From the NCBI GenBank assembly GCA_028286665.1, contig JAQBRD010000026.1, positions 7,967 through 71,966 of the forward strand: 64,000 nt of DNA. Reading direction: 5' to 3'. Made by a program: the position numbers and the translations under genes. Of this stretch, positions 1-64,000 are shown piece after piece. Each line of letters begins with the position of its first letter. Position 1 is the stretch's first letter. The notes beneath the pieces are model-generated. The model ran no database searches. It saw only the letters and a list, made by a program, of their open reading frames with translations, and had not been told where the DNA came from. This DNA comes from Candidatus Tayloriibacteriota bacterium (lineage in GTDB: Bacteria; Patescibacteriota; Minisyncoccia; Phycocordibacterales; PALSA-1337).

Positions 1-519
1 ATGTACAAGCGATTCGGCAGCACGACAGTTGAAATTCAGAAGCGGGGAATCATCGTCTTCGTCATCGCCGCGAATATCTTGACGATCTTCGCGTTCACTA
101 CTCAGGTCACCTCATTCCACAAGGCGAAGAATATCAGCCTCGCGAAGCAGTACCAGTCTGAAAGCATCAAGTCTGAACAATATAATAGCGGATACGATAC
201 GTCAGGAGTCCGTTCGGAAATCAGCAAGAAATATTACGAGGAGACCTCAAGCAACAATAACCGGTCGAATACGCTCGTCTCGATTCTCTGGGCGGCGTAC
301 GCAGCGCTTCTTACTGCGATCGGCTTCATGCGTCGAATTGCGGCAGTCCGACGTCTTGGCCTCGTCCTCTTCGTACTCACGGCGCTCAAGGTGCTCTTTG
401 ACGTCTGGAGCCTCGGCGAGATCTATCGGATCGTCTCATTCATCGTCTTCGGCCTGATCGCGCTCATCGCTTCATTCGCATACGCAAAGTACAAGGATCG
501 CTTGAAGGAAATCGTCTAA
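1..519 (+). CDS. Polytopic membrane protein, hypothetical. It may be truncated at the window edge, because the reading frame is open at position 1.
   Basis: Four or more hydrophobic helices (for example LVSILWAAYAALLTAIGFM and IVSFIVFGLIALIASFAYA). No recognisable catalytic motif. Confidence 0.4.
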   Translation: MYKRFGSTTVEIQKRGIIVFVIAANILTIFAFTTQVTSFHKAKNISLAKQYQSESIKSEQYNSGYDTSGVRSEISKKYYEETSSNNNRSNTLVSILWAAYAALLTAIGFMRRIAAVRRLGLVLFVLTALKVLFDVWSLGEIYRIVSFIVFGLIALIASFAYAKYKDRLKEIV

Positions 520-527
520 TACATCAT

Positions 528-1865
528 ATGAAACATACATCTACATCGAAATTGCGATCGAATGCGGCGGCGCTTATCATGGTTGCAGCGTTGTTTGCTG
601 GCGCGGGAATCGCTCATGCCGCATTCAGCCCTGATGCGTGGAAATACATGCGGACGGTCACGATCCCTGCAGGAAGCGGGCAGAGCAGCTTCGCCAAAGT
701 CGTCCTTCCATCTGATATTTCCCGCACCGCTGAGGGATTCGCAGATATTCGCATCCTGAATCAAGATGGCATCGAAACCCCATATCTTCTGACGAGAAGC
801 ATTTCGCAGAAGGGTGATGTCATGACTCCGCGATTGCTCGACATGGGAACGGTTGGCGGAGAGACGCGCTTTGTCGCTGATGTCGGCCAGAACGGCCTCG
901 TGCATAGCGGCATGTCGATCGATGCTGCATCGAAAAATTTCAAGCGGCAGGTGAAAGTGTACGCATCGCATTGGCCGATCGCGGTCGACAGCTCGGAGTG
1001 GGCGCTCATCACTGATAAGGGATATATCTTCAAATTCACCGATCCACAGACTGGCTATGTCGCTGGAAAGAATGAAGTCAGCTTTCCGGCAAGTTCAGCG
1101 CGATATTTGAAAGTGGTCATCAGCAGCGGCGAGGAAGGTCCGGTGGCCGTTTCGAATGCGGTGCTTTATGGAGATTCGCATGTCGATGTTCCGACGACGG
1201 TGAAGGAGTTTCCGGTGAGCGTATTCAATAACCCAACGAAGCGCGCTACGGAAATCACTGTCGATCTCGGCGGTCCGGGCAATCTCACGAATGCGATCTC
1301 GCTCAATACTGAAGACAGGAATTACAGCCGGCGAGTCATCATCGAATCGTCCAATTCGAATGGCGCGACATCGACTTGGCGGTATGTCGGCCAAGGATCC
1401 ATCTCGAATGTCTCGACATCCATGTTCGCCGGCTCATCGAATCGAATCGCCTATTCGGAACAGAAATCCCGATTCATCCGGGCATCTATCGTGAATGATG
1501 ACAATCGTCCGCTCGCAGTCGGCGCTGCGGCTTCGATAGAAAGTCCGGTCATATCGGCGGTCTTCGAAACCAGGCCAGGCGAGGCATACCGCCTTTATTA
1601 TGGAAATCCGCTGGCTGTCGTTCCGGTATATGATATCGCGAGGATGGCTTCATACCTCGAAGAGAATAAGATCCCTTCGGCTTTCCTCAGCGACGAAACG
1701 GATAACGCTGCCTATGTCATTCCGCAGGGCCCGGTCGTCCCATTCACCGAATCCCACCAATGGCTGCTCAATGCGCTGCTCGTCATCGTGGTTCTTATCA
1801 TCGGCGGAGGGGTGGCATGGTATCTGCGCACATATATGAATAATTCCCAAAGCAATGCAAAATAA
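528..1865 (+). CDS. Secreted hypothetical protein with a C-terminal membrane anchor.
   Basis: N-terminal signal-like segment (LIMVAALFAGAGIAHA) and C-terminal TM helix (LLNALLVIVVLIIGGGVAWYL). Coding-like composition throughout 445 aa. The antisense 349-aa ORF 1650..2699 is treated as a shadow ORF. Confidence 0.5.
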   Translation: MKHTSTSKLRSNAAALIMVAALFAGAGIAHAAFSPDAWKYMRTVTIPAGSGQSSFAKVVLPSDISRTAEGFADIRILNQDGIETPYLLTRSISQKGDVMTPRLLDMGTVGGETRFVADVGQNGLVHSGMSIDAASKNFKRQVKVYASHWPIAVDSSEWALITDKGYIFKFTDPQTGYVAGKNEVSFPASSARYLKVVISSGEEGPVAVSNAVLYGDSHVDVPTTVKEFPVSVFNNPTKRATEITVDLGGPGNLTNAISLNTEDRNYSRRVIIESSNSNGATSTWRYVGQGSISNVSTSMFAGSSNRIAYSEQKSRFIRASIVNDDNRPLAVGAAASIESPVISAVFETRPGEAYRLYYGNPLAVVPVYDIARMASYLEENKIPSAFLSDETDNAAYVIPQGPVVPFTESHQWLLNALLVIVVLIIGGGVAWYLRTYMNNSQSNAK

Positions 1866-2106
1866 GATCTGGTTCAAGGCGAAGCGATACGGCTGGGGCT
1901 GGAGGCCGGTGACATGGCAGGGATGGCTGATCCTCCTCGCATATCTCGCGCTTGTCGTCGGAGCATTCCTGCTCACCGACAGCGAATCCCATTCCGATTC
2001 CGATACGCTCATTTCATTCGCCTTGCCGTTCATTCTGCTTACCTTCTGCCTGATCGCGATCTGCCATAAGACCGGAGAGAAATCAGGAGAAAAAATACCA
2101 AAATAA
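1855..2106 (+). CDS. Small two-TM membrane protein, hypothetical.
   Basis: 83 aa with two hydrophobic helices. Overlaps the stop of the upstream gene by 11 nt, suggesting co-transcription. Confidence 0.35.
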   Translation: MQNKIWFKAKRYGWGWRPVTWQGWLILLAYLALVVGAFLLTDSESHSDSDTLISFALPFILLTFCLIAICHKTGEKSGEKIPK

Positions 2107-2120
2107 ACTAAACGAAACAT

Positions 2121-3122
2121 ATGACACAGAAAACCCTCGACGCAGCGCCCATAATTCTCGAAGCGGTCAGAGCCTCGAAGAATATCCTGCTTCACTGCCA
2201 CCCTTCGCCTGATCCGGATAGCGTCTGCTCCGCGCTTGCCATGAAGTCTGCGCTCGAGCAGCTCGGCAAGCAGGCGACGATCATCTCGGGAGATTCGAAT
2301 ATTCCTGCAGCTTTTTCGCATTTTCCAGGATTCAGCTCGATCCTCCAGAAGAGCATCGGCGAAATCGATCTCGCGGCATATGATCTCTTCATCGCGCAGG
2401 ATTCCGGGTCGATCGGGATGGTATCGCGGAAAACCGCTGTCGTCTTTCCTCCGACGATGAAAGTCGTCGTGATCGATCATCATGCGACGAATACGGGCTA
2501 CGGCCATATCAATCTCGTCGATGCAGCATATCCTGCGGTCGCGCAGATGCTTTCCGATATCTTTTCGGTTTGGGGTATCGTCATGAATCAGGAGATCGCT
2601 TCGAATCTCATGATCGGACTGTTCACGGATACCGGTGGCTTCCGATATGGGGCTATGCCGTCTGAAACGTTCGCATGCGCGGCGGAGCTCGTGAAGCATG
2701 TTCCGAATTTCAATCAGCTCATCTCCACGATGGAGAATAGCAATACGCCGGATACGCTCATCTTCCAGGCTCTCGCGCTTTCATCGATCGAAACGCATTT
2801 CGGAGGCAATCTCGCCATCTCGGCCGTTCCATACAGCGCCATCAAATCCAAAGGCATCGATATCCAAGCGATCAGCGGAGCGGTGATCGCGAATCTGCTC
2901 AAATCCGTCATCGGCTGGAATGTCGCGGTATCGCTCGTCGAAGAGGAGCCGAACAAAGTGAAGCTCAGCTTCCGCACGCGCGACGCCGCGAAATTCGACG
3001 TATCGAAGATCGCAGTGAAAGTCGGCGGCGGAGGCCATAAGGCCGCCGCCGGAGCATTGATCGAAGCACCGTTCGAAGAGGCGAAGAAGCGGGTGATCGA
3101 CGCGGCCGGCCAATCCATGTAA
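2121..3122 (+). CDS. nrnA: DHH/DHHA1-family phosphoesterase, NrnA-like oligoribonuclease / pAp phosphatase.
   Basis: DHH motifs (HCHPSPDPDSVCSALAM and VVIDHHATN) and the DHHA1 GGGGH motif (KVGGGGHKAAAG). Confidence 0.75.
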   Translation: MTQKTLDAAPIILEAVRASKNILLHCHPSPDPDSVCSALAMKSALEQLGKQATIISGDSNIPAAFSHFPGFSSILQKSIGEIDLAAYDLFIAQDSGSIGMVSRKTAVVFPPTMKVVVIDHHATNTGYGHINLVDAAYPAVAQMLSDIFSVWGIVMNQEIASNLMIGLFTDTGGFRYGAMPSETFACAAELVKHVPNFNQLISTMENSNTPDTLIFQALALSSIETHFGGNLAISAVPYSAIKSKGIDIQAISGAVIANLLKSVIGWNVAVSLVEEEPNKVKLSFRTRDAAKFDVSKIAVKVGGGGHKAAAGALIEAPFEEAKKRVIDAAGQSM

Positions 3123-3133
3123 AATAGGAATAT

Positions 3134-3763
3134 ATGAAACAAGGAACAATAGTTATTTCAGTCATTATCATAGGAGTGCTTGCGGGCGTATATTACATGT
3201 CGAAGAGCCCGGCTTCGACCAGCTCTGCGGTTTCTGCGCCGGTTTCAGCGAATTCAACTTCAACTAATAATCCAACAAAAAATCTCATGCATACAATCAC
3301 CATCGAAACGAACAGGGGAGTCATCGTGTTCCAGACCTATGACGCTGACGCTCCGAAGACCTCGGCGAATTTCGTGACGCTCGCGAATAAGGGCTTTTAT
3401 GACGGCGTCATCTTCCACCGAGTCATTGAAGGCTTCATGATCCAGGGCGGAGATCCTACCGGCACAGGAACCGGTGGTCCAGGCTACAAGTTCGCAGATG
3501 AGCTCGATCCGAATACCGCTTCAGCGAAAGCTGGCTATGTCCGCGGCACAGTTGCGATGGCGAATTCCGGTCCGAATACCAATGGCAGCCAGTTCTTCAT
3601 CATGCACAAGGATTATCCGCTGCCGCTCAACTATACTATTTTCGGCAAGGTCATCTCCGGCATGGATGTCGTCGACGCTATCGCTACCAGCAAGGTGGAC
3701 GGCAGCGATAAGCCGGTTGATCCTGTCATCATGAAGAAGGTCACCGTCGCAGAGAGCAAGTAA
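3134..3763 (+). CDS. ppiB: Cyclophilin-type peptidyl-prolyl cis-trans isomerase with an N-terminal membrane/signal anchor.
   Basis: Cyclophilin signatures HRVIEGFMIQGGDPTGTGTGGPGYKFADE and VAMANSGPNTNGSQFFI. N-terminal hydrophobic segment IVISVIIIGVLAGVYY. Confidence 0.85.
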   Translation: MKQGTIVISVIIIGVLAGVYYMSKSPASTSSAVSAPVSANSTSTNNPTKNLMHTITIETNRGVIVFQTYDADAPKTSANFVTLANKGFYDGVIFHRVIEGFMIQGGDPTGTGTGGPGYKFADELDPNTASAKAGYVRGTVAMANSGPNTNGSQFFIMHKDYPLPLNYTIFGKVISGMDVVDAIATSKVDGSDKPVDPVIMKKVTVAESK

Positions 3764-3878
3764 TACAAAGAAAAAGAGCATCTGAGAGGGCTCTCCGCAG
3801 ACCGATGAGGTCGAGGAGGAGCTGGTCGGCCAGTGAGGCCGGAACAGCGTACCCGAGCAGATGCTCTTTTTCTTTGTA
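3764..3878. repeat. Long perfect inverted repeat filling the whole gap between the convergent ppiase and pyk genes. Arms are 21 bp (tacaaagaaaaagagcatctg / cagatgctctttttctttgta) with a 73-nt spacer. Probably a bidirectional terminator or a structured element.
   Basis: Arms at 3764..3784 and 3858..3878 are exact reverse complements, flanked directly by two stop codons. Confidence 0.5.
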
Positions 3879-5270
3879 TTACGCGAGTTCCTTGTACTGG
3901 ACTGTCTTGAAAGTGACGCCGTTTGCGTCGTCTTCGACTACGGTCACTCGGTCGGTAGGAGCGAATGAGCCTGCATCGATGTTCTTCACGAGCGTCTTCA
4001 TTGAGGCTGCCTCGAGATGAATAGGTCGGACCGCATAGTAGAGCATGAGCTTCCGTGCCTCGATTTCTTCGTTGCACGCTGCGATGACGATGCATGACGG
4101 ACGATATGCTGAGAGGGCGTAATAGAGCGCCGGATCTGTGACGGTCGCGAGGATGGCCTTCGAACCTTCCTTCTTCGCATGGCTGGTGATCTCCTTCGCC
4201 TTCGCATAGACCGGAGTATTCACTTCTGGTCCGAATGCGTAGTGGGTGAGGTCGTCGATCTTGCTTTCGGTATAGACCATGACTCGGCTCATGAGAGAGG
4301 TCGCTTCGACAGGATACTCTCCGTATGCGGTTTCTCCTGACATCGATACCGCTCCGCTGCCTTCGAGGACCGCGTTAGCGACGTCGAGGACTTCGGCTCG
4401 GGTAGGGCGAGGGTTCTTGATCATGCTGTCGAGGACCTGGGTGGCTACGACTGAAGCTTTGCCTTTCTTCATTGCGGCTTCGACCATCTTCTTCTGCATG
4501 AATGGCATTTCTTCGAATGGGACTTCTGCTCCGAGATCTCCTCGCGCGACCATGAGGCCGTCGCTGTAGTTGAGGATCTCTTCAGTATTGTCGAATCCTT
4601 CGCGGTTCTCGATCTTCGAGATGACCTGCGGCTTGTAGCCAGGGAACTGATCAGTGATCGCCTTGATATCGAGAAGATCCTGCTTTCCTCGGACGAATGA
4701 GTGGATGATGAATTCGATATTATGCTTTCCGCACCATCGGATGAAGCTCTTGTCCTTCTCTGTGAGGGCGGGGAGCTCGATGTGGACGCCGGGAACGTTG
4801 ACGCTCTTTTTATTCTTCACAGTTCCGGTATTCTGAGCGACGCACTTGAGAGAGTCGCCTTCCTTCGCAGTCACGGTGAAACCGATAGTCGCATCATCGT
4901 AGAGGATGACGGTTCCGACGGGTACTTCGTTGTGGAAATTCGGATAGTCGACATGGAGCATCTGCGCTCCGTCATTGTGGTGATCGAGGTTTCCGCTGAT
5001 GTGGATGACGTCGCCTGATTTCACAGGGAATGGATTCTCGAGGTTTTTCGTACGGACTTCAGGGCCTTTCGTGTCGATCATGAGCGCGACATGCGGAGAG
5101 ACGGACTTGATTCGGGCAATGAGGGCTTCTGCGTCTGCTTCGCCCTGGTGAGCGGTGTTGAGCCAAGCGATATCGAGGCCGGCGTCGAATACGGATTTGA
5201 GGAAAGCCTCATCGGACTTGTTGTCTGCGATTTTTCCGAGGATTTTTGATTTTCTAAAATTGATTTTCAT
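3879..5270 (-). CDS. pyk: Pyruvate kinase.
   Basis: MIDTKGPEVRT matches the PK signature LDTKGPEIR. The MVARGDLGAEVPFEEMPFMQKKM active-site region is present. Start placed at MKINFRKSKILGKI (ATG at 5268..5270). The longer track ORF to 5420 adds a non-homologous leader. Confidence 0.85.
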   Translation of the reverse strand: MKINFRKSKILGKIADNKSDEAFLKSVFDAGLDIAWLNTAHQGEADAEALIARIKSVSPHVALMIDTKGPEVRTKNLENPFPVKSGDVIHISGNLDHHNDGAQMLHVDYPNFHNEVPVGTVILYDDATIGFTVTAKEGDSLKCVAQNTGTVKNKKSVNVPGVHIELPALTEKDKSFIRWCGKHNIEFIIHSFVRGKQDLLDIKAITDQFPGYKPQVISKIENREGFDNTEEILNYSDGLMVARGDLGAEVPFEEMPFMQKKMVEAAMKKGKASVVATQVLDSMIKNPRPTRAEVLDVANAVLEGSGAVSMSGETAYGEYPVEATSLMSRVMVYTESKIDDLTHYAFGPEVNTPVYAKAKEITSHAKKEGSKAILATVTDPALYYALSAYRPSCIVIAACNEEIEARKLMLYYAVRPIHLEAASMKTLVKNIDAGSFAPTDRVTVVEDDANGVTFKTVQYKELA

Positions 5271-5463
5271 ATGATAATTAGCTAAAGATAAATGGAGCGC
5301 AAAACAATGCGGATAGAATCTTATCAAAAAAAAGCCCATTTCACAAGCTTCGTTTCCATGGAGGAATTGGCTGCTCGGAGGTTTTTCGCAAGTTATGAAT
5401 TTTATATGAACTTTTCGCAATTTACGCTATTGCGGTTATGAGTCAATCTACTATAATGCACAT

Positions 5464-6243
5464 ATGAATTCATACATTATCACTGATACGGACAAGCTGC
5501 TCGATTTCGTTACCGAACAGAATATATACCAGAAATCTGGCAGCGATTCTGTAGCGAAGGGAATCCGACAATACCCGCTCAAAATCCATGACCTTCCGGA
5601 GGATTCGCGCCCGCGCGAAAAGCTCATGAAGCAAGGACCTGAAGCGCTTACGTTACCCGAACTCCTCGCAGTCATACTTGGTACTGGTTCTACGAAAGAA
5701 CCTCTCCTTTCCATGTCCAATCGCATCATCCGAGAATACGGAGAACGAAGCGTTATTTCTGAGAATAATGCGAAGAAGCTCGCTGAAGACCTCAGCATTC
5801 CTGAGGGAAAAGCCTGTCAGATCGTTGCATGCGGAGAGATCGGACGCCGGCTGTATCAGAAAAACTCATCAGGATTCACTGTTATCAGAAGCGCACAGGA
5901 CGTGCACGAGTATCTCAGGGACATGCACAATCTCCCCAAGGAGCATTTGCGCGGTCTGTATCTCAATTCGCACAACCGCATCATCCATGATGAGGTGATT
6001 TCCATCGGAACTATCAACGCGAATCTCGTCCATCCGCGAGAAGTCTTCCGTCCGGCGGTAGAATACAGCGCTGCAGCTATCGTCCTCGCGCACAACCATC
6101 CTTCGGGGGTGCTCACTCCAAGCGCACAGGACGTTGAGATAACCAACCAGCTCATTGAAGCTGGAAAGGTCATCGGCATCAATATTCTCGATCACGTCAT
6201 CATCACGAAGGATTCGTTCTCGAGCATCAGTGCGAATTATTAA
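5464..6243 (+). CDS. radC: RadC-like JAB/MPN-domain protein (UPF0758).
   Basis: HhH region (LPELLAVILGTGS) and JAMM motif (LAHNHPSGVLTPSAQDVEITNQL). TATAAT is immediately upstream (ctactataat at ~5448). Confidence 0.8.
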   Translation: MNSYIITDTDKLLDFVTEQNIYQKSGSDSVAKGIRQYPLKIHDLPEDSRPREKLMKQGPEALTLPELLAVILGTGSTKEPLLSMSNRIIREYGERSVISENNAKKLAEDLSIPEGKACQIVACGEIGRRLYQKNSSGFTVIRSAQDVHEYLRDMHNLPKEHLRGLYLNSHNRIIHDEVISIGTINANLVHPREVFRPAVEYSAAAIVLAHNHPSGVLTPSAQDVEITNQLIEAGKVIGINILDHVIITKDSFSSISANY

Positions 6244-6279
6244 TTCCTTAATCCGCTTTCTAAAAAAGTATTTTTCAAC

Positions 6280-6657
6280 ATGTCTAATTATACGATCACG
6301 TCACCTTCGATCGAGTCGCTCATATCTGAAGATGCGCTTTACTTCGAAGGCATCAAGCGTCCGCTCATCGCTTTTGCTCTGAGGGAAGATATGCAGGCGT
6401 CGAAGAAATTCGCCGAAGGCCGGAAAGCAACAGAATTTCCGACTCTCGATTCCCACGAGCATATCGCTATTCTTGAGCGATATTTCAACGATATATACAG
6501 CTTATTTTTGAAGAAGATCGCGATTTTTTCAGGAGAAGATTCTGTTTCGGGCGATTCTGCAACAAAACTCCAAGCGCTTCTGCAGGAAATGATCAAGGTA
6601 AAGGGCCTGATCGAAGCCGCGAGTTCTGCATCAGTCGGCAGATCTCTGAAAGAATAA
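6280..6657 (+). CDS. Hypothetical protein.
   Basis: 125-aa ORF with coding-like composition. No motif recognised. Confidence 0.35.
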   Translation: MSNYTITSPSIESLISEDALYFEGIKRPLIAFALREDMQASKKFAEGRKATEFPTLDSHEHIAILERYFNDIYSLFLKKIAIFSGEDSVSGDSATKLQALLQEMIKVKGLIEAASSASVGRSLKE

Positions 6658-6718
6658 GCTCGCAGGCTTCTTGTCCGCCTTTTATGCGGGTGACCCAGAG
6701 TGAGCTATAATAGTCGAA

Positions 6719-8191
6719 ATGGGCTATAAAGACTTCTTTAAGAGCAAACGCATAGCCGTAGTCGGCGTCGGGGAGCATGGTTCGATGCTGCCTGATATTC
6801 GCTTTCTCTTGAAGCTCAAAGCATGCGTATCCATATACGATATCCGAAGCAGGGATAAGCTCGGCGGCGATGAGTCTGGCAGCGTAGCGAAAGAGATCGA
6901 GAATATCTGCATCGCAGCGCAAATCGGCGCACCGGCGTCCTGCCAATTCGGCCTCATCGGACTCATGTCTGATGCTGCTGCTCGGAAAAGTTTCGAGAAT
7001 GAGCTGGCCGAATCGGACCTTATCATCCTCGCTCCGGACATCTCACGAAGTTCAGGTTTCCTGAAACAAGCGATCACCGCTGGCGTTCGCATCGAATATT
7101 CAGACACGCTCCTTTTCAAGCTCATTCCTTCGACGATGCTTGTCGGCGTCATGGGATCCGCTGGAAAATCCGCAGTCTCAGCGATGCTCTACGATATTCT
7201 CCGCCGAGCGGGGAGGAAAACCGTCGATGCTGAAACGGACGAGGTCCGAGAAGAGACGCGAACCGGCGCTGGCGTCTTTCATGTCGACGTCGAATCCGGA
7301 GATGTGCTTTCCGCGCTGAAAAAGATCAAGAAGGACGATATCATCATAGCTCGAATGCCGGAGCATCTCATGGATGAATATCGCATAGCGCGCATAACGC
7401 CGCATGTTGCGGTGCTGACGCATGTTTCCAAATCTCTTGCGGAAATGGGAAAGGAGTTTTTCGGCATCCTTGAATTTCAGACCTACAATTCTTTCATCGT
7501 CGCGAGCGACCTTGCCGTAGACATGCTGAAGAAAAGCGGAGGATTCCAGCCTCGGGCGAAGATCATCCGCACCAGGCCTGCGACGATACCGTCGGATTGG
7601 CATATCAGGATGCCGAATGCGCACGCGCGAGATAATGCCACTCTGGCTATCGAGGCCGCGCTTATTTTCAAGATCGAGCCGGACATCATCCATTTGGCGC
7701 TCGCTGACGTGAAGCAGCTCAAGGGCAGGCTTGAAAAGGTCCGGACCAGCAAGAACGGCGTCGAATTCTACAATGACTCGATGTCTGCGCGCCCCGAAGC
7801 GACGCTTGCCGCCCTGCGCGCACTTGGCGCTACCGGCGAGCGCCGGAGCATCGTCCTCATCATGGGCGGATCATATACCGGAGTTTCGTATGAGGAACTC
7901 ATCAGCCATATTCCGCAATATGTCTCGACTCTCATCCTCCTGCCTGGCAGCGGAACGCTTACCGAGCGGCAGGCTTTCGAAAAGCTCGCTGATGAGGAAC
8001 AGCCTATGCCAGGCAAGACGCATCCGAAGGTTTCATATGTGAAGACTATCGCTGAAGGGATGGCTGTCGCTCAAGCTTCTGCAGGAAAAGGCGACAGGGT
8101 GCTTTTCAGCCCCGCCTTTGATATTGTCGGTTTTGAATCGAAATTGGAGCGCGGCGAAGAATTCATTCGGCTCGTGAAAGGAATACATTAG
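6719..8191 (+). CDS. murD: Mur ligase, most like UDP-N-acetylmuramoylalanine--D-glutamate ligase.
   Basis: N-terminal Rossmann-like IAVVGVGEHG...RFLLKLKACV, P-loop-like VGVMGSAGKSAV, and MurD-like C-terminal YNDSMSARPEATLAAL. A TATAAT box lies upstream (~6704). Confidence 0.65.
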   Translation: MGYKDFFKSKRIAVVGVGEHGSMLPDIRFLLKLKACVSIYDIRSRDKLGGDESGSVAKEIENICIAAQIGAPASCQFGLIGLMSDAAARKSFENELAESDLIILAPDISRSSGFLKQAITAGVRIEYSDTLLFKLIPSTMLVGVMGSAGKSAVSAMLYDILRRAGRKTVDAETDEVREETRTGAGVFHVDVESGDVLSALKKIKKDDIIIARMPEHLMDEYRIARITPHVAVLTHVSKSLAEMGKEFFGILEFQTYNSFIVASDLAVDMLKKSGGFQPRAKIIRTRPATIPSDWHIRMPNAHARDNATLAIEAALIFKIEPDIIHLALADVKQLKGRLEKVRTSKNGVEFYNDSMSARPEATLAALRALGATGERRSIVLIMGGSYTGVSYEELISHIPQYVSTLILLPGSGTLTERQAFEKLADEEQPMPGKTHPKVSYVKTIAEGMAVAQASAGKGDRVLFSPAFDIVGFESKLERGEEFIRLVKGIH

Positions 8192-8200
8192 GAGGCAGCC

Positions 8201-9502
8201 TTACATCGAAGAGATGTCTCTCGGATAGAAAAGATCCACGGTCCATTCCGCCGCGATGCGGAAGCGCTTGCGCCATGAGTGGAAATTGAATAAGTAAATA
8301 GTTCTCCAGAGCCACCACATGAAGGGGCCTTTGAGCGTGACGCCGTGGATGCTGCCGACGGCGTACCATTTGCCGAGGGAAGCGAGGAGACCCTTCTGCT
8401 TGAAGGAGAATGGCTTCATGTGCTCAGGCTTGCTTTCGATGACTGCGGTGATATTTCGTGCCACGATCTTCGCCTGCTGCGAAGCTACTTGCGCGAGCAT
8501 CGGATACGTTCCGGAAGCGTCGCCGAGAGCGAAGATTTCTGGCCTGCCGACGACGCGGAGGAGCTCATCGATCTTGATCCGATTGCCGCGCTCACGCTCG
8601 GCTCCTGGAATGTCCCATTGCGTGGCAGCAACTCCTGCTACCCAGATGATGGTCTGCGCAAGGATGACGGATTCGATGACTGCTGTCTGCGTGATATGCG
8701 GAACGGGACTGCCTGGTGCTGCGGGAGCAATCACTGCCGGCTTTCCGGTTCTGACTTCGTGATTCGCCACCTCGATGACGTTGACGCCAAGTCGGACATC
8801 GACTCCTCGCTTCTTCAATTCTTCGAGGGCTATCGCGCGCATTTCCTGAGGGAACACTGGGAGGAGGTCTGGACTGCTCGCGACGAGGGTGACGGTCATG
8901 TCGCCGCTATCGAAACAGGCGTGGTGATAGTACGAGCAAAGAGTGTCGCGCATGAATTCGATCAGTTCTGCCGCGAGTTCGACGCCGGTCGCGCCGCCGC
9001 CGACGATCAATACCGAAAGGAGGCGGCGGCGCTCCTCTATATCCGTCGTCATCGCTGCCTTCTCGCAGGCTTTGATGAGCGCGGTTCGGATGTTGATCGC
9101 ATCGCTGAGGTCCTTGAGAGTGAGGGAATATTTCTCTGCGCCGGGCACGCCGTAGTAATTCGTCGTCGCGCCGGAGCTCACGACGAGGTAATCGTATGCG
9201 ATCGGACCTGAACTCGTCTTCACGAGCTTCTTGTCGGCATCGATGCCTTTCACTTCAGCCTGCACGAAGTGCACGTTGCTGCCGCGGAGGATTTCACGGA
9301 TAGGCTCGACGACCGAGTGCGAGCTCAATGCTCCTGTGGCGACTTCGTGCAGCAGGGGAGTGAAGAGGAAATAGTTATCGCGATTGATGATCGTAACTTC
9401 CGCGATGCCTTTCTCGACGATAGGCTTCAGATGTCGCGCGGTATATACTCCGCCGAAACCTCCTCCGACGATGACGATGCGTGGTATGCTCATGCCGTAC
9501 AT
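8201..9502 (-). CDS. ndh: Type II NADH dehydrogenase / FAD-dependent pyridine nucleotide-disulfide oxidoreductase.
   Basis: N-terminal FAD-binding IVIVGGGFGGVYTARHL and a second dinucleotide fold LIVGGGATGVELAAEL. Start could be the internal Met at 9493. Confidence 0.8.
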   Translation of the reverse strand: MYGMSIPRIVIVGGGFGGVYTARHLKPIVEKGIAEVTIINRDNYFLFTPLLHEVATGALSSHSVVEPIREILRGSNVHFVQAEVKGIDADKKLVKTSSGPIAYDYLVVSSGATTNYYGVPGAEKYSLTLKDLSDAINIRTALIKACEKAAMTTDIEERRRLLSVLIVGGGATGVELAAELIEFMRDTLCSYYHHACFDSGDMTVTLVASSPDLLPVFPQEMRAIALEELKKRGVDVRLGVNVIEVANHEVRTGKPAVIAPAAPGSPVPHITQTAVIESVILAQTIIWVAGVAATQWDIPGAERERGNRIKIDELLRVVGRPEIFALGDASGTYPMLAQVASQQAKIVARNITAVIESKPEHMKPFSFKQKGLLASLGKWYAVGSIHGVTLKGPFMWWLWRTIYLFNFHSWRKRFRIAAEWTVDLFYPRDISSM

Positions 9503-9511
9503 TATATATGA

Positions 9512-9964
9512 TTATCGGCCTGTCGACGATGCCGTATCAGGACGACTTGCTGGGCGAAGCTGGATCGATTGGGCAGTGACGCTTCCGTCGCTATTGGCAG
9601 AGCCGCTCACCATCACCTGGGTATTCGTCTGGATATCGTCGACAGTTCCGGTAGCTGTCTTCATTATTGCGGTATTTGCTCCGAAGAATACGATCTTCGA
9701 GCCGCCTTCCCGAAGGCTGATCGTGATGCTCTTGTCGTCTTTGGAGATGACTGATCCTGTGATTAAATTGCCGCGCATATTCATGCCGCTGCCTGCGCCT
9801 CTCGTGCCGCCGTTCCTATTTCCGAATGCAGCGCCTGCTGCGCTGTTTTGTGCGCCTGACTGGGCCTGCGCCGCTGTTCCATTCTTTCCGTATGCATTTC
9901 CTGCATAAAAAGCGGCAGCTGCGAGCACTACCATTCCTACGACTATCTTTGTCTTCATGTTCAT
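9512..9964 (-). CDS. Small secreted Gly/Ala/Ser-rich hypothetical protein. It is the last gene of the efflux operon.
   Basis: Signal peptide MNMKTKIVVGMVVLAAAAFYAGNAYG. Start set at the MNMK Met, and the ATG was checked in the sequence. Confidence 0.4.
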   Translation of the reverse strand: MNMKTKIVVGMVVLAAAAFYAGNAYGKNGTAAQAQSGAQNSAAGAAFGNRNGGTRGAGSGMNMRGNLITGSVISKDDKSITISLREGGSKIVFFGANTAIMKTATGTVDDIQTNTQVMVSGSANSDGSVTAQSIQLRPASRPDTASSTGR

Positions 9965-10018
9965 ATGATATATTGAGTTTATTATTTGAATAAGATTCTG
10001 CATATATTCTATTGCGCG

Positions 10019-11242
10019 CTATTCGTATCTGAGCGCCTCGATCGGATTGAGCATCGCTGCCCGCCGCGCCGGATAATATCCGAAGACGATGCCGATCGCT
10101 GCCGATACTCCGAAGGCAAGCAGTATCGACGATAGGGAAACCGACGTCTGCAGCACTCCGAAATACGATACTGCATAGGATATCAGCCACCCGAGGATGA
10201 CGCCGATCACGCCGCTGATGAACGTGAGCATGACGGCTTCGACGAGGAACTGCGTGTTGATGTCCTTCCGCTTTGCGCCGATCGCCTTGCGGAGGCCTAT
10301 CTCGCGGGTTCGTTCGGTGACTGTGGTGAGCATCATGTTCATGATGCCGATGCCGCCGACGACGAGCGATATGCCCGCGACGGCTGCAAGCAGGATCGTG
10401 AATGTGGAGGTCACGCTCGATGCTGCGGCGACGATGTCGCTCTGATTGAGCGTGCTGAAGTCAGCGGATGCTGCGTCCCTGATGCGGTGCCGTTCGAGAA
10501 GGAGATCGGTGATCTGCTGCTGGACGGCAGACATCGAATCGGCATCCGCTGCCTGCACGCTGATCGTCGAGACATAATCGTCGCCGGCGAGGAATTTCTG
10601 AGCGGTGGAGAGCGGAATGAAGACCATGTCGTCCTGGCTTCCGAACCCGCTGCCGCCCTTCGCTTTCGTAATGCCGACGATCTTGAATTCGGTTCCTTTG
10701 ATGCGGATAGTCTGGCCGATGGGATCGATTCCCGCATTGAAGAGATCGTCTCTCACGGTCGGACCGATGACCGCTACTCTCGCCAGGCTCTTGTTATTCA
10801 GATCGGAAATGAATGTTCCTTCGTCGACCGTGATGTTCCTCACGTCCGGATATGCCTGGACGGTGCCGATGACGGAGGTATTGGTATTCTTGCCTTTGCT
10901 TGTCACCTGATATCTGCCGGAGAGTTCTGGCGCGACAGCCTTCGCCGTAGTCACTCCCTTGACGATGGCATCCGCATCAGCTTGCGTGAGCGTCCGAGCG
11001 GATCCCCGTCCAGCACTTACTTGCGCGCCTGGGCCTCGCTGCGCGCCGGGCATGACGAGGATGAGATTCGATCCGATCGATTGGATGCTCGACTGGATCG
11101 AACTCTGCGCTCCTTGACCGATCGAGACCATGGCGATGACGGAGCTGATGCCGATGATGATGCCGAGCATGGTCAAGCCGGATCGTACCTTGTTGGATGA
11201 AAGGGCGGAATATGTTTCGTGAAGGATGTCGAATGTAGTCAT
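10019..11242 (-). CDS. MacB-type ABC transporter permease (FtsX domain with periplasmic core domain).
   Basis: N-terminal TM LTMLGIIIGISSVIAMVSIG, MacB periplasmic-domain-like region, and C-terminal FtsX helices. Start set at MTTFDIL (ATG 11240..11242), 10 nt after the ATPase stop. The longer track ORF overlaps the ATPase. Confidence 0.75.
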   Translation of the reverse strand: MTTFDILHETYSALSSNKVRSGLTMLGIIIGISSVIAMVSIGQGAQSSIQSSIQSIGSNLILVMPGAQRGPGAQVSAGRGSARTLTQADADAIVKGVTTAKAVAPELSGRYQVTSKGKNTNTSVIGTVQAYPDVRNITVDEGTFISDLNNKSLARVAVIGPTVRDDLFNAGIDPIGQTIRIKGTEFKIVGITKAKGGSGFGSQDDMVFIPLSTAQKFLAGDDYVSTISVQAADADSMSAVQQQITDLLLERHRIRDAASADFSTLNQSDIVAAASSVTSTFTILLAAVAGISLVVGGIGIMNMMLTTVTERTREIGLRKAIGAKRKDINTQFLVEAVMLTFISGVIGVILGWLISYAVSYFGVLQTSVSLSSILLAFGVSAAIGIVFGYYPARRAAMLNPIEALRYE

Positions 11243-11252
11243 GATGTTGCGA

Positions 11253-11978
11253 TTAGGTCTGATTGAGGGGAATGTAATGACGTGCGGTGCGCTTCGTATG
11301 ATGCTTCTTGTCTTCGACGATCTCGCCGTCCTTGATGACGATGATGCGGTCGGCATGCTCCGCGACGTCTGGCTCGTGGGTGATGAGGATGATGGTGTTT
11401 CCGAAATCCTTATTGAGCTTCTGGAATGTGCCGAGCACGATCTCGCCGGTCCTCGAGTCGAGGTTTCCGGTCGGTTCGTCGGCGAGTATGAGCGAGGGAT
11501 TGTTCACGAGGGCGCGCGCGATGGCGACGCGCTGGATCTGTCCGCCGGAAAGCTGATTCGAAAGATGGTGGAAATGCGATTCAGGAAGGCCGGCAGCGAG
11601 GAGCGAAGCCTTCGCTTTCTTCACGCGCTCTTCTTCGGGCATTCCTGCATAGACGAGGGGAAGCATGACGTTCCTGAGGACGGTCGTACGGGGAAGCAGG
11701 TTGAAGGATTGGAAGACGAAGCCGATCTTGTCCCTGCGTATTTCAGCGAGCCGGTCATCGGAAAGCGTCGACACGTCATGGCCGTCGAGGAAATATTTCC
11801 CGCTCGTCGGCGTATCGAGCGCTCCGAGGATGTGCATGAGCGTGGATTTGCCGGAACCCGAAGGTCCCATGATCGCCACGAATTCGCCGTCCTTCACCGT
11901 GAAAGAGACGCCTTTCAATGCCTTGAATTCGATGTCGCCGCTGTTGTATATTTTCGTTACGTTTTTTACTTCGATCAT
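11253..11978 (-). CDS. ABC transporter ATP-binding protein (MacB/LolD type).
   Basis: Walker A GPSGSGKST, signature LSGGQIQRVAIARAL, Walker B ILADEPTGNLD. Confidence 0.85.
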   Translation of the reverse strand: MIEVKNVTKIYNSGDIEFKALKGVSFTVKDGEFVAIMGPSGSGKSTLMHILGALDTPTSGKYFLDGHDVSTLSDDRLAEIRRDKIGFVFQSFNLLPRTTVLRNVMLPLVYAGMPEEERVKKAKASLLAAGLPESHFHHLSNQLSGGQIQRVAIARALVNNPSLILADEPTGNLDSRTGEIVLGTFQKLNKDFGNTIILITHEPDVAEHADRIIVIKDGEIVEDKKHHTKRTARHYIPLNQT

Positions 11979-12007
11979 GGATAGTGTATATGCTTCGCTG
12001 TCTGCTG

Positions 12008-13705
12008 CTATCTGCCCTGGAGTCCGCCGCGATTCGCTCCGCCTGCGCCGGCCGCCCGTCCGCCTACTGCGCTCAAGATGTTCGGAGCGGCCGCTGCCTT
12101 CGTTGCGCCTGTCGTGATGGTCCGGGTGACGATCTGTTCGCCTTCTTTCAAGCCGGAGGTTATTTCGGTGAGCGTATCATTGGCGATGCCGATTTCGACT
12201 GTGCGCTGCGTCGGCGGCGTCGATGACGAGGTGAACATCTCGACATACGAAGTCCCGTTCGCTGATTTCACTGCAGCATTCGGCACAGAGATGACATCGC
12301 TCTTGACGCCGGTGATGATCGCTGCGCTTACGCTCATGCCCGATTTCACGCGTTCATCCTGCGTGTCGAATGCGATCTTGACGCCATAGTTGACGACTCC
12401 TTGGGTGACAGTCCCCACGCCGTCGATCTCTGAAACGCTTCCGGTGATGCTCAGGCCGTCTATCGCATCGAACGTGAGGGTGACTTTGTCGCCGACTTTT
12501 ATCTTCGAGACATCTACTTCGTTGAGGGTGACGGTCGCGATCTTCTGCTTCGTGATGAGCGTCGAGACGCTTGCTCCGCTCGAGACAGTGTCGGTCAGCT
12601 TCACGCTGACTTTCGCGATGACTCCGTCGAATGGGGCGCGGATGAAACTGTCATCATATGCGTATTGCTTCTGCTTGAGGGACAGCTGCTGCGATGCGAC
12701 ATCAAGCGGGTCAGCTCCGCTCTGGAGCTTCTTCAGGGATTCGCTCTTTTCTGCGACTGAAGTGGCTGAACTTGCCAAACTCGACTTGTCATTTGCGATG
12801 GATGTGTTCGCGTTGGAGATATTCGTAAGATCCGAATTCACCTTGCTTGTCCAGCTGTTGACGCTGGTCTGGAATGACGCAAGTCCGCTCGTATTATATG
12901 TGTTCGCGCTCTGTATCGCATCGGCGACGGCCTTCGCGTCTTTCACTGCGATCGCGAGAGCTCGGACAGTCTCGAATGTTTCGATTGAAAGGCTCTCGAT
13001 CGATGTCGTGCCGCTCGATGCTGAAATCTGCTGATAGTGCGAAAGATTCGCATTGTATTTCCTCAGAGCGATGTCGAACGCGACTCCGGCCTGATCCCGA
13101 GTGTCCTTGATATTCTGGCCTACTGAACCGAGGTTCTGATCCGTGAGGAAGCCATTGCTCGAATAGAAAGATGTCCGCATTCCGTCGATGATCGAGGGCA
13201 TGTCCACGAAGGATCCCGCTGCGGCCGCAAGGGCATTGTTGTAATCATTCGCAAGATTGTCGGCAGACTTTCGCTGGGATTCGTTTGCTGCGGCGAGATC
13301 ATTCTGCTTCTGAAGAAGAGTTTCCGCATCCGCAGGCTTGGTGAGCTTCTGATATGCGATGCGCGCGCTCTCGAGATCGATCTCGGCGCTGCGGGCGTCG
13401 ACCCGCGCGATGAGGTCGCCCGCGGCGACTTCTTGTCCGCTCTTCACTCCGATATACACGATATTCCCGGAGGCTTTGCTCTTGAGATCGACTTCGTTCG
13501 AAGCTGAAACCTGCCCGCTGCCGCTGATTGAGGAGATGATGGTGTTTTTCTGCACGACTGCAGAGACATACGCAGTTTTTACTGCAGTGCCGGCATATGC
13601 ATTGATGATCTTGTAGCCGCCGAAGATGGCAGCTAGAACGATGACCGCGCTGAGTACTTTGTGCGCAGCGATGTATTCTCTGATGCTGTGGATGTGTTTC
13701 TTCAT
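12008..13705 (-). CDS. HlyD/MacA-family periplasmic adaptor (membrane-fusion protein) with long coiled coils.
   Basis: N-terminal TM (VLSAVIVLAAIFGG), biotinyl-lipoyl-like hairpin (DLIARVDARSAEIDLESARIAYQKL), extended coiled coil, and C-terminal beta-barrel. Sits upstream of the ABC pair. Confidence 0.7.
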   Translation of the reverse strand: MKKHIHSIREYIAAHKVLSAVIVLAAIFGGYKIINAYAGTAVKTAYVSAVVQKNTIISSISGSGQVSASNEVDLKSKASGNIVYIGVKSGQEVAAGDLIARVDARSAEIDLESARIAYQKLTKPADAETLLQKQNDLAAANESQRKSADNLANDYNNALAAAAGSFVDMPSIIDGMRTSFYSSNGFLTDQNLGSVGQNIKDTRDQAGVAFDIALRKYNANLSHYQQISASSGTTSIESLSIETFETVRALAIAVKDAKAVADAIQSANTYNTSGLASFQTSVNSWTSKVNSDLTNISNANTSIANDKSSLASSATSVAEKSESLKKLQSGADPLDVASQQLSLKQKQYAYDDSFIRAPFDGVIAKVSVKLTDTVSSGASVSTLITKQKIATVTLNEVDVSKIKVGDKVTLTFDAIDGLSITGSVSEIDGVGTVTQGVVNYGVKIAFDTQDERVKSGMSVSAAIITGVKSDVISVPNAAVKSANGTSYVEMFTSSSTPPTQRTVEIGIANDTLTEITSGLKEGEQIVTRTITTGATKAAAAPNILSAVGGRAAGAGGANRGGLQGR

Positions 13706-13713
13706 ATGGATTA

Positions 13714-14235
13714 TTATTTGATCGATGAGGTTGCTGCCATTATTCCCGCGGCTTCCGGCGGCGGAGGGAGGATGCGGATGAGCTTCGCTACGACCTGTCC
13801 TTGCTCGTTCGGCGTGCCGATGACGATGACCGTATCATCGACTGCGATATCTCCCGCAGCAACCGTATCGTGGAATTTTCGGATGATGGTGTTGTTGTCG
13901 ATGAGCACGGATTTCTCGATATTCTTCACGTCAGCGACGATGATGGTGGTCGAAGCAGTGCGCACGACCTTGCCGACTGCTCCATGAGATCCTGCGAAAT
14001 CATTCTGATCGAACGGGTTCATCATGCTGCCCATGCTGACGCGGCTCGGGGCTTTCTTCTCCCGGTCGAATGCTCGGTAATAACTTTCGCCTGATCGGTA
14101 TGAGAAGGCTGCCTTATGATATCCGACGAATACTCCGGCCTGGAAAATGACGAGGAGGACGATGATCAGGAGGATGCCGACGATGACGCCTTGGAATTTT
14201 TTCGACTTATGCAGATTATGGATATCGATGTTCAT
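13714..14235 (-). CDS. Single-pass membrane protein, hypothetical.
   Basis: TM helix GVIVGILLIIVLLVIFQAGVFVGY followed by a ~130-aa extracytoplasmic region. Lies between the sigma/anti-sigma candidates and macA. Confidence 0.4.
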   Translation of the reverse strand: MNIDIHNLHKSKKFQGVIVGILLIIVLLVIFQAGVFVGYHKAAFSYRSGESYYRAFDREKKAPSRVSMGSMMNPFDQNDFAGSHGAVGKVVRTASTTIIVADVKNIEKSVLIDNNTIIRKFHDTVAAGDIAVDDTVIVIGTPNEQGQVVAKLIRILPPPPEAAGIMAATSSIK

Positions 14236-14286
14236 GATGAAATTTTTTTGTAAATAAATATGCTCAAATATTCCGCGACGTAGCCG

Positions 14287-14658
14287 CTATGCCGCCAAGG
14301 CAACCGTGGTGTTCTTGATCGCTCTCGCTCCCGACCAGAGGAATACGCAGAACACGCCGAGCAGGATGGCGATGCCGAAGATCGGCAGCGAATCGACGAT
14401 CGAGAGCGTCAGCTCCTTCCAATAATCAAGCGCTCCGGTCCCGTCGGAAAGAGCGGCCGATACGTATTCGAATGCTCCTGATTGGGAGAGCGTGTCCTTC
14501 ACCGATGCGAAGCTGAATACCGCTGCTGAAAGCGAAATGATGCTGATCGATCCTGAGCAGATGCTCCGTCTGATGCAGGCGCTCTTTTCTGCCTTGCGAA
14601 TCCTGAGGATGATGATCTGCTCGAAATTATTCGGAAATGGGGTCGTAGAGTAGTTCAT
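14287..14658 (-). CDS. Small membrane protein immediately downstream of the ECF sigma factor. Candidate anti-sigma factor.
   Basis: 123 aa with a C-terminal TM (PIFGIAILLGVFCVFLW). The 8-nt gap after the sigma gene fits the usual sigma then anti-sigma order. No conserved anti-sigma motif was seen. Confidence 0.35.
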   Translation of the reverse strand: MNYSTTPFPNNFEQIIILRIRKAEKSACIRRSICSGSISIISLSAAVFSFASVKDTLSQSGAFEYVSAALSDGTGALDYWKELTLSIVDSLPIFGIAILLGVFCVFLWSGARAIKNTTVALAA

Positions 14659-14666
14659 GGCGTTAG

Positions 14667-15266
14667 TTATATATACGTGCCCTGGCCTGGTTTTGGTGCA
14701 TCCTTGAGCTTGGCCAATGTTCGACGGTATCTGCTCTTCACGGTATTCATGGGCTTTTTCAAGATCTCAGCGATCTCTTCGAACGTGAGCATTTCATAAT
14801 GATGGAGGAGGATGATCGTCCGTTCGTCGGGCGGCAGGGAAGCAAGCATGCTCTCGATTCTTTCCGCAAGCTCTTTCTTCTCGAAGATCTCATCGGCAAG
14901 CGGCTCGCCGTCGGGAATGGCGTTTCCGAATTGTTCCGCGGCATCATCGGATGATCTCGAGCGATCCGCATCGATGTCGGTGAAAGTCGCCGGGCGCTTC
15001 TTGCGGAGCCAGTCGATCGCAGTGTTGCGCGCGATCGCGAAAAGCCAGGGCTTGAAGCCTGCTTTCTCGGAATCGAATTTCCTGATGTGCTTCCACGATT
15101 TCATGAATATTTCCTGGACGATATCCTGAGCGTCCGTCGGATTTCCGGCGAGATGATACGTGAAAGCGAATATCGATTTCGAATATCGACGCACGATGAC
15201 GTCAAAGGCCCCGACGTCTCCGTCGATATACGCCTGCACAAGTTCGGTGTCGGTTCGCGTATCCAT
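14667..15266 (-). CDS. ECF-family RNA polymerase sigma factor (sigma-70 regions 2 and 4).
   Basis: Region 2 DIVQEIFMKSWKHIRKFD...FKPWLFAIARNTAIDWLRKK and region 4 HTH LTFEEIAEILKKPMNTVKSRYRRTLAKLK. Confidence 0.8.
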   Translation of the reverse strand: MDTRTDTELVQAYIDGDVGAFDVIVRRYSKSIFAFTYHLAGNPTDAQDIVQEIFMKSWKHIRKFDSEKAGFKPWLFAIARNTAIDWLRKKRPATFTDIDADRSRSSDDAAEQFGNAIPDGEPLADEIFEKKELAERIESMLASLPPDERTIILLHHYEMLTFEEIAEILKKPMNTVKSRYRRTLAKLKDAPKPGQGTYI

Positions 15267-15283
15267 TATGTGTGAAATGAGTT

Positions 15284-15304
15284 GCTGGCAACTGCCAGCT
15301 TTTT
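15284..15304. terminator. Short GC hairpin (gctggcaactgccagc) followed by TTTTT, lying between the PLP-enzyme gene end and the sigma gene start.
   Basis: Palindrome at 15284..15299 with a T-tract at 15300..15304. Confidence 0.4.
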
Positions 15305-15314
15305 CGAACGCAGC

Positions 15315-16277
15315 CTACTCGCCGCAGGTGAGGCATGCGATCGAGCCGCTCCAGCTTCGACCGGTATATATCGCATTCATGAGTCCGACGATCGAGAGCG
15401 CGCTATTGGTCGAGATTTTGATCGGGGTATGCTGCCGTACAAGCTCCTGCGCGATCTCGATCGATTCGTTCGTGGCGATCCATCCGCTGCCGCCGGTCTT
15501 CTCGATGAGGGGGATGAGCTTCGTCCTGCGGATCGCCGTATGGTCGACAATCGCATCCGCGATCGAAGTTTCGCCGCCGCCGTCAGCTGTCACGATGTCT
15601 TCATTGAAAGCGTCTGACATCGGGTGGCAGGAGGATGTCTGCACGATATGGACTTCGATCGGCGCGCGAGCTTTGCCGTTCTTGCCGTTGTGCGCGAGGA
15701 AATATTCCGCGAGCGCCTGCGCAGTCGTCCCTGAAGATGCGCCGACGAAGACTGCTCGCAGATCGGGAATTGCCATGAGCTCCTCGGCGAGCGATTCGTA
15801 TCCGATGAGCGCAACGTCGTCATTCGATTGCCGGAGGCCGCGCATTGTCGGATCCTGGGTTCTTGTGAAGAGCGCCTGGAGCGGCCGCTCATGGGAATTC
15901 ACTCGGATATGCTCGCTCTTGAGCGCTTCGAGCTTCGCCCGCTTATGCGGAGCGATCTTCAGTCCGATGAAGATGTCGAGGGTGATGGGTTCTGCCTGAG
16001 CGGCTTCTATATCATTGAGCTGCTTGATATAGAGCGCGGCAGCAAGCGCTGCGTTTCCTGAGGATGAAATGACGAAAGAACGGATGCCGTCGGCGAGGCC
16101 TTTGTCGATCATGATCGAAATGGATCGGCCCTTGTGCGAGCCGAGCGGGTGGAGATCCTCTCGTTTCAGATACAGGTGATCGATGCCGGTTATCGCTGCT
16201 GCAAGTTCCGGATATGATTCGTGCGGCGTGACTGGCGCGGTCTGTGTTTTGGGCGCGACGGCGGTTGCTGATGTCAT
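15315..16277 (-). CDS. Fold-type II PLP-dependent enzyme (threonine synthase / threonine dehydratase-like).
   Basis: PLP-lysine motif region HLYLKREDLHPLGSHKGRS, glycine-rich loop VGASSGTTAQALA, and overall length typical of the PALP family. Confidence 0.6.
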   Translation of the reverse strand: MTSATAVAPKTQTAPVTPHESYPELAAAITGIDHLYLKREDLHPLGSHKGRSISIMIDKGLADGIRSFVISSSGNAALAAALYIKQLNDIEAAQAEPITLDIFIGLKIAPHKRAKLEALKSEHIRVNSHERPLQALFTRTQDPTMRGLRQSNDDVALIGYESLAEELMAIPDLRAVFVGASSGTTAQALAEYFLAHNGKNGKARAPIEVHIVQTSSCHPMSDAFNEDIVTADGGGETSIADAIVDHTAIRRTKLIPLIEKTGGSGWIATNESIEIAQELVRQHTPIKISTNSALSIVGLMNAIYTGRSWSGSIACLTCGE

Positions 16278-16326
16278 ATTGCTATACTACACCGTTTTCG
16301 GTACTATATAAAGCACAAACATATTT

Positions 16327-16497
16327 ATGAAAAAAACCTGCATCTGTCCCGAATGTAAGAACCAGATCGACCTGTCCCGCTATCCAGACATCAAGGAAGG
16401 CCTCGTCATCGAATGCAATTTCTGCGGCATAACGCTCGAAGTCACCGACATCGTCGGAGAGAACATCGTCACGGAGATCGTGGACGAAGGGAAGTAG
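16327..16497 (+). CDS. Unannotated 56-aa zinc-ribbon protein resembling LysW amino-group carrier proteins. It is below the 60-aa cutoff of the ORF track.
   Basis: MKKTCICPECKNQIDLSRYPDIKEGLVIECNFCGITLEVTDIVGENIVTEIVDEGK. This follows the LysW template CPECGAELRLENPELGELVVCEDCGAELEV... with an acidic tail. ATG and stop were checked in the sequence. Confidence 0.5.
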   Translation: MKKTCICPECKNQIDLSRYPDIKEGLVIECNFCGITLEVTDIVGENIVTEIVDEGK

Positions 16498-16501
16498 CCT
16501 C

Positions 16502-17302
16502 TCACTTTATTACGAAATGAGTTCCAAGCCGTTTCCTCAGGCGTTCGGCTTTGTTTTTGTTGCGCTCCAGCTTCAATTTGTAGCGATGCTTTTGCTGAAC
16601 CGCGCTCTCGATCATTCGCATAAGCTCCGCATCGTCTTTGGCGTTTCGATATGCATCATCGATGAGCTTGAAGAGCTTCTCGTCTATCTTCGTATTCAAT
16701 ATATAGTCGCCGAACAGCGTGATGTTATCGAGGTGCGAGAATGTCGGTACCGATTCGAAATGAATCTGGTACGTGTCACTCTTGTGCTTCCGTGCGAAAT
16801 TCTTATCGAAACGCGAAGGATACCCGATAGTATGGCATACGATCATACGGCGCTTTTTTGTATATGCGATGAAGTCCTCTTCGCTCTTCTTTCGATCGGG
16901 CATGCGTATCCAGAAATTATGCGATCCATAAAAATATATCCCGGCGCCTTCCGTATCCCGCTCAAGGATGAACATGTAATGTTTCCAGAGCTTATCCATC
17001 TGCGAAGCGGAACTCACTTCGAATGCCATGCTCTCGCCCTCTTCGATCTCTGGACTGATGTCGTGCTGGGTGAGCATTTCCGACATGGCTTTTTTCCATT
17101 CGCTGCTGATCGAGAAAATGCCTTTTGATCGTATTGCAATGTCAGCAGCCTCGAGCTGCTTGAGAGCCTTATACAGGCCTGAAACGCTCAGGTAAAAGCC
17201 GTGCTCTTTCAGCTTCCGGCTGATTTCGGATGCGGTATTCGGTTTCAAGAGCAGGATTTTGACGATCCTGTCAGCTGTTTTCTGCGTGCTTATTTGCATC
17301 AT
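16502..17302 (-). CDS. Winged-helix DNA-binding protein with a C-terminal domain of unknown function.
   Basis: N-terminal wHTH-like ADRIVKILLLKPNTASEISRKLKEHGFYLSVSGLYKALKQLEAADIA, and a basic coiled-coil tail. Divergent from the substrate-binding protein gene. Confidence 0.4.
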   Translation of the reverse strand: MMQISTQKTADRIVKILLLKPNTASEISRKLKEHGFYLSVSGLYKALKQLEAADIAIRSKGIFSISSEWKKAMSEMLTQHDISPEIEEGESMAFEVSSASQMDKLWKHYMFILERDTEGAGIYFYGSHNFWIRMPDRKKSEEDFIAYTKKRRMIVCHTIGYPSRFDKNFARKHKSDTYQIHFESVPTFSHLDNITLFGDYILNTKIDEKLFKLIDDAYRNAKDDAELMRMIESAVQQKHRYKLKLERNKNKAERLRKRLGTHFVIK

Positions 17303-17337
17303 TCACTGTATGTTATTTTTCTACTAAAAGTAGAATT

Positions 17338-18549
17338 TTGACTAATTATGATATAAAAAATAGCTTTGTGCAAGTTTCCTCCGGTACGATGCTGGATATG
17401 AATAAATGCAATTATCGAAGCGCCGTTATCGCAAGTTCAATAGTGCTGTTCGTCATTCTTATTGCCGTTCTCAGCAAACACCCTTCATCAGGGTCATCGC
17501 GTGGAAAAGAGCCGATACGGATAGGCCTCGCAATCGGACTTACCGGGTATGCTGCCAATTGGGGCTCGGGAGAGCAGAAGGCAGTCGAGCTTGCGCTTGA
17601 TGAATATTCGGCAAAATTGGATGTGCCCATCAAGCTTGTCGTTGAGGATACGAAATCCGATGGCATCGGCACCGTCAACGCTATCCAGAAGCTCGTCGAA
17701 GTCGACCATGTCCAAGCTATCATCGGACCGACGTGGGGCGACAGTTTCCAGGGCGGTCTTCCGATTGCGGAGAAAGCCAAGGTGGCCATGATTTCGCCGA
17801 GCGCAGCCATGGAGGCGATAGAGAATAGGGGCAGCTTCGGTTATTTCTTTTCGACATGGTGGCCTCAGCAGCAGGAAGTCAGTGCGCTCGCATCACGTAT
17901 CACAAAGGATCATGCGAAGACCGTCTACATCATCCATGATCAGGATTCCTTCAATTTAAAATTCAGCGACATGTTCCAGGACGCGATCGCATCCGCCGAT
18001 CCAGGCATAAGAATTCAGCGCGTCACTGCGCCTATCAGCGCGAATGATTTCAGAACATATGTCACAAAGATAAAGGATGCTAAGCCGGATGCGATATTTG
18101 CGCTGTTCCAGGATACCGGATCAGTGGGGTCATTGATGAAACAACTCAAAGAGCAGGGAGTCGTGGCGAAAGTGTATTCGTCGACATCTGCTCAGAACGA
18201 AGGGAATCTGAAAAAGTTCCCAGGATATTTCGATGGCCTGCGATATTCATATCCTTCCTATGAAGACGATTCGAGATATGCGGCTCTCAAGAGGAAATTT
18301 ATTGAAAAATACGGATCCGGAGCTGATGAAGGTCCCGCATTCGTGAATGCATACAATGCTTCGGTCGTTCTCCTCGAGTCGATCAAGGCAGGGGCAAGGA
18401 CAGGCGAAGAAATTCGAAAGGCACTTGGAAAGATACGCATGCCAGGCGTTGGCGTAGAAGAACTATCATTCGATATGAACAATCAGATTGGAAATGTCAC
18501 TTACCTCATAAAGACTGTGAAGGGAAATTCCTTCGTACGGCTGGACTAA
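17338..18549 (+). CDS. ABC-transporter substrate-binding protein, LivJ/LivK (Peripla_BP_6) type, membrane/lipid-anchored.
   Basis: IRIGLAIGLTGYAANWGSGEQKAVELALDEY...VEDTKSDGIGTVNAIQKLVEVDHVQAIIGPTWGDSFQG is a typical branched-chain amino acid binding-protein fold. N-terminal hydrophobic anchor present. No cognate permease or ATPase genes are adjacent. Confidence 0.7.
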   Translation: MTNYDIKNSFVQVSSGTMLDMNKCNYRSAVIASSIVLFVILIAVLSKHPSSGSSRGKEPIRIGLAIGLTGYAANWGSGEQKAVELALDEYSAKLDVPIKLVVEDTKSDGIGTVNAIQKLVEVDHVQAIIGPTWGDSFQGGLPIAEKAKVAMISPSAAMEAIENRGSFGYFFSTWWPQQQEVSALASRITKDHAKTVYIIHDQDSFNLKFSDMFQDAIASADPGIRIQRVTAPISANDFRTYVTKIKDAKPDAIFALFQDTGSVGSLMKQLKEQGVVAKVYSSTSAQNEGNLKKFPGYFDGLRYSYPSYEDDSRYAALKRKFIEKYGSGADEGPAFVNAYNASVVLLESIKAGARTGEEIRKALGKIRMPGVGVEELSFDMNNQIGNVTYLIKTVKGNSFVRLD

Positions 18550-18552
18550 ATC

Positions 18553-20031
18553 TTATTTTAATTTGGCTACGGTCTCCTCGATCATCCCTCTGAATCCGTG
18601 CGAGCCGAGGAAGACGATGACGTTTCCTGCGCCTGCATCTTCTCCGGATCGAGCTTCCGCGATGACTTTTGAGACGAGAGCGGCATCGTCTTCGATATAG
18701 ATGGCTTCTTTTTTCGCATGTGAAATATGGTCGGCGAGCTCCTGGCCTTCGAGGGGCTGATCCTTGGGATCGGTCTTCGTCTCATCTATCTTGAGCTTGG
18801 TGAGACGGGGAATGATGACAAGGTCCGCGTCCCTGAAAGCGCCGCCGTTTCTGTCATCGGTGCTCTTGTCGTATGCTCCGATCGAGCTCTTCTGGCGGCC
18901 GCCGATATTCGGCTCGTAGATCGCGATGATCTTCTTGCCGTAGACTTCTCGAATGCTTTCGAGTCCTGATGCGGCTTTTTCCGGAGTCGGCGCGTGCGTA
19001 TCGATGACAGTGATGCCGCTGTTCTGCGCAGCATCACCCGCCTGGCCGTCGAGCCGCCGTTCGAGTCTCCGCTTGATGCCTTTGAATGCAGCGAGAGCCG
19101 CGATGATCTTGTCGGCAGAAATTCCGATATGGTGAGCCATGGCGAATACTCCGGCGATATTCTCGACGTTGTAGCGTCCGAGCATCGGGGAGGCGACATG
19201 ATAGGCCTGTCCGGCGTGATCGATATCAAATGCGATGCCGGCTTTCGTATGCTGCACGCTGCGATATCGGTAGTCGACTTCTTCATTCATGCCATACGTG
19301 ACGACTTTCGCTGCCGCTGCGCCGATGATCTTGTTCACGCCCTCGTCATCCGCGCATGCGACGATCACGCCGCTTGCCGGAATGCCTGCGACGAGCTTTT
19401 CGAATGTCTTGAAATAATCTGCCTCGGTCGGGTAGAGGTCGGCATGATCCCATGAGACGGATGTGAGCAGGAGGTGCGTCGGATCGTAATATGCGAATTT
19501 CGGAAGCTTGTCGTAGATCGCGGTCTGATATTCGTCGCCTTCGACGACGCTCCATTTCGAAATGCTCGCATCGATGAGTGCGCCGGTCGGATGCGACATC
19601 GAGAGGCCTCCGGTGAAATAGCTCGGATTCATTCCTGCCTCGATGAGCACGAATGAGAGGAGGGCCGAAGTAGTCGTCTTGCCCCAAGTTCCGGCGGTGA
19701 CGATCGAATTCGGCCGGATGAAGTATTTCTGGAGGATTTGAGCGTACGGATAAAAGGGAATGCCGTGCTCTTTCGCATAGACGACCTCAGGATTCGAAAG
19801 GCTCGTGCCTGATCCGCCTACCATCACGACGTCTGGCTTGCCGATCTTTTCGGGGTGCCAGCCGGCATAGTACTCGATGCCGGCTTCGGCAAGATTCGTC
19901 GAAACGGGAGGGTAGAAGCCCTTGTCGCTGCCGGTCACTTTCCAGCCTGCTTGGTGAAAAGCGACGGCAAGCGCACCAGTGCCGACGCCGCAGATGCCGA
20001 CGATGTGGATGTGTTTCGGTTTATTTTCCAT
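18553..20031 (-). CDS. mpl: Mur ligase of the MurC/Mpl family, most like the peptidoglycan-recycling tripeptide ligase Mpl.
   Basis: N-terminal HIHIVGICGVGTGALAVAFHQAGWKVTGSDKGFYPPVSTNLAEAGIEYYAGW matches the Mpl N-terminus (GSDANVYPPMSTLLE...). Mur-ligase central and C-terminal domains present. Confidence 0.7.
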   Translation of the reverse strand: MENKPKHIHIVGICGVGTGALAVAFHQAGWKVTGSDKGFYPPVSTNLAEAGIEYYAGWHPEKIGKPDVVMVGGSGTSLSNPEVVYAKEHGIPFYPYAQILQKYFIRPNSIVTAGTWGKTTTSALLSFVLIEAGMNPSYFTGGLSMSHPTGALIDASISKWSVVEGDEYQTAIYDKLPKFAYYDPTHLLLTSVSWDHADLYPTEADYFKTFEKLVAGIPASGVIVACADDEGVNKIIGAAAAKVVTYGMNEEVDYRYRSVQHTKAGIAFDIDHAGQAYHVASPMLGRYNVENIAGVFAMAHHIGISADKIIAALAAFKGIKRRLERRLDGQAGDAAQNSGITVIDTHAPTPEKAASGLESIREVYGKKIIAIYEPNIGGRQKSSIGAYDKSTDDRNGGAFRDADLVIIPRLTKLKIDETKTDPKDQPLEGQELADHISHAKKEAIYIEDDAALVSKVIAEARSGEDAGAGNVIVFLGSHGFRGMIEETVAKLK

Positions 20032-20692
20032 TGAGGATCATTTTAGCTTTTTCGAGGTCAGTCTGCCACATTTTGCCGTCGAACCATTCGAGACCGGCGA
20101 ACTGAAGCTTGTAGATGTCGCCTGGACGCTGGAGGGAACCGAGATAGATGAAGCGCTTGCCGGATTTCTTCGCATATTCGATCGCGGTGAGCATCATGCC
20201 CATGCCCATGTTTTTCGAAGCGGCAGCGAGATCATAGAAAGGGTAGCTATAGTGGAGCATCGCCGAGTTCTCATAGGCGATGCAGTAGGCGGCGGAAGCG
20301 GAGTTTTCTGCGCCGGTCGAATAGGCGAGGAGCGAATTGAAATTGCCCGCCGCTGCGTCTGTCAGGATTTCCTTGATCTTCACTGCGCTCATGATGCCGG
20401 GGCCGAATTTCGCTTCATAGAAATCCTTGGCGAGTTTGCCGAGCGACCAATGATAGTCGGCGAGCGGCAGCGGCTTCGTCGAGAGGGCAATGTTCGCCTC
20501 AGCAGCCTTTTTCAGGATGCGGCGGTTCTCGCTCGAGAGTTCGAATTTCGCGAGGTCGACGCGGACGCTTCGTGTCTGATGCATGACGCCCTTGCCGATG
20601 CGAGTGAAGACATAGCCGCGCTCATACTGCGCAGCGATATTCGCTTCGGAAAAATCCGCTATCGTCGTTTCGTCCCAATGAAGATATTCCAT
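20021..20692 (-). CDS. Aminoacyl-tRNA--protein transferase-like protein (Bpt/Ate1 family, GNAT/FemX fold).
   Basis: ATE_N-like YERGYVFTRIGKGVMHQTRSVRVDLAKFELSSENRRILKK, compared with Bpt GFRRSG...RIPV..F.P.R.QRRI.KR. ATE_C-like MLHYSYPFYD...RFIYLGSLQRPGDIYKLQF, compared with Bpt VYTFFDP...YVYLGYWI...YKLDF. The Cys cluster of canonical Ate/Bpt is absent. The stop overlaps the mpl start by 11 nt. Confidence 0.5.
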   Translation of the reverse strand: MEYLHWDETTIADFSEANIAAQYERGYVFTRIGKGVMHQTRSVRVDLAKFELSSENRRILKKAAEANIALSTKPLPLADYHWSLGKLAKDFYEAKFGPGIMSAVKIKEILTDAAAGNFNSLLAYSTGAENSASAAYCIAYENSAMLHYSYPFYDLAAASKNMGMGMMLTAIEYAKKSGKRFIYLGSLQRPGDIYKLQFAGLEWFDGKMWQTDLEKAKMILNGK

Positions 20693-20731
20693 ATATATTT
20701 TGAAAGTGGTGGCTGCGATCCGCTGTTTCGC

Positions 20732-21862
20732 TTAGTGCAGCGAAAGCCAGACGCCGAAGATCACGAAGAAGAGATGCACGATCCAGAAGCGCATGATGGT
20801 CTTCTCTTCGCTCCAGCCGGTGAGCTCGAAGTGATGATGGAGCGGCGCCATCTTGAAGATGCGTCGGCCGAGGACATATCGGCCTGCGACCTGGATGAGC
20901 ACGGTGATCGCTTCGACATAGAAGAGGAAGCCGAGGAAGAAGATCGTGCCGATTTCGCCGATGGCGAGGGCATTGATGGCGAAGAGCGCTCCGATGCCGA
21001 GCGAGCCGACGTCGCCCATCTGGAATCTGGCAGGTTTGATATTGAAATACGTGTAGGCGATGAGCGCGCCGACGACGGTCGCATTGAGGATCGCGATGCG
21101 TCCGAAGCCGTCGAGCCACGAGAGCAGGGTAAGCGCCGAGAATGTCGTGATGAGCATGCCGCCGGCGAGGCCGTCCATGCCGTCGGCGATGTTGACCGCG
21201 TTCGCAGTGAACATGACGATGAAAATAATGATTGGGATGATCAGCCATCCGACGAAGACGTCGCCGACGAAAGGAAAGTATATATAGTGCCATGCGTCGC
21301 CGAGCTTGCCATAGATCCACCATGCTGACATGCTCCCGGCGAGGAATTGGAGTAGGAGCTTCTCGTGCACGTAGACGCCTTTGCCCGGATGCGAGCCGAG
21401 CCAGAGCGAAGCGCGCTTGAATACTGCCCATGGGAGCGTGATCGTATACCAGAATCTCATTTTGAATTCCTGATGCACGCGGATGAGCGTCATCGTCTGC
21501 GCGAGCGAACGGCTGCGGCGCTTCCGGCCGAAGATATTGAGGATGTCGTCGATGCCTCCGAGAAGCGCCGCGAAGACCATCACGCCGATCGGAACCCAGG
21601 TGAGCTTGCGATCCCAGTTGAAGAGCATCGTGACGACTGCGACCGTGACGATGATGAGCAATCCTCCCATGACCGGCGTATTGACCTTGCTCCGGCGGCT
21701 TTCCATCGTCAGCGTCGCATCATAGTCGTTGCGGCGGGTGACATTGAGCTTGCGGAGGAAGTCGATGAGGATCGGCGCCCAAAGGAAGGCGACGATGCAG
21801 GAAATGACGGCAAAGCCCAGAATATACGAGAGGCTGCCGATGTCGGAGGGAGTTATGAACAT
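20732..21862 (-). CDS. mraY: Phospho-N-acetylmuramoyl-pentapeptide transferase.
   Basis: MraY/WecA motifs NTPVMGGLLII, NAVNIADGMDGLAGG and MGDVGSLGIGAL. Ten or more TM helices. Confidence 0.85.
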   Translation of the reverse strand: MFITPSDIGSLSYILGFAVISCIVAFLWAPILIDFLRKLNVTRRNDYDATLTMESRRSKVNTPVMGGLLIIVTVAVVTMLFNWDRKLTWVPIGVMVFAALLGGIDDILNIFGRKRRSRSLAQTMTLIRVHQEFKMRFWYTITLPWAVFKRASLWLGSHPGKGVYVHEKLLLQFLAGSMSAWWIYGKLGDAWHYIYFPFVGDVFVGWLIIPIIIFIVMFTANAVNIADGMDGLAGGMLITTFSALTLLSWLDGFGRIAILNATVVGALIAYTYFNIKPARFQMGDVGSLGIGALFAINALAIGEIGTIFFLGFLFYVEAITVLIQVAGRYVLGRRIFKMAPLHHHFELTGWSEEKTIMRFWIVHLFFVIFGVWLSLH

Positions 21863-21921
21863 GCCTTCAAGAATACCTTAAAACCCCTTTATTTTCAAAG
21901 GATTCACGGATATGGATACAA

Positions 21922-21950
21922 TTGACATATACCGTATAATATGTTATTAT
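21922..21950 (+). promoter_or_regulatory. Sigma-70-type promoter candidate TTGACA-17 nt-TATTAT upstream of the PKD-domain secreted-protein gene.
   Basis: TTGACA at 21922..21927, 17-nt spacer, TATTAT at 21945..21950. Confidence 0.4.
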
Positions 21951-22053
21951 ACAACACGATACACATTTGTTGGGCAAAACCCGGATTCCGCTGCGTGTGC
22001 AGCGAAGTCTCTTTGACAAAATAAAAAACAATACGGCACTACGGTTACATCGG

Positions 22054-23283
22054 ATGAAAAAACTGCTATTCCTATCGGCCCTGGTCTTCCAGGGGTTATT
22101 CACTTCAATCACAACCCAGGCTCAGTTGCAGCCGCTTCTCGTGCTCTCCGGTTCCGCGGAAATCGTTCAGAAAGACGAACGGATATCCATCGGTACCAAT
22201 CGCACGATCAAGGTGGTCTTCAGTTGCGGCACGCCTACCAACGCCTACGGAGTCCTGCTCGTGAGTCATCTTTCGGACGGATATCCTTGGAATGACACTT
22301 GGCTTCGTCTTGGCAATCAGGACTTCGCTGCTGGAAGCAATACGAATACGTATGTCGTCCCGACGAACATCATCGGGGCGGACCGCTTCAGCATTCAGCT
22401 GATGCAGGCGCTTCCTGATCACAGCGTCGTTCCGTTCGCAGAAAGCGAAATGTTCTTCATCGAAGAGGCTCCTGCTATCTCCGTTTCTCTCACCGAAGAA
22501 AATCGCGTGTGGAAAAGGGGAGAGACGAAGGAGATCAGCTTCATATGGGAAAATCTGAAAGTCGGCGATCCGTACTGGATCGTCATGGGGTTCGCTCAGA
22601 ATCACGGATGGCAGGGCGAAGCATACGGCTTCACTCTGCATCAGGGAATTTTTGATGCGGAGTCGGGATCGAAAACCATATCGGTAATCGTTCCGACGAA
22701 CATGGCAATCGGAGAGCACTTCGTGAGAGTCTCGTCGCCAGAAGCTTATAACTTCCTGACCGAGACTGTCTACGGAGCGCCGACGAATATTCCCACCGCT
22801 TCGAGAATCTCAGGCATCAATGTGGGTCCAATGAGTTCAGAAAAGCCCAGTGAGGTATCGCTAGACCTCGAAGGCATTCCTGGGCATACGTATCAAGTGC
22901 AGATGACTACGAACTTCGTGGATTGGACAACTTTCACGAATTCGCCGGTCGGCAGCCCTTCGGGGTACTTCTACTTCGATCGCTGGATCACGAATGACGT
23001 GAACAGCTTCTATCGGCTGAAGGAGATTCCGTATCTGAACGTCAGCTTCACCGTTTCTCCTGAACATCCTCATGTGAATGAGCCGGTCACTTGGACTGCG
23101 GTGGTATCAGGCGGCGATGGTCCGTATTACTACGGATGGACAGCCGTCGATGGGCTTACCGGAGAGGGATCGACCTTCACGGACACCTACGGAAATTCTT
23201 CGGCTGCCAGAGTGAAGCTAAATGTGAAATCGGGAGATCAGCAGGTCACGATTTCTTGCACAGTGCCTATCATCGAAAATTAG
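22054..23283 (+). CDS. Secreted protein with a C-terminal PKD-like domain.
   Basis: Signal peptide MKKLLFLSALVFQGLFTSITTQA (start set at this Met; the track ORF begins 29 codons earlier). PKD motif VSGGDGPYYYGWTAVDGLTGEGSTF. Confidence 0.5.
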   Translation: MKKLLFLSALVFQGLFTSITTQAQLQPLLVLSGSAEIVQKDERISIGTNRTIKVVFSCGTPTNAYGVLLVSHLSDGYPWNDTWLRLGNQDFAAGSNTNTYVVPTNIIGADRFSIQLMQALPDHSVVPFAESEMFFIEEAPAISVSLTEENRVWKRGETKEISFIWENLKVGDPYWIVMGFAQNHGWQGEAYGFTLHQGIFDAESGSKTISVIVPTNMAIGEHFVRVSSPEAYNFLTETVYGAPTNIPTASRISGINVGPMSSEKPSEVSLDLEGIPGHTYQVQMTTNFVDWTTFTNSPVGSPSGYFYFDRWITNDVNSFYRLKEIPYLNVSFTVSPEHPHVNEPVTWTAVVSGGDGPYYYGWTAVDGLTGEGSTFTDTYGNSSAARVKLNVKSGDQQVTISCTVPIIEN

Positions 23284-23304
23284 CTCCGTGCTTTAGTCAA
23301 AACG

Positions 23305-23356
23305 AAAGAACCCGCGCACACTTCGCAAGAAGCGTTCGCGGGTTTTCCTTTTTTAA
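23305..23356. terminator. Bidirectional intrinsic terminator between convergent genes.
   Basis: A-tract, stem aacccgcg / cgcgggtt, then ttttccttttttaaaa. Placed exactly between the stops at 23283 (+) and 23363 (-). Confidence 0.55.
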
Positions 23357-23362
23357 AATAAT

Positions 23363-24172
23363 TTATACAAACCAATTCAGTCGGCGGATCTCCGTGATCG
23401 ATTTCTTCGCGCGAGTGAATGTGAAATTCTCCTCGCCGGTTTTTCCAGCTTCGACCCATCGCTGCTCGAGGAGCGCCTTTTTCGGATCGGTGATATTGAT
23501 GACGCCCTGGCGGATGCCGTGCCCGTAGACGCCGTCGGTCGGCCATGCGATCGAGTGCGTGTAGTGGATCGCCGTCGGTATGAAATTCTGATACTCGATC
23601 TGGTGAATGAGAATGATGTGATCTCGCGCTCGATCTTCTTCGGATGCGTCAGGGTGCTTGATCATCGAAATGAAATCTCCCGGCTGAATGTCAGCGAGCG
23701 TGACGACGGAGCTGTTCTTGTCCGAAGCGAATGTCTGCACATTCGTATTCTCGGTCGGGCGGATCCTGCAGACAATTTTGCCGATGATGCCTTTCTTGCA
23801 GTAAGGAAATGAGAGGTGCCGATCGATCTGGCCTTTGCTGCGGCCGATGCTTTCCGCATTGAGCACGTAATAGACAAGTCCGGAGCAGTCGATGCCGAGC
23901 CGATGATCCACCATGAATTCTTTGAGAGCAGCGCCGGTGAACGAGCTCGGGACGATCTTCTCTTTGAGCGCGGTGATTTCCGCTTCCTCATATATATCGT
24001 GCGGACTGCCTTTGCCTTTGAGTGCGCGAAGTCCTGCGCGGAGTCCGGCCCGGCGGTTATTGAAATAGGGAACGGAGCAGATGCCGGAAAGCGTCGTGCC
24101 GCTGCCGATATGGAAATTACTGTATTGCTCGATGACTGCAAGCGCCCGGTCTGTGAGGAGTTTTGTATTCAT
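23363..24172 (-). CDS. Cytoplasmic NlpC/P60 (CHAP-like) papain-fold amidase/peptidase.
   Basis: Catalytic Cys context GIDCSGLVYYVL, downstream His region (ARDHIILIHQIE), and no signal peptide. The 19-nt gap after the ATP-grasp gene suggests an operon. Confidence 0.55.
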   Translation of the reverse strand: MNTKLLTDRALAVIEQYSNFHIGSGTTLSGICSVPYFNNRRAGLRAGLRALKGKGSPHDIYEEAEITALKEKIVPSSFTGAALKEFMVDHRLGIDCSGLVYYVLNAESIGRSKGQIDRHLSFPYCKKGIIGKIVCRIRPTENTNVQTFASDKNSSVVTLADIQPGDFISMIKHPDASEEDRARDHIILIHQIEYQNFIPTAIHYTHSIAWPTDGVYGHGIRQGVINITDPKKALLEQRWVEAGKTGEENFTFTRAKKSITEIRRLNWFV

Positions 24173-24191
24173 GTGCGGTTATTGTTTCGTG

Positions 24192-25487
24192 TTATTTCGT
24201 AATTATCTCGACGATCTTCTTGCCGCGCAAATTGAATTTGGTATGCGTCTCCATGATGCCGCGGAGATTCTGGATGCGGATAAGGTCGGCATTCGGCTTC
24301 GTATTCGGATACTGGATCGTGATGAAGCCGGCTTCGTCGAGTTCCTTCGCTGCCTTGTCGCTCACTGATTTCTTCGAAGCAGTGACTCGCTGGATGATCT
24401 GCGCGCCATCATACACCGGGATGAGCGGCTGCACCGTGCCGCCGCCCTCGAGCGATGCGAGATGCGCTTCGAACGTCGTCACTCCCTCGAGGCCAGCGAC
24501 TCGGAGTCCGAGCTGGAGCTGGGATTCGAAGGTCGTGGAAGCCGGCTGGCGTGCGTTGATCTCGATGAGGCGGATCTCGTCGCGCTCCTCGTCATATATG
24601 AGATCGATGCCGAAGAGTCCGCGCCAGCCGGCGGCCTTCATCTTCTCTGCGGTCTTCTGCGCGATCTCATGGATCGTCGCCACGTTCTTTTCCGTGAGGA
24701 TGCTGTGCGTCAGGCTCCAGTCATTGCCGATCGTGCTCCATGGATTGTCGGTGAAGGGAAGCGAGCCGGTGATCTGATAGCTGATGTTCGCTTCGCCGGC
24801 GAGCAGTGGGAGCACGTTCGACGTGAATGTGGGGCCTTTCACGAATACCGAGACTCGCGCATCGCGGTCGGGGAATTTCTGCTGGATTTCCTGGAGCTGC
24901 TTTTCGTTCGTGACGAGGATGGTCCCGTCGCCGGTGTGGCTGTGCGCCCACTGAATGATGAAAGGGATGAATTCGTCTTTCACCGCATCGAGCTCGCCGG
25001 ATGTATTCCGATATGTCGGCTTGATATGCTTCGTCTGGAGGATCTGATGAGCGGGCAGATATGAAACGAGCTCGCCGAGGAATTCGACCTGCGTGATCTT
25101 GTTCTCGATCTTTTCAGCGAGCGCCGCCGGCGGATTCACGAGCTGCCAGCCATGCTTCTTCGCGAGCGCTTCGATGCGAGGCGCATTCTTGAAGACGACG
25201 AGCTTCGCGCCTTCGTCCTTTGTGCTTTTCGTGATCGAGGCGGCCACTTCGGGAATCGAAAGGAGTTCGTAGGTGCCGAGAGTTTCAGTTTCGATTCCGG
25301 CTGCTTCGCCTGCAGCTACAGGACGATCGATGAGCCAGACGTTGTCAGGATATTTCGCCTGGATCTTTTCGGCATACGGCGTGCGGTTCGTGATGATGAA
25401 ATAATTGCACAAGGCATTGGCTCCCGGCTCCATGCCGAGCGCCCGCTCGATATCCCTCGCTACATATATGACAGGAGACAGTTTCAT
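24192..25487 (-). CDS. ATP-grasp superfamily ligase with a ~120-aa N-terminal pre-domain.
   Basis: ATP-grasp C-terminal signature GLFGIDLIYDEERDEIRLIEINARQ, central glycine-rich ATP loop (HSHTGDGTILV), and pre-ATP-grasp WQLVNPPAALAEKIENKITQVEFL. Confidence 0.65.
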   Translation of the reverse strand: MKLSPVIYVARDIERALGMEPGANALCNYFIITNRTPYAEKIQAKYPDNVWLIDRPVAAGEAAGIETETLGTYELLSIPEVAASITKSTKDEGAKLVVFKNAPRIEALAKKHGWQLVNPPAALAEKIENKITQVEFLGELVSYLPAHQILQTKHIKPTYRNTSGELDAVKDEFIPFIIQWAHSHTGDGTILVTNEKQLQEIQQKFPDRDARVSVFVKGPTFTSNVLPLLAGEANISYQITGSLPFTDNPWSTIGNDWSLTHSILTEKNVATIHEIAQKTAEKMKAAGWRGLFGIDLIYDEERDEIRLIEINARQPASTTFESQLQLGLRVAGLEGVTTFEAHLASLEGGGTVQPLIPVYDGAQIIQRVTASKKSVSDKAAKELDEAGFITIQYPNTKPNADLIRIQNLRGIMETHTKFNLRGKKIVEIITK

Positions 25488-25523
25488 GTTAGTGTGATGT
25501 GGTTAACCTACTATAGCATATTC

Positions 25524-26255
25524 ATGGCCATTTTCTACGTTATCGGCACTCCGATCGGCAATCTCGAAGACATCACGCTTCGGGCTATTCGCATCATGAA
25601 GGAAGTCGATCTCGTCCTCTGCGAAGACACGCGCATGACCCGCAAGCTGTTCGATAAGTACGCCATCCCGACCGCGAGCATGAGCTATCACGCGCAGAGC
25701 AAGCTTTCGAAGACCGATACGATCCTCGACATGCTCGCAGCCGGCAAGAACCTCGCGCTCGTTTCAGATGCCGGAACCCCGGGAATTTCAGATCCTGGAT
25801 CGATGCTCGTCTCGAAGATCCGAGAGCGCTTCGCTCCCGAGCTCGCTGCAGGAGAGATGAAAATTGAATCGATACCGGGGCCGTCTGCGCTCACCGCAGC
25901 GCTTTCTATTGCCGGAGTACCATGCTCGGATTTTACATTCCTCGGATTTCTTCCGCATAAGAAGGGCAGAGAGACGCTGTTCAAAGAGATGATCGCATCC
26001 GAACGCACGACAGTCTTTTATGAATCGCCGCACAGGATCCTGAAAGCACTCGAATCGATCGCTGCACTCTCTGCTGAACCAGCCGAAAAGTCGTATAAGG
26101 ACAAGGAGCTATCGCCGAAGCGCTTGACCATCGCCCGCGAGCTCACCAAGATGTTCGAACAGATCGTCTCGGGGACTCCAGCCGAAGTTCTCGCCTATTT
26201 CAATGCGCATCCGGACAAGGTCCGCGGCGAATTCGTCGTAATCATCTCGGCTTAA
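25524..26255 (+). CDS. rsmI: 16S rRNA (cytidine1402-2'-O)-methyltransferase.
   Basis: MAIFYVIGTPIGNLEDITLRAIRIMKEVDLVLCEDTRMTRKLF matches the RsmI N-terminus. Start set at this Met (ATG 25524..25526). The track's longer ORF overlaps the divergent ATP-grasp gene. Confidence 0.8.
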   Translation: MAIFYVIGTPIGNLEDITLRAIRIMKEVDLVLCEDTRMTRKLFDKYAIPTASMSYHAQSKLSKTDTILDMLAAGKNLALVSDAGTPGISDPGSMLVSKIRERFAPELAAGEMKIESIPGPSALTAALSIAGVPCSDFTFLGFLPHKKGRETLFKEMIASERTTVFYESPHRILKALESIAALSAEPAEKSYKDKELSPKRLTIARELTKMFEQIVSGTPAEVLAYFNAHPDKVRGEFVVIISA

Positions 26256-26322
26256 TCTCCTCGGAAATAAGTGGTATACTGGTCCGAGCAGTGTCGACTA
26301 GTTAATTCAACCCGGAAATTAT

Positions 26323-26688
26323 ATGAACACACCACCTACTCAGTCAGAGTTGCGTGTTCAGGGGTTAGCCGAACACGTCAGCAAGGGCAATCACAAGGCC
26401 GCAATGGAATGCATCCTTCGTGAAAAACAAGGTTCATCGCGAATAGCGCTCATATCGAAGCTCGTCCATTTCATCCAGACGAACAGATCGCATTTCAAGA
26501 AGGGAAATGATGAATTCAAGCCGATCATCGAAGCTCTTCTCAAGGTCCAAGACATTGATTCTGCAGTCATGCTGGCGCCTGTTCTCAGCCAGAGCCTCCG
26601 AAAGCAGGCAGATGCTGAAATAGACGCCGCAAGGGAGACCCTCGCAGAAAAGATCATCGCAGCGATCCGCTCCAAGACCGATATGTGA
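26323..26688 (+). CDS. Hypothetical alpha-helical protein.
   Basis: 121-aa ORF, coding-like composition, no motif recognised. Confidence 0.35.
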   Translation: MNTPPTQSELRVQGLAEHVSKGNHKAAMECILREKQGSSRIALISKLVHFIQTNRSHFKKGNDEFKPIIEALLKVQDIDSAVMLAPVLSQSLRKQADAEIDAARETLAEKIIAAIRSKTDM

Positions 26689-26711
26689 ACGGAATAAGCG
26701 AAATCACATGG

Positions 26712-26760
26712 CCGGCAGCATTCATCCGCTGCCGGTCATTTCGTTTTCATTTTATTTTGA
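26712..26760 (+). terminator. Intrinsic terminator.
   Basis: Stem ccggcagc / gctgccgg (26712..26735) followed by the T-rich run tcatttcgttttcattttatttt. Confidence 0.45.
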
Positions 26761-26784
26761 AAAATAATCCTGTATACTAGTGGC

Positions 26785-27006
26785 ATGTCAAAAAGACAAG
26801 TATTGATGATTCTCGGAATCTGGGTAATGGTGTTCATGTTCCTCGGAGTGACGCCTTTCTGGCTGAAGATCTTCGCCGTCATAACCGGCGCGATCATCGT
26901 CGGCATCACAGTCACGCTTCGGCAGGAGGTCGAGATTCACCATGTGCCTCAGCAGCAGAAGCCGACTCCCGTACCGTCGGCAGTTTCCGAAAATAATCCG
27001 CAATAA
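26785..27006 (+). CDS. Small two-TM membrane protein.
   Basis: 73 aa with two hydrophobic helices. Lies directly upstream (3 nt) of the GTG-initiated TIM-barrel gene. Confidence 0.35.
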   Translation: MSKRQVLMILGIWVMVFMFLGVTPFWLKIFAVITGAIIVGITVTLRQEVEIHHVPQQQKPTPVPSAVSENNPQ

Positions 27007-27009
27007 GCC

Positions 27010-28266
27010 GTGAAGATTCCGATCGCCATAACTTCCTGCATCATTGCCGCTGCGCTCGGTGCAGCCTTTTTCGTGATCCGCACGCCATTTTCCTACAATG
27101 TCTTCGATGATCCGCACAAGGACACCGCTGCTACCTCGACCAGCGGCTTCGTCGTGACTCATATCAAGACTCCTCAGCAGGTGAAGGGCATATATATGTC
27201 AGGCTGGGCAGCGGGAAGCCCGAAGCTTTTTCCGAAAGTCCTCGATGTCATCGAAACAACCGAGGTCAACTCGGTCGTGCTCGACATCAAGGATTACAGC
27301 GGCCGCATCAGCTTCCTCGTCGGCGATGATTCGCCCCTCAAGGCCATCGGCTCTCCTGAAAATCGCATTCCCGATATCAAGCAATTCCTCGCGCGCCTTC
27401 ACGACAAGGGCATCTATGTCATCGGCCGCGTCTCGACATTCCAAGATCCGTATTTCGTGAAGCTGCATCCCGAGTACGCCGTGAAGACGAAGGCCGGCGC
27501 AGTCTGGCAGGATCGCCATGGCATCAAATGGCTCGATGCAGGAGCTGAACCGGTGTGGAATTATTTCGTGACCATCGCGAAGGAGTCATATGCGGTCGGT
27601 TTCGATGAGATCCAATTCGACTATATCCGCTTTCCGACGGACGGAAACATGCGGGATATTTCTTTCACGTATGGCGGAAATCGCAAGAAAGCCGATGTGC
27701 TCAATGATTTTTTCGCATACGTCGATCAGCATCTCAGGAAGGAAGAGCATATTCCGATCTCTGCGGATTTCTTCGGACTCGTGACGACGAGCAATGACGA
27801 TCTCGGCATCGGCCAGGTGCTCGAGAACGGCCTCGCGCATTTCGATTATGTCTCGCCGATGGTCTATCCGTCGCATTATCCGCTCAACTACAACGGCTGG
27901 CCGGATCCGAACAGGAAGCCGTATGACCTCATCCATTATGTTCTCTCGAAGGGCATGGCTCGCGCTGTCGCCATGAATGCTCCTGCGATAGTCGCCACCT
28001 CGACCGCCACGACAACTTCAGCGCGCAAAGTTCCTTCCATAGCGTTTGCTAACGCTTCAGCGATTCTCGCGGCTGCGTCTTCGACGATGAAGATAAGTCC
28101 GCTCCAGATTCGCCCATGGCTCCAGGATTTCAGCATACGCGGCGTCACGTATACTCCGGACATGGTCCGTGCGCAGATCCAGGCGACGTACGACGTCGGC
28201 CTCGACAGCTGGCTCATCTGGAATGCCTCGAATATCTATACGAAAGAAGCATTTTTGAAAGAATAG
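27010..28266 (+). CDS. Membrane-anchored TIM-barrel glycoside-hydrolase-like protein (DUF4015-like). GTG start.
   Basis: N-terminal TM, then VKGIYMSGWAAGS...VVLDIKDYSGRISF...GIYVIGRVSTFQDPYF...GFDEIQFDYIRFP, which resembles the putative glycosyl-hydrolase DUF4015 family. Confidence 0.5.
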   Translation: MKIPIAITSCIIAAALGAAFFVIRTPFSYNVFDDPHKDTAATSTSGFVVTHIKTPQQVKGIYMSGWAAGSPKLFPKVLDVIETTEVNSVVLDIKDYSGRISFLVGDDSPLKAIGSPENRIPDIKQFLARLHDKGIYVIGRVSTFQDPYFVKLHPEYAVKTKAGAVWQDRHGIKWLDAGAEPVWNYFVTIAKESYAVGFDEIQFDYIRFPTDGNMRDISFTYGGNRKKADVLNDFFAYVDQHLRKEEHIPISADFFGLVTTSNDDLGIGQVLENGLAHFDYVSPMVYPSHYPLNYNGWPDPNRKPYDLIHYVLSKGMARAVAMNAPAIVATSTATTTSARKVPSIAFANASAILAAASSTMKISPLQIRPWLQDFSIRGVTYTPDMVRAQIQATYDVGLDSWLIWNASNIYTKEAFLKE

Positions 28267-28275
28267 TAGTATCCT

Positions 28276-29700
28276 ATGCATATGAATCCGACACTCCCGC
28301 AGAACCCGGCAGATGCTCCAGTCCCGAATGTTCCGACTATCTTCATCATCTTCGGCGTGACCGGAGATCTCGCCGGACGCAAGCTCCTTCCGTCGCTCCT
28401 CAGCCTCTATGTGAAGAAGCAGCTTCCGAGCAAATTCGCCATCGTCGGCTTCTCGCGCAGGCCTTTCACCCGCGAGGAATTCCGCCAGCTCATGCGCGAC
28501 AACATGAAGATCAAGCATGGCCAATTCCGCGAAGAAGACGTGAAGCACTTCCTCGATCACATGTCATATGAGCAGGGCAATTTCGATATTCCTGAAGCAT
28601 ATGATCGCCTCGCAGAAAAGCTCGATCTGATCGATAAAGGCTGGAAGCAGTGCTCGAACAAGCTCTTCCATCTCGCGACGCCGCCGTCTTTCTACGAAGT
28701 CATCCTCGACCGACTCGCAGAATCCGGCCTCACCATCCCATGCGGCGGAGACCTCGGCTGGACGCGCATCCTCATCGAGAAGCCATTCGGCAACGATACC
28801 GATACCGCCAAGCTCCTCGACAAGAAGCTTGCGAAGCTCTTCAAGGAAGAGCAGATCTTCCGCATCGACCACTATCTTGCGAAGGAGGCTCTGCAGAACA
28901 TCCTCACGTTCCGCTTTGCCAATTCGCTCTTCGAGCCGCTCTGGAATCGCGACTTCGTCGACAAGGTCCACATCAAGCTCTTCGAGAAGATCGACATCGA
29001 AGACCGCGGTCCGCTCTACGACAATGTCGGCGCATTGAAAGACGTCGGACAGAACCACATGCTGCAGATGCTCGCGCTCATCGCCATGGAGAAGCCGGCC
29101 TCATTCGAAGCCGGCCCCATCCGCAAGGAACGCGTGAAGGCGCTCTCGAAGCTCCGCCAGATCACTGCGCGCACCGTTTCAGCTACCTGCGTCCGAGGAC
29201 AATATGAAGGCTATATGAAGGAACGCGGCGTTCGGCCGGATTCTCAGACCGAGACGTTCTTCCGCATCGAAGCCCACGTCGACAATGCCCGCTGGAAGGG
29301 CGTGCCATTCTTCCTCGAGTCAGGCAAGGCGATGTTCGAATCCCGCGTCGAGATCGACATGTATTTCAGCGCAGAGGACAGCGACATCGAGCGCCAGAAT
29401 GTCCTCACATTCCGCATCCAGCCGGACGAAGGCATCAAGATCCGCTTCTGGGTGAAGACTCCTGGCTATTCGAATGAAGTCGAGCCGAAGACCATGAAAT
29501 TCCGCTACAGCGAGATGACTGATACCGCGGCCCTGCCCGACGCATACGAGCGAGTTCTTCATGACGCCGTCGTCGGAGACCAGACGCTCTTCGCCGATAC
29601 CGACGAGGTGCTCGCCGCATGGAAATTCATCACGCCGATCATGAACGTCTGGCGCTCCATTCCGCTCACGTTCTACAAGAAGGGGGCGAAGGAGGTCTAA
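28276..29700 (+). CDS. zwf: Glucose-6-phosphate 1-dehydrogenase.
   Basis: NADP-binding IFGVTGDLAGRKLLPSL, active-site RIDHYLAKE, and EKPFGND. Confidence 0.9.
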   Translation: MHMNPTLPQNPADAPVPNVPTIFIIFGVTGDLAGRKLLPSLLSLYVKKQLPSKFAIVGFSRRPFTREEFRQLMRDNMKIKHGQFREEDVKHFLDHMSYEQGNFDIPEAYDRLAEKLDLIDKGWKQCSNKLFHLATPPSFYEVILDRLAESGLTIPCGGDLGWTRILIEKPFGNDTDTAKLLDKKLAKLFKEEQIFRIDHYLAKEALQNILTFRFANSLFEPLWNRDFVDKVHIKLFEKIDIEDRGPLYDNVGALKDVGQNHMLQMLALIAMEKPASFEAGPIRKERVKALSKLRQITARTVSATCVRGQYEGYMKERGVRPDSQTETFFRIEAHVDNARWKGVPFFLESGKAMFESRVEIDMYFSAEDSDIERQNVLTFRIQPDEGIKIRFWVKTPGYSNEVEPKTMKFRYSEMTDTAALPDAYERVLHDAVVGDQTLFADTDEVLAAWKFITPIMNVWRSIPLTFYKKGAKEV

Positions 29701-29769
29701 TTCACGTGTTATAATCCGTGCATTGACGACAAAAGTTTACTAAAAGCTTGTCAGTCATTAAAATAAACT

Positions 29770-30129
29770 ATGATAGCAGTATTTTTACTAATTCCGATTT
29801 TTATTGTTTTTTCTATATTGCGATACAGGAGGATTTCCATCGGTACAAATCTCGCTTCCAAAATTGCCGATCAAAATTCAGAGCAATTCAAAGCAGTTAA
29901 GAATGCCGTTTCAAGTACGGGATTCAGGCAAGGGATCAATTTAAGGACAGCTTTTCTTTCAGAGGATGATATCCTTAAATTCCCTCCAGAAATCCGGGCT
30001 AATGTCAGAAAGGCGAGGGTTTTTGACAGAGCGACGGTCGGCATGATGCTAATTTTTCTTATCCCAATCTTCCTGATCGCTTTTTCAATATTAAGCAAGT
30101 TTATTTACTTTAGTCAGAATTTGCGATAA
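29770..30129 (+). CDS. Small membrane protein in an AT-rich islet.
   Basis: 119 aa with two TM segments. Local AT content is clearly higher than in flanking genes. Confidence 0.3.
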   Translation: MIAVFLLIPIFIVFSILRYRRISIGTNLASKIADQNSEQFKAVKNAVSSTGFRQGINLRTAFLSEDDILKFPPEIRANVRKARVFDRATVGMMLIFLIPIFLIAFSILSKFIYFSQNLR

Positions 30130-30141
30130 CCTACATGAACT

Positions 30142-30369
30142 ATGATAAAGAACTTTTTGATGAAGCAGATGGTGAAGAAGCAGCTCGCGGGACTTCCGCA
30201 GGATCAGCAGGACATGATCATCACCATGATCGAGAAGAACCCTGATTTCTTCATGAAGATCGCGCACGACGTCCAGGAGAAGGTGAAGGGCGGCATGGGC
30301 CAGCAGCAGGCGATGATGCTCGTCATGAAGCAGAACGAAGCTGAGCTCAAGGGGATGATGGGGAAGTAA
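30142..30369 (+). CDS. Small Met/Gln-rich protein, hypothetical.
   Basis: 75 aa, MIKNFLMKQMVKKQLAGLPQDQQDMIITMIEKNPDFFMKIAHDVQEKVKGGMGQQQAMMLVMKQNEAELKGMMGK. Loosely reminiscent of the Met-rich M-domain tail of SRP54. Confidence 0.3.
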   Translation: MIKNFLMKQMVKKQLAGLPQDQQDMIITMIEKNPDFFMKIAHDVQEKVKGGMGQQQAMMLVMKQNEAELKGMMGK

Positions 30370-30410
30370 TTTTTGGGGAGAATAAGACTTATATAATAAA
30401 TCTTTCTGAT

Positions 30411-30815
30411 ATGGATAATACGAAATCTAGGTTTTGGAAGGTTGGAATGATAATCCTTTTCTATGCAGTCTTTGCTTTTGTGGGAAGCTTCGCAATAGGC
30501 TTTATAGAAGGAAGCCTAAGATCTGCAGGTGTTGCGAATGTGAATGGTCCCGTGTTGCTTTTTGCGTATGTGATCGTTAGTCTGCTTGCGGGTATATACG
30601 GCATATATAGGGGAATAAAATTCGTTTCAAAAAAATCAACGATCGACAGTAAGGATAGGAATCTGACGATAATATGGTTCGCAGTGCTGGAAGTCGCCCT
30701 CATCATCTTGAGCTTGAAATCCATCACTATTTTCCCGGCAAACCTCTCGATACTAATAGTTACTGGCGCAGCAACTTTTTTCCTTTTTCAAAAAGCTCTT
30801 GCAAAAAAGGCATAA
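30411..30815 (+). CDS. Four-TM small membrane protein.
   Basis: 134 aa with hydrophobic helices throughout. Confidence 0.35.
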   Translation: MDNTKSRFWKVGMIILFYAVFAFVGSFAIGFIEGSLRSAGVANVNGPVLLFAYVIVSLLAGIYGIYRGIKFVSKKSTIDSKDRNLTIIWFAVLEVALIILSLKSITIFPANLSILIVTGAATFFLFQKALAKKA

Positions 30816-30869
30816 ACTTCCTTTTTGCCCTGCACATGCTACACCTTTTGGATATCAGGAATATAGTGT

Positions 30870-31625
30870 ATGAAAAATAAAATCATCCTTCGTCGCTTCG
30901 CATACGCATGCATTGTCATTGTCGCCGTAGCGGCAATCATCAGCACTGTGCATCGCATCGGGACAAGAGAGCCTAAGCCGCGCACGATCATCGTCACGGT
31001 CATTCCGGGTTCGACGATCAACAGCATAGCGAAGCTCCTCAGCGGCTCCGGCCTTCCTTCGCGGGATTTTCTGAAGCTCTCGCTGCCGACATTCGATGCT
31101 TCGACGTCGAAATCTGCCGCTGGCTTCGGGCTTGAAGGATATCTGTATCCGGACACCTACAATTTCACATCAGGCGAAAGCGCGGAACAGATCATCCGGA
31201 CGATGACCGAGAATTTCGATGCGCACTTCCCGCAAGATTTGTTTGATCATCAGAAAGGGACCGTGCGCAGCAAGCGCGACATCGTGATCATGGCTTCGAT
31301 CCTTGAAAAGGAAGTTGCCACAGCAGAAGACAAGAGGATAGTTGCGGGAATCCTCTGGAAAAGGCTGGAGCATCGCTTGCCGCTGCAGGTGGACAGCACT
31401 ACGCATTATTTTTTAGCGCCGTCTGCGGGATTGGTATATAATACGTACCAAAGTGCAGGATTGCCTTTCGGACCGATAAGCGAACCGTCGTCCGAAAGCA
31501 TCAGGGCGGCCCTTGAGCCGACAGTAACGGATTATTGGTACTTTCTCAGTGATCGAAAAGGGAAAATATTCTATAGCCGGACTCTGAGCGAACACCTTAT
31601 CAACAAAGCTAAATATGTCGAATGA
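30870..31625 (+). CDS. Short MltG/YceG-like endolytic transglycosylase paralogue.
   Basis: N-terminal TM. YceG motifs EGYLYPDTYNF, RDIVIMASILEKEVATAEDKRIVAGILWKRL...LQVDSTTHY and GLPFGPISEPSSESIRAAL. Stop TGA (31623..31625) overlaps the A2M ATG (31622..31624) as ATGA. Confidence 0.6.
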   Translation: MKNKIILRRFAYACIVIVAVAAIISTVHRIGTREPKPRTIIVTVIPGSTINSIAKLLSGSGLPSRDFLKLSLPTFDASTSKSAAGFGLEGYLYPDTYNFTSGESAEQIIRTMTENFDAHFPQDLFDHQKGTVRSKRDIVIMASILEKEVATAEDKRIVAGILWKRLEHRLPLQVDSTTHYFLAPSAGLVYNTYQSAGLPFGPISEPSSESIRAALEPTVTDYWYFLSDRKGKIFYSRTLSEHLINKAKYVE

Positions 31626-34600
31626 CACTCAATAACAAAAGCATTTCCGTCATCGTAGCGTCGGTGCTGGTCATAGGAGCCGCTGTATTTTTCGGTCTCA
31701 TGCGTCCTTCAGGACATATTCCAGCTTTTGAATATCAGGCAGTGTATCGATTGGTTCCGGAGAATGTGTCGAAATCGGCAGCGATCAGGATCGAGCTGCC
31801 GGCCGGAGTGACAGGTCAGCCGATAGACGTCGCAAAGCAAGTGAGCTTCGAGCCGTCCATAAGCGGCCGCTGGCTGGAGGAAACAGAAGTCTCGGGAGCG
31901 GCAGCGACGTACGATGCTTCTCAGAAGAAGGCTGTCTTTTATTACAAGCCGAATAGTTCTCTCGATGTCGGAGTGCATCATGATGTCATTCTGGCAATGG
32001 CAGGCGATCAGTCGATCCGTTCCGATTTCATGACCGTCGCTGATCCTGAGGTGCGATCGATTCTTCCGCACGGAGATGATGAAGTCATGACGAATACGAA
32101 GATAAGCATCGTCTTCAATCGTCCGATGGTGCCGCTCAGCACGCTGGACCAGTTCGATTCTGGGAATCTGCCGGTGACTATCGCTCCGAAGACTCCCGGC
32201 CGATACAAATGGATAAGCACCAACACGCTCCAGTTCATACCGGAGGGCGGCCTCATCTCGTCTGCGCACTATACGGTGAAGGTCAATGCCGGCTTCCATT
32301 CTCTGGAAGGACTCGATGCGAAACCTGCCGAATCGTCTTTTACTACGATACATATGCGTTTCTGGTCGGACGGATCCGACAGCTTCGGCAACGATTCGAG
32401 GACGAATGCAGTCCGCGGATACAACCAGCCGCTGCTCGTCAGGTTCAATCAGGCGGTCGATCTGGACAAGACTAGGCCTTTCATCAAGGTGAGCGACAGC
32501 AACACTGGAGGAAGTTCCGTTCAATATACTCTGAAATATGCGTCCGCAACTGCTGACGGAAAGACGACCGAAGATCAGACGATGCTTGCGATATATCCTG
32601 CTGGCGGCGAACAGAGCAGCTGGGAGGCGGAACATCAGTACGTCGTGATTGTCGATCGCGCATTTCCGAAATCGGGAGGAGACATATCCGTGTCTGCGCC
32701 TGGCCGCTTCGCCTTCGTTATCGACAAGATATATTCAGGATTGGATGTCCTTTCGCCGAGAACCAATCAGGCAAGCCTTGATCGATTTGATCCGACAGGA
32801 CAGCTTGCGATCAATCTGTATGAGGCTATCGATCTTTCGAAAAGCAAAATCCGCGGGCCAGCGGTCGCTAAGGTCGAGTACGGCGAGAAGTGCCAGGAGA
32901 ATGTGACTCCTTGCGCCAAGGTTCCGGACAGGAAGCGGATACTCGTCTCATTTAATGCCGGTATTCTGCGTACTGGAGCTACGACCGAGGTGGTCTTGGA
33001 TAGCGTCATTTCTGATCTCGGCGCACAGCTTGCCTCGAAACCGCTGTCTATCAATCTCACGGTATATCAGCCGCTCTCGATCTACGGCATCACAGCCGAT
33101 GCGTATCTTGATAGGCTCGTGATCTGCTCCAATAACCCGATCGATACCGAAGGCAAGAGCAATACCATCTCCGCAGATCCTGGTTTCGTCGCGACTTCAT
33201 GGCAGAGGTCGTATCTCCATAGCGATTACGCGAGCAGCGCGGGCTGCGGAATCGGCAGGTTCGAAACGGCAGTATACGGATATTTGAACGGGCAGACGAA
33301 ATATCGCGCATCATTGAACGTGAAGGACATATTCGGCCAATCTGCCCAGGGCGCTTTTGACTTCGTCACGCGCCAGGTAACCAGTCGGGACTATCTGCTC
33401 CGCTCATATCAGGACGGAGAAGTGGTCACCGTTCCAGCCAAGACGAAGCTCACTTTCGCTGTCTCATATCTGCCTGAAGTCACTGCAACTGTCTGCAAGC
33501 TTTCGCCGTACGACCTGTATCGTCTCCGCAACGGCGAAAATCGCAATCCGAAGGAGCTCTGCAGCCAGGCGGTGCAGAAGACGATAGCTCTGAAGAATGA
33601 CGAATCTGGCCTGAAGGAATTCAGCGTGGATATCAAGGATTATTTCCCGCAGGCTGTCGGCAACTACGCGGTGCTGCTCTCAAGCCCGCTTATCACGGAG
33701 AACTCGGACTATTCGTGGAAATATTTCGATACGACCTACGTTTCAGTCACGAATCTGATCGTGACCGAAAAGCGCATCGATCCTCTCGATAACAATAATT
33801 ACGATTCGATCCGATTGACCGGCGAGCAGATAGGCAAGCTGCAGAATCTGTACTGGGTCATCGATGCTGCGACGCAGAAGCCGGTTTCTGGCGCATCCGT
33901 GAGTCTTTTCAAGAACGGCGCTGCAGTCGAAACCGCCACAACCGACGACAAGGGTCTGGCATTCCTCACTCCGGTAGCCGGAACCGAGATGGCCGTAGCG
34001 AGCTATGGAGCTGACGCTGCTGTCATCTCCGGATATTCGACAAAACTCAACTATGCCGATAATGCAGTGAATATCAAGAAGATGTATATCTACAGCGATA
34101 AGCCGATCTATCGTCCAGGACAGGAGGTCGATTTGAAGGGGCTGTATCGACTGGGGTATGACGGATATTACGAGCTGCCTCCGACGGAGCCGGTGACTTT
34201 GACCGTGATCGATTCCGGCGGCGATGTCGTGAAGACGGTGAATCTGACTCCGAATAATTTCGGCTCCATACATACGAGCTTCGTGCTGCCTGCGTCAGCC
34301 CGTCTCGGCAGTTATTCTGCGTGCGTGAAATACCAGTGCACGAACTTCAGCGTGCTTGATTATTCGCCGGCCGCTTTCAAGGTCACACTGCAGACGACCG
34401 ATAGCGAGTACTTCGTGGGGGACAAGCCCGAGGTAAATCTCGATGCTGCGTATTATTTCGGAGTTCCTGTTTCCAATGCGTCTGCCGAGTATCATGTGAG
34501 CACCCAGTATTATCATTTCGACAAGTACGCGAAGGAGTATTTCAATTTCAACAATCTATCCGACGATACGAGCAGCGAGGGATATTATTATGGCGATCGC

Positions 34601-37600
34601 TATGTCGGGGATGGGCATGCGGCTCTGGATGCAGGGGGTCACGGGATAATCAAGCCTGCGCTCGATGCGGCATCTCTCAAGGATCCGCAGGTAAGCAAGA
34701 TCGTCATCGTGGACGCTACGGTCAAGAATCAGCAAGGTCGGTCCGTCTCGTCTCAGAAGTCATTCGTGCTCAATGCTGCTCCGACCTATCTCGGCAGCAA
34801 GATCGAGGAGCCATTCGTAGCGTCAAGCGATGCGATCAAGCTCAAGCTCAAATCGGTGGATACGAGCGGCAACGGCAAATCTTCAGGCGCGAGCGCAGCG
34901 CTCTATCGGGTTTCGTGGGTGAACAACGGGGGCAATTCATCTGGAAGCGGTTCGGATTGGCAGCGGAAGCGCGAGCTCGTAAAGACCTTTTCCGTTACTA
35001 CGGACTCATCTGGCGACGGCGAGCTTTCATTGCCGCAGCAGACCGCAGGTCAGTACGAAGTGGACGTGACGTCACAGGGAACAGTCGGCAGCCGTTCGTG
35101 GTTCTATGTATACGGCGATCAGAATGTCTCGGTGCGCTCAAGCGATGACACCTCGCTCGAACTTGTGCCGAGCAGTGCGACCGTCAAGACGGGCGATACG
35201 GCCGAAATCCTGATCAAGGTTCCGGAAGGCGCTGGGAAGGCCTTGGTCACCATCGAGCGCGGCAAGGTCTTCAGCTATGAGGTGATGGATATCACCGGAA
35301 CGATGAATCATTTCAAATTCCCGGTGACGGACCAGTACTATCCGAATGTATATGTAAGCGTGACCGTCTATTCGCCGAACCGATCCGTGAGGTTCGGCAG
35401 CTATTCCTTCGCCGTCGACAGCGGTCAGAAGAAGCTCAATATCACCGTGCAATCAGATAAGAAGTTCTACAATCCCGGAGATCCAGTGACGCTCCAGCTC
35501 ACTGCAAAAGACGAGGCTGGTCAGCCTGTAGCGTCGGAAATATCGCTCGCAGTCGTCGATATGAGCGTCCTTGCGCTTCGAGGCAACCCGAAGAAGGATC
35601 CGCTCTCGTCATTCTACGGCCATGTCTACCTTACTGTCGCAACCTATTCGAATTTCAAGAATCTGCTGAAGCAGGTCGAAAGAAAATCAGAGGACGGCAA
35701 GGGCGGCAGCGGCGGCGATTCGAAGAATCAGAAGAGCAGAGGCATCTTCAAAGAAGTCGCTTTCTGGAAGCCTGACATCATCACTGATGCTGCTGGAAAT
35801 GCTACGGTTAAGTTCATGCTTCCTGACAATCTGACGACGTGGCAGGCGGAAGTCGTCGGCATCACCGCTGATACTCATGTAGGAGCAGCCTACAGCGAGT
35901 TCACGACGAACAAGACACTGATGGTCGTTCCGCTCAAGCCTCGTTTCGTCCTGCCAGGCGACCGGTTCTCACTCGGTGCGACCGTATTCAATAACAGCAA
36001 GGTTGATTTCAATGGCATAGTGAAGCTCAAGGCTGATTCGCTCGTTGTTTCGAAAGCATCTCTGGAGAAAAATGTCGGCATCAAAGCCGGAAGCTCTCAG
36101 ACAATATATTGGGACGCGGCAGTTCCATACTCCGTGCAGGCTGGAACGATGAGCTATTCGATTTCGGCTGGAGGTCAGGATCTGACTGACGCGGTCGACG
36201 ATGAGCTGATCGTGAATGAGAATACCGCATATGAAGTCACTGCGACAGCAGGACAGACAGATACGTCTGCTCGCGAAGCGCTGTACGTGCCTTCTACGGT
36301 CATTCCTGGACAAGGAGGCCTCACGCTCAAGAGTTCGGCGACATTGGCCGTATATCTGGGAGACGCTCTCAAATATATGCTGGATTATCCGTATGAGTGC
36401 ACGGAGCAGATATCAAGCCGCATCGAGACGTTGGCACTCATGAAGAATGCAGGAGCTCTTGTCGATGTTCAAAAGAAGAAAGACGCTGACAAGATGGTAT
36501 TGTCCGGCCTCCAGTCGATATATGATCGTCAGAATCCTGACGGAGGCTTCAAGCTCTGGCCAGAAAGCCGAACCTCGAGCTACTGGGGAACTTTGGAAGC
36601 CATCAAGGCCTTCGATGTGCTGCAGAGATCCGGCTACTCGATAGATGCATCAGTCTGGGATAAGAGCGCAGCGTACGTGCACGATCAGTACTTCGCGCAA
36701 AATATCAATCGCGTCTTTCTCGATCCTGTCGACATGGCCGCGGCTTTGTTTACGAGACCTCGATACGTCGGACAGGAGGATGTGCGCCAGGCATTCGAGC
36801 AGGCGGCGCAAAATGCGATGAAAGATCCGAAAATTCCTAACGGCAAGCTCATCACGCTGAGCCAGATCATGCATCGGTATCAGCTCATGCCGTCACTCCA
36901 GGGCAAGACAGACCTCATGCTCGAGAACCGCATCGTCGTGGATTCTCGCGGCAGCTTCCTCGATATCGGGACGTCCGATTCATATGCTGATACCGCTATC
37001 AGCAATACCGCGCGCTTCATAAGCCTCTTGTCGGAGAACAAGCAGTCGAATGTCGAGCTGCCGAATCTCCTGCGCTGGCTCACGAGATCGAGGTCCAAAG
37101 ACGGCGCTTGGGGGTCGACGGAGAATACCTTGGCTGTCGTACAGGCCTTCACCAGCTATCTGAAATGGCAGCCAGAGACATCCGCGACATTCACTCTGGA
37201 CACCAGCCTGAACGGGACTCAGATCGATCATTTCGATTTCAAACCCGACACTATCCTGACCCAGCTCTCAAAGATCATACCGATGGCCGCCCTGCATTCA
37301 GGAGCTTTGAACACGGTTTCATTCGCGAAATCATCAGTCAAAGGCACCGATGTCGGAAAGATCTATTACGATATGAGCTTCAAGTATTATCTGCCGGCAG
37401 GCACGCTCGGTCCTCGTGATGAAGGCTTCGCGATACAGAGGAATTTCTACGCCTTGTCGGACAAGGACGGAGTGAAGCCGATGCTGAAAGCGAAAGTGGG
37501 CGATGTCATGCGCGAGCACATCGAGATCACGGTGCCAGCGACTCGAAATCAGGTCGCTCTCGAGGACTTCATACCTGCGGGCATGGAAATCGTCGATACG

Positions 37601-37864
37601 AGTCTTGCGACTGAAGACAAGACGCTCGACCAGGCCGATGCTACCGTCAAAAATCCGCAGCTCTGGCCTGATCACAAGGAGTGGCGCGACGATCGCGCGT
37701 TCCTGTACTTCGATCAGCTGTCTCCAGGAACGTACCAGTTCGACTATCTCGTTCGAGCTCTTGTCCCGGGAACCTATACGCAGCTGCCCGCGAACGTATC
37801 AGAGATGTATGTGCCGGAGAACTTCGGCCGAAGCGGTGCAGGCCTATTTACTATCGAGCAGTAA
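31622..37864 (+). CDS. Giant alpha-2-macroglobulin-family thioester-containing protein, N-terminally TM-anchored (2080 aa).
   Basis: YfhM/ECAM-like N-terminal MG domain (ISIVFNRPMVPL...GRYKWISTNTLQFIPEGGL...YTVKVNAGF). A2M region (FKEVAFWKPDIITDAAGNATVKFMLPDNLTTWQAEVVGIT). Thioester motif DYPYECTEQ (Cys codon at 36398). Alpha-helical TED region (GGFKLWPE...SYWGT). N-terminal TM VIVASVLVIGAAVFFGLM. Confidence 0.85.
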   Translation: MTLNNKSISVIVASVLVIGAAVFFGLMRPSGHIPAFEYQAVYRLVPENVSKSAAIRIELPAGVTGQPIDVAKQVSFEPSISGRWLEETEVSGAAATYDASQKKAVFYYKPNSSLDVGVHHDVILAMAGDQSIRSDFMTVADPEVRSILPHGDDEVMTNTKISIVFNRPMVPLSTLDQFDSGNLPVTIAPKTPGRYKWISTNTLQFIPEGGLISSAHYTVKVNAGFHSLEGLDAKPAESSFTTIHMRFWSDGSDSFGNDSRTNAVRGYNQPLLVRFNQAVDLDKTRPFIKVSDSNTGGSSVQYTLKYASATADGKTTEDQTMLAIYPAGGEQSSWEAEHQYVVIVDRAFPKSGGDISVSAPGRFAFVIDKIYSGLDVLSPRTNQASLDRFDPTGQLAINLYEAIDLSKSKIRGPAVAKVEYGEKCQENVTPCAKVPDRKRILVSFNAGILRTGATTEVVLDSVISDLGAQLASKPLSINLTVYQPLSIYGITADAYLDRLVICSNNPIDTEGKSNTISADPGFVATSWQRSYLHSDYASSAGCGIGRFETAVYGYLNGQTKYRASLNVKDIFGQSAQGAFDFVTRQVTSRDYLLRSYQDGEVVTVPAKTKLTFAVSYLPEVTATVCKLSPYDLYRLRNGENRNPKELCSQAVQKTIALKNDESGLKEFSVDIKDYFPQAVGNYAVLLSSPLITENSDYSWKYFDTTYVSVTNLIVTEKRIDPLDNNNYDSIRLTGEQIGKLQNLYWVIDAATQKPVSGASVSLFKNGAAVETATTDDKGLAFLTPVAGTEMAVASYGADAAVISGYSTKLNYADNAVNIKKMYIYSDKPIYRPGQEVDLKGLYRLGYDGYYELPPTEPVTLTVIDSGGDVVKTVNLTPNNFGSIHTSFVLPASARLGSYSACVKYQCTNFSVLDYSPAAFKVTLQTTDSEYFVGDKPEVNLDAAYYFGVPVSNASAEYHVSTQYYHFDKYAKEYFNFNNLSDDTSSEGYYYGDRYVGDGHAALDAGGHGIIKPALDAASLKDPQVSKIVIVDATVKNQQGRSVSSQKSFVLNAAPTYLGSKIEEPFVASSDAIKLKLKSVDTSGNGKSSGASAALYRVSWVNNGGNSSGSGSDWQRKRELVKTFSVTTDSSGDGELSLPQQTAGQYEVDVTSQGTVGSRSWFYVYGDQNVSVRSSDDTSLELVPSSATVKTGDTAEILIKVPEGAGKALVTIERGKVFSYEVMDITGTMNHFKFPVTDQYYPNVYVSVTVYSPNRSVRFGSYSFAVDSGQKKLNITVQSDKKFYNPGDPVTLQLTAKDEAGQPVASEISLAVVDMSVLALRGNPKKDPLSSFYGHVYLTVATYSNFKNLLKQVERKSEDGKGGSGGDSKNQKSRGIFKEVAFWKPDIITDAAGNATVKFMLPDNLTTWQAEVVGITADTHVGAAYSEFTTNKTLMVVPLKPRFVLPGDRFSLGATVFNNSKVDFNGIVKLKADSLVVSKASLEKNVGIKAGSSQTIYWDAAVPYSVQAGTMSYSISAGGQDLTDAVDDELIVNENTAYEVTATAGQTDTSAREALYVPSTVIPGQGGLTLKSSATLAVYLGDALKYMLDYPYECTEQISSRIETLALMKNAGALVDVQKKKDADKMVLSGLQSIYDRQNPDGGFKLWPESRTSSYWGTLEAIKAFDVLQRSGYSIDASVWDKSAAYVHDQYFAQNINRVFLDPVDMAAALFTRPRYVGQEDVRQAFEQAAQNAMKDPKIPNGKLITLSQIMHRYQLMPSLQGKTDLMLENRIVVDSRGSFLDIGTSDSYADTAISNTARFISLLSENKQSNVELPNLLRWLTRSRSKDGAWGSTENTLAVVQAFTSYLKWQPETSATFTLDTSLNGTQIDHFDFKPDTILTQLSKIIPMAALHSGALNTVSFAKSSVKGTDVGKIYYDMSFKYYLPAGTLGPRDEGFAIQRNFYALSDKDGVKPMLKAKVGDVMREHIEITVPATRNQVALEDFIPAGMEIVDTSLATEDKTLDQADATVKNPQLWPDHKEWRDDRAFLYFDQLSPGTYQFDYLVRALVPGTYTQLPANVSEMYVPENFGRSGAGLFTIEQ

Positions 37865-39724
37865 TGTCCGAGCGGTCTCAGGCTCTTCCGCGGAGTTGAT
37901 ATCGTCGAACGAGAAGGGCGCATGCCGATCGTATGCTGTCTGCTGCATGAGCTGCATCACCTTGCTCCAGATCTCTCCCGCTCCGCTCTGTCCCGACAGG
38001 GACTTGGTCGGCTTGTTGTCGGAATTTCCGACCCATACGCCGACGACGTAATCCGCCGTGTATCCGACTACCAAGCTATCTCGATAGTCATCCGAGGTTC
38101 CGGTCTTGAGCGCATAGTTCTGATAGGGCAGATTGAGGTCGCTCACATAGCCGAATTGATCGATGCCGATATATCGGTCAGACAGGATCTTGGTTATGAG
38201 CTCCGTATATTGCGGATCGATGACCTTCTTTTCTTCTCCCGGGAAGAAAAGCCTGTTGATATTCTGATCGGAAAAAAGCCGCACCGGCTCGAGCTTTCCC
38301 TTATTCGGGAAGATGCTGTAGAAGTGAACGAGCTGCGGCAGCGTCATGTCGATCGTGCCGAGCGCTGCGCCGAGCTGGTGATCGTGGACTTTCTTGATAT
38401 CGGCATAGCCGAGCTCGCCGAGAAAATTGCCGAACGCGTCGAGTCCGACGAACCTAAGCGTCTTGATCGCCGGAATGTTGATGCTGTTCGCCAGGGCATA
38501 TGCTGCAGTGATGCGCCCGTGATATTTCATATCATAATTCTTCGGATACAAGGTTCTGCCGTCGAAAGTCACATATCTGTATTCCGCATCATCGATGAGG
38601 GAATCAGGACGCGCGCCCATCTCGAAAGCTTTGGCGTAGACGAATGGCTTTATGGTCGAAGCGACCTGCCTCGGCTTGGTGAGCATGTTGATCTGCTGGC
38701 CGAAATCTTCCGCAGCAGGATCGGCGCTTCCGATCATGCTGAGTATCTCGTTGGAAGGCAGCTTCATGATGATGACTGCCATGTTGTGCGCATCGCGGCT
38801 CGCCAGAGACGGCTGCGCATCTTCGACGATGGCACGCACTTTATCCGCAAGCTCTTTGTCGATGGAAACCCGCACGGTCTTCATGGGCAAGTCCTTGGAC
38901 GCATATGATCGCAGTTCGAAACTGTCTTTCTGCGCCAGAAACTTTTTGAGATTCCTTGATGCGGTCTCCGGCGATACGAAGCCGTCTTTCGCTACTCGGA
39001 TATTCAAAGCTGAAGCCAGTCGCATCGCAGAGTCAATATTGTTTCCGAGAAGGGGATTGTTGTAGCTCGGACTGCCGAGCGAGGAGAGGAGCTGGAAAAT
39101 CTCCGCTTCAGACAGGCTGTCCGCCGACTTGGAGAAGTACGCTTGGCTGGCCGTCTCGACACCCTGGATATGGTTTCCGAAGTAGACGGTATTGCAGTAT
39201 TTGAGCAGCACGTCCTTCTTTCCCAGGAAAAGGTCGAGCGGCAGTACCGACAGCAGCTCGGTGGATTTGTTCATGATCGTCCGGTCATTTTCCTGTTCGA
39301 GCAGGAGCTTGGTGAGCTGCTGCTCGATCGTGCTCGCACCCCGATGGCTGCCGATTCCTGCTTTGGACAGCATGAGTTCGCCGATGCTCACCGGATTCAC
39401 TCCCGGATGCAGATAAAAGAATCGATCTTCCTTTCGGAGCAGCAGCTTTGAGAATATCTCCGGCGTGCTGGTGGCATAGAGCGCATAATTGCCTTTCGCA
39501 TTCGGCATGAGCATGAGCAAGCGGCCATTCCTGTCTATGAAGCTGACTGATTGGTTTTGATCATAGAGCTGCACGAGCTTCTGCCTGTCGTATGCGCCGT
39601 ATATGAGGAAAGCGCATATGATGACGATGCTTCCCAAACAGATGGTTGTGCGCGCGCGGCGGAGTTTCATATTTGTCAGCGAATTTTTGGTTTTTTCAGT
39701 ATACCTCGAAATGAAAGCTTTCAA
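37844..39724 (-). CDS. pbpC: Class A penicillin-binding protein (glycosyltransferase GT51 + transpeptidase), PbpC-like.
   Basis: GT51 motifs EDRFYLHPGVNP, GASTIEQQLTK and RKLKE. Transpeptidase motifs STIKPF (SxxK), SIN (SxN) and KTGTS. N-terminal TM anchor. The 3' end overlaps the A2M 3' end by 21 nt (convergent). Confidence 0.8.
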   Translation of the reverse strand: MKAFISRYTEKTKNSLTNMKLRRARTTICLGSIVIICAFLIYGAYDRQKLVQLYDQNQSVSFIDRNGRLLMLMPNAKGNYALYATSTPEIFSKLLLRKEDRFFYLHPGVNPVSIGELMLSKAGIGSHRGASTIEQQLTKLLLEQENDRTIMNKSTELLSVLPLDLFLGKKDVLLKYCNTVYFGNHIQGVETASQAYFSKSADSLSEAEIFQLLSSLGSPSYNNPLLGNNIDSAMRLASALNIRVAKDGFVSPETASRNLKKFLAQKDSFELRSYASKDLPMKTVRVSIDKELADKVRAIVEDAQPSLASRDAHNMAVIIMKLPSNEILSMIGSADPAAEDFGQQINMLTKPRQVASTIKPFVYAKAFEMGARPDSLIDDAEYRYVTFDGRTLYPKNYDMKYHGRITAAYALANSINIPAIKTLRFVGLDAFGNFLGELGYADIKKVHDHQLGAALGTIDMTLPQLVHFYSIFPNKGKLEPVRLFSDQNINRLFFPGEEKKVIDPQYTELITKILSDRYIGIDQFGYVSDLNLPYQNYALKTGTSDDYRDSLVVGYTADYVVGVWVGNSDNKPTKSLSGQSGAGEIWSKVMQLMQQTAYDRHAPFSFDDINSAEEPETARTLLLDSK

Positions 39725-39754
39725 AAAGCCAATAAATAAGCTAGTATTTCATCC

Positions 39755-40864
39755 ATGTCACTATCCATCGGAATCGTCGGCCTCCCCAACGTCGGAAAAT
39801 CAACGCTCTTCGTCGCGCTCACGCGTAAGAGCGTCCTCATCGCGAACTATCCGTTCGCCACGATCGACCCGTCGGTCGGCGTCGTCGCCGTACCTGACGA
39901 GCGCCTCCTCAAGCTCGCAGAATTCTCCAAGACGCAGAAAACCGTCCCAGCCGTGATCGAATTCGTCGACATCGCAGGACTCGTGAAGGGCGCATCCGCA
40001 GGCGAAGGCCTCGGCAACCAGTTCCTCACCAACATCCGCGAGACCGATGCGATAGCCGAAGTTGTCCGAATCTTCGAGGATGACAACATCATCCACGTCG
40101 ACGGCAAGATCAACCCGATCAGCGACATCGAGGTCATCAATCTCGAGCTCATCCTCGCCGACCTTCAGACCGTCACCAAGCGCCTCTCGAACCTCGGCCG
40201 CGACGTGAAAGCGGGGAAGAAGGAATCCATCCTCGAAGCGAGCGTGTGCGAGAAGCTCAAGGTCCTCCTCGAAGCCGGCAAGCTCGCGATCGCCGTCATT
40301 CCTGATCTTACTGAATTCGAGAAGCCATTCCTGAAGACGCTCCACCTCCTCACCTCGAAGCCGATCATGTATATTTTGAATAAGAAAGCAGGCGGAAAGA
40401 ATCTCGACGAGATGAAGGATGATCCTCGCTGGATCGCGCTCATGAAATTCTTCACCGAGACGAAAGCCGGCTGGGTCATCGTCGACGCAGGCATCGAGCA
40501 CGAGCTGAAGGACTTCGAGGGAACAGAGAAGAATGAGATGCGCGACGGCCTCGGCGCGAATACCGATGACGGCATCAACGACCTCATCAAGAAAGGCTAT
40601 GAGATGCTCAATCTCATCACCTATTTCACGACAGGCGAAAAGGAAACCCGCGCTTGGACTATCGGCCGCGGCTGGACTGCACCGAAAGCCGGCACCGCTA
40701 TCCATGGAGACTTCGAAGAGAAATTCATCCGCGCAGAAGTGATCGAATGGGACAAGCTCATCGAGTCCGGCTCATTCGGCGTCGCTCGCGAGAAGGGCCT
40801 CCTGAGAACTGAAGGAAGGGAATATGTCGTGAAGGATGGAGATGTGATGGAATTTAAAATCTGA
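39755..40864 (+). CDS. ychF: Ribosome-binding ATPase YchF.
   Basis: G1 motif GIVGLPNVGKSTLF, OBG-type GTPase core, C-terminal TGS domain (GDVMEFKI). Confidence 0.9.
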   Translation: MSLSIGIVGLPNVGKSTLFVALTRKSVLIANYPFATIDPSVGVVAVPDERLLKLAEFSKTQKTVPAVIEFVDIAGLVKGASAGEGLGNQFLTNIRETDAIAEVVRIFEDDNIIHVDGKINPISDIEVINLELILADLQTVTKRLSNLGRDVKAGKKESILEASVCEKLKVLLEAGKLAIAVIPDLTEFEKPFLKTLHLLTSKPIMYILNKKAGGKNLDEMKDDPRWIALMKFFTETKAGWVIVDAGIEHELKDFEGTEKNEMRDGLGANTDDGINDLIKKGYEMLNLITYFTTGEKETRAWTIGRGWTAPKAGTAIHGDFEEKFIRAEVIEWDKLIESGSFGVAREKGLLRTEGREYVVKDGDVMEFKI

Positions 40865-40924
40865 CATTGTCAGATTTTGATCCATCACTTCGAACGCAGT
40901 GAGAAGCCGATGGAATTCGACTAT

Positions 40925-40953
40925 AAAAAACCTCAGCGCTCGCTGAGGTTTTT
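40925..40953. terminator. Bidirectional terminator between ychF and the convergent membrane-protein gene. A second hairpin, aaaatctgacattgtcagatttt (40857..40878), spans the ychF stop.
   Basis: aaaaaacctcagcg ctcgctgaggttttt palindrome with flanking A/T tracts. Confidence 0.5.
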
Positions 40954-41373
40954 CTATTTGACTTCGCACTTCTTCTGCCTCCGATAGAGATGCTTCGATT
41001 CCTTGGTGAGTGCGAGGACGCCGACGACGACGACATAGGTCGCGCGCACTTCGGCAGGGAGCTCGTAATTCTTCTGGATGAAGACGTTTGCAGCCAGGAT
41101 GCCGAAGACGAGGAGCGTCCAGCAGATCACATAGAGCTCTCCGGGATGCATCGTCTCATGACAGTCGTGCCAGCGCTTGAATTCCTTTTCCGCGCTATAG
41201 ATCGCGAGCGAAGCTCCGTAGAGGACGGAGACGATGAGGATGACGTTGTCATGGTCGAGCGCATTGTTCATGACATAATCCGCAATGACGACGATGAAGA
41301 AGATGATCGTCCAGAAATTCGTCAGGCGGCGCCAGAATGCCTCGGTGAATTTTCGCGGGTGGTTGGTTTTCAT
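40954..41373 (-). CDS. Four-TM membrane protein, hypothetical.
   Basis: 139 aa with hydrophobic helices. A TATAAT box (reverse strand, ~41395..41400) lies just upstream of the start. Confidence 0.4.
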   Translation of the reverse strand: MKTNHPRKFTEAFWRRLTNFWTIIFFIVVIADYVMNNALDHDNVILIVSVLYGASLAIYSAEKEFKRWHDCHETMHPGELYVICWTLLVFGILAANVFIQKNYELPAEVRATYVVVVGVLALTKESKHLYRRQKKCEVK

Positions 41374-41832
41374 GATGTTCCTATACGCGAATATTATACC
41401 ATGTGTTCTAATACAGGCCTATTTTTCGTCATGAAATAGCCCTTGCGTCAATGTCGTATATGTGGTATTGTAGTACGCGGTACAGAGTTGTGCCGATCGT
41501 CAATCAAATCAAGTTTTCGTCAGAAAATCAGCAGAAAAGGACTATAAGTATGATATTATCCCGTTCCACCAGTTCCCGGATCAGCGAGGAGAGGCGCATC
41601 AGCAGGCCTTTCTTCTTTTCCAAAGCCCAGGTGCATCGCGGCGCAAGCTTGGGTCATCCGACGCTTCCAAGCGAACGGCTCCTCAGCAAGTGCTCGAAGC
41701 TCCTCAGCCTCTTCGGCCGGTAATCAGTCGGGAATAGTGCATATCCCGGATGATTTCATTCAACACCACACCCCAGACTTTAAGCCGCGCATGCACCGCG
41801 GCTTTTTGTTTTCGCATCATTTCACAATACTA

Positions 41833-41861
41833 TTGACATATTATACCACATGCAGTATTAT
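41833..41861 (+). promoter_or_regulatory. Sigma-70-type promoter candidate TTGACA-17 nt-TATTAT for the gene at 41897.
   Basis: TTGACA at 41833..41838, 17-nt spacer, TATTAT at 41856..41861. Same architecture as the promoter at 21922. Confidence 0.4.
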
Positions 41862-41896
41862 GACTTTACAACACTCTTAGAAGTTGATATAAAAGT

Positions 41897-42949
41897 ATGA
41901 CTATGTCTAACACCCAACTCAAACCAAAGCAGACGACGAAGCGACTTCTTGCGGTACTCCCAGATCGAGCGCGAGACGTGCTCATCAATCGTTACGGCCT
42001 TGGGAAGAGTTCGGAAAAGATGACGCTCGACGCGATCGGCAAGCTCTATGGCATCACTCGAGAGCGCGTCCGACAGATCGAGAACTACGCGATCAACAAT
42101 ATCCGCAAGTCGGATGTCTATAAATCCGAGAAGGCCGCATTCCAGGAAATGGAAGACATGCTCCACTCGCTCGGAGGCATCGTCGTCGAGGAAGATTTCC
42201 TCGGACATGTCGCAAAGGACGTCTCTACTCAGAATCACATCCACTTCCTCCTTGTCGTCGGCGATTCTTTCAAGAAGCACAAGGAAGACGAAGAATTCAA
42301 GCACCGATGGCATGTGAACGAATCTCTCGCGAAGCAGGTCGAAGACTCGCTCCGGAAGCTCTACGGATCCCTTTCAGACCAGGACCTCCTTCCTGAATCA
42401 GAGATGGTCAACCGATTCCTCGAGCATCTCGAAGGCGTCGCTGAGAAATACAAGAATCAGGAGATCATGAAGCGATGGCTCGGCATCTCGAAGCATATCG
42501 GCAAGAACGCCATCGGCGAATGGGGAGTCGCTCATTCTCCGAACATCAAGACGAAGGGCATGCGGGATTATGCATTCCTCGTCATCCGAAAGCACGGATC
42601 CCCGATCCACTTCCGAGAAGTCGCCAAGCAGATCAGCGTCGTCTTCAAGAAGAAGGCGCATGTCGCCACGACGCATAACGAGCTCATCAAGGATCCTCGA
42701 TTCGTCCTCGTCGGCCGCGGACTCTACGCGCTCGCAGAATGGGGATACATGTCAGGCGTCGTGAAGGACGTCATCAAGAAGATCGTCGACAAGCACGGCC
42801 CGCTCACTAAGGAAGAGATCATCGAGAAAGTCCTCAAGGAGCGATACGTGAAGGAGAACACGATCATGGTCAACCTCCAGAATCAGAAGCATTTCAAGAA
42901 AGACAAGGAAGGCCGATATCATCTCTCAGACGAAAAGACGGCCGCATAG
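41897..42949 (+). CDS. DNA-binding protein combining a sigma-70 region-4-like HTH with a C-terminal HARE-HTH (RNAP delta-subunit-like) domain.
   Basis: N-terminal VLINRYGLGKSSEKMTLDAIGKLYGITRERVRQIENYAINNIRK (sigma r4 signature ITRERVRQIE). C-terminal FLVIRKHGSPIHFREVAKQI...HNELIKDPRFVLVGRGLYALAEWGY, which is a HARE-HTH-like motif. Confidence 0.5.
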   Translation: MTMSNTQLKPKQTTKRLLAVLPDRARDVLINRYGLGKSSEKMTLDAIGKLYGITRERVRQIENYAINNIRKSDVYKSEKAAFQEMEDMLHSLGGIVVEEDFLGHVAKDVSTQNHIHFLLVVGDSFKKHKEDEEFKHRWHVNESLAKQVEDSLRKLYGSLSDQDLLPESEMVNRFLEHLEGVAEKYKNQEIMKRWLGISKHIGKNAIGEWGVAHSPNIKTKGMRDYAFLVIRKHGSPIHFREVAKQISVVFKKKAHVATTHNELIKDPRFVLVGRGLYALAEWGYMSGVVKDVIKKIVDKHGPLTKEEIIEKVLKERYVKENTIMVNLQNQKHFKKDKEGRYHLSDEKTAA

Positions 42950-42990
42950 CTTTCATAGATAAAAAGAATAAAAAATAGTATACTCTTCAT

Positions 42991-44301
42991 ATGTTTGAAG
43001 AGTTTATTATTTGGTCCCCGATCTGGCTCACCGCGCTCGTAGGCTCCATCATCGGGCTGGTCTATTTCATCCCGACTGTCGCGCGCGAGTATGCCGGCTT
43101 ATTCGAGCAGTCCATCGCGATGCTCCTCATCACCATGCCGTATTGGCTGCCGGTTCTCGGCATCATCATCTTCTGGAATACATGGGTGGTCTTCGTCCGC
43201 GGACGCTACTTGGCAGGCATCAAATGGTCGCTGCTCGAATTGAAGCTTCCGCTCGAGATCACGAAAACCCCGCTCGCCATGGAGACGTTCCTCATGTCAT
43301 TGCATCAGGGAGGAAGCGAGGCGACGTTCATCGACCGCTGGTGGAAAGGCCAGACTCGCGGCATCTTCTCGCTCGAGATCATCTCCGTCGAAGGGCAGAT
43401 CAAGTTCCTCATCTATACGCAGACGAAGTTCCGCGGCATGATCGAAGCCGCCCTCTATGCGCAGTATCCCGACATCGAGATCCATGAAGCAGTCGATTAT
43501 ACGCACTCGGTCCATTTCGACCCGAAGGAAAGCGACATGTACGTCATCGACTACAAATTCACCGCGCCGGATCCGTATCCGATCAATACGTACGTTGAAT
43601 ACGGCATCGACGATACGAATGTCGATGAGGAGAACAAGATCGATCCGATCAACCACATGCTCGAATTCATGGGCTCGATCGGAACGAATCAGCAGTGCTG
43701 GTTCCAGCTCATCATGCGCCTGCACAAGGACGATCAGCATAAGCCGGGAACGCTCTTCGGCAAGTGGGACAAATTCAAGGATGACGCCAAGAAGGAGATC
43801 GAGAAGATCCGAGCGAGCGCCGTGCAGAAGACCGGCGACGACAAGATCAAGTTCCCGAATCCGACGAAGGGCGAGCAGGAGCGCATCGCCGCGATCGAAC
43901 GGAAGCTCTCGAAGCTTCCGTTCGACGTGGGACTGCGCGGCATCTATTTCGCGAAGAAGGAATTCTTCAATGGCGGAAATATCGGATCGCTCCGCACGAT
44001 GCTCCGCGCGTACAGCACCGGCCATCTGAACGGCTTCAAGCCGATGAACTGGCTCAACGACTTCGACTACCCATGGCAGGATTACAAGGATATGCGAAAG
44101 AATGCCCTCAAGCGCGAAGGCCTCGAGGCATACAAGCGTCGTTCTTATTTTTACCCTCCATTCGTCGGAAAATTGAATCTCGTCATGAACACCGAGGAGA
44201 TCGCTTCCATCTTCCATCTTCCTGGCCAGGTCGCGAAGACGCCGACATTGCCGCGACTTCCTTCGAAACGTTCGGAAGCTCCTGGAAATCTTCCAATATA
44301 A
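42991..44301 (+). CDS. Membrane protein (two N-terminal TM helices plus a ~330-aa cytoplasmic domain), hypothetical.
   Basis: TM helices IWLTALVGSIIGLVYFIP and LLITMPYWLPVLGIIIFWNTWVVFV. No motif recognised in the soluble domain. Separated from the downstream mltG by 6 nt. Confidence 0.45.
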   Translation: MFEEFIIWSPIWLTALVGSIIGLVYFIPTVAREYAGLFEQSIAMLLITMPYWLPVLGIIIFWNTWVVFVRGRYLAGIKWSLLELKLPLEITKTPLAMETFLMSLHQGGSEATFIDRWWKGQTRGIFSLEIISVEGQIKFLIYTQTKFRGMIEAALYAQYPDIEIHEAVDYTHSVHFDPKESDMYVIDYKFTAPDPYPINTYVEYGIDDTNVDEENKIDPINHMLEFMGSIGTNQQCWFQLIMRLHKDDQHKPGTLFGKWDKFKDDAKKEIEKIRASAVQKTGDDKIKFPNPTKGEQERIAAIERKLSKLPFDVGLRGIYFAKKEFFNGGNIGSLRTMLRAYSTGHLNGFKPMNWLNDFDYPWQDYKDMRKNALKREGLEAYKRRSYFYPPFVGKLNLVMNTEEIASIFHLPGQVAKTPTLPRLPSKRSEAPGNLPI

Positions 44302-44307
44302 TCCGTC

Positions 44308-45285
44308 ATGCGTTTTCGAACCTTTATTTGCATAGTGTTGGTGATCGTCGTGCTCGCATTCGCAGCAGTCGCTGCTTTCGCAGTGCTCTCATCTTCGCCG
44401 AGTGATTTTCCGATAGGCGCTACCGTCAATATTCCGAGGAATGCGACGATTTCCGAAATCGCAACTTCGCTCAAAGAACGCTCATTCATCCGATCGGAGG
44501 ATGCCTTCAAGGTTGCCGCGCTCATGCTCGGAGGCAGCAACGGGCTCCTGTCGGGCGACTATCTCTTCGATCGTCCGACGAATGTCTGGAAGCTCGTCGA
44601 ACGCATCACGAAAGGCGATCAGGGGATCGCTCGGGTGAAAGTGACATTTCCTGAAGGCATCACGGTGAAGGAGATGGGGAATATCGTCGCGTCGCAGGTG
44701 AGCGGGTTCGATGCTGCGGGATTCGTCGCGCGCGCATCGACATCGGAAGGATACCTCTTTCCTGATACGTATTATTTCTTCAGCAATGCCAAGCCGCTGG
44801 ACGTCGTTCGAGTCATCGCCGCCGAATTCGATCAGAAATATGCGACGTTGCTGAGCGATCCTGCCATCGTCGCCGGGACGATGTATGGCAAGACGAAACG
44901 CGAGATCGTCACCATGGCTTCGATCCTCGAAGACGAAGTGAAGAGCGCCCAGGACCGCTCGATCGTTTCAGGGATTCTCTGGAAGCGACTGGCAAAGGGC
45001 ATGCCGCTTCAGGTCGATGCTCCGTTTGGCTATATTCTCGGCAAATCCACCGAGGATCTGACGCTCGATGATCTCAAGACGAATTCTCCATACAATACCT
45101 ATTTGAATAAAGGCTTGCCGCCGACGCCGATCAACAACCCCGGCCTCGAAGCGCTCCGCGCGACGATGATGCCGACATCCACGCCGTACTGGTTCTATCT
45201 TTCTGATAAGAAGGGCGCGATCCATTATGCGAAGACATATGCGGAGCATCTCGCGAATAAAGAAAACTATCTCAACGGTAAATAG
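44308..45285 (+). CDS. mltG: Endolytic murein transglycosylase MltG (YceG family).
   Basis: N-terminal TM. YceG motifs EGYLFPDTYYF, REIVTMASILEDEVKSAQDRSIVSGILWKRLAKGMPLQVDAPFGY and GLPPTPINNPGLEALRA. Confidence 0.8.
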   Translation: MRFRTFICIVLVIVVLAFAAVAAFAVLSSSPSDFPIGATVNIPRNATISEIATSLKERSFIRSEDAFKVAALMLGGSNGLLSGDYLFDRPTNVWKLVERITKGDQGIARVKVTFPEGITVKEMGNIVASQVSGFDAAGFVARASTSEGYLFPDTYYFFSNAKPLDVVRVIAAEFDQKYATLLSDPAIVAGTMYGKTKREIVTMASILEDEVKSAQDRSIVSGILWKRLAKGMPLQVDAPFGYILGKSTEDLTLDDLKTNSPYNTYLNKGLPPTPINNPGLEALRATMMPTSTPYWFYLSDKKGAIHYAKTYAEHLANKENYLNGK

Positions 45286-45403
45286 GCGTAGCAATAATTT
45301 CATTTGGAATGCCGAGAACAGAAATTTCCCGGGTAGGAAATTTCTTCGTACTCAGCTCGTCAGCTTCGTAAGCTCGGCATTCCAAATGAAATTATTGCTA
45401 CGC
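45286..45403. repeat. 118-bp palindromic element with 31-bp perfect arms (gcgtagcaataatttcatttggaatgccgag / its reverse complement), a 56-nt spacer and an internal 9-bp hairpin (gaaatttcc cgggta ggaaatttc).
   Basis: Arms at 45286..45316 and 45373..45403 are exact reverse complements. Starts immediately after the mltG stop and precedes mnmA. Confidence 0.5.
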
Positions 45404-45432
45404 CGCTTTATTTAGACTATAGTAGATTAATC

Positions 45433-46563
45433 ATGGCAAATCAGGCCGGGCAAAAAGAGAAAAAGCAGAAAGTCTTCGTCGGCATGTCCGGCGGGGTGGA
45501 CAGCTCCGTATCCGCGGCGCTGCTTGCCGAGGCTGGATATGACGTCACCGGCGTCTTCATCAAGGTCTGGCAGCCTGATTGGATCACCTGCACCTGGCGC
45601 GAGGATCGTCTCGATGCGATGCGCGTCGCTGCGAAGCTCGGCATCGATTTTCATACGCTCGATCTCGAAGAGACATATCGGCGCGAAGTCGTCGACTACA
45701 TGATCGACGAATACAAAGCAGGCCGCACGCCGAATCCCGACGTCATGTGCAACCGCCATGTGAAGTTCGGCGGATTCTTCGATTGGGCAATGGAGCAGGG
45801 CGCTGACTATGTCGCAACCGGGCATTATGCGCGGGTTCAAAAAGATGAAGCTGAAATCGCGTCCGCCGCCCCTCGCTTCAAACTCCTTGCCGGAGACGAT
45901 GCGAACAAAGACCAATCATATTTTCTCTGGACGCTCACCCAGCGGGAACTTTCGCATACGCTTTTCCCCGTCGGGAATATCGAGAAGCCGGAAGTGCGCA
46001 AGCTCGCGAAGAAATTCGGCCTGCCGAACGCCGAGAAGAAGGACAGCCAGGGCCTCTGCTTCATCGGCAAGATCGACGTGAAGGATTTCCTTTCGCGATA
46101 CATCGAGAAGAAGCCGGGCAACGTGATTGATGAGCAGGGGAATATCATCGGCACGCATGAGGGCGCTTGGATGTATACGAAAGGCGAGCGCCACGGCTTC
46201 ATCATAGATCCGCAGCATAAGACTCCTGACGACGCTCCGTATTATGTCGTCGCGAAAGGGATCGATACGAATACGATCACTGTCTCGAATAAGAAGATGG
46301 TCGAGGGAATCTTGCCGGCGCATATGCAAGCGGCAGTATCTATTGAGCGCGCAAGCTGGACTCTCGGCGAGGCGCCTGCGATCGGGAAGAAACTCACTGC
46401 GCGGCCGCGATATCGCGCGAAGCTTGTCGAGATGGAGTTCGAATCAATTTCGGCAGATACCGCAGTGATCCGCTTCGAACAGCCGCAGGAGAATCTTTCA
46501 TCCGGACAATCGCTCGTGATCTATGATGGGAATATCTGCCTCGGCGGCGGATTCATACAGTGA
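45433..46563 (+). CDS. mnmA: tRNA-specific 2-thiouridylase.
   Basis: PP-loop KVFVGMSGGVDSSVSAALL, catalytic Cys region (MCNRHVKFGGF, GLCFIGKID) and C-terminal beta-barrel. Confidence 0.9.
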   Translation: MANQAGQKEKKQKVFVGMSGGVDSSVSAALLAEAGYDVTGVFIKVWQPDWITCTWREDRLDAMRVAAKLGIDFHTLDLEETYRREVVDYMIDEYKAGRTPNPDVMCNRHVKFGGFFDWAMEQGADYVATGHYARVQKDEAEIASAAPRFKLLAGDDANKDQSYFLWTLTQRELSHTLFPVGNIEKPEVRKLAKKFGLPNAEKKDSQGLCFIGKIDVKDFLSRYIEKKPGNVIDEQGNIIGTHEGAWMYTKGERHGFIIDPQHKTPDDAPYYVVAKGIDTNTITVSNKKMVEGILPAHMQAAVSIERASWTLGEAPAIGKKLTARPRYRAKLVEMEFESISADTAVIRFEQPQENLSSGQSLVIYDGNICLGGGFIQ

Positions 46564-46589
46564 TATACTAAGCGCATCATATTTTCGCC

Positions 46590-47504
46590 ATGAATCATCT
46601 CCTCTATGTCACCAAAGCCGACGGAAGCAGGGAGCTCTTCGAAGAAGAGAAGCTTGCGGAGTCCCTCAAGCGCGTCGGCGGCAGCGATGCCCTGATCGAC
46701 GAGATCGTCGAGAAGATCGAGGCTGAAATGAACAGCAGCATGACGACCGGCGAGATCTATCAGCATGCGTTCGAGCTTCTTCGCAAGCATGAAGCGCCAG
46801 TCGCGGTGAAATATTCGCTTCGCCGCGCGCTTTCCGAACTCGGTCCCGAAGGATTCCCGTTCGAGAAATACATCGCGGAGCTTTTCCGCGCGCAGGGCTA
46901 TCAGGCGCTCACTGATCAGATGGTCATGGGCGCATGCGTGCCGCATGAAGTAGACGTCGTCGCCTGGAACGAGCAGAAGCTCGTCATGGTCGAAGCGAAA
47001 TTCCATAACGAATTCGGCCTCAAGTCCGATGTGAAAGTAGCTCTTTACGTGAAGGCGCGTTTCGATGATATCAAAGGCAACATGTTCGACTATGGCGGCA
47101 TCCATCGGACGATGACTGAGGGATGGCTCGTGACGAATACGAAATTCACCGATCAGGCTATCAAGTACGGCGAGTGCAAAGGCCTGAAGATGATCGGATG
47201 GAATTACCCGCATCATGGCAGCCTCCAGCACATCATCGAGAGCTCGGGCCTCCATCCGCTCACCTGCCTCGTTTCCGTCAGCAACGTGCACAAGAAGCTG
47301 CTCATCGCCAAAGGCGTCGTCCTCTGCCGTGATCTGAAGCAGCGTCCGGAATTATTGAAGCAGGTCGGCCTCGACAATCTCCGGATCGCCCAGATCATCG
47401 AGGAGATCGATTCTGTCTGCGGGGTCAGCTTGGCTCCGCAGCAGTCGCCATCCGAATCCAGTTCGCAAGCCCCGTTTCCTGCAAGCACTCTGATATCAGC
47501 ATAA
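46590..47504 (+). CDS. ATP-cone domain fused to an Mrr-cat-type restriction-endonuclease-fold (PD-(D/E)xK) domain.
   Basis: ATP-cone VTKADGSRELFEEEKLAESLKRVG...IYQHAFELLRKHEAPVAVKY. Mrr_cat-like FEKYIAELFRAQGYQALTDQMVMGACVPHEVDVVAWNEQKLVMVEAKFH...GWLVTNTKFTDQAIKY with the D...E-x-K arrangement. Confidence 0.55.
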   Translation: MNHLLYVTKADGSRELFEEEKLAESLKRVGGSDALIDEIVEKIEAEMNSSMTTGEIYQHAFELLRKHEAPVAVKYSLRRALSELGPEGFPFEKYIAELFRAQGYQALTDQMVMGACVPHEVDVVAWNEQKLVMVEAKFHNEFGLKSDVKVALYVKARFDDIKGNMFDYGGIHRTMTEGWLVTNTKFTDQAIKYGECKGLKMIGWNYPHHGSLQHIIESSGLHPLTCLVSVSNVHKKLLIAKGVVLCRDLKQRPELLKQVGLDNLRIAQIIEEIDSVCGVSLAPQQSPSESSSQAPFPASTLISA

Positions 47505-47523
47505 TTATTTACATACAAAACCC

Positions 47524-48771
47524 ATGCCAAAGAAAACAGCAAAGAAATCCGCCAAGCCATACATTCCATCCCAGAAAATTCTCGAGCGATATGCAGACGT
47601 GCTCGTCAATTTCGCCCTCGGCGGAGGAAAGGGAATCAAGAAGGGCGAAGTCGTGCGCATCACCGCAGAGGAATACGCCAAGCCGTTTTATCTCGAGCTC
47701 CGCAAGGCAGTCTGGAAAGCCGGCGGCCATGTCCTCGGCAATTATCTCCCGAGCAACGACGAGCAGTACAATGTCGACCGCGACTTTTTCATCCATACGC
47801 AGGAGCATCAGCTTTCATTTTTTCCAGACAAGCATCTGAAAGGACTGATCGAGCAGCTCGACCATACGATCTTCATCGACAGCGAGACCAACAAGCAGTC
47901 GCTCGCAGGCATCGATCCGAAGAAGCTTATGCAGCAGGGCCGGGTGATGAAGCCATGGATGGAATGGAGGAACGAAAAGGAGAACGCAGGCAAGTTCACC
48001 TGGACGATGGCGCTGTATGCGACGGAAGCCATGGCAAAAGAAGCTGGGCTTTCGCATCAGGAATACTGGAAGCAGATCATCGACGCATGTTTCCTCAACG
48101 AGAAGAATCCGATCGCGAAATGGAAGCAGCTCTACAAGAAGCTCGAATCATACCGGGCGAAATTGAATGCGCTTCCGGTCGACAAATTTCATATACAAGG
48201 ACCTGACGCGGATCTGTGGATCAAGTATGGCGAAAAGCGCGCATGGATGGGCGGCAGCGGACGGAATATCCCGAGCTTCGAGCTCTTCACCTCGCCTGAT
48301 TGGCGCGGCACCGAAGGCTGGATCCGCCTCAATCAGCCGCTCTACCGGTACGGCAATCTCATCGAAGGCATCGAGCTCCATTTCAAGGACGGCAAGGTCG
48401 TGAAGTCGAGCGCCAAGAAGAATGAGAAAGTCCTGAAGGAAATGATCGCGCAGCCGAATGCCGACAAGATCGGCGAATTCTCGATGACCGACAAGCGATT
48501 TTCCCGCATCACGAAGTTCATGGCTGAAACTCTTTATGATGAGAATGTCGGCGGTCCGAACGGCAACACGCATATCGCCCTCGGCAATGCGTATCATGAT
48601 TGCTATGCAAGCGATCCGTCGAAGGTCACGAAGGAAGAATGGGAGCGTCTCGGCTACAACAATTCATCAGTCCACACCGACGTCATCTCGACGACGCCGC
48701 GAATCGTCACTGCGCATATGACCGACGGCACGACCAAGGTCATCTACAAGAACGGCATGTATGTCCTCTAA
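47524..48771 (+). CDS. M29-family (AmpS / aminopeptidase T-like) aminopeptidase.
   Basis: N-terminal ILERYADVLVNFALGGGKGIKKGEVVRI matches the AmpS N-terminus. Size (415 aa) and the conserved acidic/His residues of M29 are present. Confidence 0.6.
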   Translation: MPKKTAKKSAKPYIPSQKILERYADVLVNFALGGGKGIKKGEVVRITAEEYAKPFYLELRKAVWKAGGHVLGNYLPSNDEQYNVDRDFFIHTQEHQLSFFPDKHLKGLIEQLDHTIFIDSETNKQSLAGIDPKKLMQQGRVMKPWMEWRNEKENAGKFTWTMALYATEAMAKEAGLSHQEYWKQIIDACFLNEKNPIAKWKQLYKKLESYRAKLNALPVDKFHIQGPDADLWIKYGEKRAWMGGSGRNIPSFELFTSPDWRGTEGWIRLNQPLYRYGNLIEGIELHFKDGKVVKSSAKKNEKVLKEMIAQPNADKIGEFSMTDKRFSRITKFMAETLYDENVGGPNGNTHIALGNAYHDCYASDPSKVTKEEWERLGYNNSSVHTDVISTTPRIVTAHMTDGTTKVIYKNGMYVL

Positions 48772-49951
48772 CAGCGGCGATACAATCATCCGGCTTTCAT
48801 TCGCAAATACGACGAATCGCGATCAGTTCTATCCGGTCCGAGTCGAGATCGGCGATGACTTCTTCCTTCTTGAAAAGATCGGATCGGACGGATCAGGCGC
48901 ACGATCGATTCAGAAATATATCTTTCTCGATAACCGAGAATTCGAATTCTTCAAGGAGCACAGCGCAGGATCAGGCATCGAAGCCGTCGCGCTCGAGCCG
49001 CTCATCACGGAGGCGAAAGCCACGCCTGAAGCTCCGAGCATTGGTCTTGGCATGCGCCTCGCGATAGTTATCCTACAGAAATATGGCGCAGGGCAGCCGG
49101 GCGCAAGCATCGAAGTGCCGAATTATTTTCCGCTCGATATGGCAGACTATCTCCGATCGAAGGGCATCGTGCTCAATGTGACGAAGCCGTTTCGGCCAGA
49201 GCGCCAATTGAAGAATGATGCGGAGATCGCAGCCATCGAGGCAAGCATCAAGAAGACGCAGCATGCGTATCGGAAGATCGAAGACATTCTCCGCGCGTCG
49301 AAGATTGAAGCGAAAGACGGCGCGAACGTCCTCGTCTATCAAGGAAAGATCCTCACTTCGGAATTCCTGAAGAAGGAGGTCGACAAAGTTCTCGTCGAAC
49401 ATGGGATGTCCAATGTGGCCGGCATAATCATTTCTTGCGGAAAGGATGCATCCATCGCGCATCATCCGGGAGCTGGCGCAATCCGTGCAGGCGAAACGAT
49501 CATCTGCGATCTCTTTCCTGTTTCGACCGAGACCGGATATTTCGCTGACATGACCCGCACCTATGTGAAGGGAAAGCCGAGCGAGAAAGCGCAGCAGATG
49601 TACGATGCGGTGCTTGAAGCGCAGGAAGCCGCGCTCGAATTCGCCAAGCCCGGCGCGAAGATCGCAGACATGCACGAGCTCTGCTGCGAGATGTTCCGCG
49701 TGCGAGGTTTCCATGTCGGCGACCGAGGCTTCACGCACAGCACCGGCCACGGTCTGGGCCTCGATCTGCATGAATCGCCGAACGTGAGTTCATCTTCGAC
49801 TGCGGCCTTCGAGGTCGGCCACGTCGTTACTGTCGAGCCAGGTCTCTACTATCCCGAGCATGGCGGCGTCCGCATCGAAGACGTCATCGCCATCACAAAA
49901 GACGGCAGCAGGAATCTCACCGAGTATCCGAAGGTTTTCATCATCGAATAG
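48761..49951 (+). CDS. M24-family Xaa-Pro aminopeptidase/dipeptidase (creatinase-like N-domain + pita-bread fold).
   Basis: M24 signature HSTGHGLGLDLHESP, metal ligands (D...D...H...E...E) and C-terminal VRIEDVIAITKDG. Overlaps the previous gene by 11 nt. Confidence 0.8.
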   Translation: MSSNSGDTIIRLSFANTTNRDQFYPVRVEIGDDFFLLEKIGSDGSGARSIQKYIFLDNREFEFFKEHSAGSGIEAVALEPLITEAKATPEAPSIGLGMRLAIVILQKYGAGQPGASIEVPNYFPLDMADYLRSKGIVLNVTKPFRPERQLKNDAEIAAIEASIKKTQHAYRKIEDILRASKIEAKDGANVLVYQGKILTSEFLKKEVDKVLVEHGMSNVAGIIISCGKDASIAHHPGAGAIRAGETIICDLFPVSTETGYFADMTRTYVKGKPSEKAQQMYDAVLEAQEAALEFAKPGAKIADMHELCCEMFRVRGFHVGDRGFTHSTGHGLGLDLHESPNVSSSSTAAFEVGHVVTVEPGLYYPEHGGVRIEDVIAITKDGSRNLTEYPKVFIIE

Positions 49952-49999
49952 CGCAGCTGAAACTCGAAAAAAAAGCGCTGGTATGCTACTCTTTCAGTC

Positions 50000-51919
50000 A
50001 TGACACTCCAAGAACTACGCAGCAAATTCCTCGCATATTATGAGAAGAACGGGCATGCGATCATCCCGTCGTCCTCGCTCGTTCCTGAGAATGATCCGAC
50101 AACGCTCTTCACCGGTTCCGGCATGCAGCCGCTCGTTCCATATCTGCTCGGTCAGAAACATCCGCAGGGAACCCGTCTCGTGAATTCGCAGAAGTCCTTC
50201 CGCTCGGGAGACATCGACGATATCGGCGACAATCGGCACACGACATTTTTCGAGATGCTCGGCAACTGGTCGCTCGGCGATTATTTCAAGAAAGAGCAGC
50301 TTCCGCAGGTCTTCCGATTCCTCACTGAGGAAGTCGGCCTCGATCCGAAGCGCCTCTATGTGAGCGCGTTCATCGGCGACGAAGCTAATGGCGTTCCGAA
50401 AGACGCCGAAGCCGAGGCGATCTGGAAAGAGCTTTTCGCTTCGAAGGGAATCGATGCGAAGACTGTCGACATCGGCAGCGAAGCGCGAGGCGCCGAGATC
50501 GGCATGCAGGGCGGACGCATCTTCTTCTATGACGTGAAGAAGAATTGGTGGTCGCGATCCGGCATTCCGGCGAACATGCCTGCCGGCGAACCGGGAGGCC
50601 CTGACTCGGAGCTTTTCTATGAGTTTGATTTCATCGAGCACAATCCGAAATTCGGCGCGCATTGCCATCCGAACTGCGATTGCGGACGCTACATCGAATT
50701 CGGCAACTCTGTTTTCATGCAGTACAAGAAGAACGAAGCCGGCGGATTCGAATTGCTTCCGCAGTTAAATGTCGACTTCGGCGGCGGACTCGAGCGATTC
50801 GCCATGGCTGCGAACAACACTGCAGACATCTTCGGCCTCGACGTTTTCGCCGATCTCATCTCGACCCTCGAAACGAAGAGCGGCAAGAAATACAAGGACG
50901 CAGATGGAAAGGAAAATGAATATACCGCTGCATTCCGCGTAGTCGTTGACCACATCCGCGCATCCGTCTTCCTCATCGGCGACGGCGTCATTCCTTCGAA
51001 CAATGAGCGCGGCTATTTCGTCCGACGCTTGCTCCGCCGCGCCATCCGCTATTGGGACAAGCTCGGCATCAACGAGGGCGGCATCGCATCGACGGTCGAC
51101 GCGCTTCTCGAGAGCTACAAGGATGCATATCCTGAAACATACGCTCGCCGAACTGAAATCAAAGCTGAGATCGAAACCGAAGAGCAGAAATTCCGCACGA
51201 CACTCCGACATGGCTTGAAGGAGATCGAGAAGATCTTCGTTGATCTGCAATCGCAGAAGAAAGACGTGATTTCAGGCATCGATGCAGCGACGCTCTACCA
51301 GTCATACGGCTTTCCTGTTGAACTGACGCAGGAACTCGCGAAAGAAAAGGGAGTCAAGATTGATATGGACGGCTTCCATGCTGAAATGAAAAAGCATCAG
51401 GATCTTTCTCGCGCCGGTTCCGAAAAGAAATTCAAAGGCGGCCTTGCAGACACGAGCGACATGTCCCTCCGCTACCATACTGCCACGCACCTCCTCAATG
51501 CAGCGCTCCGCCAAGTCCTCGGCGATCATGTCGGGCAGAAGGGCAGCAACATCACGCCTGAACGACTTCGTTTCGATTTCTCGCATCCTGCGAAGATGAC
51601 CGACGAAGAAAAGAAGAAGGTCGAAGCCCTCGTTAACGGCGCGATCGAAGCGGCGTTTCCCGTTTCATTCAGAGAAATGCCGAAGGAAGAAGCAGAGAAG
51701 CTCGGCGCCATCCATGCATTCGGAGAGAAGTACGGCGACGTCGTGAAGGTCTACACCGTCGGCGACGAAGCGAAGCCGTTCAGCCGAGAATTCTGCGGAG
51801 GTCCGCATGTCTCGAATACGAAAGAACTCGCTGGTCCGGAAGGCAAGGCGCGATTCGTCATTCAGAAAGAAGAAGCGTCATCTCAAGGCATCCGACGCAT
51901 CAAAGCTGTGCTTGCATAA
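50000..51919 (+). CDS. alaS: Alanine--tRNA ligase, short form lacking the C-terminal C-Ala domain.
   Basis: N-terminal FLAYYEKNGHAIIPSSSLVPENDPTTLFTGSGMQPLVPYLLG, editing-domain HTATHLLNAALRQVLGDHVGQKGS and CGGPHV. The ORF ends at 639 aa, whereas bacterial AlaRS is usually ~870 aa. Confidence 0.85.
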   Translation: MTLQELRSKFLAYYEKNGHAIIPSSSLVPENDPTTLFTGSGMQPLVPYLLGQKHPQGTRLVNSQKSFRSGDIDDIGDNRHTTFFEMLGNWSLGDYFKKEQLPQVFRFLTEEVGLDPKRLYVSAFIGDEANGVPKDAEAEAIWKELFASKGIDAKTVDIGSEARGAEIGMQGGRIFFYDVKKNWWSRSGIPANMPAGEPGGPDSELFYEFDFIEHNPKFGAHCHPNCDCGRYIEFGNSVFMQYKKNEAGGFELLPQLNVDFGGGLERFAMAANNTADIFGLDVFADLISTLETKSGKKYKDADGKENEYTAAFRVVVDHIRASVFLIGDGVIPSNNERGYFVRRLLRRAIRYWDKLGINEGGIASTVDALLESYKDAYPETYARRTEIKAEIETEEQKFRTTLRHGLKEIEKIFVDLQSQKKDVISGIDAATLYQSYGFPVELTQELAKEKGVKIDMDGFHAEMKKHQDLSRAGSEKKFKGGLADTSDMSLRYHTATHLLNAALRQVLGDHVGQKGSNITPERLRFDFSHPAKMTDEEKKKVEALVNGAIEAAFPVSFREMPKEEAEKLGAIHAFGEKYGDVVKVYTVGDEAKPFSREFCGGPHVSNTKELAGPEGKARFVIQKEEASSQGIRRIKAVLA

Positions 51920-51959
51920 TCGATGCGCGAGCTTGCGCCTGTGTGATATACTATTTCGC

Positions 51960-53153
51960 ATGATCTTCTCATCTCTATCGAAAAAAGAGAACAAAGCGCC
52001 CGGAGAATTATGGGCGCTCATCGACATCCAGAGCGGACTCGTCCGCGGATCTATCGTGCTCCTGTCGCCGAAGGGCATTCAGTCTCGAGTCATCTATACT
52101 ATCCAGCACGCGCTTCCGCATAAGTCCGAGATGAACAGTGGATATATCACGAAGACCATGCTTCACGGAGTAGCCGAAGTCGCTGCGCTCCTCGCTCGCG
52201 ATGGCATGCAGCGAGTCCGAGGCCTCGATCTCGGCCGTGATTTCCGTCCTGAGCTCTGCGGCATCCACTACATTCTCTCGTCTCCATGGGTCATGTCGCA
52301 GACAAAGCGGGTGAAAGTCTCATATGGGAAGCCTACTGCAATCAGCAGATCGAGCGTCGCCGCCATCATCGACAAGGCTCGCGAAGAGCTTGAAGCCGGC
52401 ATGAAGGACTTCGATGCGACGCTCATCGAGCAGAAGATATTCGAAGTGAAGCTCAACGGCTATTCGGTCACGGAATATGAAGGAAAGACCGCCAACGATC
52501 TCGATGTCTCATGCGCGCTTTCCATAAGCTCGAAGAAGATGCTGCAGCGGATTTCCAACGAAGTGCAGCGGTACCTCCATGCGAAACAAGAGCATCATCA
52601 CTCCGCGCTGCTCCTCGAGTATGCCGGCCTCCGCGCCATACTGCATCAGCACAATGAATACATGGTCATCCATGCGCATAGCGAGCTTACCGATGTCGTC
52701 GTCGTGAAGAACAACATGTGCGTGTTCATTTCTTCGTTCCCATTCGGCATAGCTACGATCATCAGGAAGATGGCGAAGACCTTGCGTCAGAGCATGCCTG
52801 CTGCGGATTCGCTGCTGACCCTTTTCGACGGAGGAAAGCTTTCCGATGAGGAGCGCGCTCGGATCTCTCCGATCATCAATGAGATCGGCAAAGGCTGGGT
52901 GCACGATCTCTTCGCGACGCTTGCTCATGCGGGCGAGACCATGGTCATTCCGAGGAATATCATCCTCTCGGCGCATAGTCATTTCAGTTTTTTCGCAATA
53001 GAGCTCAATTCGCCCCCGTCTGCGCCGGAGTATAAGCCGAACATCGCGGCTCTCGAGCTTCCGATGATCGCCGATTTCATAACGTATGATCCTGGCCAGG
53101 AAAGAAGTCTGAGAATCGGCATTTACACGACAGCGCTCGCATCACTCGAATAA
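51960..53153 (+). CDS. Hypothetical protein with a possible actin-like ATPase fold (PilM/FtsA-like N-terminus).
   Basis: Start set at MIFSSLSK (ATG 51960). N-terminal ALIDIQSGLVRGSIVLLSPKG resembles the phosphate-1 motif of actin-like ATPases. This is weak and remains unverified. Confidence 0.3.
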   Translation: MIFSSLSKKENKAPGELWALIDIQSGLVRGSIVLLSPKGIQSRVIYTIQHALPHKSEMNSGYITKTMLHGVAEVAALLARDGMQRVRGLDLGRDFRPELCGIHYILSSPWVMSQTKRVKVSYGKPTAISRSSVAAIIDKAREELEAGMKDFDATLIEQKIFEVKLNGYSVTEYEGKTANDLDVSCALSISSKKMLQRISNEVQRYLHAKQEHHHSALLLEYAGLRAILHQHNEYMVIHAHSELTDVVVVKNNMCVFISSFPFGIATIIRKMAKTLRQSMPAADSLLTLFDGGKLSDEERARISPIINEIGKGWVHDLFATLAHAGETMVIPRNIILSAHSHFSFFAIELNSPPSAPEYKPNIAALELPMIADFITYDPGQERSLRIGIYTTALASLE

Positions 53154-53161
53154 AAAAACAC

Positions 53162-54499
53162 ATGTCACCAAGAAAATCACTTCAAGATATCGTTCCGCCA
53201 ACACGCCGCCCGTCAGCAAAGGGCGCTTCTTCTCGCGCATCTGTGCCGAATGAGACGCCGATCCAGATCAGGAAGCACGAAAAGCCTCAGGAAAGTCCTC
53301 GTGAAAAGACGATTGAGCGCAAAGCTTCCGAACCGAAGCACAAGAAGTCATACCGACGTTCGTGGATGCTCGTCACGTTCATCTTTCTGGTCATTTCGCT
53401 CGGCGTGATCGGCGCAGCCATCACGCTCATCTTCTCGAAGGGAACTATCGTCATAAAGCCGAAGACCATATCCGTAGCAGTCAGCACTTCGCAGATCGCA
53501 AAGCTCAATGCAGTTCCGCCGCAGCTTGCGTACGAAGTCATCAGCGCTTCTGAAGAGGCAAGAACCGATGTTCCTGCGGTTCAGACGAGCGCAGTCGAAA
53601 AGAAGGCTGTCGGACTGATCACGCTGTATAATAATTTCAGCAATACGCCGCAGAAGATCGTTTCCGGCACCCGCGTTTCGAATGCGAAAGACCTCATATA
53701 CAGAACGACCTACGATGTCATCATCCCTGCTCAGAAAATCGTCGCAGGAAAGGCGGTTCCTGGCAGCGTGAACGTGCACATCGCAGCTGAAAAGCCAGGC
53801 CCTGACTACAATTCATCGCTCACCGATCTCACGGGCGATTTCAAGGTCGTCGCATTCCAGAACACTCCGAAATACACGAAGATATTCGCTCGCATGAAGA
53901 CTGACATCACTGGCGGTTACTCCGGCAAGCAGGTCGTTCCGGACAAGAACGCACAAGCCGCAGCGGAGAAGGCGCTTGCAGGAAAGCTCAATGCGAAACT
54001 CATCGCGAACGCCAAGAACCTCATTCCGAAAGGATATGTCGCGTACGACGGCGCATATGCTATCCGATACATTCCGCTGAGCCCGGCTGCGCAAGGCACG
54101 AGCAGCGCATCGGTCGGCGTCCGAGCTGTCTATACCGGCTATGTATTCAAAGCCGATGATCTCGTCCGTTCGTTTGCGAAAGATCAGCTTGCGCAATTTC
54201 CGCCGGAGGGCTATGCATTCGCCGGCCTCGATACGCTTGCGTTCAAGCAGGCAAGCACGAGCGCCGCTCAGGCATCATCGACCATCGCATTCAGCCTGAA
54301 GGGCAATATCAAGATCGTCGGCACCATACCCGTAGATAAGCTGAAGAAGGAGCTGGCAGGAAAACAGGTTCAGGATACCGGCTCGATCATCAAGAGGTAT
54401 GGAACGGTCGGCGGCGCATATGCTAAGATATTCCCTGTCTGGATGCGATCGCTGCCCGATGATCCTGACCGTATCAATGTCGAAATCCAATCCGAATAG
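53162..54499 (+). CDS. Single-pass membrane protein with a basic cytoplasmic N-terminus and a large extracytoplasmic domain, hypothetical.
   Basis: Basic N-terminal ~70 aa, TM WMLVTFIFLVISLGVIGAAITLIF, then ~350 aa extracellular. The 8-nt gap after the previous gene suggests an operon. Confidence 0.4.
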   Translation: MSPRKSLQDIVPPTRRPSAKGASSRASVPNETPIQIRKHEKPQESPREKTIERKASEPKHKKSYRRSWMLVTFIFLVISLGVIGAAITLIFSKGTIVIKPKTISVAVSTSQIAKLNAVPPQLAYEVISASEEARTDVPAVQTSAVEKKAVGLITLYNNFSNTPQKIVSGTRVSNAKDLIYRTTYDVIIPAQKIVAGKAVPGSVNVHIAAEKPGPDYNSSLTDLTGDFKVVAFQNTPKYTKIFARMKTDITGGYSGKQVVPDKNAQAAAEKALAGKLNAKLIANAKNLIPKGYVAYDGAYAIRYIPLSPAAQGTSSASVGVRAVYTGYVFKADDLVRSFAKDQLAQFPPEGYAFAGLDTLAFKQASTSAAQASSTIAFSLKGNIKIVGTIPVDKLKKELAGKQVQDTGSIIKRYGTVGGAYAKIFPVWMRSLPDDPDRINVEIQSE

Positions 54500-54552
54500 C
54501 GGAAATAGGGCTTTTTGAGGGCGATTCCTGTGAATCGCCCTGAATGGGCGTA

Positions 54553-54581
54553 TTGACTTTTTTTGCGCTTTCAGCTACTAT
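54553..54581 (+). promoter_or_regulatory. Promoter candidate TTGACT-17 nt-TACTAT for the infA-ribosomal operon. It is preceded by a 10-bp perfect hairpin (agggcgattc ctgt gaatcgccct, 54518..54541).
   Basis: TTGACT at 54553..54558 and TACTAT at 54576..54581. The infA start is a TTG codon at 54644. Confidence 0.45.
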
Positions 54582-54643
54582 AGTTCGACGTGTTGCATTT
54601 GATGTGCGCACGCGGTTTAAGTTGAAGTTTCTATTGAAATTCA

Positions 54644-54859
54644 TTGGCTAAAAGCAACCAAAACACAGCATACGGAGTCGTAACAGAAGCATTGCCGGAT
54701 ACACTCTTCCGAGTGAAACTCGATGGCAAAGATGATGTTGTGCTTGCATATCTTGCGGGCAAGATGCGCATGCATCGGATCAGAGTGCTTCTTGGAGACA
54801 AAGTCGAGCTCGAGCTCGACCCGTACGGAGGCCGCGCGCGCATTACGAAGCGTTTGTAA
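54644..54859 (+). CDS. infA: Translation initiation factor IF-1 (TTG start).
   Basis: AKSNQNTAYGVVTEALPDTLFRVKLDGKDDVVLAYLAGKMRMHRIRVLLGDKVELELDPYGGRARITKRL is the S1-like IF-1 fold with conserved residues. Confidence 0.9.
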   Translation: MAKSNQNTAYGVVTEALPDTLFRVKLDGKDDVVLAYLAGKMRMHRIRVLLGDKVELELDPYGGRARITKRL

Positions 54860-54876
54860 TCTGTAACTAATTCATC

Positions 54877-54993
54877 ATGAAAGTAAAAGCATCAGTAAAA
54901 AAAATCTGTCCTAAGTGCAGCGTCGTCCGACGCAAGGGGTATGTTTATATTATCTGCAAGGCGAACCCTCGCCACAAGCAGCGACAGGGTTAA
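54877..54993 (+). CDS. rpmJ: 50S ribosomal protein L36. Unannotated and below the track's size cutoff.
   Basis: [38 protein letters not shown], with the canonical L36 zinc-ribbon C-x2-C...C...H. Confidence 0.85.
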
Positions 54994-55024
54994 TAGTTTT
55001 TCAATATCACATTAATACAATCAC

Positions 55025-55405
55025 ATGCGTATCCTCGGTATAACAATTCCAGACAATAAGCGACTCGAGATTGCCCTCACGGCACTTTACGGCATCGGCA
55101 CCTCGCGCGCGCTTCATATTTTGAAGACGGCTAATGTCGATCCAAAGATCATGGCGAAGGACGTGACCGTCGATCAGGAGAACACGATCCGAAAGATCAT
55201 CGAAGGCTTCCGAATCGAAGGAGATCTCAAGCGAGAGGTCGCAGCCAACATCAAGCGGCTCAAGGATATCAAGTCATACCGAGGCAGCCGACATGCACGA
55301 CGCCTTCCAGCCCGAGGACAGCGGACAAAGACAAATTCCCGAACCATCCGCGGCAACGTGCGAAAGACCATGGGATCCGGCCGAAAGAAGGAAGAAAAGA
55401 AGTAA
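55025..55405 (+). CDS. rpsM: 30S ribosomal protein S13.
   Basis: MRILGITIPDNKRLEIALTALYGIGTSRALHIL...KRLKDIKSYRGSRHARRLPARGQRTKTN. Confidence 0.9.
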   Translation: MRILGITIPDNKRLEIALTALYGIGTSRALHILKTANVDPKIMAKDVTVDQENTIRKIIEGFRIEGDLKREVAANIKRLKDIKSYRGSRHARRLPARGQRTKTNSRTIRGNVRKTMGSGRKKEEKK

Positions 55406-55432
55406 TCACCCAAATAACGCACACATAATCAC

Positions 55433-55867
55433 ATGGCAAAGAAAGAAACCGTCACAAAGAAAAGCACCGAGAAGAAGGAGGCTCCGAAAGCAGCCGCTCC
55501 TTCAGCTGTCTCAAAGAAGCGATTCGACTTCGGCGTATTGTATGTCCAGTCCACATATAACAACACCAAGGTCCTCCTTACTGATAAGGATGGCAACGCG
55601 CTCATGGCTTCATCTGCCGGAGCTCTCGGTTTCAAGGGTGCAAAGAAGGGAACTCCATTCGCTGCCGCGAAGGTAGGCGAGACCCTCGCCATGAAGGCCC
55701 AGCCCCTCGGTCTCAAGGAGATTGCCGTTGTCGTCAAGGGTACAGGATCAGGTCGCGAATCAGCTATTCGCGGCTTTGTTTCGAAAGGAATCATCATTAG
55801 CAGCATCAAGGACGTAACTCCTGTCCCATTCAACGGCCCGAAGCCGAAGAAGCCGCGACGAGTATAA
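55433..55867 (+). CDS. rpsK: 30S ribosomal protein S11.
   Basis: VLYVQSTYNNTKVLLTDKDGNALMASSAGALGFKGAKKGTPFAA...VVVKGTGSGRESAIRG. Confidence 0.9.
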   Translation: MAKKETVTKKSTEKKEAPKAAAPSAVSKKRFDFGVLYVQSTYNNTKVLLTDKDGNALMASSAGALGFKGAKKGTPFAAAKVGETLAMKAQPLGLKEIAVVVKGTGSGRESAIRGFVSKGIIISSIKDVTPVPFNGPKPKKPRRV

Positions 55868-55899
55868 GCAGCCTTCATTATTTTCAAATATTTAAACTT

Positions 55900-56511
55900 A
55901 TGATTATTGGACCACGATACAAAATTGCCCGACGACTTGGAGTGCCTGTGTTCGAAAAGACACAGACGCAGAAGTTCGCTATGCGATCAGCAGCTCGCGA
56001 TGGAGGCAAAGGAAAAGGCCGACCAAAGGCGAAGAGCGATTTCGGTCTCGGCTTGCTCGAGAAGCAGAAGGCTCGATACAGCTACGGCATCACGTCGAAG
56101 CAATTTTCGAACTACGTAGCCAAGGCTATCGAAAAGAAGGGCAACTCAGCAGAAATGCTCGTCCGACTTCTCGAATCTCGACTTGATAATGTCGCTCTCC
56201 GAGCTGGCTTTGCGACTACTCGAGCTGCAGCGCGGCAGATGGTATCGCATGGACACCTCACCGTGAACGGCAAGCGCGTCACTATTCCTTCATATGCTGT
56301 CTCAGTAGGCGATGTCATCGCTATTCGAGAAACAAGCAAGAAGAAGGCCCTTTTCGCTACCCTCGATGAACGATTGAAGGCAGTGAAGATTCCTGCATGG
56401 CTGAAAGCTGATTTCGACAAGAAAGCGGTAACGATCGATGGTCTCCCGTTCGCTCCAACTACGGAACTGATGTTCAATCCCGGGTCTGTCCTCGAGTTCT
56501 ATAGCCGTTAA
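55900..56511 (+). CDS. rpsD: 30S ribosomal protein S4 (form without the N-terminal zinc finger).
   Basis: S4 RNA-binding domain LESRLDNVALRAGFATTRAAARQMVSHGHLTVNGKRVTIPSYAVSVGDVIAIRE. Confidence 0.85.
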   Translation: MIIGPRYKIARRLGVPVFEKTQTQKFAMRSAARDGGKGKGRPKAKSDFGLGLLEKQKARYSYGITSKQFSNYVAKAIEKKGNSAEMLVRLLESRLDNVALRAGFATTRAAARQMVSHGHLTVNGKRVTIPSYAVSVGDVIAIRETSKKKALFATLDERLKAVKIPAWLKADFDKKAVTIDGLPFAPTTELMFNPGSVLEFYSR

Positions 56512-56540
56512 TTATTAGTAATCATTTTAATACAAAAAAT

Positions 56541-57518
56541 ATGTCGAACTTCAACGTTGTATTGCCATCAAAGCCAAAGATCGTCCGAGAGGAGGGTATG
56601 AGCGGTGTGTATGAAATCGACGGACTCTATCCAGGATACGGACACACGCTTGGAAACTCGCTCCGACGAATCATCCTCTCATCGCTTCCTGGCGCAGCTG
56701 TCAGCAAGGTGAAGATCAAGGGCGTAGAGCATGAATTCTCATCGATCGACGGCGTGAAGGAAGACGTCATCGCCATCCTCCTCAACCTCAAGCGACTCCG
56801 CGTGCGAGTCGCAGGTGATGAGCCACAGGTCATCACCATCAAGGCGAAGGGCATCAAGTCCATCAAGGCGAAGGATATCGATGCTCCGTCTCAGGTTGAG
56901 ATCCTCAACGCAGAGCTCCATATCGCTGAGCTCACCGACAAGAACGCAGAGCTCGACATGGAGATCACCGTCGTGAAAGGCCTCGGCTACGTTGCCAAGG
57001 AGGTCCTCGAGAAGGAGCGAATCGACATCGGCACCATCTCTCTCGATGCGACATTCACTCCGATCCGAAAGGTGAACTACGAAGTCGAGAATATGCGAAT
57101 CGGCGACCGAACTGACTTCAACCGCCTCCGCATCACTATCGAGACAGACGGCACGCTTACGCCGAACCAGGCTCTCGAGAACTCGATCGGCATCATGATC
57201 AGCCAGCTCAAGGCGATCGTCGGCTTCAAGGAAGAAGAAGCTCCTGAAGCGAAGAAGTCCGAAGAATCAGAAGGCTCAGAAGACGCTGGCTCAGAAGACA
57301 CTTCAAAGGAACCTGATGCTGATCTCTTGAAGACTCGCATCGACACCATCGGACTCTCTCCTCGAACCGTCAAGGCGCTCACTGCAGCGAACATCCGAAC
57401 TATCGGAGGCCTTGCGCGAAAGAAGGAAGATGATATCCTCGATGTCGAAGGCCTCGGCACCAAGGGCATCCAAGAGATCAAGAAAGTGCTTTCGACTTAT
57501 GGCATTTCATTGAAGTAA
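56541..57518 (+). CDS. rpoA: DNA-directed RNA polymerase subunit alpha.
   Basis: NTD EEGMSGVYEIDGLYPGYGHTLGNSLRRIILSSLPGAAV and CTD LSPRTVKALTAANIRTIGGLARKKEDDILDVEGLGTKGIQEI. Confidence 0.9.
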   Translation: MSNFNVVLPSKPKIVREEGMSGVYEIDGLYPGYGHTLGNSLRRIILSSLPGAAVSKVKIKGVEHEFSSIDGVKEDVIAILLNLKRLRVRVAGDEPQVITIKAKGIKSIKAKDIDAPSQVEILNAELHIAELTDKNAELDMEITVVKGLGYVAKEVLEKERIDIGTISLDATFTPIRKVNYEVENMRIGDRTDFNRLRITIETDGTLTPNQALENSIGIMISQLKAIVGFKEEEAPEAKKSEESEGSEDAGSEDTSKEPDADLLKTRIDTIGLSPRTVKALTAANIRTIGGLARKKEDDILDVEGLGTKGIQEIKKVLSTYGISLK

Positions 57519-57539
57519 CATTTATTAATCACCACCACC

Positions 57540-57890
57540 ATGCGACACCATTCATCAATCAGAAAGTTCGGACGAGAGAAGGACCAGCGCAATGCGCTCA
57601 TGAAGTCTCTTGCACGAAACCTCGTTCTGCACGAGCAGATCATCACGACGCTTCCTAAGGCGAAGTCTCTTCGCCCTATCATCGAGAAGCTCATAACCAA
57701 GGCGAAGACAGGAACGCTCGCGTCGCGACGACTCGTGAATGCGCGCATCGGCGGTGAGAAGGAGACGAAGATCCTTTTCGATACGATTGCTCCGAAGTAC
57801 GCTACTCGAAACGGCGGCTATACCCGGATCGTGAAGCTTCCTCGACGACAGCTCGACGCAGCGCCTATGGCTGTTATTCAGTTCGTATAA
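57540..57890 (+). CDS. rplQ: 50S ribosomal protein L17.
   Basis: MRHHSSIRKFGREKDQRNALMKSLARNLVLHEQIITTLPKAKSLRPIIEKLITKAK. Confidence 0.9.
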   Translation: MRHHSSIRKFGREKDQRNALMKSLARNLVLHEQIITTLPKAKSLRPIIEKLITKAKTGTLASRRLVNARIGGEKETKILFDTIAPKYATRNGGYTRIVKLPRRQLDAAPMAVIQFV

Positions 57891-57907
57891 TCCATAACAG
57901 CACCTTT

Positions 57908-58276
57908 ATGAAACCAACAACAATTACAGGAAATACCGTGACGATCGACGCGACAGGAAAGCGCCTCGGCCGAGTCGCAAGCGAAGCGGCTTCACACCTC
58001 CTCGGAAAGAAGTCTCCGACATTCGCGCGAAACGAAGTCGCTGACGTCAAGGTCCGCATCGTGAACTGCGCGCAGGCGTACATCGATACGAAGAAGAAGG
58101 CGGACAAGGAATACGTTACTTTCACCGGATTCCGCGGCGGCCTCAACACCGAGTCTCTCTCAGCGCTCATCGCGCGAAAGGGAATCTGCGAGCCTTTCCA
58201 GCGCGCAGTCTACCGAATGATCCCTGGAAACTCCCTTCGAAAGAAGCGAATGATGAATTTAACTATTAGCGAATAA
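57908..58276 (+). CDS. rplM: 50S ribosomal protein L13.
   Basis: VTIDATGKRLGRVASEAASHLLGKKSPTFA is the L13 signature region. Confidence 0.9.
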   Translation: MKPTTITGNTVTIDATGKRLGRVASEAASHLLGKKSPTFARNEVADVKVRIVNCAQAYIDTKKKADKEYVTFTGFRGGLNTESLSALIARKGICEPFQRAVYRMIPGNSLRKKRMMNLTISE

Positions 58277-58277
58277 T

Positions 58278-58700
58278 ATGATGACACCTACAAAAACCAC
58301 AGCGACAGGAGAGCGATACATCGAAGCGGTCGGCCGACGAAAGACGGCTATCGCCCGAGTCCGGATCACTCCTGCGACGAAGACCACCTACTCCGTCAAC
58401 GGAAAGGACCTTCCTGAATATTTCACGATCAAGGAGCAGGCAATCACAGCTGCAGAAGCTCTTGCAACATCAAAGATCGCTGCGAAGTTCAAGATCTCAG
58501 TCGTCCTCAAGGGCGGCGGCATGAATGCCCAGGCAGACGCGATGCGACACGGCATGGCGCGAGCGATCATCGAATACGATAAGGAGCTCCGAGGCGTATT
58601 GAAGAAGGCAGGCCTTCTCAAGCGAGACCCTCGAGCCAAGGAACGACGAAAGTTCGGTCTCCGAAAGGCGCGAAAGGCTCCTCAGTGGTCGAAACGATAA
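58278..58700 (+). CDS. rpsI: 30S ribosomal protein S9.
   Basis: AVGRRKTAIARVRI...GGGMNAQADAMRHGMARAI...KKAGLLKRDPRAKERRKFGLRKARKAPQWSKR. Confidence 0.9.
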   Translation: MMTPTKTTATGERYIEAVGRRKTAIARVRITPATKTTYSVNGKDLPEYFTIKEQAITAAEALATSKIAAKFKISVVLKGGGMNAQADAMRHGMARAIIEYDKELRGVLKKAGLLKRDPRAKERRKFGLRKARKAPQWSKR

Positions 58701-58737
58701 AACAAAAAACCCGCTCAATGCGGGTTTTTTGTTTTAT
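58697..58737. terminator. Strong bidirectional rho-independent terminator after rpsI.
   Basis: ataaaacaaaaaacccgc tcaat gcgggttttttgttttat is a perfect palindrome with a GC stem flanked by A- and T-tracts. Confidence 0.7.
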
Positions 58738-58989
58738 CGTTTTGACGGCCGGAGCGTAGCCGCTATGCTGCGAAGCAGCTGCGGCAAGCGAGGCGGGGTC
58801 GCGCAAAATCTGCGGAGCAGATTTATGCGTGACCAAGCGATAATCCTTCGCTCGAAGGAAATAAAAGAAAAAGCACCCTTGCAGGTGTTTTTTCTTTTGC
58901 TTGCCGGAAATTGCTTTATATCAATATATATGTTATAGTATTCACATTGGAATTGGCTCTTTGAGACGATTCAGAAAGGAAAAGGTTAT

Positions 58990-59487
58990 ATGAAAGTAGA
59001 ATGTATAACCCCCAAAAACACCAGCTTGCTCATTCAGGCAAGACAGAAGGTCAATCCTGACGAAGGCAAAACTCAAGAGGAGTTCGCTGCAGAGGCAGAG
59101 AAATACGCGATCGCAGGAGATAGAAAGGCGTTCGTCATGCTCGGAAATTCTGGCGTGATCGGATACATTCTCGTCCTTGCTATCGGGGCCGTCCCTGAGG
59201 CGATCCCCGATGGGAAGCACTTCTCAAGCTATGCGCATATTTCGAAGATCGGAGTCGATCAGGCCTTTCGAAGGAAGGGCGTCGGCAAAATACTTCTCGT
59301 GCACGCAGAGGCTTGGGCAAAAGCGAGGTCGATGAAAGGCATCTGGCTGGACTATCTCCCTGAAACCGAAGGCTTGGCGGAATTCTATTCCAATGCCGAG
59401 TATCGTAAGATCCTCGATTTCGAGGATGCAAAAAAGGGGAAGGTTAAGCTCCGGAGGATAGCCGCGAAAGGCTTCAAAACTGAATGA
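58990..59487 (+). CDS. GNAT-family N-acetyltransferase.
   Basis: Acetyl-CoA motif A IGVDQAFRRKGVGKILL in a 165-aa protein. Confidence 0.65.
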   Translation: MKVECITPKNTSLLIQARQKVNPDEGKTQEEFAAEAEKYAIAGDRKAFVMLGNSGVIGYILVLAIGAVPEAIPDGKHFSSYAHISKIGVDQAFRRKGVGKILLVHAEAWAKARSMKGIWLDYLPETEGLAEFYSNAEYRKILDFEDAKKGKVKLRRIAAKGFKTE

Positions 59488-59496
59488 ACAAGCGCT

Positions 59497-59530
59497 AAGC
59501 CGCCTGAACCAACAGGCGGCTTTGTTATTG
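59497..59530 (+). terminator. Intrinsic terminator after the GNAT gene.
   Basis: Stem aagccgcctg / caggcggctt with loop aaccaa, followed by tttgttattg. Confidence 0.5.
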
Positions 59531-59562
59531 CGCTCTGCCGCGATACCGATTAGAATGATCGC

Positions 59563-60192
59563 ATGTTCATCACCCAATTGGTTACTATCGCCGTCGTCCA
59601 TCTGCTCGCCGTCATGACCCCGGGTCCAGACTTCGCGATGGTGACACGCAACAGCCTCATCTATTCACGCAGGATCGGCGTCTGTACGTCTTTCGGAATA
59701 GCGCTCGGCATTCTCGTTCATACAGCGTACTCGCTTCTCGGCATCGGCCTTCTCATCTCGAAGTCAATCGTTCTTTTCAACGTCATCAAATTCGTCGGCG
59801 CAGGATACCTCATATACATCGGCTGGAAATCGTTGCGAGCAAAGCCTCAGTCTGCCGATAGTTCAGCCGAACTCCAGAAAGAGAAGCAGATATCTGTCGC
59901 TGCAGCCATCAAGACCGGCTTCCTGACCAATGTGCTGAACCCGAAAGCAACCCTATTCTTCCTCGCGCTCTTCACGCAGGTGATCGATCCTGCCACTCCG
60001 AAACTGATTCAGTCATTCTACGGTTTCGAGATGATGGTCATCACGTTCGCATGGTTCGGCTTCCTCTCGATCGTCTTCTCCAACAGCATTATCAAGACGA
60101 AAATCACGCGATTCCAGCATCGTATCGAACAGATGACCGGCGTCGTGCTCCTCGCGCTCGGCATCAAGGTCGCGCTTTCCAGCCATAAATAA
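59563..60192 (+). CDS. LysE/RhtB-family amino-acid exporter.
   Basis: LysE-type signature LAVMTPGPDFAMVTRNSL plus six TM helices in 209 aa. Confidence 0.75.
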   Translation: MFITQLVTIAVVHLLAVMTPGPDFAMVTRNSLIYSRRIGVCTSFGIALGILVHTAYSLLGIGLLISKSIVLFNVIKFVGAGYLIYIGWKSLRAKPQSADSSAELQKEKQISVAAAIKTGFLTNVLNPKATLFFLALFTQVIDPATPKLIQSFYGFEMMVITFAWFGFLSIVFSNSIIKTKITRFQHRIEQMTGVVLLALGIKVALSSHK

Positions 60193-60266
60193 AAGATAAA
60201 GTTCTTCTTGCAATCGGCGCATGTCAAGAATTGCAAAAACTTCTTGCTCCAGTATACTAAGAACAT

Positions 60267-60911
60267 ATGGCAAATACCTCAGACGAAAACAACAAAAATA
60301 CAGATGGGAATTCGGCAGGCCCGCTCGAGAATGTCGCAGACGAATCGCTTCAGGATGCGGATATTTCCTATGAATCTGGCGCGGATGCGGATCTCGACGA
60401 CAGCGTCGTGACCGAGGAGACTCTGCAGGAAACTGTCAAGAAACTCCGTGAGAAATTGAAGAAGGTGAGTGCAGAGAAGCAGGAATATCTCACCGGCTGG
60501 CAGAAGGACAAGGCAGAATTCCTCAATGCCCGCAAGCGCGACAAGGAAGCGAATGAGCAATTCATAAAGTTCGCAAATGAGAACCTCATCAACGAATTCA
60601 TTCCGGTGCTCGATAGCTTCAATATGGCAATGGGCAACAAGGAAGCCTGGGACAAAGTTGAGAAGAATTGGCGAGTCGGCGTCGAATACATCTTCGGCCA
60701 GCTGAAGAAGGTGCTTGAGGAAAATGGATTGAAGGAAGTCGATCCGATCGGCCTGAAATTCGATCCGATGCGCGACGAGGCGATCAGCTTCGAGCCTGTC
60801 GACGATCCTGCAAAGGACCAGACCGTCACTACGGTCATCCAGAAGGGCTACATGCTCAACGGCAAGGCGCTCAAGGCGCCGAAGGTGAAGGTCGGAGAGT
60901 TCAAGAAATAG
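60267..60911 (+). CDS. grpE: Nucleotide exchange factor GrpE.
   Basis: Acidic N-terminus, coiled coil, GrpE core FIPVLDSFNMAM and C-terminal beta-domain VTTVIQKGYMLNGKALKAPKVKVGE. Confidence 0.85.
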   Translation: MANTSDENNKNTDGNSAGPLENVADESLQDADISYESGADADLDDSVVTEETLQETVKKLREKLKKVSAEKQEYLTGWQKDKAEFLNARKRDKEANEQFIKFANENLINEFIPVLDSFNMAMGNKEAWDKVEKNWRVGVEYIFGQLKKVLEENGLKEVDPIGLKFDPMRDEAISFEPVDDPAKDQTVTTVIQKGYMLNGKALKAPKVKVGEFKK

Positions 60912-60969
60912 CAAATATCCGGTGTGATATGATTGTAAGTGCTAGCAGCTCGGTTGCTATTAATCAAAT

Positions 60970-61338
60970 ATGCATCAAATAAATCAAGCTTTTAAAAGCA
61001 CTATAATCGGACTTATTCCGTCTCTCGCATTATCAACCTTCGTTATATTGCTCCTCTTCACTCAGGTTTCTGGAGACGGATATTGGATGATACCCGTACT
61101 TATTATTTCACCCGTAGCAATTTTGTTTCTGTCCTTTCTCGTCGGGCATTTCATTCTTAGCTTGAAAAGTATTTCTATCCAGGTAATAACCTTTCTGGCT
61201 ATCTCGTTAGTGGCCATAAGTTTGGCATATTTCTTCGGAACGAATTGTGAATTTCAACAAACCTTCGGAGGGCGCTGCAAGCTTCTTGAGAAACCACAAA
61301 GCGTAAACATGCAATTGAAATTTCCTCAGATACAATAA
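60970..61338 (+). CDS. Four-TM small membrane protein, hypothetical (AT-rich). Its stop overlaps the helicase ATG (TAATG).
   Basis: 122 aa with hydrophobic helices. The stop at 61336..61338 overlaps the ATG at 61338..61340. Confidence 0.35.
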   Translation: MHQINQAFKSTIIGLIPSLALSTFVILLLFTQVSGDGYWMIPVLIISPVAILFLSFLVGHFILSLKSISIQVITFLAISLVAISLAYFFGTNCEFQQTFGGRCKLLEKPQSVNMQLKFPQIQ

Positions 61339-64000
61339 TGAATACTGAAGCATTCGAAAAACTCTACAAGAACCTGAATAAGGAACAGAAGAAAGCTGTC
61401 GATACGATCGACGGCCCTGTCATGGTCATTGCTGGTCCGGGAACAGGCAAGACCTCCATTCTCACGCTTCGCATCGCGAACATTCTGAAACAGACGGACA
61501 CGCCGCCGCACGGCATCCTGGCGATCACGTATACGGACGCCGGCGTGAAGGCTATGCGTGCGAAGCTCCAGAGGGTGATCGGCGGCCGTGCCCACGAGGT
61601 GCGCATCCACACCTTCCACGGATTCGCCGCGGCTATCATCGCCGAGCATCCGGACCATTTCATGCACCTGAAGGACTTGAAGCAGATGACGTCGATCGAG
61701 CAGGAATCGCTCATCAGGTCGATTCTCCTCGATCCAGAATTGAGCGACCTGCGCCCGCTCGGCAAGCCCGATAATTATATTTCGCCGATCACCCGCACCA
61801 TCGACGATGCGAAGCGCGAGGCTCTATCTCCAGCCATGGTGGCCGAACATGCCGAGAAGGAAAAGACTCGCATAACCGAGGATCCGGCCTCCATATCGAG
61901 CCGTGGGGTCACCAAGGGGCAATTGAAGGCTGAAGCCAAGGAATCCATCGCCAAATGCGAACGCACGGTGCTTTTCGCCAAGGCCTATGCCGCGTATGAG
62001 ACGAAGAAGCGGGAAGCCGGCAGGATGGACTTCAACGATCTCATCATCGAGCTGCTTGCCGCGCTCAGGAATGACGAGCTGCTCCTCCGGCTCATCCAGG
62101 AGCAATTCCTCTATATTCATGTCGATGAACATCAGGACACGAACGATGCGCAGAATTATATCGTCGCGCTCATCGCGGAGTTTTTCGAAACTCCGAACAT
62201 CTTCATCGTCGGAGATGAGAAACAGGCGATCTACCGCTTCCAAGGAGCATCTGTCGAGAACTTCCTCCTCATGCAGAAGCGCTGGCCGTCGATGGAGATC
62301 ATCTCGCTTGCGACCAACTATCGTTCGCATCAGAGCATCCTCGATGCGAGCTTCGGCATGATCGAAAAGAACTATGAAGACGGCGAGCACGCCAATCTCC
62401 GCATCCGGCTCAAGTCGGGAAGCGAAGACGCTGCGAAGCCTGTTGATGTCGTCATCGCTGAGAATGCATATGCAGCCGATCTGCACCTTGTCCGCGAATT
62501 GAAGGCGATCGCCGTTTCGGAACCTGCAGCGACTGTCGCCATCATCACTCGCCGAAATCGCGACCTCGACCGCATCATCCGGCTTCTCGAATCGCACGAT
62601 GTCGAAGTCTCTTCGGAACGAAGCGTCGATATCTTCAGCCACCCGGTCGGCATGCTGTTCTTCGATCTCATCGAATTCCTGGTCGATCCGACTCGGACAG
62701 ATCTGCTCGCGAAGACCGTCATCGCCGGCATGTGGGGAATTCCTTTCAATGAGGCTGTTGAGATCATACGCGCGCTGAGGAGCGGATCCGGGCAGAAGGA
62801 GCATTTCGATATTGGAAAGAATTTGCCCGGTCTCGTTTCCATCCGCAAGGAGCTGCTCTCGGACGGAGCGGTCGGCTTCCTCGTGCACGCCGCGATGGAA
62901 TCCGGCTTCACGCGGCTTGTCGCCGCTGATCCTTCATACGTATATATATGGCGCGGCATCGTCGCGCTCGCTGAATCCCTCGCACGCGAAAGCAGCATTC
63001 ATGACCCATCGCAGCTCATGAAGCAGCTGCTCGAGTATCGCCTCTCAGCTGAAACCAAGGCCGTGAAAGTCACTGTCGGCGCACCGGATGTTCCGATACA
63101 TGCGCTCACGGCGCACGGCAGCAAGGGCCTCGAATTCGATTATGTCTTCATTCCGCATGCGACCGAGGAAGCCTGGGTCGGACGGAATCGCGGCAGCTCT
63201 TTCATCCTGCCGAACAAGAAGGCGAGCGACTCCGATATTCGCGACAACCGCCGGCTTTTCTATGTAGCCCTCACTCGCGCCCGAAAGCATGTGACGATAC
63301 TGACGCCGCTCGAAGAATCGGACGGCAAGATCCTCACCGAAGTGCGCTTCATATCCGAACTCGATCCGGGGCACATCTCGATCAATCGCATTCCGAGAGC
63401 CGAGATCGAGCTCAGTACGCTTGCCGCAGCAAGCGCCGGCTCTGACGCATCCGAACCTGGAATTTCGCCGAACGATTCGAAATTCATCGATCTCGCCAAG
63501 CGCGTGCTCACCGACAAGGGCCTTTCAGTTACCGCGCTCAATCATTTCCTCGCGTGCCCGAACACATTCCTGTATCAGAGCATTCTGAAGCTGCCGCAGG
63601 CTCCGGCGGTGCCGGCTGAAAAGGGAAACGCCATGCATGCAGCGCTTTCAGCTGTCTGGACATCCGAGAAGCGCGACGAGGCGACGATATCGGATCTCAT
63701 TGTCGAAAAGACCGCCGACTATTTCGATCAATCGCTCCTGTCCGTCGCAGAGAAAGCCGCTATCCAAAAAGAGCTTTCCAAGAACGCGCCCGCAGTCGCA
63801 AAAGCCCTCGTGCCGCATTTCGCGCTTGCATCAAGCGGTGCGTCAGTATTCACCGAACACTGGGTGAAGACGAATTTCACGGGATCATATGAGGGAAAGC
63901 CGATCGATATTCCTATTCACGGCAAGCTCGATGCCATCGTCGATACCGGCAGCGAAGTCCTCGTCTTCGATTACAAGACCAAGCAATCCATGTCGGTCAA
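61338..64000 (+). CDS. UvrD/Rep-family ATP-dependent helicase with a C-terminal PD-(D/E)xK nuclease segment (AddA/PcrA-like). The 3' end is truncated by the window.
   Basis: Walker A VMVIAGPGTGKTSIL, UvrD motifs YIHVDEHQDTN and the FIVGDEKQAIYRFQGA region. Near the window end, the PD-(D/E)xK-like KLDAIVDTGSEVLVFDYKTK. The frame stays open from 61338 to 64000. Confidence 0.75.
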   Translation, partial: MNTEAFEKLYKNLNKEQKKAVDTIDGPVMVIAGPGTGKTSILTLRIANILKQTDTPPHGILAITYTDAGVKAMRAKLQRVIGGRAHEVRIHTFHGFAAAIIAEHPDHFMHLKDLKQMTSIEQESLIRSILLDPELSDLRPLGKPDNYISPITRTIDDAKREALSPAMVAEHAEKEKTRITEDPASISSRGVTKGQLKAEAKESIAKCERTVLFAKAYAAYETKKREAGRMDFNDLIIELLAALRNDELLLRLIQEQFLYIHVDEHQDTNDAQNYIVALIAEFFETPNIFIVGDEKQAIYRFQGASVENFLLMQKRWPSMEIISLATNYRSHQSILDASFGMIEKNYEDGEHANLRIRLKSGSEDAAKPVDVVIAENAYAADLHLVRELKAIAVSEPAATVAIITRRNRDLDRIIRLLESHDVEVSSERSVDIFSHPVGMLFFDLIEFLVDPTRTDLLAKTVIAGMWGIPFNEAVEIIRALRSGSGQKEHFDIGKNLPGLVSIRKELLSDGAVGFLVHAAMESGFTRLVAADPSYVYIWRGIVALAESLARESSIHDPSQLMKQLLEYRLSAETKAVKVTVGAPDVPIHALTAHGSKGLEFDYVFIPHATEEAWVGRNRGSSFILPNKKASDSDIRDNRRLFYVALTRARKHVTILTPLEESDGKILTEVRFISELDPGHISINRIPRAEIELSTLAAASAGSDASEPGISPNDSKFIDLAKRVLTDKGLSVTALNHFLACPNTFLYQSILKLPQAPAVPAEKGNAMHAALSAVWTSEKRDEATISDLIVEKTADYFDQSLLSVAEKAAIQKELSKNAPAVAKALVPHFALASSGASVFTEHWVKTNFTGSYEGKPIDIPIHGKLDAIVDTGSEVLVFDYKTKQSMSV

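Follow-up and report, generated by a model that had tools for sequence, protein, structure and literature searches.

A predicted thioester-type, membrane-anchored alpha-2-macroglobulin in a Candidatus Taylorbacteria genome

In the stretch of 64,000 nucleotides analysed here (the window), a 2080-aa open reading frame (ORF) at positions 31622–37864 (+ strand) was assigned to the alpha-2-macroglobulin (A2M) family by Pfam and phmmer. Its codons tgc acg gag cag (36398–36409, +) encode C1593-T-E-Q1596, and the question raised by this locus is whether these residues constitute an intact thioester motif, as a preliminary description of the DNA had proposed, or belong to a degenerate homologue. Retranslation confirmed that the motif is in frame with the start at 31622, the Cys being residue 1593 (36398 − 31622 = 4776 = 3 × 1592), and the surrounding peptide, DYPYECTEQISSRIETL, was exactly as described before. 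The wording "CxEQ pentapeptide context" stood only in part: the motif is real, but CxEQ has four residues, and the pentapeptide in its classical form is GCGEQ. It was also noticed that ORFs on the opposite strand over the motif region, e.g. 35969–36313 (−), lie inside the strongly supported A2M ORF; they are probably spurious.

A tetrapeptide occurring by chance, in a non-homologous or non-coding context, is hardly credible here. From the amino-acid composition, only 0.015 occurrences of C.EQ were expected, and the pattern was observed once, at residue 1593, in a protein with 9 Cys among its 2080 residues. Phmmer aligned 'ypyecteq' (residues 1589–1596, 36386–36409, +, containing the candidate thioester residues Cys1593/Gln1596 and the tyrosines Y1589 and Y1591 of the thioester domain, TED) on 'ypygcleq' of both Salmonella SaA2M (4u48) and E. 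coli ECAM/YfhM (4rtd). In this alignment, which the preliminary description had called for, CTEQ falls on the CLEQ of both proteins, indicating that its position is homologous; CxEQ is kept at the same column in 104 of the 120 homologues. The ORF also gave seven Pfam matches above the curated cutoffs. A chance origin was thus ruled out by the expected count and the homologous column.

The Pfam matches were to Big_5, bMG3, MG2, A2M_BRD, A2M, TED_complement (weak if taken alone, 30.5 bits) and bMG10, and the closest sequence relatives in the PDB were SaA2M (3.9e-31) and ECAM (2e-30). A 100% identical NCBI entry (P0001) is named 'hypothetical protein JWO73_729', from a Candidatus Taylorbacteria bacterium MAG; relatives of JWO73_729 have already been annotated as A2M family, and many homologues bear the automatic JGI label 'YfaS (alpha-2-macroglobulin family)'. 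An NCBIfam scan of the protein gave zero matches, so that no equivalog name is available for it. The N-terminal hydrophobic segment ISVIVASVLVIGAAVFFGL (residues 8–26, 31643–31699, +), with a Kyte-Doolittle mean of 2.67 over 19 residues, is predicted to be a membrane anchor, and a comparable segment is present in 75 of 98 homologues. A lipobox Cys was sought in the N-terminus and none was found, a lipobox-like pattern being present in only 2 of the 98 homologues; the predicted anchoring differs from the lipoprotein attachment to the inner membrane expected of Type I A2Ms, although it probably serves equally to tether the protein to the membrane.

Toward the C-terminus, the A2M bait-region domain (A2M_BRD, residues 1179–1319, 35156–35578, +; 81.2 bits, E = 1.2e-22) is followed by a Gly/Lys-rich, bait-like linker, QVERKSEDGKGGSGGDSKNQKSRGI (residues 1351–1375, 35672–35746, +). 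Alignment placed this linker on the SaA2M/ECAM stretch 'grlaalrfggdgddlkrggkppv', which contains the ECAM bait, the bait region of ECAM being Arg923-Asn963 (PMC4498604). We presume from its sequence that the linker is the site of protease cleavage; it is short and unusually conserved in the family alignment, in contrast to the hypervariable eukaryotic baits. The C-terminal macroglobulin domain (bMG10/CTMG, residues 1935–2066, 37424–37819, +; bMG10 108.4 bits) aligns to the CTMG of ECAM.

The TED (residues 1575–1853, 36344–37180, +) was modelled by AF2 as an all-helical toroid of 13 helices with a pLDDT of 93.1 and a pTM of 0.91, the input alignment for structure modelling comprising 35 sequences, and CTEQ starts the second helix. 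When this model was searched against the PDB with Foldseek, all 50 of the 50 matches listed were TEDs (TMq 0.66–0.78), belonging to C4 (C4Adg), ECAM, A2ML1, A2M (hA2M) and SaA2M. Comparison by hhalign with C3d yielded a probability of 97%. The model of the C-terminal 707 residues (pLDDT 86.9) had SaA2M (1.7e-35) and native ECAM as its best PDB folds. The motif thus lies within a predicted TED-like toroid and not outside it.

In SaA2M and ECAM, the thioester is described as being shielded by two TED tyrosines, the Met-Tyr of the CTMG and an RDDR motif, with the TED itself supplying two of the four pocket residues in bacterial A2Ms and the CTMG capping the thioester in native SaA2M (PMC4498604). 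Alignment with ECAM revealed that the window protein has kept RDDR and each of the four pocket residues. Y1589 and Y1591 are the equivalents of SaA2M Tyr1175 and Tyr1177 (pocket roles from PMC4498604); column 1589 is Y or F in 104/104 CxEQ-bearing homologues and column 1591 is Y in 100/104. In the CTMG domain, RDDR (residues 2022–2025, 37685–37696, +) was found in 'kewRDDRafly', aligned with ECAM 'iefRDDRfvaa', and E-M-Y (residues 2061–2063, 37802–37810, +) in 'vsEMYvpen', aligned with ECAM 'vESMYvpqw'. Met2062 and Tyr2063 correspond to the SaA2M residues Met1625 and Tyr1626, which belong to the pocket protecting the thioester; the E of 'EXMY' is one position off (SEMY here versus ESMY in ECAM).

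A downstream catalytic His had also been suggested for inspection, the complement-like class being recognized by a His that lies some 115 residues downstream of the Cys and forms an acyl-imidazole. No such residue was found: in the profile-profile alignment with C3d, the family profile has a gap where C3 has the loop 'APVIHQEMIGG', and no His within the TED reached consensus in the family. On the grounds of the missing loop and the lack of a conserved TED His, complement-like hydroxyl chemistry of the kind in C3, C4B and A2ML1 was rejected. Absence of the His predicts, at the level of sequence, an A2M-like, amine-directed and protease-trapping reactivity rather than a hydroxyl-directed one.

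The genes on both sides of the A2M ORF were related to the cell wall. Upstream is a short YceG/MltG-like gene of 251 aa (30870–31625, +; PF02618, 173 bits; TIGR00247 MltG, 133 bits against a cutoff of 103.4), running 4 nt into the A2M gene so that its stop overlaps the A2M start codon; in four relatives' loci (L001, L002, L006 and L007), too, YceG precedes the A2M gene. Downstream is a PBP1c-like class A PBP (37844–39724, −) with Pfam Transgly and Transpeptidase matches. Its best NCBIfam match was TIGR02073 PBP_1c (363.7 bits, below the cutoff of 494.2), covering model positions 8–549 of 728, the C-terminal part of the model being missing from the protein. The PBP and A2M genes are convergent, with coding 3′ ends overlapping by 21 nt, and thus do not form one operon; of five relatives' loci inspected, four (L001, L003/L004, L005, L007) had the same convergent overlap, and a PBP was nearby in L006. 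An adjacent PBP1c gene has been described as a signature of Type I, thioester-type bacterial A2Ms (PMC5764988). Flanking genes scanned with Pfam were YceG, PBP, G6PD, YchF and a sigma factor, none resembling a mag operon partner, and a promoter/terminator scan around the locus gave fewer matches than shuffled controls.

Within the window protein's own clade, CTEQ is identical in 8/8 members at an overall identity of just 50–65%; together with its retention across the wider family, this indicates that Cys and Gln are conserved in orthologues. The residue preceding Cys1593 is Glu, where Gly is found in 94 of the 104 CxEQ-bearing homologues, and E or D at this position occurs together with CxEQ in several independent lineages. 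In a neighbouring subclade (P0008–P0011, P0013 and P0015), CxEQ and the shielding Tyr are both gone, and proteins that have abandoned the thioester read ESSDHV, KSSGHI, DSTREI or RNAENL at the motif column. One of these thioester-less proteins, P0011, is encoded in the same locus, adjoining the same PBP, suggesting that the thioester is not essential to the role of the locus, since a related subclade there has dispensed with it. The CTMG Tyr column is Y or F in 103 of the 104 homologues with CxEQ and in 6 of the 16 without it (Fisher 7e-10, uncorrected for phylogeny), a joint loss that is expected if the Tyr exists for shielding a real thioester. In P0012, CAEQ is kept and the shielding Tyr is gone.

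Comparison with the Type I references, ECAM/YfhM (PDB 4rtd, 4ziq, 5a42) and SaA2M (PDB 4u48), revealed that the window protein shares with them CxEQ at the same TED position, within Y-P-Y-x-C-x-E-Q having both shielding tyrosines, the RDDR and Met-Tyr of the CTMG, the identical order of MG2, BRD, A2M, TED and bMG10, a Gly-rich basic bait-like linker, the lack of a catalytic His and an adjoining PBP1c-like gene; these two proteins were its top PDB matches both by sequence and by whole-fragment fold. In contrast, identity to them is about 18–20% over the C-terminal region, and the window protein has 2080 aa versus 1653 aa in ECAM (PMC3328433). It aligns from residue ~810 onto residues ~340–372 of the ECAM/SaA2M chains, indicating ~430 extra N-terminal residues that include the Big_5 domain. 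Further differences are that a predicted transmembrane anchor replaces the lipobox and that the Cys is preceded by Glu instead of Gly. The PBP gene, rather than being co-transcribed, converges on the A2M gene with a 3′ overlap and scores under the equivalog cutoff for PBP_1c; the host, moreover, is a Patescibacteria MAG instead of a proteobacterium.

With the Type II proteins (P. aeruginosa MagD and E. coli YfaS) the window protein shares a large multi-MG bacterial A2M fold and a predicted bait region. CxEQ is absent from Type II A2Ms, whose genes lie in the six-gene mag/yfa operon (PMC5764988); the Type II/MagD assignment suggested by the JGI 'YfaS' labels was ruled out by CTEQ and by the lack of a mag operon among the scanned neighbours. 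Likeness to eukaryotic thioester proteins (human A2M, A2ML1, CD109, insect TEP1, C3/C4) consists in the TED fold (TMq 0.66–0.78), the position of CxEQ where the same helix begins and the presumed bait-then-thioester activation logic, the missing catalytic His making the protein resemble A2M and not C3, C4B or A2ML1. It differs from them in having 13–18% identity, the bacterial pocket pattern and a predicted membrane anchor, and it showed no anaphylatoxin, C345C or receptor-binding features. Among other Patescibacteria, two large predicted membrane proteins with A2M protease-inhibitor domains have been noted in Vampirococcus lugosii, Vamp_6_203 (2368 aa) and Vamp_19_245 (1895 aa), interpreted as a defence against host proteases (PMC8080830). 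They are likened here, by description only, as giant CPR membrane proteins with A2M domains; the word 'thioester' has 0 occurrences in that paper.

Alignment, fold, conservation and pocket residues support the intact-thioester reading of the preliminary description over that of a degenerate homologue. We consider it likely that the protein is a membrane-anchored, monomeric A2M of the ECAM/SaA2M type (Type I), in which an internal beta-cysteinyl-gamma-glutamyl thioester most likely links Cys1593 to Gln1596. That this bond forms, that the bait is cut and that proteases are captured covalently is inferred by homology with these relatives, as is the biological target. In the native state, the thioester would be buried, with the TED (Y1589, Y1591) on one side and the C-terminal MG domain (M2062, Y2063, RDDR) on the other. 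Cleavage of the Gly/Lys-rich linker at about residues 1351–1375 by a protease would break the TED-CTMG contact and expose the thioester to attack by a lysine amine on the protease, leaving the protease covalently tethered and inhibited. The protein may reside on the envelope of the Patescibacteria cell and guard it against foreign proteases, a role with which the PBP1c-like and MltG-like cell-wall gene neighbours fit.

It is conceivable, though unlikely, that the motif is intact without a functional thioester, CTEQ being a relic in a non-covalent trap like the Type II MagD or in a protein with a structural envelope role. MagD traps protease without a thioester (PMC5764988), the sister subclade at the same locus has lost CxEQ, the Glu at −1 is unusual, and P0012, retaining CAEQ without the shielding Tyr, indicates that relic motifs do occur in this lineage. 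However, the window protein and the rest of its own clade have kept C, E and Q as well as every pocket residue despite 35–50% divergence, whereas motif and Tyr decay fast once the thioester is abandoned, so that a motif out of use should not have lasted. Moreover, covalent capture is needed by monomeric alphaMs, inhibition by which, e.g. in ECAM, requires covalent conjugation (PMC7864068).

A different use of a functional thioester must also be weighed, namely that once activated it couples the protein, and with it an epibiont cell, to a host surface as a covalent adhesin, or tags foreign surfaces in a complement-like manner. Patescibacteria are generally regarded as being without an outer membrane; with the predicted N-terminal anchor, which has no lipobox, the A2M ectodomain would then face outside. 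The extra Ig-like domains over ~740 N-terminal residues, including Big_5, are consistent with such a use, and giant surface proteins have been stressed for host attachment by Patescibacteria epibionts (PMC8080830, PMC13059738). We nevertheless regard it as quite improbable. The His of the C3/C4B/A2ML1 type for reactivity with hydroxyls of glycans (PMC7864068) is missing, while the whole apparatus of a protease trap, i.e. the BRD, the bait-like linker and the CTMG lock with RDDR and EMY, is retained. In addition, linkage to PBP1c has been described as marking the protease-inhibitor class (PMC5764988), and the A2M-domain proteins of Vampirococcus were read as defensive by the authors themselves (PMC8080830).

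On the preferred reading of a Type I protease trap, the protein is a well-supported but ordinary additional member of a known family, in Candidatus Taylorbacteria; the known working of thioester A2Ms is unchanged by it, and the family assignment already exists through automatic annotation of close relatives. What it would add is a wider range for thioester-type bacterial A2Ms: characterised to date in Gram-negative enterobacteria alone, they would now include a protein from an ultra-small candidate-phyla bacterium that probably lacks an outer membrane, with conservation of the whole thioester lock along with a PBP1c-like partner gene. It also provides a concrete candidate for how epibiotic Patescibacteria may shield an exposed envelope from proteases, for which the neighbouring orthologues with a dismantled thioester offer a natural comparison. 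A bolder proposal, which we put forward tentatively and hold to be rather doubtful, starts from the view that Patescibacteria have no outer membrane and hence no periplasm. A conserved module that guards the envelope at the cell surface would then be made up of the thioester A2M, the PBP1c-like synthase and the additional MltG-like enzyme, with the a2m and pbp genes tied together as a convergent pair overlapping at the 3′ ends. The thioester would act extracellularly on proteases of the host or of competitors, or would even couple the epibiont covalently to host surface proteins, and its repeated loss in one subclade would point to a change of target or lifestyle.

An ORF search revealed a single long ORF covering position 36398, located at 31622–37864 on the forward strand and encoding 2,080 aa. 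Since the distance from 31622 to 36398 is 4,776 bp (3 × 1,592), the codons tgc acg gag cag at 36398–36409 (+) are in frame, and re-translation of the window sequence bore out the preliminary description in that they encode C1593-T-E-Q1596, in the context DYPYECTEQISSRIETL; the CxEQ motif, termed a pentapeptide there, is a tetrapeptide. Pfam analysis revealed a full alpha-2-macroglobulin (A2M) domain set in canonical order: Big_5 (residues 141–242), bMG3 (a weak match), MG2 (820–905), A2M_BRD (the bait-region domain, 1179–1319), A2M (1380–1468), TED_complement (the thioester domain, TED, 1582–1688, only 30.5 bits) and bMG10 (1935–2066, 108 bits). The nearest solved structures by sequence were Salmonella SaA2M (4u48, 3.9e-31) and E. 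coli ECAM/YfhM (4rtd, 5a42 and 4ziq, about 2e-30); phmmer-type alignments placed 'ypyecteq' opposite 'ypygcleq' of both, so that the CLEQ previously cited for ECAM occupies the same site. Residues 1 to about 740 (window 31622–33850) had no counterpart in these alignments, Big_5 being their only Pfam match; in the family consensus, the N-terminal third contains several conserved Cys pairs, e.g., YGEKC...C.K and CSN.P.

The AlphaFold2 model of residues 1374–2080 (pLDDT 86.9, pTM 0.71) had SaA2M (E = 1.7e-35) and native ECAM as best PDB folds, followed by CD109, A2ML1, C5 and C3. Residues 1575–1854 modelled alone (pLDDT 93.1, pTM 0.91) formed 13 helices, with C1593 directly preceding the second, and all 50 Foldseek matches listed were thioester domains (TMq 0.66–0.78), from proteins including C4Adg, ECAM, A2ML1, human A2M, SaA2M, CD109, TEP1, C3d and C5. 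In agreement with the fold search, the family profile aligned with human C3d at 97% probability, with CTEQ on CGEQ. Taken together, the model, the fold search and the C3d alignment place the motif inside a TED-like toroid, and not outside it, the location that the preliminary description had named as contrary to its reading.

[quoted passage not shown] The window protein has Y1589-P-Y1591-E-C1593 on the TED side, and its 'kewRDDRafly' and 'vsEMYvpen' aligned with 'iefRDDRfvaa' and 'vESMYvpqw' of ECAM; thus, every pocket residue is present. The sole deviation in the pocket context is the Glu at −1 of the Cys, where Gly occurs in 94 of the 104 CxEQ-bearing homologues; E or D with an intact CxEQ recurs in several lineages.

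About 100 full-length homologues (2,050–2,270 aa) were found in Patescibacteria/Parcubacteria MAGs. C-x-E-Q was present at the homologous column in 104 of 120 aligned homologues, and exact CTEQ in all eight members of the protein's own clade (P0001–P0007 and P0014; 50–65% identical over the C-terminal 760 residues). Conservation of the Cys and Gln, on which the preliminary description had made its reading depend, therefore held in the own clade and in most homologues, and failed in one side branch. In this neighbouring subclade (P0008–P0011, P0013 and P0015; 50–53% identical to the window protein), the motif column reads EGTEQ, ESSDHV, KSSGHI, DSTREI, RNAENL or KNADYV, and the shielding CTMG Tyr (Y2063 in the window protein) is replaced by Asn or Asp ('WEMNNPENF'). 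P0012, which falls within the subclade, has kept CAEQ and already lacks the Tyr, suggesting that the shield was lost before the motif. P0011, the thioester-less member whose locus was examined (L003/L004), occupies the same locus, adjoining the same penicillin-binding protein (PBP) gene. Overall, Tyr or Phe occupied the CTMG column in 103 of 104 CxEQ-bearers vs. 6 of 16 non-bearers (Fisher 7e-10, shared ancestry ignored), an association to which the near subclade probably contributes a single event.

These data bear on whether the motif is used. A chance tetrapeptide was rejected and is extremely improbable: with nine Cys in the protein, composition predicts 0.015 C.EQ over its 2,080 aa, and the sole match is at 1593. 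That the motif is intact but unused is unlikely in view of its conservation and co-variation, because an abandoned motif decays fast, so that CTEQ would hardly be expected to last in this clade without a use, and the CTMG Tyr appears to be kept as the shield of an existing thioester. As for a surface adhesin or tagging role, C3, C4B and A2ML1 owe their hydroxyl reactivity to an acyl-imidazole-forming His some 115 residues downstream of the Cys, but this His is absent from other alphaM protease inhibitors, including ECAM (PMC7864068). The downstream catalytic His that the preliminary description proposed to look for was not found: in the profile alignment, the C3 loop APVIHQEMIGG lies opposite a gap in the Patescibacteria profile, and the family has no consensus His anywhere in the TED. 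Without this His, and with the trap apparatus complete, such a role is quite improbable.

The window protein is therefore likely to be an ECAM-type covalent protease trap, monomeric and tethered to the membrane. Inhibition by monomeric alphaM proteins, ECAM among them, requires covalent conjugation (PMC7864068), which makes the intact CTEQ functionally meaningful. On folding, the thioester would form autocatalytically and be buried by the CTMG domain; a protease cutting the basic, Gly-rich linker would free the TED, exposing the thioester to attack by a protease lysine. Judging from the sequence, capture is predicted to be amine-directed (lysine), like that of A2M and ECAM. The bait-like linker, QVERKSEDGKGGSGGDSKNQKSRGI (residues 1351–1375, window 35672–35746), lies between the BRD and A2M domains, opposite the ECAM/SaA2M bait stretch. 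Whereas eukaryotic A2M baits are hypervariable, this short linker ranks with the better conserved stretches of the family (K-G-G-(G/S)-G ... K-K-(K)-R-G-x-F-K-(D/E)-T-A-F-W); in about 100 Patescibacteria homologues, column entropy of the linker and flanks was among the protein's lowest, and the range of proteases targeted may therefore be narrow. The N-terminus lacks a lipobox but has a hydrophobic segment of 19 residues, an arrangement shared by 75 of 98 homologues (lipobox-like pattern in only 2 of 98); therefore, unlike the lipoprotein ECAM, the protein is probably held by a transmembrane anchor.

As a kind, A2M is already known here: the identical NCBI entry (P0001) is 'MAG: hypothetical protein JWO73_729 [Candidatus Taylorbacteria bacterium]', several homologues, including close relatives, are automatically annotated 'alpha-2-macroglobulin family protein', and giant membrane proteins with A2M domains in CPR bacteria have been read as defence, with the thioester unmentioned (PMC8080830). 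Particular to the window protein are the probable transmembrane anchor, about 430 extra N-terminal residues and the Glu at −1, and to its locus a convergent PBP1c-like partner plus MltG; joint dismantling of thioester and shielding Tyr in a sister lineage is likewise specific here.

The class A PBP gene (37844–39724, −) converges on the A2M gene, their coding ends overlapping by 21 nt (37844–37864). Its best NCBIfam match was PBP_1c (363.7 bits, vs. 289.6 bits for the PBP1A family), scoring below the equivalog cutoff with the C-terminal third of the model uncovered. Convergent overlapping pairs were also found beside P0005 (L001 and L002; 12256–12273 in L001), P0011 (L003 and L004; 11758–11776 in L003), P0053 (L005, 11590–11606) and P0035 (L007, 11275–11288), with A2Ms only 35–52% identical to the window protein; with the window pair included, the overlaps span 14–21 nt. 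In L006, from a Staskawiczbacteria relative, two genes inserted between the A2M and PBP genes (11582–14305) break the overlap, an N6-adenine methyltransferase/Eco57I-type restriction-modification gene and a 244-aa gene with no recorded Pfam match. Type I bacterial A2Ms are characterized by their pairing with PBP1c (PMC5764988); the pairing is kept in the window, but in a non-operonic orientation, as the tail-to-tail overlap rules out a shared operon. The overlap also leaves no space for a terminator between the genes, hinting that the two transcripts overlap at their 3′ ends. Upstream of the A2M gene lies a short YceG/MltG gene (30870–31625, +), with a 4-nt overlap at the A2M start, and YceG is also upstream in L001, L002, L006 and L007. 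It was also noticed that the window contains two YceG/MltG paralogues: the A2M-linked one (251 aa) covers Pfam profile positions 68–275 only, and the second (44308–45285), which lies 6.4 kb beyond the A2M stop codon, is full-length (325 aa, positions 1–274). Between the latter and a sigma-70-region-4/HARE-HTH protein gene lies a 436-aa ORF (42991–44301) without a Pfam match, which has an N-terminal membrane segment.

Follow-up and report, generated by a model that had tools for sequence, protein, structure and literature searches.

Domain architecture and family

The window, that is, the whole stretch of 64,000 nt that was analyzed, contains an ORF between mnmA and the gene of an M29 aminopeptidase, all on the same strand (Table 1). 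In a sequence search the ORF protein was identical to a protein of a Candidatus Taylorbacteria MAG, and it shares its start methionine (MNHL...) with its homologs. Scans of the whole window for tRNAs and Rfam families gave no match, and the overall numbers of predicted promoters and terminators were at the level of chance.

Table 1. Features of the ORF and its two neighbors (positions in the window)
Feature	Position	Strand	Remark
mnmA (tRNA 2-thiouridylase), upstream neighbor	45433..46563	+	Pfam; ends 26 nt before the ORF
Whole ORF, 304 aa	46590..47504	+	ATP-cone, PD-(D/E)xK (Mrr_cat) nuclease, AF1548-like C-terminal domain and short disordered tail
ATP-cone domain, aa 6-81	46605..46832	+	Putative adenine-nucleotide sensor
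PD-(D/E)xK nuclease domain (Mrr_cat), aa 88-199	46851..47186	+	
Glu92	46863..46865	+	Acidic helix-1 residue of the nuclease active site; 99-100% conserved
Asp122 (EVDVV), codon GAC	46953..46955	+	Catalytic Asp of the PD motif; matches D38 predicted for AF1548
Glu135-Ala-Lys137 (VEAKFH), codons GAA GCG AAA	46992..47000	+	(D/E)xK motif
AF1548-like C-terminal helical domain, aa 223-276	47256..47417	+	Probable nucleic-acid-binding module
Ser/Pro-rich C-terminal tail, aa 280-304	47427..47501	+	Peculiar to the ORF protein; pLDDT <50
M29 aminopeptidase, downstream neighbor	47524..48771	+	Pfam, 318 bits; 19 nt past the ORF stop

The original prediction had assigned the N-terminal part of the protein to the ATP-cone and the remainder to the Mrr_cat domain with its PD-(D/E)xK fold. 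Both assignments hold. The N-terminal part matches PF03477 (ATP-cone) with 32.7 bits, above the gathering cut-off of 25.8, and a fold search confirms the ATP-cone fold, a beta-hairpin with a helical bundle. The homologs from Pontibacter and Criblamydia pass PF03477 too (28.3 and 36.2 bits, respectively). When the isolated N-terminal 89 aa were compared to PDB with phmmer, only designed helical repeats were found; a family profile, not the single N-terminal sequence, is needed to reach NrdD and NrdR in PDB. The remainder passes the gathering score of PF04471 (Mrr_cat) and has a restriction-endonuclease fold. The structure model used here was built with a diverse alignment and has a pLDDT of 91.8; an alignment of close homologs gave a poor model (61.7).

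Both the order of the three domains and homology over the full length connect the ORF protein to the AF1548 family (ATP-cone, Mrr_cat and AF1548-like_C; PDB 1Y88), of which it is a typical member. Most homologs stop at about aa 279-284 and thus do not have the Ser/Pro-rich tail. Two cysteines, C116 and C196, are invariant in the family.

What was first treated as a one-off fusion is hence a large three-domain family, already annotated (as "ATP cone domain-containing protein") and with a partial crystal structure. A word index returned 4,956 hits, the family forms 463 clusters at 50% identity (E <= 1e-30), and one scan found carriers in at least 571 species-level genomes. The family occurs widely in Patescibacteria, in many Archaea, in Bacteroidota and in Chlamydiota. 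Full-length proteins of about 275-295 aa make up nearly all of the top 150 cluster representatives, hence the fusion of ATP-cone and nuclease is near-obligate. Our search of the literature on AF1548 and on ATP-cone/nuclease fusions found no functional, biochemical or genetic study of any family member.

Conserved residues of the nuclease and the ATP-cone

Judged from an alignment of 395 bacterial and archaeal relatives, the nuclease active site is intact and invariant. E92 is 99-100% conserved in each of three divergent sequence groups, and so are R157, D160 and N183; D122, E135 and K137 are conserved in every relative (100%). The 2007 GOS study predicted that AF1548 is a restriction endonuclease with the catalytic residues D38, E51 and K53 (PMC1821046). 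These three residues correspond to D122, E135 and K137 of the ORF protein. Among the nearest nuclease folds in the fold search are the ligand-gated nucleases Can2, Card1 and Cdn1.

In the ATP-cone, conservation reaches at least 90% at K9, G12, K21, T53 and Y75, and E15 is conserved as well. The domain is a putative adenine-nucleotide sensor, and most of its presumed ligand-contact positions are conserved. Position 10 differs between groups. The canonical K-R of the ATP-cone is kept in 51% of the archaeal members, which have Arg at position 10, while the ORF protein has K-A; Ala occupies this position in 97% of the close Patescibacteria set. Arg10 presumably binds phosphate, and the ATP-cone positions presumably correspond to the ligand contacts of NrdA. 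The NrdR of Escherichia coli, whose ATP-cone is functional, has K-S at the same place, so Arg10 is not obligatory. The replacement by Ala in the Patescibacteria proteins suggests that their ligand may differ from ATP/dATP.

The original prediction had named two ways in which it could fail: catalytic residues that are not conserved, or an ATP-cone that does not pass a profile search. Since the catalytic E/D/ExK residues (99-100%) and the ATP-cone residues are conserved and the ATP-cone passes its profile search, a candidate nucleotide-sensing nuclease is still the best reading of the sequence.

Gene neighborhood, constraint and mobility

Distribution and neighborhood, which the original prediction had proposed to analyze, reveal a wide family and near-universal synteny in Paceibacteria-type genomes. 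Of 60 Paceibacteria-type loci, 59 have mnmA upstream in the same orientation, and AlaRS lies downstream in 55 of 58; relatives also carry a peptidase (M3 and/or M29) downstream of the gene. The median identity of the ATP-cone nuclease (59%) equals that of MnmA (59%) and exceeds that of AlaRS (47%) and YceG (44%). The gene behaves like a vertically conserved core housekeeping gene. The synteny with mnmA, the peptidase and alaS may reflect nothing beyond vertical inheritance. In the flanks fetched (up to 6 kb per side), genes for beta-CASP, phosphorylase or Prs-like proteins occur neither around the ORF of the window nor in any of 85 Paceibacteria-type loci.

The family is neither mobile nor viral in character. 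Searches with tblastn found no family match among 50,697 phage records and just two full-length matches among 72,556 plasmids. The 2.9 million viral contigs of IMG/VR contain no family match either, and a fold search of BFVD returned only partial matches to single domains (TMq <= 0.34).

Operons of the sister subfamily and archaeal contexts

A sister subfamily, only about 41% identical to the Paceibacteria-type protein of the window, has a different gene context. In metagenomes, a beta-CASP RNase gene directly follows the ATP-cone nuclease on the same strand in 26 of 59 sister-subfamily loci, and in 18 of these 26 the gap is at most 82 nt. The beta-CASP partner is of the RNA type, with an RMMBL domain. 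Among the 41 loci whose downstream sequence extends to 4.5 kb or more, 11 also contain the phosphorylase and 10 the Prs-like gene. The Paceibacteria loci, with 0 of 85, serve as the background for these counts. About half of the sister-subfamily loci do not have the cassette, and their neighbors are heterogeneous.

Pontibacter and Criblamydia carry the cassette in the order ATP-cone nuclease, beta-CASP RNase, AMP/thymidine-phosphorylase-family protein, Prs-like protein. Compared protein by protein, the two cassettes are 49-60% identical, and both are plasmid-borne, near an IS element (IS5 transposase) or an integrase. This similarity and the plasmid setting suggest that the cassettes may go back to a single horizontal origin and might be mobile as a module.

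Archaeal neighborhoods are heterogeneous, and five of the six examined are uninformative. The exception is a Bathyarchaeia contig, where an equivalog-level AMP phosphorylase, which itself follows an R15P isomerase, overlaps with its end the family gene downstream. Published work documents the AMP phosphorylase/R15P isomerase pathway for CPR and DPANN (PMC5113843, PMC6389311). A literature search for a link between beta-CASP proteins and AMP phosphorylase found nothing.

The nuclease was originally described as stand-alone. This is true for the genome studied here and does not hold for the sister subfamily, where the gene is operonic with the beta-CASP RNase and nucleotide-catabolic enzymes.

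A proposed nucleotide-gated housekeeping nuclease

To explain these observations, we propose that the ORF protein is an adenine-nucleotide-gated endonuclease with a housekeeping role in the turnover of nucleic acids and the salvage or catabolism of nucleotides, a reading to which we give about an even chance. It draws on the architecture, the active site, the contact positions of the ATP-cone, the synteny and conservation of the gene and the operon linkage of the sister subfamily. From these we infer that the protein binds nucleotides, in which direction they regulate it and what it cleaves, and that the Paceibacteria-type protein in the window shares the salvage role. The salvage role is carried over from the sister subfamily at about 41% identity, and the partners found there are missing from the Paceibacteria flanks that we fetched.

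In the proposed mechanism, the ORF protein would be an active, metal-dependent endonuclease. Binding of ATP or dATP (possibly ADP or AMP) to the ATP-cone would switch the nuclease activity, probably because the protein changes its oligomeric state or the packing of its domains, as ribonucleotide reductases and NrdR do. Re-oligomerization is the usual way in which ATP-cones act. Controlled cleavage of RNA or DNA would then start turnover and salvage or catabolism; foreign DNA would not be the target. The cuts would leave 5'-phosphate ends, which exonucleases, such as the beta-CASP RNase of the sister subfamily, could turn into mononucleotides. These mononucleotides would be reused or phosphorolysed by an AMP/NMP phosphorylase.

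Alternatively, the protein could be a nuclease of DNA repair or recombination similar to NucS/EndoMS or Hjc, which cuts mismatched, branched or damaged DNA while the ATP-cone couples repair to the dNTP supply. We consider this unlikely. The score for Hjc (PF01870) is 13.2 bits and stays under the cut-off of 21.1, in Geoglobus ahangari a distinct Hjc gene lies 2 kb away from the family member, and the N-terminal domain of NucS is absent from the ORF protein. Furthermore, the sole statistically recurrent partner is the RNA-type beta-CASP nuclease together with nucleotide-catabolic enzymes, and not a repair gene.

Defense was among the roles first suggested (defense, stress or growth control). 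A defense nuclease against phages or plasmids (Type IV/Mrr-like or abortive infection) would sense through its ATP-cone a nucleotide pool disturbed by infection, which would unleash the nuclease. Restriction enzymes do dominate the Mrr_cat family, and the structural neighbors include AspBHI, MspJI, LlaBIII, Upx, Shedu, Can2, Card1 and NucC. Weak PADLOC matches to the nuclease portions of the ZorD, PDC-S02 and CARF-PDDEXK models also speak for defense, as do the in-frame PemK/MazF toxin domain at the N-terminus of two relatives, the IS5 transposase or integrase that adjoins the four-gene cassette on plasmids, and the MjaI-type R-M pair beside one archaeal copy. Against it, the best match of the ORF protein in PADLOC-DB 2.0 (E = 0.002) covers the nuclease core only, and no defense model matches convincingly. 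The cassette partners match none of 5,027 PADLOC models, and the recurrent partners are metabolic (RNase, NMP phosphorylase, Prs-like protein). Neither the window nor the 85 related loci contain defense-island neighbors. Defense genes are usually patchy in distribution and quick to evolve. The gene order here is near-universal in the sampled Paceibacteria-type genomes, the constraint is that of MnmA and stronger than that of AlaRS, and the family is missing from phage records and IMG/VR. This housekeeping pattern makes a defense role quite improbable, while the operon of the sister subfamily points to the other side of the original suggestion: stress or growth control, or nucleotide economy.

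Very unlikely is a non-catalytic, NrdR-like transcriptional regulator, whose nuclease fold and C-terminal domain would bind DNA with an affinity set by the ATP/dATP ratio: the catalytic residues and R157, D160 and N183 are 99-100% conserved across Bacteria and Archaea (395 sequences), whereas a domain that only binds would not be expected to keep them. The protein also has no Zn-ribbon, its ATP-cone lies at the N-terminus, and none of the gene contexts examined has a conserved association with RNR genes.

Implications of the proposed ATP-cone-controlled nuclease

The ATP-cones characterized to date control ribonucleotide reductases and the repressor NrdR allosterically, and the literature that we searched contains no functional study of an ATP-cone on any other enzyme. 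A gated housekeeping endonuclease of the kind that we propose would bring the ATP-cone switch to the breakdown of nucleic acids. The ligand-gated PD-(D/E)xK nucleases, of which the known ones respond to cyclic-oligonucleotide second messengers, would gain a member gated by a primary metabolite.

More tentatively, AF1548 proteins may be the first case of an ATP-cone that controls an enzyme other than a ribonucleotide reductase. They would be endonucleases gated by energy or dNTP status, and they would form the regulated entry into the catabolism and salvage of nucleic acids. Together with a beta-CASP exonuclease they would feed the AMP-phosphorylase/ribose-1,5-bisphosphate pathway. We regard this wider proposal as possible but doubtful. 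In small-genome CPR, DPANN and other lineages, the breakdown of RNA or imported DNA to mononucleotides would be licensed only if the state of the adenylate/dATP pool requires it. If true, the AF1548 family would fill the upstream half of the published 'nucleoside pathway' of CPR and Archaea.

Most CPR bacteria must scavenge nucleotides. Their biosynthetic capacity is described as very limited (PMC7304191). The linkage of the gene to the beta-CASP RNase, the AMP/thymidine-phosphorylase, the Prs-like protein and the R15P isomerase provides a concrete hypothesis for how nucleic-acid turnover could be metered. The family has cultivable hosts, namely Pontibacter actiniarum, Archaeoglobus, Geoglobus and Ferroglobus; the Pontibacter ortholog is WP_237151220.1. 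The hypothesis concerns a family that is abundant across Bacteria and Archaea and, in Paceibacteria-type CPR bacteria, equals a tRNA-modification enzyme in constraint.

Comparison with known systems

AF1548 from Archaeoglobus fulgidus (PDB 1Y88) is a structural-genomics 'protein of unknown function' with the same Pfam architecture as the ORF protein. The 1Y88 chain itself does not include the ATP-cone: after the tag it starts at the equivalent of residue 94, whereas a 99%-identical protein of 265 aa carries the ATP-cone. The 2004 entry can hence be re-read as a truncated piece of a sensor-nuclease. Besides the K-R that is frequent in archaeal ATP-cones, archaeal members differ from the ORF protein in having Y/T/G in place of K145/S146/D147.

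With E. coli Mrr, MspJI and AspBHI the ORF protein shares the Mrr_cat catalytic family and the intact D...ExK motif, but it has neither an N-terminal winged helix nor an SRA-like reader of modified DNA. For a Type IV enzyme such as Mrr, a patchy, mobile distribution or a defense-island setting would be expected, whereas the ORF gene is conserved and syntenic. NucS/EndoMS has an N-terminal domain for dimerization and DNA binding where the ORF protein has its ATP-cone, and the ORF protein adds a C-terminal helical domain. Hjc is a small, single-domain dimeric resolvase, and the ORF protein falls below the gathering score of its family.

The ATP-cones of NrdR, NrdA, NrdB and NrdD act on an RNR barrel or a Zn-ribbon; in the ORF protein, the output domain is a PD-(D/E)xK nuclease. 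NrdR regulates nrd operons and consists of a Zn-ribbon followed by an ATP-cone, while the ORF protein does not have the Zn-ribbon and none of the family neighborhoods examined contains nrd genes.

The CARF-type nucleases Can1, Can2 and Card1, which are associated with type III CRISPR, match weakly and only in their nuclease half; the ORF protein has no CARF domain, and no CRISPR or CBASS context was seen around the family gene. Can1, Can2, Card1, Cdn1 and Cap4 belong to the CARF/SAVED family and, like NucC, are gated by cyclic oligoadenylates, whereas the ORF protein has an ATP-cone that presumably senses ATP/dATP.

Domain architecture and active site

The target protein fuses an ATP-cone to an Mrr_cat nuclease domain. 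Its ORF lies exactly where the original prediction placed it (see table), and both domain assignments hold in a Pfam search: the ATP-cone covers residues 6-81 (E = 1.1e-7, 32.7 bits against a curated cut-off of 25.8) and Mrr_cat residues 88-199 (E = 3.8e-7, 30.7 bits against a cut-off of 21). The two-domain reading overlooked a third domain, AF1548-like_C, at residues 223-276, which stays below its cut-off here (16.3 against 23.9 bits) and exceeds it in a profile search of the homolog from Pontibacter. It also overlooked that residues 85-278 are, by sequence, unmistakably homologous to PDB 1Y88, 'hypothetical protein AF1548' of Archaeoglobus fulgidus (phmmer E = 8.5e-32; family profile E = 7e-52). 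For the ATP-cone the figures are 10.9 for NrdR, 10.6 for NrdB and 10.2 for NrdD; for PD-(D/E)xK nucleases they are 11.3 for NucS, 10.2 for AspBHI, 10.1 for Can2, 9.7 for VC1899 and 9.2 for Upx and LlaBIII. Together, the Pfam matches, the 1Y88 homology and these NrdR- and NucS-type figures confirm the fusion far beyond chance. This protein alone ends in a Ser/Pro-rich tail of 25 residues that is predicted to be disordered (SLAPQQSPSESSSQAPFPASTLISA; 47427-47501), and most relatives stop at about residue 279-284, without the tail.

The nuclease active site is invariant. Loss of the catalytic residues, the outcome that would have spoken against a nuclease, does not occur among 395 aligned relatives (120 close Patescibacteria, 155 divergent cluster representatives and 120 archaeal proteins): D122, E135 and K137 are conserved to 100% in each of the three groups and E92 to 99-100%. 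The same alignment gives 100% for R157 and D160, 99-100% for N183 and E120, and 98-100% for Y153. The ATP-cone is conserved as well, with K9, G12, K21, T53 and Y75 each at 90% or more in every group and E15 at 69-100%; we take these positions to be equivalent to the nucleotide contacts of E. coli NrdA. Only position 10 departs from the canonical V-x-K-R-D-G motif, with Ala in place of Arg (Ala in 97% of the close Patescibacteria set, Arg in 51% of archaea). Arg is not obligatory there, because E. coli NrdR, whose ATP-cone is functional, carries Ser at this position in the family-profile alignment.

Two cysteines, C116 (46935-46937) and C196 (47175-47177), are 88-100% conserved across Bacteria and Archaea, AF1548 included; C226 and C246 are conserved in subsets only. 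A disulfide, a metal site or a redox switch are conceivable roles for the conserved cysteines.

Family size and earlier annotation

A Candidatus Taylorbacteria MAG encodes a hypothetical protein with exactly the same sequence as the target. A word-indexed search returns 4,956 homologs at E <= 1e-3, of which the best 120, the exact match aside, share 61-78% identity and are mostly about 280 aa long. An exhaustive search of representatives yields 1,185 clusters at 50% identity, 463 of them with E <= 1e-30. Nearly all of the best 150 representatives are full length; hence the three-domain fusion is the rule and the ATP-cone is near-obligately fused. Scanning one genome per species places the family in at least 571 genomes, and most of the 80 listed carry Patescibacteria or Paceibacteria-type titles. 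Full-length relatives also come from Archaeoglobi, Nanoarchaeota, Aenigmarchaeota, Korarchaeota, Bathyarchaeia and Altiarchaeales.

The target is a member of the AF1548 family and carries every membership feature tested. When the crystallised AF1548 sequence is the query, it retrieves a 265-aa protein (P0276) that is 99% identical and contains all three domains. The 1Y88 chain begins after its TEV tag at the equivalent of target residue 94 (nt 46869 onwards), without the ATP-cone. The 2004 structure is therefore of an ORF call truncated at its N-terminus, and this truncation probably concealed that the family consists of sensor-nucleases. The fusion is already known to databases as annotation ('ATP cone domain-containing protein', 'Restriction endonuclease/ATP cone domain' and, at JGI, 'Holliday junction resolvase'). 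AF1548 was predicted to be a restriction endonuclease with D38/E51/K53 in the 2007 GOS paper (PMC1821046); our literature search found no other published statement on AF1548 and no functional study of the fusion.

Two relatives, each from a separate Taylorbacteria-type contig, have an in-frame N-terminal fusion to a PemK/MazF-like toxin domain of about 165 aa, with no intervening stop codon (444 and 447 aa; P0033, encoded at L012:581-1915 (+), and P0013). Both keep the usual MNHL start internally.

Gene order and constraint

The target sits in a long run of co-directional genes.

Features of the gene array around the target
Feature	Position	Strand	Remarks
Terminator-like hairpin	41782-41804		8 pairs, 6 GC
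Promoter-like site	41833-41861		29 nt on from the hairpin; 11/12 matches
Sigma70_r4/HARE-HTH protein	41897-42949	+	350 aa; Sigma-70 region 4 and HARE-HTH domain
DUF8128-like	42991-44301	+	no Pfam match in window; DUF8128 flagged in homologs
YceG/MltG	44308-45285	co-directional with target	
MnmA	45433-46563	+	26 nt before target
Target ORF	46590-47504	+	ATG start, 304 aa
M29 aminopeptidase	47524-48771	+	19 nt after target
M24 peptidase	48761-49951	co-directional with target	
AlaRS	50000-51919	co-directional with target	
Large ORF	51807-53153	+	no Pfam match
Large ORF	53162-54499	+	no Pfam match
Terminator-like site	54536-54550	+	next on this strand with all-G-C stem (5 pairs), after the last ORF

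Of 80 related loci, 60 have enough flank to look for MnmA, and 59 of these carry it upstream in the same orientation (at most 400 nt away in 46); AlaRS lies downstream in 55 of 58. Median identity to the window proteins is 59% for both the target and MnmA, 47% for AlaRS and 44% for YceG and DUF8128. Compared pair by pair, the target exceeds AlaRS in conservation in 56 cases out of 59 and YceG in all 58. Local G+C (0.55) equals that of the surroundings. Shared synteny, identity level and matching G+C mark the target as a strongly constrained gene passed on vertically, unlike a defence gene; its evolution is housekeeping-like.

The two large ORFs are poorly conserved (median identity 31-32%). 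As called, the first begins inside AlaRS, overlapping its last 113 nt, and probably has its true start further downstream. The most conserved gene of the block encodes the Sigma70_r4/HARE-HTH protein (median identity 75%, range 66-88%, well above MnmA and AlaRS), which seems to be an unusual putative transcription factor kept under strong constraint in Paceibacteria-type genomes. Just upstream of it, flanking the start of the array, lie the strongest terminator-like and promoter-like sites of the region. Together with the terminator-like site after the last ORF, these would point to a single long transcription unit comprising about 11 genes, target included, with overall counts of such sites showing no excess over chance. 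The whole 64-kb window holds no tRNA or tmRNA gene (ARAGORN) and no Rfam family at gathering score.

Many MAGs titled 'uncultured Candidatus Saccharibacteria bacterium' (loci L009-L084) share the order Sigma/HARE-HTH, DUF8128, YceG, MnmA, target, AlaRS, and their label looks like a bulk-submission placeholder. Mis-binning probably explains a 3.2-kb contig assigned to 'Bacteroidota' (L052, 60% identical).

A putative nucleotide-salvage cassette in a sister subfamily

Members of a sister subfamily recurrently share operons with genes for nucleotide-monophosphate catabolism or salvage and with a nuclease family of the RNA-type, 5'-processing kind. Plasmid-borne relatives, with 41-42% identity to the target, occur in two cultivated hosts for which curated annotation exists: Pontibacter actiniarum (Bacteroidota) and Criblamydia sequanensis (Chlamydiota). 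On each plasmid, the family gene ('ATP cone domain-containing protein') heads the same tightly spaced, co-directional cassette, followed by 'MBL fold metallo-hydrolase', 'thymidine phosphorylase family protein' and 'ribose-phosphate pyrophosphokinase'. Profile searches identify the second protein as a beta-CASP ribonuclease (Lactamase_B, Beta-Casp and the RMMBL 'RNA specificity' domain), whose best NCBIfam similarities, Cas14-type and aCPSF1, each stay below cut-off. The phosphorylase is archaeal-type (NF003338, 668-679 bits against 434; ARCH_P_rylase, 589-602 against 434.6) and falls just under the AMP_phos threshold (480-506 against 535), and the cassette closes with a member of the PRK07199 Prs subfamily. 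Since Pontibacter and Criblamydia share 49-60% identity in each of the four proteins, the cassettes may go back to one horizontal origin. In Criblamydia (L094:137-12886), phosphoketolase and glycogen phosphorylase lie upstream and acetate kinase downstream; on paper, this plasmid would couple pentose or nucleotide breakdown to substrate-level ATP formation.

Scanning metagenome contigs with the cassette subfamily gave at least 573 relatives and 80 loci, whose flanks were searched by tblastn. A beta-CASP gene occurs in 30 of the 59 loci having at least 1.6 kb downstream. In 26 of the 59 it follows directly on the same strand, 18 times with a gap of at most 82 nt. With at least 4.5 kb downstream (n=41), beta-CASP occurs in 22 loci, the phosphorylase in 11 and a Prs-like gene in 10. 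Loci without the cassette have heterogeneous neighbours (LexA, TetR, DoxX, AAA_28, P-type ATPases, MgtC). The same search found no cassette gene near any of the 85 Paceibacteria-type loci (fetched flanks of at most 6 kb each side). Independently of the bacterial cassette, a family member on a Bathyarchaeia contig overlaps the 3' end of an equivalog-level AMP phosphorylase gene (617 bits against 535), itself preceded by ribose-1,5-bisphosphate isomerase (419 against 314); the remaining five archaeal contexts examined were uninformative.

Divergent family members often adjoin ion or solute transporter genes (loci L087, L092, L097, L132, L154, L094, L086, L175), among them CorA (overlapping), a Na/Pi cotransporter (1-nt gap) and MgtC/DUF4010. 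In L132 and L154 the gene directly downstream encodes a heavy-metal P-type ATPase, in Criblamydia (L094) a cation P-type ATPase is encoded some 4 kb upstream, and two Archaeoglobi loci carry an amino-acid permease fused to a Usp domain. These neighbours could be coincidence or hint at a Mg2+, phosphate or starvation connection.

Alternative roles

A repair or recombination nuclease fits the structural similarity to NucS and Hjc, the housekeeping behaviour and the occasional UvrA, RuvB or LexA neighbours, but the Hjc score is below cut-off, Geoglobus has a separate Hjc near its family member, and the recurrent partners are not repair genes.

The defence role suggested originally is contradicted by the target's conservation and synteny, by its absence from viruses and by missing matches to defence models. 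Relatives are absent from 50,697 phage records and, using patterns of either subfamily, from 2.9 million IMG/VR contigs; BFVD holds nothing beyond partial, single-domain matches, and only two of 72,556 plasmids have full-length matches. PADLOC models match the target weakly and only in the nuclease core, and match none of the cassette partners. The phage, IMG/VR, plasmid and PADLOC results are consistent with vertical inheritance, not defence. A defence nuclease is thus a less probable reading, with four points in its favour: membership of Mrr_cat, structural resemblance to defence nucleases, a PemK fusion in each of two relatives, and a cassette found on plasmids near an IS element or an integrase. 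The invariant active site makes a non-catalytic, NrdR-like regulator improbable.

Proposed mechanism and known systems

We propose an adenine-nucleotide-gated endonuclease for nucleic-acid turnover and nucleotide salvage. Binding of adenine nucleotides to the ATP-cone would switch the nuclease, probably through re-oligomerisation, by analogy with RNRs and NrdR (PMC9110341). The nuclease would then cut RNA or DNA endonucleolytically. PD-(D/E)xK enzymes are known to leave 5'-phosphate ends, which RNase J-type beta-CASP exonucleases prefer. Exonucleases would turn the fragments into NMPs for reuse or phosphorolysis. The RMMBL partner favours RNA as the substrate; the PD-(D/E)xK fold and the C-terminal domain, which we read as helix-hairpin-helix-like, favour DNA. 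The 'nucleoside pathway' of AMP phosphorylase and R15P isomerase is documented in CPR and DPANN, where its genes are reported to be largely vertically inherited (PMC5113843, PMC6389311). The word 'nuclease' is absent from the main texts of both papers; hence neither names an upstream nuclease. The weakest step is the transfer of the salvage role to the window protein, because identity to the cassette subfamily is only about 41% and no Paceibacteria-type locus has a partner in its fetched flanks of at most 6 kb each side.

The AF1548 family is abundant and ancient, and in a major uncultivated lineage its member is under housekeeping-like constraint. Its gene context leads to a specific hypothesis that is testable in cultivable hosts. 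Case by case, we rejected the target as an E. coli-type Mrr, NrdR, Hjc, NucS or CARF nuclease, because it lacks the defining sensor or recognition domain or scores below the threshold. Instead, it would work like ATP-cone allostery combined with a ligand-gated PD-(D/E)xK nuclease such as Can2 or Card1.
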